This document shows positions 1 to 10,696 of a stretch of 10,696 bases of DNA, one piece after another. Where the stretch lies: the UHGV virus genome UHGV-1749428; one strand, given 5' to 3'. The stretch is from a virus. Positions within the stretch are counted from its first letter, which is position 1; the number at the start of each line of letters is the position of its first letter. Under the pieces are notes generated by a model. It was given only the letters and a program-made list of their open reading frames with translations. It searched no databases and was not told the DNA's origin. Position numbers and translations under genes: made by a program.

Positions 1-285
1 ACGGGCTGGACGAAACTAACGGGAGGTTTTTTGACGAAAAAACAGTTTATCAAGCTATATGATGAATGCTCAAAACATATTCACGTAAGGAACCCATATC
101 GGGTTAGGGAAAACTCGCTGGGGTTTCATAAAAAAGTTCCAGAGTATTTATCAAGAATTGAAACTCTACTGTTAAAGCACATTGTTTCTCTTGCCGGGAA
201 TGAAGAACTTCTTCTTGTAGATGTGCCTCATTATGAAGACTCTGTAACAGCTATAAAAATGAGCCACCTCGTTAAAATGGGGTGA
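1..285 (+). CDS. 3' end of an unrecognised cargo ORF (hypothetical protein), probably 5'-truncated by the window edge
   Basis: Frame 1 is open from nt 1 to the TGA at 283-285, so the ORF likely continues upstream; the ORF track begins it at a TTG at 31. About 38% GC over 1-300, unlike the phage genes. The translation (…FIKLYDECSKHIHVRNPYRVRENSLGFHKKVPEYLSRIETLLLKHIV…) matches nothing I can name. Confidence 0.4.
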   Translation, partial: TGWTKLTGGFLTKKQFIKLYDECSKHIHVRNPYRVRENSLGFHKKVPEYLSRIETLLLKHIVSLAGNEELLLVDVPHYEDSVTAIKMSHLVKMG

Positions 286-321
286 AAAATAAGCAATAAA
301 TAGTCGATTCTAGTGAACGGT

Positions 322-346
322 CGGCTATTTTGAGCCGGATTTTTAT
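322..346 (+). terminator. Weak candidate intrinsic terminator downstream of the cargo ORF
   Basis: CGGCT (322-326) / loop ATTTTG / AGCCG (333-337), followed by GATTTTTAT. The stem is only 5 bp, so this is weak. Confidence 0.3.
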
Positions 347-503
347 ACTGTTTCCCCTTAATTACAGTCGTTTCTATTCATGCATGTGCTATTGCATCGA
401 ATTGCATGCGTTTTCATCCCCTGTTGCTTATGAGCGTTGTCAGTGCTGGCGCATTCTCGGTATGTTCATGCAACTGCATCAAAATCGCCCCATGAAGCGG
501 GCG

Positions 504-522
504 GGCGAGGCGGGGAAAGCAC
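504..522. other. cos: cos cohesive-end site of a P2-like phage
   Basis: GGCGAGGCGGGGAAAGCAC matches the 19-nt cohesive-end sequence of P2/186-family phages as I recall it. It sits about 170 bp beyond the 3' end of Q, as at the P2 left end. Confidence 0.8.
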
Positions 523-662
523 TGCGCGCTGGCGGTGGTGCTGATTTTATTTTTTCGGCGTCTCAGCGCGTCGTGATGGCGTTTAGATTGTGTGCCGGGG
601 CGTCGGTGTGTCTGCGGGCTGTTTTGCGTGGAGGTGAGCGTGTGAGGGCGTGATGACGGGGT

Positions 663-686
663 GTAAAAAAGCCGCCCGCAGGCGGC
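663..686 (-). terminator. Rho-independent terminator downstream of the Q-P operon
   Basis: Perfect 6-bp GC stem GCCGCC (671-676) / loop CGCA / GGCGGC (681-686). The A6 run at 665-670 becomes a U-tract on the minus-strand transcript, 5 nt past the Q stop codon. Confidence 0.7.
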
Positions 687-691
687 GATGT

Positions 692-1726
692 TCAGCCGTT
701 GTCAGTGTCCAGTGAGTAGTTTTTAAAGCGGATGACCTCCTGACCGAGCCAGCCGTTTATCTCGCGGATCCTGTCCTGTAGCGGGATAAGCTCATTGCGG
801 ACAAAGACCTTTGCCACTTTCTCAATATCGCCCAGCGACCCGACGTTCTCCGGCTTGCCGCCCATCAACTGAAAGGGGATGCGGTGCGCGTCCAGCAGGT
901 CAGCGGCGCTGGCTTTTTTGATATTAAAAAAATCGTCCTTCGTTGCCACTTCACTGAGCGGGATAATTTTAATGCCGTCGGCTTTCCCCTGCGGGGCATA
1001 GAGAAACAGATTTTTAAAGTTGTTGCGGCCTTTCGACTTCACCATGTTTTCGCGGAGCATTTCGATATCGTTGCGATCCTGCACGGCATCGGTGACGTAC
1101 ATGATGTATCCGGCATGTGCGCCATTTTCGTAATACTTGCGGCGGAACAGCGTGGCCGACTCATTCAGCCAGGCAGAGTTAAGGGCGCTGAGATATTCCG
1201 GCAGGCCGTACAGTTCCTGATTAATATCCGGCTCCAGCAGGTGAAACACGGAGCCGGGCGCGAAGGCTGTCGGCTCGTTGAAGGACGGCACCCACCAGTA
1301 AACATCCTCTTCCACACCACGGCGGGTATATTTTGCCGGTGAGGTTTCCAGCCTGATAACTTTACCGGTGGTGCTGTAACGCTTTTCCAGAAACGCATTA
1401 CCGAACACCAGAAAATCCAGCACAAAGCGGCTGAAATCCTGCTGGGAAAGCCACGGATGCGGGATAAATGTCGACGCCAGAATATTGCGTTTGACGTAAA
1501 TCGGTGAGCTGTGATGCACGGCAGCACGCAGGCTTTTTGCCAGACCGGTAAAGCTGACCGGTGGCTCATACCATCTGCCGTTACTGATGCATTCGACGTA
1601 ATCCAGAATGTCACGGCGGTCGAGTACCGGCACCGGCTCGCCAAAGGTGAATGCCTCCATTTTCGGGGTGCTGGCGGTCATTTTTTTTGCCGCAGGTTGC
1701 GGTGTTTTCCCTTTTTTCTTGCTCAT
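692..1726 (-). CDS. Q: Portal protein gpQ
   Basis: 344 aa, the same length as P2 gpQ, and the translation (MSKKKGKTPQPAAKKMTASTPKMEAFTFGEPVPV…) is recognisable as the P2 portal. The start overlaps the P stop (ATGA). Confidence 0.93.
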   Translation of the reverse strand: MSKKKGKTPQPAAKKMTASTPKMEAFTFGEPVPVLDRRDILDYVECISNGRWYEPPVSFTGLAKSLRAAVHHSSPIYVKRNILASTFIPHPWLSQQDFSRFVLDFLVFGNAFLEKRYSTTGKVIRLETSPAKYTRRGVEEDVYWWVPSFNEPTAFAPGSVFHLLEPDINQELYGLPEYLSALNSAWLNESATLFRRKYYENGAHAGYIMYVTDAVQDRNDIEMLRENMVKSKGRNNFKNLFLYAPQGKADGIKIIPLSEVATKDDFFNIKKASAADLLDAHRIPFQLMGGKPENVGSLGDIEKVAKVFVRNELIPLQDRIREINGWLGQEVIRFKNYSLDTDNG

Positions 1727-3498
1727 CAGTAAAACTCCAGAATGGTGGATGTCAGCGGGGTGCTGATACCGGCGGTGAGTGGCTCATTTAACAGGGCGTG
1801 CATGGTCGCCCAGGCGAGGTCGGCGTGGCTGGCTTCCTCGCTGCGGCTGGCCTCATAGGTGGCGCTGCGTCCGCTGCTGGTCATGGTCTTACGGATAGCC
1901 ATAAACGAGCTGGTGATGTCGGTGGCGCTGACGTCGTATTCCAGACAGCCACGGCGGATAACGTCTTTTGCCTTGAGCACCATTGCGGTTTTCATTTCCG
2001 GCGTGTAGCGGATGTCGCGCGCGGCAGGATAGAACGAGCGCACGAGCTGGAACACGCCGACACCGAGGCCGGTGGCATCAATACCGATGTATTCGACGTT
2101 GTATTTTTCGGTGAGTTTGCGGATGGATTCAGCCTGGGTGGCAAAGTCCATGCCTTTCCACTGGTGACGCTCAAGTATTCTGAATTTGCCACCGGCCACC
2201 ACCGGCGGTGCCAGCACCACGCATCCGGCGCTGTCTCCACGGTGTGACGGGTCGTAACCAATCCATACCGGACGTGAGCCGAACGGATTGGCGGCAAACG
2301 GCGCATAGTCTTCCCATTCTTCCAGCGTGTCGACCATGCAGCGTTGCAGCTCCTCGAACGGGAACACCGATGCCTTGTCGTCAACAAATTCACACATGAA
2401 CAGGTTTTTAAAATCGTCGGCGCTGTTTTCACGTTTGAGCTGCTCAATGTCGAACAGTGTGCAGCCACCTTTCAGGGCATCCTCAATGGTGACAATCTGC
2501 CGCCACTGGCCGTCCGCACAGAGAAGACCACCGGCAAGGGCGTTATGACTGACGTCGATTTCCACGCGTTCGGCGGCGCTGGCGCGTCCCCGGTTAAACA
2601 GTTCACCCGACCAGAACGGGTAGGCGTCGTGCGCCAGCGTGGACGGGGTGGAGAAATAGGTCGAGCGCAGGTGACTCTGTGAGGCCATACCTGATGCCAC
2701 CTTACGCAGTACCTGAAAATTCGGGATCCAGAAAATCTCGTCGACGTACAGGTCGCCGTTATGGCTCTGCGCGGTGTTGGAGTTGGTGCCGAGAAAAATC
2801 AGTTTTGCGCCGTTATTGCCCAGGACAATCGGGTCACCGGTCAGGTCAACGTCAACCAGACGGGCAAAGGCGATGATGTATTCGCGGAACACATACGCCT
2901 GTGTTTTACTGGCCGACAGAAAAATCTGGTTATGACCGGTTTTCAGGGCGCGCAGCAGCGCCTCGCGGGAAAAATAAAACGTCGCGCCAATCTGGCGGGA
3001 TTTCAGTATATCGCGGATGCGGTGCTCAAGCCCGGCGCGATACCAGTGCAACTGATAGTCGAAAGACTGCTCAAAGAAAATCTGCTCCAGCTTTTCGATG
3101 GCTTCGTCACTGAAAAAATTCTTTTTCGGTTTGCGACGCTCGCCTTTGTTGCGGTTAGCGACGTTCGGATTAAGGTCTGCCTCGTTGCCGGTCTGGCTGT
3201 AGCGGTTGACCCGTGCCAGTCGTTCAATCTGGCGTCCCAGCAGGTCAATTTCCTTGAAGTCACCGCCGGTTTTCTGCGGTTTGATGATGAGCTGGGTCAG
3301 CCGCGCTTCCAGGCTCATTTCGACACGGCTGATGGGGGCAACGCTGTCCCAGCCGTCGCGCTGTTTCCAGCTCTGCACCGTCGGGCGTTTCATCTGCAAC
3401 ATGGCGGCAATCTGCGGCACGGAAAACCCCTGCCAGTACAGCAGCGCCGCCTGACGACGCGGGTCGTGTAAAAGAGTGGTGTCTGTGGTGATGGTCAT
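1726..3498 (-). CDS. P: Terminase large (ATPase) subunit gpP
   Basis: 590 aa from the ATG at 3496-3498 (MTITTDTTLLHDPRRQ…), preceded by GAGG 5 nt upstream. The ORF track's longer start at 3528 adds 10 residues with no RBS. Length and sequence match P2 gpP. Confidence 0.93.
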   Translation of the reverse strand: MTITTDTTLLHDPRRQAALLYWQGFSVPQIAAMLQMKRPTVQSWKQRDGWDSVAPISRVEMSLEARLTQLIIKPQKTGGDFKEIDLLGRQIERLARVNRYSQTGNEADLNPNVANRNKGERRKPKKNFFSDEAIEKLEQIFFEQSFDYQLHWYRAGLEHRIRDILKSRQIGATFYFSREALLRALKTGHNQIFLSASKTQAYVFREYIIAFARLVDVDLTGDPIVLGNNGAKLIFLGTNSNTAQSHNGDLYVDEIFWIPNFQVLRKVASGMASQSHLRSTYFSTPSTLAHDAYPFWSGELFNRGRASAAERVEIDVSHNALAGGLLCADGQWRQIVTIEDALKGGCTLFDIEQLKRENSADDFKNLFMCEFVDDKASVFPFEELQRCMVDTLEEWEDYAPFAANPFGSRPVWIGYDPSHRGDSAGCVVLAPPVVAGGKFRILERHQWKGMDFATQAESIRKLTEKYNVEYIGIDATGLGVGVFQLVRSFYPAARDIRYTPEMKTAMVLKAKDVIRRGCLEYDVSATDITSSFMAIRKTMTSSGRSATYEASRSEEASHADLAWATMHALLNEPLTAGISTPLTSTILEFY

Positions 3499-3671
3499 GA
3501 ATACCTCGCCGTGATGAATACACGGCAAGGCTACTGAGTCGCGCCCCGCGATTCGCTAAGGTGCTGTTGTGTCAGTGATAAGCCATCCGGGACTGATGGC
3601 GGAGGATGCGCATCGTCGGGAAACTGATGCCGACATGTGACTCCTCTAATCACTATTCAGGACTCCTGACA
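3499..3671. promoter_or_regulatory. Divergent P/O intergenic control region (expected late promoters for the P-Q and O-N-M-L operons)
   Basis: 173-bp non-coding gap between divergently transcribed P and O; in P2 this holds the Ogr-dependent late promoters P_P and P_O. No clean TGT-N12-ACA dyad found by eye; a direct repeat GACTCCT lies at 3639-3645 and 3661-3667. Confidence 0.5.
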
Positions 3672-4526
3672 ATGGCAAAAAAAGTCTCAAAATTCTTTCG
3701 TATCGGCGTTGAGGGTGACACCTGTGACGGGCGTGTCATCAGTGCGCAGGATATTCAGGAAATGGCGGAAACCTTTGACCCGCGTGTCTATGGTTGCCGC
3801 ATTAACCTGGAACATCTGCGCGGCATCCTGCCTGACGGTATTTTTAAACGTTATGGCGATGTGGCCGAACTGAAGGCCGAAAAGATTGACGATGATTCGG
3901 CGCTGAAAGGCAAATGGGCGCTGTTTGCGAAAATCACCCCGACCGATGACCTTATCGCGATGAACAAGGCCGCGCAGAAGGTCTACACCTCAATGGAAAT
4001 TCAGCCGAACTTTGCCAACACCGGCAAATGTTATCTGGTGGGGCTGGCCGTCACCGATGACCCGGCAAGCCTCGGCACGGAATACCTGGAATTCTGCCGC
4101 ACGGCAAAACACAACCCCCTGAACCGCTTCAAATTAAGCCCTGAAAACCTGATTTCAGTGGCAACGCCCGTTGAGCTGGAATTTGAAGACCTGCCTGAAA
4201 CCGTGTTCACCGCCCTGACCGAAAAGGTGAAATCCATTTTTGGCCGCAAACAGGCCAGCGATGACGCCCGTCTGAATGACGTGCATGAAGCGGTGACCGC
4301 TGTCGCTGAGCATGTGCAGGAAAAACTGAGCGCCACTGAGCAGCGCCTCGCTGAGATGGAAACTGCCTTTTCCGCACTTAAGCAGGATGTGACTGACAGG
4401 GCGGATGAAACCAGTCAGGCATTCACCCGCCTGAAAAACAGTCTCGACCACACCGAAAGTCTGACCCAGCAGCGCCGCAGCAAAGCCACCGGCGGTGGCG
4501 GTGACGCCCTGATGACGAACTGCTGA
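3672..4526 (+). CDS. O: Capsid scaffolding protein gpO
   Basis: 284 aa from the ATG at 3672 (MAKKVSKFFRIGVEGDTCDGRV…), with AGGA 9 nt upstream. Length and sequence match P2 gpO; the ORF track's upstream start at 3606 is an extension. Confidence 0.93.
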   Translation: MAKKVSKFFRIGVEGDTCDGRVISAQDIQEMAETFDPRVYGCRINLEHLRGILPDGIFKRYGDVAELKAEKIDDDSALKGKWALFAKITPTDDLIAMNKAAQKVYTSMEIQPNFANTGKCYLVGLAVTDDPASLGTEYLEFCRTAKHNPLNRFKLSPENLISVATPVELEFEDLPETVFTALTEKVKSIFGRKQASDDARLNDVHEAVTAVAEHVQEKLSATEQRLAEMETAFSALKQDVTDRADETSQAFTRLKNSLDHTESLTQQRRSKATGGGGDALMTNC

Positions 4527-4584
4527 CCGGCGTCAGTCAGTCCGGGAAAACCTTCACGATTAACCCTTAATTTCAGGAAAAACT

Positions 4585-5658
4585 ATGCGCCAGGAAACCC
4601 GCTTTAAATTTAATGCTTACCTGTCCCGTGTTGCCGAACTGAACGGCATCGACGCCGGTGATGTGTCGAAAAAATTCACCGTTGAACCGTCGGTCACCCA
4701 GACCCTGATGAACACCATGCAGGAGTCCTCTGATTTTCTGACCCGCATCAACATTGTGCCGGTCAGCGAAATGAAAGGGGAAAAAATTGGCATCGGTGTC
4801 ACCGGCTCCATCGCCAGCACCACCGACACCGCCGGTGGCACCGAGCGTCAGCCGAAGGACTTCTCGAAGCTGGCGTCAAACAAGTACGAATGCGACCAGA
4901 TTAACTTCGATTTTTATATCCGCTACAAAACGCTGGACCTGTGGGCGCGTTATCAGGATTTCCAGCTCCGTATCCGTAACGCCATTATCAAACGCCAGTC
5001 CCTTGATTTCATCATGGCCGGTTTTAACGGCGTGAAGCGTGCCGAAACCTCTGACCGCAGCAGCAATCCGATGCTGCAGGATGTGGCGGTCGGCTGGCTG
5101 CAGAAATACCGCAATGAAGCCCCGGCGCGCGTGATGAGCAAGGTCACTGACGAGGAAGGTCGCACCACCTCTGAGGTCATCCGCGTGGGTAAGGGCGGTG
5201 ATTATGCCAGCCTTGACGCACTGGTGATGGATGCGACCAACAACCTGATTGAGCCGTGGTATCAGGAAGACCCTGACCTTGTGGTGATTGTGGGGCGTCA
5301 GCTACTGGCGGACAAGTATTTCCCCATCGTTAACAAGGAGCAGGACAACAGCGAAATGCTGGCCGCTGACGTCATCATCAGCCAGAAACGCATCGGCAAC
5401 CTGCCAGCGGTACGCGTCCCGTACTTCCCGGCGGATGCGATGCTCATCACGAAGCTGGAAAACCTGTCCATCTACTACATGGATGACAGCCATCGCCGCG
5501 TGATTGTGGAAAACCCGAAACTCGACCGCGTGGAGAACTACGAGTCAATGAACATTGATTACGTGGTGGAAGACTACGCCGCCGGTTGTCTGGTGGAAAA
5601 AATTAAGGTCGGTGATTTCTCCACACCGGTTAAGGCGACCGCAGAGCCGGGAGCGTAA
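4585..5658 (+). CDS. N: Major capsid protein gpN
   Basis: 357 aa, the same length as P2 gpN (MRQETRFKFNAYLSRVAELNGIDAG…), with an AGGA RBS 7 nt upstream of the ATG. Confidence 0.95.
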   Translation: MRQETRFKFNAYLSRVAELNGIDAGDVSKKFTVEPSVTQTLMNTMQESSDFLTRINIVPVSEMKGEKIGIGVTGSIASTTDTAGGTERQPKDFSKLASNKYECDQINFDFYIRYKTLDLWARYQDFQLRIRNAIIKRQSLDFIMAGFNGVKRAETSDRSSNPMLQDVAVGWLQKYRNEAPARVMSKVTDEEGRTTSEVIRVGKGGDYASLDALVMDATNNLIEPWYQEDPDLVVIVGRQLLADKYFPIVNKEQDNSEMLAADVIISQKRIGNLPAVRVPYFPADAMLITKLENLSIYYMDDSHRRVIVENPKLDRVENYESMNIDYVVEDYAAGCLVEKIKVGDFSTPVKATAEPGA

Positions 5659-5661
5659 CCG

Positions 5662-6399
5662 ATGACGAGTCCCGCACAGCGCCACATGATGCGGGTCTCG
5701 GCAGCGATGACCGCGCAGCGGGAAGCCGCCCCGCTGCGACATGCAACTGTCTATGAGCAGATGCTGGTCAAGCTGGCCGCAGACCAGCGCACACTGAAAG
5801 CGATTTATTCAAAAGAGCTGAAGGCCGCGAAAAAACGCGAACTGCTGCCGTTCTGGTTGCCGTGGGTGAACGGTGTGCTGGAGCAGGGCAAAGGTGCACA
5901 GGATGACATTCTGATGACGGTCATGCTGTGGCGTCTGGATACCGGCGATATTGCCGGTGCGCTGGAGATTGCCCGTTATGCCCTGAAGTACGGTCTGACC
6001 ATGCCGGGTAAACACCGCCGCACCCCGCCGTACATGTTCACCGAGGAGGTGGCGCTCGCGGCCATGCGCGCCCACGCTGCCGGTGAGTCTGTGGATACCC
6101 GCCTGCTGACGGAGACCCTTGCACTGACCGCCACGGCAGACATGCCTGATGAAGTGCGCGCAAAGCTGCACAAAATCACCGGTCTGTTTCTGCGTGACGC
6201 TGGTGATGCCGCCGGTGCGCTGGCTCACCTGCAACGTGCGACACAGCTCGACTGTCAGGCAGGCGTCAAAAAAGAGATTGAACGACTGGAGCGGGAGCTG
6301 AAACCGAAGCCGGAGCCAAAAGCGGTCACCCGCGCCCCGCGTAAGACCCGGAGTGCGACACCGGCAAAACGTGGACGCCCGAAAAAGAAAGCCAGTTAA
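5662..6399 (+). CDS. M: Terminase small (endonuclease) subunit gpM
   Basis: 245 aa immediately after N (3-nt gap, GGAG RBS inside the end of N); sequence recognisable as P2 gpM, with a basic C-terminal tail. Confidence 0.9.
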   Translation: MTSPAQRHMMRVSAAMTAQREAAPLRHATVYEQMLVKLAADQRTLKAIYSKELKAAKKRELLPFWLPWVNGVLEQGKGAQDDILMTVMLWRLDTGDIAGALEIARYALKYGLTMPGKHRRTPPYMFTEEVALAAMRAHAAGESVDTRLLTETLALTATADMPDEVRAKLHKITGLFLRDAGDAAGALAHLQRATQLDCQAGVKKEIERLERELKPKPEPKAVTRAPRKTRSATPAKRGRPKKKAS

Positions 6400-6498
6400 C
6401 AACCGAATGCGCCCCGCGCCAGGGCGGCACGCCGGTCTGTGAGGGTGAATCACCTGACACTGTACCGGCGTCCACCGCCCGACTTTTCAGAGGTAGTC

Positions 6499-7008
6499 AT
6501 GATGACGCTGATTATTCCGCGAAAGGAGGCTCCCGTGTCTGGTGAGGGTACGGTGGTCATCCCGCAACCGGCAGGCGACGAGCCGGTGATTAAAAACACG
6601 TTCTTTTTTCCCGATATCGACCCGAAGCGCGTCCGGGAACGTATGCGCCTTGAGCAGACCGTCGCCCCCGCCCGTCTGCGAGAGGCCATCAAGTCAGGCA
6701 TGGCGGAGACGAATGCGGAGCTGTACGAGTACCGCGAACAGAAAATTGCTGCCGGTTTTACGCGTCTGGCGGACGTCCCGGCGGACGACATCGACGGTGA
6801 AAGCATCAAAGTTTTTTACTACGAGCGCGCCGTGTGTGCGATGGCGACCGCGTCGCTTTATGAGCGTTATCGCGGTGTGGATGCCAGTGCGAAAGGCGAC
6901 AAGAAGGCTGACAGCATTGACAGCACCATCGATGAACTGTGGCGGGATATGCGCTGGGCAGTGGCGCGCATCCAGGACAAGCCGCGCTGCATCGTGAGTC
7001 AAATCTGA
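6499..7008 (+). CDS. L: Head completion/stabilisation protein gpL
   Basis: 169 aa from the ATG at 6499 (MMTLIIPRKEAPVSGEG…), with AGAGG 5 nt upstream. Matches P2 gpL length; the ORF track start at 6439 is an extension. Confidence 0.92.
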   Translation: MMTLIIPRKEAPVSGEGTVVIPQPAGDEPVIKNTFFFPDIDPKRVRERMRLEQTVAPARLREAIKSGMAETNAELYEYREQKIAAGFTRLADVPADDIDGESIKVFYYERAVCAMATASLYERYRGVDASAKGDKKADSIDSTIDELWRDMRWAVARIQDKPRCIVSQI

Positions 7009-7211
7009 TGAAGACCTTTGCGCTACAGGGCGACACGCTCGACGCCATTTGTGTCCGGTATTACGGGCGCACTGAGGGCGTGGTCGAGGCCGTGCTCGCC
7101 GCAAATCCGGGACTGGCTGAACTGGGTGCGGTGCTGCCACACGGCACCGCCGTCGAACTGCCCGACGTTCAGACCGCGCCCGTGGCTGAAACTGTCAATC
7201 TGTGGGAGTAA
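7008..7211 (+). CDS. X: Tail protein gpX
   Basis: 67 aa (MKTFALQGDTLDAICVRYYGRTEGVVEAVLAANPGL…), start overlapping the L stop (ATGA). Matches P2 gpX; the ORF track start at 6939 lies inside L in another frame. Confidence 0.9.
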   Translation: MKTFALQGDTLDAICVRYYGRTEGVVEAVLAANPGLAELGAVLPHGTAVELPDVQTAPVAETVNLWE

Positions 7212-7214
7212 CGC

Positions 7215-7496
7215 ATGACAGCAGAAGAAAAAAGCGTCCTGTCGCTTTTCATGATTGGGGTGCTGATTGTTGTCGGCAAGGTGCTTGCCGGTGGTGAACC
7301 CATCACCCCGCGTCTGTTTATCGGGCGCATGTTGCTCGGTGGTTTTGTCTCAATGGTTGCCGGTGTTGTTCTGGTGCAGTTTCCTGACCTGTCACTGCCT
7401 GCGGTGTGCGGCATTGGCTCCATGCTGGGTATCGCCGGTTATCAGGTGATTGAGATTGCCATTCAGCGCCGCTTTAAGGGCAGGGGGAAACAGTAA
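7215..7496 (+). CDS. Y: Holin gpY
   Basis: 93 aa with hydrophobic transmembrane segments and a charged C-terminus (…QRRFKGRGKQ); length and sequence match P2 Y. It is the first gene of the lysis cassette. Confidence 0.92.
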   Translation: MTAEEKSVLSLFMIGVLIVVGKVLAGGEPITPRLFIGRMLLGGFVSMVAGVVLVQFPDLSLPAVCGIGSMLGIAGYQVIEIAIQRRFKGRGKQ

Positions 7497-7993
7497 TGCC
7501 GGTAATTAAAACACATCAGAATATCGCCGCCTTTCTCGACATGCTGGCCGTGTCCGAAGGGACGGCGAATCATCCGCTGACGAAAAACCGGGGCTATGAC
7601 GTGATAGTCACCGGACTGGACGGGAAGCCGGAAATTTTCACCGACTACAGTGACCACCCGTTCGCGCATGGCCGACCGGCGAAGGTATTTAACCGTCGCG
7701 GTGAAAAGTCCACGGCCTCCGGTCGCTATCAGCAGCTTTACCTGTTCTGGCCGCACTACCGCAAACAGCTTGCCCTGCCGGATTTCAGTCCGTTGTCACA
7801 GGACAGACTCGCCATTCAGTTGATCCGCGAACGCGGTGCACAGGATGACATCCGGGCGGGACGCATTGAGCGCGCCATTTCACGCTGTCGCAATATCTGG
7901 GCGTCCCTGCCGGGAGCCGGTTACGGTCAGCGTGAGCATTCACTGGAAAAACTGGTCACCGTCTGGCGTACCGCTGGCGGCGTACCGGCTTAA
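7496..7993 (+). CDS. K: Endolysin gpK (lambda R-like lysozyme/transglycosylase family)
   Basis: 165 aa (MPVIKTHQNIAAFLDMLAVSEGTANHP…), start overlapping the Y stop (TAATG) with a GGGGG RBS upstream. Matches P2 gpK. Confidence 0.93.
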   Translation: MPVIKTHQNIAAFLDMLAVSEGTANHPLTKNRGYDVIVTGLDGKPEIFTDYSDHPFAHGRPAKVFNRRGEKSTASGRYQQLYLFWPHYRKQLALPDFSPLSQDRLAIQLIRERGAQDDIRAGRIERAISRCRNIWASLPGAGYGQREHSLEKLVTVWRTAGGVPA

Positions 7994-8007
7994 ACGGAGT
8001 AAACACC

Positions 8008-8433
8008 ATGAAGAAATTATCCCTTTCACTGATGCTGAACGTGTCGCTGGCGCTGATGCTGGCACTGTCCCTGATTTACCCGCAGAGCGTGGCCGTCAGT
8101 TTTGTCGCCACCTGGGCGATTCTGGCGACGGTTATCTGTGTGGTTGCCGGTGGTGTCGGCGTGTATGCCACTGAGTATGTACTGGAACGCTACGGACGGG
8201 AGCTGCCGCCGGAATCGCTGGCCGTGAAGATTGTCACGTCGCTGTTTTTGCAGCCGGTGCCGTGGCGCAGACGGGCGGCGGCTCTGGTGGTGATGGTGAC
8301 GACGTTTATCTCGCTGGTCGCTGCCGGGTGGATTTTTACCGCGCTGATTTATCTTGTGACGTCGCTGTTTTTCCGGCTGATACGTAAAGCCTGTCGTCAG
8401 CGTCTTGAGGGGCGGGAACTATGTCAAAGCTGA
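8008..8433 (+). CDS. lysA: Lysis-timing membrane protein LysA
   Basis: 141 aa, strongly hydrophobic with several predicted transmembrane segments, located after the endolysin as in P2. Confidence 0.88.
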   Translation: MKKLSLSLMLNVSLALMLALSLIYPQSVAVSFVATWAILATVICVVAGGVGVYATEYVLERYGRELPPESLAVKIVTSLFLQPVPWRRRAAALVVMVTTFISLVAAGWIFTALIYLVTSLFFRLIRKACRQRLEGRELCQS

Positions 8434-8846
8434 TGACTGTGCTGGTCGTGTTGTTATCGCTGGCGGTGGCCGGTCTGTTTCTGGTGAAACACAAAAATGC
8501 CAGCCTGCGCGCCTCGCTGGACAGGGCGAATAACGTCGCCAGTGAACAGCAGACGACCATCACCATGCTGAAAAATCAGCTTCATGTTGCACTCACCAGA
8601 GCAGACAAAAACGAGCTGGCGCAGGTGGCACTGCGTCAGGAACTGGAGAACGCCGCGAAGCGTGAAGCACAGCGCGAGAAAACCATCACGAGGTTACTGA
8701 ATGAAAACGAAGATTTTCGCCGCTGGTACGGTGCTGACCTGCCTGATGCTGTGCGCCGGTTGCACCAGCGCCCGGCCTGCACCGACGCCAGTGATTGTCG
8801 CCAACGCCTGCCCGAAAGTGAGCCTTTGCCCGATGCCGGGCAGTGA
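8421..8846 (+). CDS. lysB: Rz-like inner-membrane spanin LysB
   Basis: 141 aa with an N-terminal transmembrane segment (MSKLMTVLVVLLSLAVAGLFLV) followed by a charged, coiled-coil-like periplasmic region; overlaps the lysA end by 13 nt. Confidence 0.88.
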   Translation: MSKLMTVLVVLLSLAVAGLFLVKHKNASLRASLDRANNVASEQQTTITMLKNQLHVALTRADKNELAQVALRQELENAAKREAQREKTITRLLNENEDFRRWYGADLPDAVRRLHQRPACTDASDCRQRLPESEPLPDAGQ

Positions 8847-8991
8847 CCCGCAGACGAACGGCGATTTAAGTGCTGATATCCGGCAGCTTGAGAACGCGCT
8901 GGCACGCTGTGCCAGCCAGGTAAAAATGATTAAACACTGTCAGGACGAAAACGATGCTCAAACCCGACAGCCTGCGCAGGGCGCTGACTGA
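8701..8991 (+). CDS. lysC: Rz1-like outer-membrane lipoprotein spanin LysC
   Basis: 96 aa starting in the +1 frame inside lysB and running into R; signal peptide with a Cys-containing lipobox-like motif (…LTCLMLCAGCTS…) and Pro-rich mature region. Same length and arrangement as P2 lysC. Confidence 0.82.
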   Translation: MKTKIFAAGTVLTCLMLCAGCTSARPAPTPVIVANACPKVSLCPMPGSDPQTNGDLSADIRQLENALARCASQVKMIKHCQDENDAQTRQPAQGAD

Positions 8992-9421
8992 TGCCGTCAC
9001 GGTGCTGAAAACTAACCCCGATATGCTGCGGATATTCGTGGATAACGGGAGTATTGCCTCCACACTGGCGGCGTCGCTGTCATTCGAAAAGCGTTACACG
9101 CTCAATGTCATTGTGACCGACTTTACCGGTGATTTTGACCTGCTCATCGTGCCGGTGCTGGCGTGGCTGCGGGAAAATCAGCCCGACATCATGACCACCG
9201 ACGAAGGCCAGAAAAAGGGCTTCACGTTTTATGCAGACATCAACAATGACAGCAGCTTTGATATCAGTATCAGCCTGATGCTGACCGAGCGCACGCTGGT
9301 CAGTGAGGTTGACGGTGCGCTGCATGTGAAGAATATCCCGGAACCTCCGCCGCCGGAGCCGGTCACCCGCCCGATGGAGCTTTATATCAATGGTGAACTG
9401 GTGAGTAAGTGGGATGAATGA
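8954..9421 (+). CDS. R: Tail completion protein gpR
   Basis: 155 aa (MLKPDSLRRALTDAVTVLKTNPDMLRIF…), with a PEPPPPEP tract near the C-terminus; length and sequence match P2 gpR. Confidence 0.92.
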   Translation: MLKPDSLRRALTDAVTVLKTNPDMLRIFVDNGSIASTLAASLSFEKRYTLNVIVTDFTGDFDLLIVPVLAWLRENQPDIMTTDEGQKKGFTFYADINNDSSFDISISLMLTERTLVSEVDGALHVKNIPEPPPPEPVTRPMELYINGELVSKWDE

Positions 9422-9866
9422 GTTTAAGCGTTTTGAAGACCGGCTGACCGGACTGATTGAATCGCTGTCACCGTCAGGGCGTCGGCGACTGAGCGCCGAA
9501 CTGGCGAAACGTCTGCGGCAGAGTCAGCAGCGTCGGGTGATGGCACAGAAAGCCCCGGACGGCACACCCTACGTGCCACGCCAGCAGCAGAGCGCCAGAA
9601 AAAAGACCGGTCGCGTTAAGCGAAAAATGTTTGCGAAACTTATCACCAGTCGTTTTTTGCATATCCGCGCCAGCCCGGAGCAGGCATCAATGGAGTTTTA
9701 CGGCGGGAAGTCACCGAAAATCGCCAGTGTGCATCAGTTCGGTCTGTCGGAAGAAACCCGGAAAGACGGTAAGAAAATTGATTATCCGGCGCGTCCTCTG
9801 CTCGGCTTTACCGGTGAGGATGTGCAGATGATTGAAGAGATTATCCTGGCTCACCTCGACCGTTAG
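9414..9866 (+). CDS. S: Tail completion protein gpS
   Basis: 150 aa (MNEFKRFEDRLTGLIESLSPSGRRR…), overlapping the R end by 8 nt; length and sequence match P2 gpS. Confidence 0.92.
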   Translation: MNEFKRFEDRLTGLIESLSPSGRRRLSAELAKRLRQSQQRRVMAQKAPDGTPYVPRQQQSARKKTGRVKRKMFAKLITSRFLHIRASPEQASMEFYGGKSPKIASVHQFGLSEETRKDGKKIDYPARPLLGFTGEDVQMIEEIILAHLDR

Positions 9867-9932
9867 TTGTGCCATTCCTGACACCTCATCGTCACATTGC
9901 CGCCGGTATGACCCGGCGGCATCCTTCCCGTT
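9867..9932 (+). promoter_or_regulatory. S-V intergenic region with a perfect GC-rich hairpin; expected site of late promoter P_V
   Basis: GCCGCCGG (9899-9906) / loop TATGAC / CCGGCGGC (9913-9920), 12 nt before the V start codon, with no U-tract after it. In P2 an Ogr-dependent late promoter precedes V; promoter elements were not identified by eye. Confidence 0.35.
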
Positions 9933-10536
9933 ATGAACACTCTCGCAAATATTCAGGAACTCGCGCGCGCACTGCGCAACATGATTCGTACCGGCCTTGT
10001 CGTCGAAACCAACCTTAAAGCCGGTCGCTGCCGTGTGCAGACCGGCGGCATGTGCACCGACTGGCTTCAGTGGCTGACCCATCGCGCCGGACGTTCGCGC
10101 ACATGGTGGGCACCTTCCGTGGGGGAACAGGTGCTGATTCTGGCTGTGGGCGGTGAACTCGACACGGCGTTCGTTCTGCCGGGGATTTATTCCGGCGATA
10201 ACCCCGCGCCGTCTGCGTCGGCGGATGATTGAGTATGAACCCGAAACCAGTGCACTCACGGTAAGCGGAATTAAAACGGCCAGCGTGACGGCTTCTGATT
10301 CTGTTACTGCCACGGTGCCGGTGGTCATGGTGAAAGCATCAACCCGCGTCACCCTGGACACACCGGAGGTGGTCTGCACCAACAGGCTGATTACCGGCAC
10401 GCTGGAAGTGCAGAAGGGCGGGACGATGCGCGGCAACATTGAACACACCGGCGGTGAACTCTCATCAAACGGGAAGGTACTGCATACCCATAAACACCCC
10501 GGCGACAGCGGCGGCACAACCGGGAGCCCTCTATGA
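9933..10536 (+). pseudogene. V: Baseplate central spike gpV, split by a frameshift into a 99-aa N-terminal ORF (9933-10232) and a C-terminal ORF in the +1 frame (ATG at 10225, ending 10536)
   Basis: The N-terminal ORF (MNTLANIQELARALRNMIRTG…SASADD*) stops at TGA 10230-10232. The V-like sequence resumes in the +1 frame (MIEYEPETSALTVSGIKTASV…HTHKHPGDSGGTTGSPL). The two parts total about 201 aa against 211 aa recalled for P2 gpV, consistent with a deletion of about 32 nt near 10224-10228. Confidence 0.75.
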
Positions 10537-10696
10537 CAGCGCGTTATCTCGGAATGAATCGCAGTGATGGCCTGACTGTCACTGACCTTGAGCATATCAG
10601 CCAGAGTATCGGCGATATCCTGCGCACACCGGTCGGCTCACGGGTGATGCGTCGTGATTACGGCTCGTTGCTGGCGTCAATGATTGACCAGCCGCA
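10533..10696 (+). CDS. W: Baseplate assembly protein gpW (gp25-like), 3'-truncated by the window end
   Basis: ATG at 10533 overlapping the V stop (ATGA); translation MTARYLGMNRSDGLTVTDLEHISQSIGDILRTPVGSRVMRRDYGSLLASMIDQP… matches the P2 gpW N-terminus. Absent from the ORF track because no stop codon falls inside the window. Confidence 0.88.
   Translation, partial: MTARYLGMNRSDGLTVTDLEHISQSIGDILRTPVGSRVMRRDYGSLLASMIDQP

Follow-up and report, generated by a model that had tools for sequence, protein, structure and literature searches.

What occupies the AT-rich stretch in front of the cohesive end of this prophage, how far does it extend, and what might it do? The window, by which we mean the whole 10,696-nucleotide stretch of DNA that was analysed, corresponds to the left arm of a P2-like (Peduovirus) prophage, as seen from ORF calling and from the RefSeq annotation of a prophage in Escherichia coli APEC 102026 (hereafter L001) that is identical over positions 1-700. 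Window 1-700 is identical to L001 12001-12700, with window nucleotide 1 at L001 12001. A preliminary description had taken the beginning of the window for foreign cargo reaching up to cos, and the reading frame within it for the final gene of a cassette lying mostly upstream.

Layout of the window and position of cos

The following features of the window were identified.

1-285, plus strand: 3' half of a gene for a 197-residue protein, codons 104-197 and the TGA stop (translation, RefSeq, family alignment)
1-331, plus strand: in-window part of an AT-rich single-gene cargo module (blastn breakpoints, composition)
321-346, plus strand: terminator-like hairpin TCGGCTATTTTGAGCCGG followed by ATTTTTAT (hairpin 321-338, L001 12321-12338; consensus scan)
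332-503, no strand assigned: non-coding, conserved P2-like right end leading to cos, backbone and not cargo (alignments of relatives)
504-522, no strand assigned: cohesive-end (cos) sequence of 19 nt, ggcgaggcggggaaagcac (sequence search)
692-1726, minus strand: portal gene gpQ, the conserved right-hand border of the hotspot (ORF list, RefSeq of the identical prophage)
1726-3528, minus strand: terminase gpP (ORF list, RefSeq of the identical prophage)
Further genes, first group: scaffold gpO, capsid gpN, small terminase gpM, gpL, gpX
Further genes, second group: holin, endolysin, LysA, LysB, LysC, gpR, gpS and the first baseplate genes

The AT-richness reported earlier for the start of the window was borne out, with 38.9% GC over positions 1-285 and 38.1% over 1-331 against 56.9% over 504-10696. 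The plus-strand ORF said to be open from nucleotide 1 was also confirmed by translation, frame 1 running through 94 codons to a TGA at 283-285. The 19-mer at 504-522 is a sequence that we take to be the cohesive end of P2-type phages, and three linear phage records (R18C, S164 and HQ103) have their first base exactly at query position 504; on these two grounds 504-522 was assigned as cos. The point at which similarity to other P2-like phages begins varies with the phage compared (332, 381, 439 or about 462-470), and the GC content of 332-503 is 46.5%. The idea of foreign cargo up to cos thus held for the presence of an AT-rich foreign segment but not for its extent, since that segment ends near 331 and positions 332-503 belong to the conserved backbone.

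RefSeq places a 63-residue "hypothetical protein" (WP_032154512.1, phrog_17350) on the plus strand at window 462-653 (L001 12462-12653). This ORF spans cos, so that virion DNA would split it, and the backbone around it is GC-rich and non-coding; the annotation is probably an artefact.

A single gene in a short AT-rich module

Extension upstream through L001 yielded the remainder of the gene and no cassette. The complete gene is 594 nt long (L001 11692-12285) and encodes a 197-residue protein (WP_021519103.1, phrog_13799); only 309 nt of it, together with a leader of about 149 nt, lie upstream of the window. Leader, single gene and terminator-like hairpin are the contents of a module of about 0.79 kb (L001 11543-12331, window -457 to 331) with 36% GC, as against 53.6% in gpA and 56.9% in the remaining window. 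The AT-rich tract (31-39% GC) spans only about L001 11560 to 12400. The junctions were mapped by blastn of L001 against three P2-like prophages (L092, L093 and L094) with the same backbone and other cargo. All three comparisons put the left junction at L001 11540-11542; for the right junction they gave L001 12332, 12381 or 12463, which correspond to window 332, 381 or 463. The hairpin TCGGCTATTTTGAGCCGG stands 36 nt past the stop codon and coincides with the earliest of these right-hand junctions; its fold is unexceptional (z = -1.3), which makes for a weak terminator call. Repeats within window 286-700 were limited to short matches at chance level.

The gene order in L001 is gpA, a DUF3850/ASCH+DUF7415 protein of 150 residues, a 68-residue ORF, a gap of 225 nt, the 197-residue ORF, cos and gpQ. 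The same order of gpA, DUF3850, 68-residue ORF, 197-residue gene, cos and gpQ is found in Yersinia phage vB_YpM_50. The DUF3850/ASCH gene and the 68-residue ORF are a semi-conserved part of the backbone, common to prophages with different cargo. DUF3850 was assigned to the backbone and not to the cargo because it occurs in P2's own old-tin region (Table S3, PMC9122126). The insert is thus only about 0.79 kb long and holds one gene, and the genes upstream of it are backbone, contrary to the expectation of a cassette with its bulk upstream. In L001 the two backbone genes occupy 10809-11467, the 68-residue ORF being phrog_11386, and in many P2-like prophages they separate gpA from the cargo site. 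RNA binding is the putative function of ASCH domains.

Comparison with the Enterobacter and Salmonella orthologues gave dN/dS values of 0.07-0.09. By these low values and by the conservation of the protein across phyla, the ORF is a real gene under strong purifying selection and no chance open frame. The protein (22.9 kDa) is basic and soluble, with a pI of 9.5 (family median 8.55), and a calculation of sequence properties found no hydrophobic segment of transmembrane strength. A simple consensus scan of the plus strand found no convincing sigma-70 promoter upstream of the gene; the sole hint of one, a TAATAT/TATAAT-like box located some 50-55 nt ahead of the ATG, is partly kept among enteric orthologues.

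In one E. coli genome (NZ_CM196105.1, 2873476-2876439) the gene is split by ISApl1, an IS30-family element, at about window nucleotide 32. This interruption shows that the gene is dispensable for maintenance of the prophage.

Exchange of cargo at the hotspot

The gpA-gpQ locus is a described P2 defence hotspot (Rousset et al. 2022, PMC9122126). Its loci average about 3.2 kb and often contain several genes, and partition systems and a toxin, the cytolethal distending toxin, are also found there; eight further systems have been cloned from it, three of which were defensive (PMC9122126). Across 427 cargo groups at the hotspot, 20.8% match DefenseFinder (bioRxiv 10.1101/2024.10.15.618418). WP_021519103 is itself entered as "hypothetical" in Table S5 of PMC9122126, in arrangements of the form "DUF3850/ASCH + hypothetical (+ hypothetical)". 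The accession was absent from full-text literature searches and from the DefensePredictor supplements, and no report of its cloning or testing was found there.

Of 5426 complete E. coli genomes, 21 contain window 1-700 with 97-100% identity, and vB_YpM_50 matches it at 98.4%. The cos-Q part only is matched by 2153 E. coli genomes, and the 197-residue gene is present in 21 of 2153 genomes with the adjacent cos-Q region. In E. coli KTa005 (L092, 1035-1165) the hotspot is nearly empty, with 129 bp of filler. The same site is occupied in L093 by a DUF6864 gene plus a hypothetical gene, and in L094 by a hypothetical gene of 298 codons; the cargo of these two prophages, on the same gpA-DUF3850-68-residue backbone, consists of uncharacterised genes unrelated to the 197-residue gene.

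Orthologues also occupy the gpA-gpQ hotspot of P2/186-like prophages in Enterobacter (76% identity) and Salmonella (72%). Their backbones differ (P2-type Cox versus 186-type CI/CP76/DinI), and so does their co-cargo. One Enterobacter locus (L006) has the orthologue as the only gene between gpA and gpQ, and other cargo stands beside it in Salmonella and in one Enterobacter locus. Two P2-like IMG/VR contigs place a homologue in the same position.

As cargo, the 197-residue gene is foreign to the P2-like prophage and lies in its variable gpA-cos-gpQ (old/tin) hotspot. The earlier view of the segment before cos as a variable locus therefore stands, given the carriage of the gene in 21 of 2153 genomes, the definable junctions and the swapping of cargo across P2-like prophages. 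In its place between gpA and cos/gpQ, its AT-rich composition and its exchange between syntenic prophages, the gene resembles the hotspot cargo described in PMC9122126. The hotspot, the abundance of unannotated cargo in it and the cataloguing of WP_021519103 as hypothetical were already known. What is new is the module with its junctions, the recurrence of the gene across genera, the size and spread of its family and the fact that nothing related to it is known by sequence or structure.

Size and distribution of the protein family

A search of 5.8 billion proteins matched 80 clusters, none with a Pfam domain; identities were about 50% in Pseudomonas, Shewanella and Halopseudomonas and about 35% in Sulfuricurvum and Acidobacteria. 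A profile search of 1.84 billion representatives returned 2618 proteins at E <= 1e-3, each standing for a cluster at 50% identity, and 595 at E <= 1e-30. Nearly all of the 2618 are about 200 residues long. An alignment of 45 members contains 14 invariant positions: R48, E52, A55, L59, F93, Y94, P95, L114, F119, Y123, H131, P135, L159 and H163, the last seven of which (L114 to H163) are encoded inside the window. The motifs LQLRKxLELIAFSSL, INPNFYP and GFLTKxxFxxLYDKCGxxLHxxNPF recur in this alignment.

For genomic context, 76 homologue loci were taken from contigs representing one genome per species. They come from Gamma-, Beta- and Alphaproteobacteria, Acidobacteriota, Verrucomicrobiota, Nitrospinota, Chloroflexota, Thermotogota, Cyanobacteria, Campylobacterota, Bdellovibrionota and Desulfobacterota. 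Relatives are carried by four plasmids, including the 6.6-kb MobQ plasmid pPspOM7. Viral sequences hold few: tblastn of 50,697 phage records matched only Yersinia phage vB_YpM_50, and the family is rare in viral contigs, with 6 loci among the 2.9 million of IMG/VR. By this distribution the family is large, patchy and horizontally scattered.

Plasmid pPspOM7 of Paracoccus sanguinis (6587 bp) encodes a 29%-identical member (L095, 1708-2322) as one of its eight annotated genes, together with a RelE/ParE module. Some homologues are longer. P0086 has a hydrophobic N-terminal extension with predicted membrane helices (residues 1-100), and C-terminal extensions are present in P0092 and P0098 (about 130-150 residues, mutually alike) and in P0173 (about 180 residues). 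No Pfam domain was found fused in the longer homologues (P0083, P0086, P0089, P0092, P0098, P0173 and others); their extensions might be clues to partners of the family.

Predicted structure and similarity searches

The structure of the full-length protein was predicted with AlphaFold2 from the 45-sequence alignment (pLDDT 91.4, pTM 0.88). The model has helices at 3-28, 36-59, 63-73, 79-89, 116-130 and 142-161, a beta-hairpin at 96-108 and three short strands within 162-193. Foldseek comparison with the PDB and BFVD returned nothing at E <= 1e-3, and a profile search against PDB sequences gave no match (best E = 0.43). Pfam and NCBIfam were without a match for the protein, for the 45 family members and for eight distant or plasmid members. 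No model of PADLOC-DB v2.0.0, whose models go up to 2023, matches the protein or the eight distant members, and the single PADLOC match across the 45 members, to Cas11a (E = 6e-4), is spurious. The PHROG family phrog_13799 was matched over the full length (E = 1.7e-109) and by all 45 aligned members; this family has no annotated function, and the match supplies a name only. The protein had at the outset been assigned to no P2 gene or described family, and these searches with profiles and structures (Pfam, PADLOC, Foldseek) agree, phrog_13799 being its only match.

HepT chains recur among the weak Foldseek matches (E > 1), with scores equal to those of de novo designed four-helix bundles. Compared with HepT of HepT-MntA (7ae2, 8xdj, 5yep), the 197-residue protein has an additional beta-hairpin and a C-terminal three-stranded sheet, and the likeness scores no better than that to the designed bundles. 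The hallmark of HEPN proteins is the catalytic motif Rx4-6H. In the 45-member alignment neither of the invariant histidines H131 and H163 is preceded by a conserved arginine at a distance of 4-6 residues; around them the motifs are LHxxNP(F/Y) and LLxxH, and no model of the Pfam HEPN clan was matched at E <= 0.1 by the 45 members or the eight distant ones. For want of the motif and of a Pfam HEPN match, the protein was not assigned to the HEPN group.

Genes neighbouring the homologues

Neighbours were compared by crude ORF calling and all-against-all BLASTP of four genes on each side of the 76 loci. No conserved partner gene was found, the largest group of related neighbours occurring in just four of the 76. 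Small ORFs on the same strand often flank the homologues. Most members have housekeeping genes beside them, standing alone between, for example, those for aconitase, GcvP, DNA ligase, MutS or ArgG. A search around the 197-residue gene for a tandem-repeat (ToxI-like) array or an Rfam RNA found none, which argues against a type III toxin-antitoxin layout.

A minority of homologues adjoin genes of Pycsar, Thoeris, restriction-modification, MADS or DISARM systems. At the positions immediately adjacent to non-enteric homologues (144 genes) PADLOC gave single strong matches to DrmD, a type III methyltransferase, ThsB, SoFic, PycC, PD-T4-6, a reverse transcriptase (RT), BrxH, mad6 and PDC-M34B. One position further out (137 genes) the matches were to ZorE, PDC-M34A, a methyl-directed REase, PycTM/2TM effectors, RT, mad3 and LmuA. 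In one metagenomic locus a Type ISP enzyme adjoins the homologue, and beside a few members Pycsar, PDC-M34 and MADS are complete. Clear defence genes lie within two genes on either side in an estimated 10-15% of about 71 loci, a raw share without a background control. As gene-context evidence, this proximity is only suggestive of an immune role.

Possible roles of the gene

The P2 hotspot has repeatedly been a source of new immune systems, among them old, tin, DprA-PRTase and several PD systems. Because the 197-residue gene is unannotated and is found as cargo at this site in three genera, it is a cheap and well-motivated candidate to clone; its appeal is increased by bacterial relatives numbering in the thousands and by a confidently predicted structure that has no neighbour. 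If it is defensive, it would be a compact single-gene system of 0.6 kb and would explain what a "dark" protein family of some size does; if it is not, it would help to calibrate the share of hotspot cargo that is not defence. As it stands, the locus is an ordinary example of a known phenomenon, with a candidate role only.

The best explanation overall, to which we give an even chance, is that the gene encodes a stand-alone phage-exclusion or defence protein and is a solo cargo gene of the hotspot. The accessory gene would stand alone and be expressed from the prophage, and its single product would exclude other phages or trigger an abortive-infection-type defence of the lysogen. Such shielding of the lysogen by one protein is the likeliest activity of the gene product that can be proposed from sequence and context, with a probability a little short of even. 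Like known single-protein defences (for example the P2-hotspot protein DUF4238, and Abi proteins that are encoded by one gene and have about 200 residues), the product is small, cytoplasmic and prophage-carried, and its gene shares with theirs its own expression signals and relatives scattered in chromosomes and plasmids. It differs from the DUF4238 protein and the Abi proteins in having homology to none of them, and PADLOC and Pfam gave no sequence relationship to old, tin or the validated systems of the hotspot (DUF4238, the three-hypothetical-protein system 3HP, DprA-PRTase and TIR+TM). Against a defence role stands the lack of any PADLOC v2 match even among 45 diverse members, and of any in Pfam or NCBIfam. 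Also counting against this explanation are the solitary position of most homologues amid housekeeping genes, the small share of loci near defence genes, the rarity of the family in viral contigs, HEPN-like matches that are no stronger than those to designed bundles, the failure of the simple scan to reveal a convincing sigma-70 promoter, and the gene's dispensability as seen from the ISApl1 insertion.

More ambitious forms of this defence reading are less probable. Tentatively, and with the balance leaning against it, the family could be a new and widespread group of single-protein anti-phage effectors, of which the 197-residue protein would be the first to attract notice, with about 2600 clusters at 50% identity in more than ten phyla. 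Its fold, a helical bundle with a small beta-sheet, and its conserved R/E/H/N centre would then be without counterpart among described defence proteins and solved structures, and its mechanism would be an uncatalogued one. As for the mechanism of the single protein, a rather doubtful guess is that it works in the cytoplasm, either as an enzyme or as an effector directed at nucleic acid, and that invariant polar residues make up its active centre. The candidate centre would comprise R48 and E52 of helix 2, H131, N134 and P135 at the end of helix 5 and H163 at the end of helix 6, and the protein would act in the manner of HEPN toxins and similar Arg/His nucleases built as helical bundles, while standing outside the HEPN family.

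An unlikely reading, though one with substance, is that the gene is a non-defence moron that aids the lysogen or the phage in another way, for example by regulation, by modifying stress responses or metabolism, or by lysogenic conversion. About 80% of the cargo groups at the old/tin hotspot lack a known defence match, and some of this cargo, such as the partition systems and cytolethal distending toxin, is plainly non-defensive; most homologues, moreover, lie between housekeeping genes and not in defence islands, and no defence model matches them. This has to be set against a family that is patchy, horizontally mobile, always solo and present on plasmids, with some members beside complete defence systems, and against the many invariant polar residues, which suggest an enzyme and not a structural or regulatory adaptor.

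It is improbable that the protein is the toxin or addiction part of a toxin-antitoxin-like module with an unrecognised antitoxin (a small ORF, an RNA or self-inhibition). The small same-strand ORFs beside many homologues would fit such a module, as would the weak structural likeness to HepT toxins and the occurrence of members in mobile-element hotspots and near the RelE/ParE module of the 6.6-kb plasmid. The 76 loci, however, share no conserved neighbour, the ToxI-like array and Rfam RNA are missing, and in the Enterobacter locus L006 nothing but the orthologue lies between gpA and gpQ.

Slightly more improbable still is a counter-defence factor or a factor in inter-element competition of the P2-like phage, such as an anti-restriction or anti-satellite protein. 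In favour of it, the gene adjoins cos, and P2-type phages do have a small number of anti-defence genes (28 of the 1511 P2 elements surveyed in PMC13586616). The family is, however, mostly chromosomal or plasmid-borne and lies outside phages (one phage among the 50,697 records and the six viral-contig loci), and the basic protein is not an acidic DNA mimic.

The reading that the ORF closes an accessory or defence cassette of several genes is contradicted and retains very little probability. The average size and frequent multi-gene content of hotspot loci (PMC9122126) had favoured it, as does the other cargo that accompanies the orthologue in Salmonella and at one Enterobacter locus. However, in vB_YpM_50 and the 21 E. 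coli genomes the upstream genes are gpA, DUF3850/ASCH and the 68-residue ORF, all of them backbone, the AT-rich insert of 0.79 kb holds one gene, and in other genera the co-cargo differs case by case, with no conserved partner.

That the ORF might be the end of old, of tin or of another conserved P2 gene from the replication region, or no translated gene with homologues at all, is refuted: tblastn of the 50,697 phage records found the protein in vB_YpM_50 and not in P2, Pfam found no OLD, TOPRIM or ATPase domain, the gene is present in just 21 of 2153 cos-Q genomes of E. coli, and the gene, under strong purifying selection (dN/dS 0.07-0.09), belongs to a family of 2618 clusters. An old or tin orthologue was likewise rejected, there being no Pfam domain and no P2-encoded relative by tblastn.

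The S-V interval and baseplate gene V

The region of the ORF had also been called the only plausible seat of an undescribed system in the window, and it is the only cargo site here, because the gap between S and V (9866-9933) is only 66 nt. This position is a second cargo site, empty in the window. In the near-identical APEC 102026 prophage an extra gene of 246 codons lies between S and V (L001 21890-22630), at the position of P2 orf30, and Cys/His motifs can be seen in it by eye (CGSSDDITREH...CRVCNS).

Baseplate gene V, next to this site, is present in the window (9933-10536) as two ORFs in different frames, 9933-10232 and 10153-10536. Compared with the intact 211-residue V of L001, a deletion of 32 nt with its breakpoint at about 10226/10227 accounts for the split, and tblastn recovers V residues 1-98 and 109-211. 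Either the prophage is defective in baseplate assembly or the split is an error of sequence assembly.

Follow-up and report, generated by a model that had tools for sequence, protein, structure and literature searches.

The gap between genes P and O was identified as the pP/pO divergent late-promoter region of bacteriophage P2, in which one activator site is shared by the two promoters (probability about 0.95). The assignment rests on identity to P2, on the curated positions of its features, on their geometry and on their conservation among related phages. The feature is already known and ordinary, and its importance beyond correct annotation is slight. All positions refer to the window, that is, the whole stretch of 10,696 nucleotides of the UHGV virus genome UHGV-1749428 that was analysed; P2 record coordinates were converted by adding 505. 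The features of the region are as follows.

3499..3671, no strand: P-O intergenic control region, 173 bp, 100% identical to P2 AF063097 2994-3166.
3521, minus strand: transcription start of the P operon (P, Q), from P2 record misc_feature 3016.
3528..3533, minus strand: pP -10 hexamer TAGCCT, at -12 to -7 (AAGGCTA invariant in the alignment).
3562..3592, no strand: activator (Ogr/Delta) binding site common to pP and pO, from P2 record 3057-3087 ("activator binding site; pO, pP promoters").
3568..3585, reading TGG-N12-ACA on the minus strand: imperfect dyad TGT-N12-CCA, TGTgtcagtgataagCCA, with its centre at 3576.5.
3620..3625, plus strand: pO -10 hexamer GAAACT, at -12 to -7 (GGAAACT invariant in the alignment).
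3632, plus strand: transcription start of the O operon (O, N, M, L, X, Y, K, lysA, lysB, R, S), from P2 record misc_feature 3127.
3639..3645, plus strand: first GACTCCT, at +8 to +14 of the O leader, not conserved.
3657..3674, plus strand: ribosome-binding block TCAGGACTCCTGACAATG, comprising the second GACTCCT (3661-3667), the AGGA Shine-Dalgarno sequence (3659-3662) and the O start codon.

The window aligned to P2 over most of its length (504-9868 against P2 1-9369, 97.7% identity), and the element is therefore a close relative of P2. Positions 3400-3800 (401 nt) were 99.8% identical to P2 and to dozens of Peduovirus genomes, and the gap with its immediate flanks (3480-3690) was 100% identical to P2. 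The P2 pP/pO region is thus the same 173 bp, flanked by the same two genes and carrying the curated activator site and start sites. No difference from P2 was found inside the gap, while the surrounding genome is that of a P2 relative which lacks orf30 and has a different right end. The gap lies between the complement of the P start codon (3496-3498) and the O ATG (3672-3674). P encodes the terminase large subunit and O the scaffold, and the gene order is that of P2, which places the gap upstream of late operons, as is typical of late promoters in the P2 family. The original prediction that this 173-bp gap holds the promoters of the divergent P-Q and O-N-M-L... operons was borne out by the P2 record, in which both starts are curated. 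The longest O ORF opens at an in-frame ATG at 3606, which is upstream of the mapped pO start, and the usable O start is therefore the curated one at 3672. The longest P ORF likewise opens upstream, at a TTG at 3528, ahead of both the curated ATG at 3498 and the pP start.

Polymorphism within P2-type elements was surveyed in 80 IMG/VR loci whose gpO was 99-100% identical, a sample that is informative for polymorphism but not for divergence. The exact 173-bp gap was present in 51 of these loci, and the other 29 carried one to three substitutions. The variants fell in the dyad spacer and elsewhere. None fell in the TGT at 3568-3570, in the CCA at 3583-3585 or in either -10 hexamer.

Both promoters have a weak core. 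Each has a recognisable -10 hexamer lying 43.5 bp from the dyad centre, but the -35 candidates were poor (TGGCGG for pO and GCGAAT for pP). A sigma-70 consensus scan detected no promoter at either start site; its sole match was at 3666-3693, inside the O start region. Poor -35 elements and the lack of a sigma-70 match at the starts fit activator-dependent promoters, and a core with a recognisable -10 and no good -35 is characteristic of P2-family late promoters. We took the definition of these promoters, with a dyad at about -55, from statements in PMC3152322 and PMC3931495. According to the former, Ogr, a small zinc-binding protein, binds conserved inverted repeats centred at about -55 of the P2 late promoters and must contact the alpha subunit of RNA polymerase to activate them. 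The latter gives four late promoters in P2, with the consensus TGT-N12-ACA.

An exact scan for this consensus found no perfect TGT-N12-ACA in the gap. The window as a whole contained only two, at 349 and 8476, where chance would give 2.58. Since the exact scan had no match in the gap, it was relaxed to one mismatch, and the partial dyad symmetry TGT-N12-CCA was then recovered inside the curated activator site. It sits within CTGTTGTGTCAGTGATAAGCCATCC, exactly midway between the two start sites, and its left half-site is CTGTTGTG (3564-3571). The original report of no clean dyad therefore stands for the perfect motif but not for the motif with one mismatch. The relaxed motif is not significant alone, with 0.67 dyads of at most one mismatch expected per shuffled gap. 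Since it carries no statistical weight of its own, the assignment of the site stands on position, conservation and the P2 curation. Binding at 3562-3592 is taken from the GenBank curation and from secondary citations, the literature basis being secondary statements in PMC3152322, PMC3931495 and PMC5694545.

The position of the dyad is that expected of a late promoter of the P2 family. The dyad centre is at -55.5 from both curated start sites. As the start sites are 111 bp apart, a single activator site occupies the canonical position for both promoters. The original prediction had suggested that the late-activator sites may be degenerate or different here, with standard, conserved sites near -55 of each promoter as the alternative. 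The latter was what we found, in the form of one shared site rather than two: the gap is that of P2 without change, and the imperfect dyad is conserved.

Conservation was examined in an alignment of the window with 186, Yersinia MHG38, Klebsiella ST147-VIM1phi7.1, Yersinia YenM_56.17 and Enterobacter ENT4. Three elements were invariant in the six aligned phages, which are about 75-80% identical overall: CTGTTGTG, GGAAACT and AAGGCTA. The right half-site was CCA in P2, 186 and Klebsiella phi7.1 and ACA in YenM_56.17, which thus has a perfect TGT-N12-ACA. The distance from the pO -10 hexamer to the dyad centre was 43.5 bp in all five phages checked. For pP the distance was the same in P2, 186, MHG38 and Klebsiella phi7.1, and was 44.5 bp in YenM_56.17. 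Such conservation of the site and core elements among related phages is a further property of P2-family late promoters.

A close annotated parallel was the p12/pV region of 186 (NC_001317 3753-3865), which has divergent promoters and a single central site for the B protein, as in the window. In the homologous gap, the 186 record has one "B protein" site, described as "activation of pV and p12 promoters", with two B-dependent promoters on either side. The left half-site CTGTTGTG, the CCA right half, both -10 hexamers and the 43.5-bp spacing are shared. The 186 gap differs in being about 79% identical overall, in its dyad spacer and O leader, and in lacking the first GACTCCT copy and a 9-bp insertion.

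Phages for a wider comparison were picked from the spread of tblastn matches. One central dyad per P-O gap was also found in more distant Peduoviridae, and it was a perfect N12 dyad in SopEPhi and Klebsiella phi12.1. An N13 dyad was found in the P-O gaps of RSA1, phiE202 and PHL101, and the PHL101 record is annotated here with "possible activator protein". Using a simple pattern and annotated gene boundaries, no clear dyad was found in the gaps of HP2, phi3 and Smp131, which are more distant lineages. PMC3931495 places the PP' and PO' promoters of Smp131 on one stretch of 18 bp, read from opposite strands.

Taken with statements in the literature, the arrangement suggests how the region may work. 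Two weak promoters of the sigma-70 type face outwards, each having a usable -10 and no recognisable -35. A zinc-finger late activator, either Ogr of P2 or one of its homologues, Delta of P4 and B of 186, would bind the central dyad. The activator would lie at about -55 on either side and could recruit RNA polymerase through its alpha subunit; P2-family late promoters are defined in part by their dependence on such an activator (Ogr, Delta or B) and on its contact with the C-terminal domain of alpha. Late in infection this would turn on the packaging genes (P, Q) together with the genes for head, lysis and tail completion (O to S). A single activator complex on the central pseudo-palindrome may thus switch both divergent operons simultaneously. 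Delta is described as an Ogr homologue in statements in PMC8628076 and PMC7552001, according to which both proteins promote late gene expression of P2 and P4. The ogr gene, which occupies 24036-24254 in P2, is not part of the 10.7-kb window.

The direct repeat GACTCCT had been proposed as part of the control region. Its two copies were confirmed at 3639-3645 and 3661-3667, 22 bp from start to start, but we consider it very unlikely that the repeat is functional, for example as a regulator binding site or as a translational control element of the O leader. Counting another copy on the minus strand (4721-4727), the window contains three, against 0.74 expected, and three were reached in 9 of 200 shuffles. 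The second copy (+30 to +36 of the O leader, overlapping the ribosome-binding site) belongs to a block showing 100% conservation between P2, 186 and Klebsiella phi7.1, and this block can fold as a small hairpin (5 bp with a 3-nt loop) over the Shine-Dalgarno sequence. However, dinucleotide-preserving shuffling of the gap gave a direct repeat of at least 7 nt in 2466 of 5000 cases (49%), and each copy of GACTCCT lies beyond the pO start. Conservation of the first copy is confined to the P2 lineage: the aligned bases are AACCCCA in 186 and, in Klebsiella phi7.1, TAACCCG. A 9-bp insertion in P2 shifts the spacing between the copies. The conservation of the second copy is accounted for by the ribosome-binding site and start codon, and the fold of the O-leader RNA as a whole was no more stable than those of shuffles (z = -0.81). 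We read the repeat as a chance match between the conserved ribosome-binding block and a leader stretch specific to the P2 lineage.

The ribosome-binding block itself, TCAGGACTCCTGACAATG, was identical in P2, 186, MHG38 and Klebsiella phi7.1 and had one change in ENT4. Its palindrome TCAGGACTCCTGA (3657-3669) spans the O Shine-Dalgarno sequence, and the single T to A change of ENT4 falls in the predicted loop. The palindrome may fold into a small hairpin and sequester the Shine-Dalgarno sequence, or it may be no more than a conserved ribosome-binding site. A more elaborate role for TCAGGACTCCTGA, as an operator that controls scaffold synthesis in translation or at the DNA level and is modulated by the P2-specific upstream GACTCCT (for example, through an anti-Shine-Dalgarno-like CUCCU competing for AGGA), seems highly improbable. 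A second 7-mer direct repeat in the gap, ACTGATG (3592-3598 and 3623-3629), was also at chance level; its downstream copy overlaps the pO -10 hexamer (GAAACTGATG).

The absence of a perfect dyad had also been taken as a hint that the prophage, or a satellite using the site, depends on a non-P2 activator because the site is degenerate or of another type. The gap indeed lacks a perfect TGT-N12-ACA, but it is identical to the Ogr-dependent region of P2 itself, and the same CCA deviation is present in pF of P2 as well as in 186 and Klebsiella phi7.1. In a scan of the P2 genome, a perfect TGT-N12-ACA was present in none of the three curated activator sites, whereas five perfect matches were found, all of them outside these sites. 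The pO/pP and pF sites of P2 are both TGT-N12-CCA, and pV is either TGT-N11-ACA or TGT-N14-ACA. The pF site has the same GTTGTG...AGCCA.CC pattern, with its centre at -57.5. Unlike pP/pO, both pF and pV are unidirectional. An imperfect dyad is normal for P2. Since a strict TGT-N12-ACA scan overlooks every curated late-activator site of P2 itself, the lack of a perfect dyad is no evidence for a divergent activator, and we give the suggestion of one next to no credence. The late promoters of P2-like prophages are better located through homology, through the left half-site GTTGTG and through how far that half-site lies from the -10 hexamer.

A separate activator site for each promoter is hardly to be expected in place of the shared one: sites at -55 of both promoters had been anticipated, and another dyad with one mismatch is present at 3654-3671, but -55 from each start is the same position, the additional dyad comes after the pO start and overlaps the ribosome-binding site, a single site is curated in the record of P2 and likewise in that of 186, and the alignment contains one conserved dyad block.

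Further observations were made elsewhere in the window. Positions 504-522 correspond to the left cohesive end of P2, and positions 475-522 match the P2 right end (33546-33593). The window therefore spans a cos site in its joined state, as found in a prophage or a circular form. No match in P2 was found for positions 1-474, and the right-end cargo therefore differs from the P2 old/tin region.

Gene V (9933-10536) has a 32-bp deletion at 10225/10226 relative to V of P2; the missing segment is P2 10601-10632 (TGCCCTGCATATCCGTTTCCCTGACGGGGCGG), with the flanks GGCGGaT and GGCGGT. The deletion shifts the frame, resulting in ORFs at 9933..10232 (99 aa) and 10153..10536 in place of the 211 aa of P2. 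It was not found in the best 12 of 1574 E. coli records or in the best 12 of 75 phage records; these matches align to gene V as two pieces spanning 232 bp, and they thus lack the deletion. This suggests that the prophage is defective or that an error arose in sequencing or assembly. A minus-strand ORF of 294 aa at 9711..10595, antisense to S and V, is probably spurious.

The S-V junction (9867-9932) lacks orf30 of P2 and its pV upstream region. The S stop codon (9864-9866) is followed by a 66-bp spacer and the V ATG at 9933. No curated pV for this short arrangement was found in the phage records examined. The same short junction was present in 53 phage records, including those of Wphi and fiAA91-ss. 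The spacer contains a GC-rich hairpin, GCCGCCGG-tatgac-CCGGCGGC, at 9902-9923. A candidate activator half-site, GTTGTG, is located at 9866-9871, overlapping the end of S, and forms part of a TGT-N12-ACC at 9868-9885 whose centre is about -56 from the V ATG.

Follow-up and report, generated by a model that had tools for sequence, protein, structure and literature searches.

The closest described counterpart of the locus examined here is gene V of phage P2, which lies between S and W and encodes gpV, the central baseplate spike protein. The intact protein is 211 aa long (PDB 3QR8, residues 1-211), and its domains follow one another in the order OB-fold, triple beta-helix and Apex, the last with an HxH iron cage in which the iron is bound by H197 and H199 of an HTHKH motif. 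Solved fragments of P2 gpV comprise residues 97-211 (3QR7, 8VOL-8VON) and 86-211 (3AQJ); the fragment 97-211 folds alone as a trimer, and infection does not require the Apex, the deletion of which is tolerated (bioRxiv 10.1101/2023.02.25.529910). Two mutants with premature V termination have been described. P2 vir1 Vam1, which carries an amber codon at Gln9, does not grow on a non-suppressor host (bioRxiv 10.1101/2023.02.25.529910), and Vam46 has been used in the same way, V being needed for growth on non-suppressor hosts (PMC12407873). A P2-like prophage with one structural tail gene disrupted in an otherwise conserved late region also exists in E. coli OkiPb01694, where the tail tube gene is split by ISEc12 (L002, 19582-22686).

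The DNA analysed here, referred to as the window, is a stretch of 10,696 nt that represents the late region of a P2-like (Peduovirus) genome, its gene order and gene lengths being equal to those of annotated P2-like prophages. Behind cos come Q and P on the minus strand; the plus strand carries, in this order, O N M L X Y K lysA lysB lysC R S V and the opening 164 nt of W, with V placed between S and W as it is in P2 and more than 30 relatives. Over its full length the window is 97.9% identical to a prophage found in E. coli KOr024, and about 1,470 records of complete E. coli genomes contain 80% or more of the window; the V-region DNA is 97.8% identical to a P2-named record from E. coli O157:H43 T22 (KC618326 / NC_041848). 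The exact P2 cos 19-mer GGCGAGGCGGGGAAAGCAC, which we take to be the cohesive end, lies uncut at 504-522 on the plus strand and is preceded by 503 nt of non-structural DNA. As the site is both internal and uncut, the DNA must derive from a prophage or from a circularized or permuted assembly rather than from an end-defined virion genome. The features on which the following account depends are listed here.

692-1726, minus strand: gene Q
1726-3498, minus strand: gene P
9414-9866, plus strand: gene S (tail completion gene)
9933-10232, plus strand: V ORF1, gpV residues 1-98 followed by a single additional Asp; stop codon TGA at 10230-10232; 99 aa
10225-10228, plus strand: deletion junction, 32 nt of V missing (V nt 294-325, equivalently 295-326 or 296-327)
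10225-10536, plus strand: V ORF2, +1 frame, Met plus gpV residues 110-211; 103 aa
10533-10696, plus strand: start of W (gp25-like baseplate wedge), ATGA overlap with the V stop, truncated by the window end

The first-pass annotation, made from the letters of the window alone, had described V as split by a frameshift that it attributed to a deletion of about 32 nt, to be defined by alignment against P2 and its relatives. When 9933-10540 was aligned with gene V of the P2-named record NC_041848 and of E. coli OkiPb01694, the gap proved to be exactly 32 nt, and whole-window alignments with KOr024, with MLI104K2 and with an ENA metagenome contig (L005, see below) returned the identical gap. The gap is thus an alignment result, independent of any chance estimate. 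The other particulars of that description also held: a 99-aa ORF ends at the TGA at 10230-10232, gpV-like sequence resumes in the +1 frame at 10225, the length given for P2 gpV (211 aa) agrees with the solved structure, and the estimated 11 lost codons correspond to residues 99-109, ALHIRFPDGAV (L or M at the second position). Residues 1-98 of ORF1 are identical to residues 1-98 of the gpV encoded by L005. The +1-frame ORF as a whole spans 10153-10536, the C-terminal gpV sequence within it beginning at the ATG at 10225-10227, which is made by the junction itself and precedes the stop codon of ORF1 by 3 nt (ATGATTGA). The missing block, TGCC[C/A]TGCATATCCGTTTCCCTGACGGGGCGG, can be placed at three equivalent positions because of a TG microhomology at 10226-10227 that leaves its position ambiguous by 2 nt. 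It is flanked by imperfect direct repeats, GGCGGATG (GGCGG(A)TG) on the left and GGCGGTG on the right. Clean slippage between the GGCGG repeats was considered and rejected, as it would have removed 33 nt and preserved the frame; the lesion is therefore better described as a 2-nt microhomology deletion.

The domain content of the two ORFs matches that of P2 gpV, to which the window has high sequence identity over the residues it retains. A Phage_base_V OB-fold (PF04717) was detected in ORF1 at residues 19-86 (E = 3.9e-21; 75.6 bits, the cut-off being 23.8), and the trimeric beta-helix domain Phage_spike (PF18715) in ORF2 at residues 30-82 (E = 1.1e-28), i.e. in a different reading frame from the OB-fold. 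The Apex model PF18946 scored 18.2 bits in ORF2, under its cut-off of 20.8, although an intact relative reached only 19.0; the HTHKH motif is present in ORF2 and the region matches PDB 3QR8, so that the Apex with its HxH motif can be recognized. In the intact relative, OB-fold, Phage_spike and Apex all reside in a single 211-aa chain, whereas in the window the frame is broken after codon 98, residues 99-109 are deleted and the domains are distributed over separate polypeptides. That the N-terminal domain is cut off from the spike tip, as stated in the first-pass annotation, is therefore confirmed. The 3QR7-type fragment comprises residues 97-211, and the deletion therefore cuts into its N-terminal end, uncoupling the attachment domain from the needle. 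The lesion resembles Vam1 and Vam46 in terminating V prematurely, but those are suppressible point nonsense mutations, whereas that in the window is an unsuppressible frameshifting deletion which leaves a complete OB-fold domain; compared with OkiPb01694, a small microhomology deletion takes the place of an insertion sequence and a different tail gene is affected.

Our favoured explanation, to which we assign a probability of roughly 0.65, is that a recent, private 32-bp deletion turned V of a P2-like prophage into a pseudogene. Loss of V nt 294-325, between ends that share only 2 nt of exact microhomology, shifts the frame after codon 98, with a stop two codons later; the product is a 99-aa OB-fold domain that lacks the beta-helix and Apex, and the coding part for residues 110-211 is left in the +1 frame. 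Judging from the literature, a gpV reduced to its OB-fold would be unable to carry the needle, and ORF2, if made at all, would have no tether to the baseplate and would lack residues 99-109. There are good grounds to expect that a V split in this manner should prevent formation of a functional tail: V is essential in P2, and for this reason tail assembly or infection is expected to fail, with baseplate or tail assembly or membrane piercing being the likely point of failure, as in the P2 V amber mutants. The predicted outcome is a defective prophage in which the head, packaging and lysis modules would still work. The remainder of the window is in keeping with such a history, since all 14 other complete genes are intact, full length and free of internal stops, in agreement with the first-pass annotation, and these intact neighbours, together with near identity to a sibling sequence with intact V, point to a very young event.

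That sibling is the nearest relative found, ENA metagenome contig ERZ1744806 NODE_2203_length_10728_cov_2.90 (L005), which has a coverage of 2.9x and was recovered through the gpM allele of the window. It shares its first and last base with the window and differs from it by 16 SNPs and by the presence of the 32 nt (10,728 = 10,696 + 32); it encodes an unbroken 211-aa gpV, and apart from the 32 nt the two do not differ between 9072 and the window end. Ten of the SNPs are synonymous and six non-synonymous, and the window allele was found in other P2-like loci at 15 of the 16 positions. As these alleles are natural and the SNPs mostly synonymous, the window is a genuine strain variant rather than a corrupted copy. 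The one allele without a natural counterpart is the T of the window at 2236 (gene P, synonymous), which was seen in none of the 29 other loci checked and may reflect a private mutation or a base miscalled at low coverage. Just beyond the ends common to the two contigs the sequence is conserved in other genomes, with no obvious mosaic boundary. The identical ends suggest that both contigs came from one read set, from two closely related ones or from a shared mixture of strains; the window is thus probably a sibling assembly of L005, made from the same sample or one closely related to it that holds more than one P2-like strain.

The deletion junction itself was sought widely. A 76-nt junction probe matched 1,417 complete E. 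coli genomes by BLAST, the best 10 of the 1,417 being two-piece matches that span 108 nt with the 32 nt present, and it matched 114 phage records, the best 8 of the 114 likewise being two-piece matches spanning 108 nt. The deletion allele is marked by the 20-mer CGGCGGATGATTGAGTATGA. Exact searches did not find the junction in GTDB representative genomes (40-mer and 20-mer), in IMG/VR (24-mer) or in JGI metagenomes (24-mer and 20-mer), and the exact 99-aa ORF1 product is not on record among called genes, nor is the lysA product of the window. The first-pass annotation had allowed that intact relatives might naturally carry V as two ORFs, but V is a single 211-aa ORF in all 29 fetched loci in which it is complete, and the matches listed among E. 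coli and phage records likewise encode one 211-aa gene; the genomes returned by a portal-protein look-up, all of them larger, have V intact without exception. Since V is whole in the nearest relative, with its 16 mostly synonymous differences, and the junction was not encountered in any collection searched, the deletion is either private and very recent or an artefact.

An artefact of library construction, sequencing or assembly is accordingly the main rival of an inactivating deletion, and one that we consider less probable. It would require that V is intact in the template and that the gap arose from a chimeric or template-switched read, or from a misresolved bubble in a low-coverage mixture of strains. 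The end-to-end alignment of the window with a contig of k-mer coverage 2.9 in which the 32 nt are present is what such an origin would predict, the 16 SNPs resemble strain bubbles, and the shared ends suggest that one read set, or a closely related pair, was assembled twice, with one version retaining an intact V. The window is itself, we infer, a short, low-coverage metagenome contig, which gives more weight to this interpretation, as a single aberrant read could have set the consensus. Moreover, template switching by a polymerase would also leave a TG microhomology within the GGCGG repeat, and the uniqueness of the junction among the collections searched counts against a genuine deletion, the allele being without independent confirmation. 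The sequence is otherwise not noisy, however. Over the 10.7 kb aligned with KOr024, the gap is accompanied by just one further indel, a natural in-frame 6-nt allele of M; single-base indels are absent, and no other indel errors occur. A loss of 32 nt is also untypical of Illumina or homopolymer error. A shortcut of the assembler (de Bruijn) graph through the repeat was rejected, since the flanking repeat amounts to at most 5 nt + 2 nt. Being far shorter than any assembler k-mer, the GGCGG/TG repeat could not have collapsed the graph, and at least one sequenced molecule, whether genuine or an amplicon, would therefore have carried the junction; in addition, assemblers normally retain the better-covered branch of a bubble.

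The remaining explanations accept the junction as real but assume that V still functions. ORF1 might supply the OB-fold and ORF2, reinitiated at the ATG in ATGATTGA, the beta-helix and Apex of a non-covalently assembled spike, or the OB-fold alone might suffice for a usable blunt tail. The junction-made ATG, 3 nt upstream of the ORF1 stop, has a geometry that fits translational coupling like that of the native V/W ATGA, and the 97-211 fragment trimerizes alone with a dispensable Apex (bioRxiv 10.1101/2023.02.25.529910). The ATG is not preceded by a properly spaced Shine-Dalgarno sequence, though, the anti-SD duplex of -4.4 kcal/mol coming from bases that abut the start codon, and at most a weak termination-reinitiation could be envisaged there. 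Furthermore, ORF2 would be untethered to the OB-fold domain and lacks residues 99-109 from the N-terminal end of the folded fragment; the arrangement occurs in no relative among the matches listed and the 29 loci; and the ATG is a by-product of the GGA|TG joining, one private allele showing no sign of selection. We consider a functional split very improbable, although if true it would be a tolerated one, implying that a minimal contractile tail can do without a covalent link between OB-fold and needle. Scarcely credible is the idea that V is naturally divided, or that full-length gpV is restored by programmed +1 ribosomal frameshifting. All that speaks for a frameshift is the 80-nt overlap of both frames (10153-10232), and any fusion made within it would still lack residues 99-109. 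Judged by the well-established prfB-type site, the GAT TGA at the end of ORF1 is not a plausible +1 slippery site, as tRNA-Asp would need to re-pair on AUU. Neither a slippery site nor a conserved arrangement was thus found, all relatives among the matches listed and the 29 loci encoding one 211-aa ORF, and a natural two-ORF V was rejected on the same grounds. The suggestion in the first-pass annotation that the element might be a satellite or a tailocin-like remnant found no support and was discarded, because no damage is seen in cos, the packaging genes (terminase included), the head genes (portal, scaffold and capsid among them), the lysis genes, R or S, and because the flanking sequence is nearly identical to that of a relative whose V is intact.

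V in the window is a disrupted copy of a thoroughly characterized gene in a very common prophage family, a kind of feature that is already known; its division reflects either ordinary gene death or an assembly error at low coverage, not a new gene arrangement. The annotation of V should read pseudogene or possible assembly error, and the reads should be checked before the element is taken for an intact, inducible P2-like prophage. If the deletion is real, it captures prophage decay at a very young stage, in which a small microhomology deletion has struck an essential tail gene but has left the genes for packaging, head and lysis unharmed; beyond annotation, its importance is slight.

Several further observations were made in the course of this analysis. 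A 294-aa antisense ORF (9711-10595, minus strand) covers all of V; it has no significant Pfam or PADLOC match and most likely is no gene but results from the GC richness of the coding strand. The spacer between S and V is only 66 nt in the window and in P2, and in loci L021-L025, L027 and L031, a lineage with the gpK allele of the window, an extra gene of 246-251 aa is found between S and V (e.g. L021, 12389-13129), for which no Pfam match was obtained. The 6-nt allele of M (5662-6399) is a CAGCCC difference near 6318, in the stretch that encodes the Lys/Pro-rich C-terminus of gpM, the small terminase subunit, making the protein 245 aa long in the window vs 247 aa; the allele is common to L005-L010, and a 245-aa M is also called in L016 and L034, so that it represents a natural length polymorphism. 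MLI104K2 (L003) has five single-base deletions relative to the window, with frameshifted P and L, and these single-base indels look like (long-read) sequencing error.

At the left end of the window (1-330), an ORF at 31-285 encodes the last 84 residues of a hypothetical protein of 197 aa, the full gene of which is present in L004 (2692-3285). This gene occupies a variable cargo slot between the replication genes and cos, and its product has no significant Pfam or PADLOC match. In other P2-like prophages the same slot holds DNA methylases, a SacI-type restriction enzyme, an AAA+/S8 peptidase pair, and HATPase_c_3 or DprA-like genes. The slot resembles the P2 defence hotspot, and the 197-aa protein is therefore a candidate cargo or defence gene.
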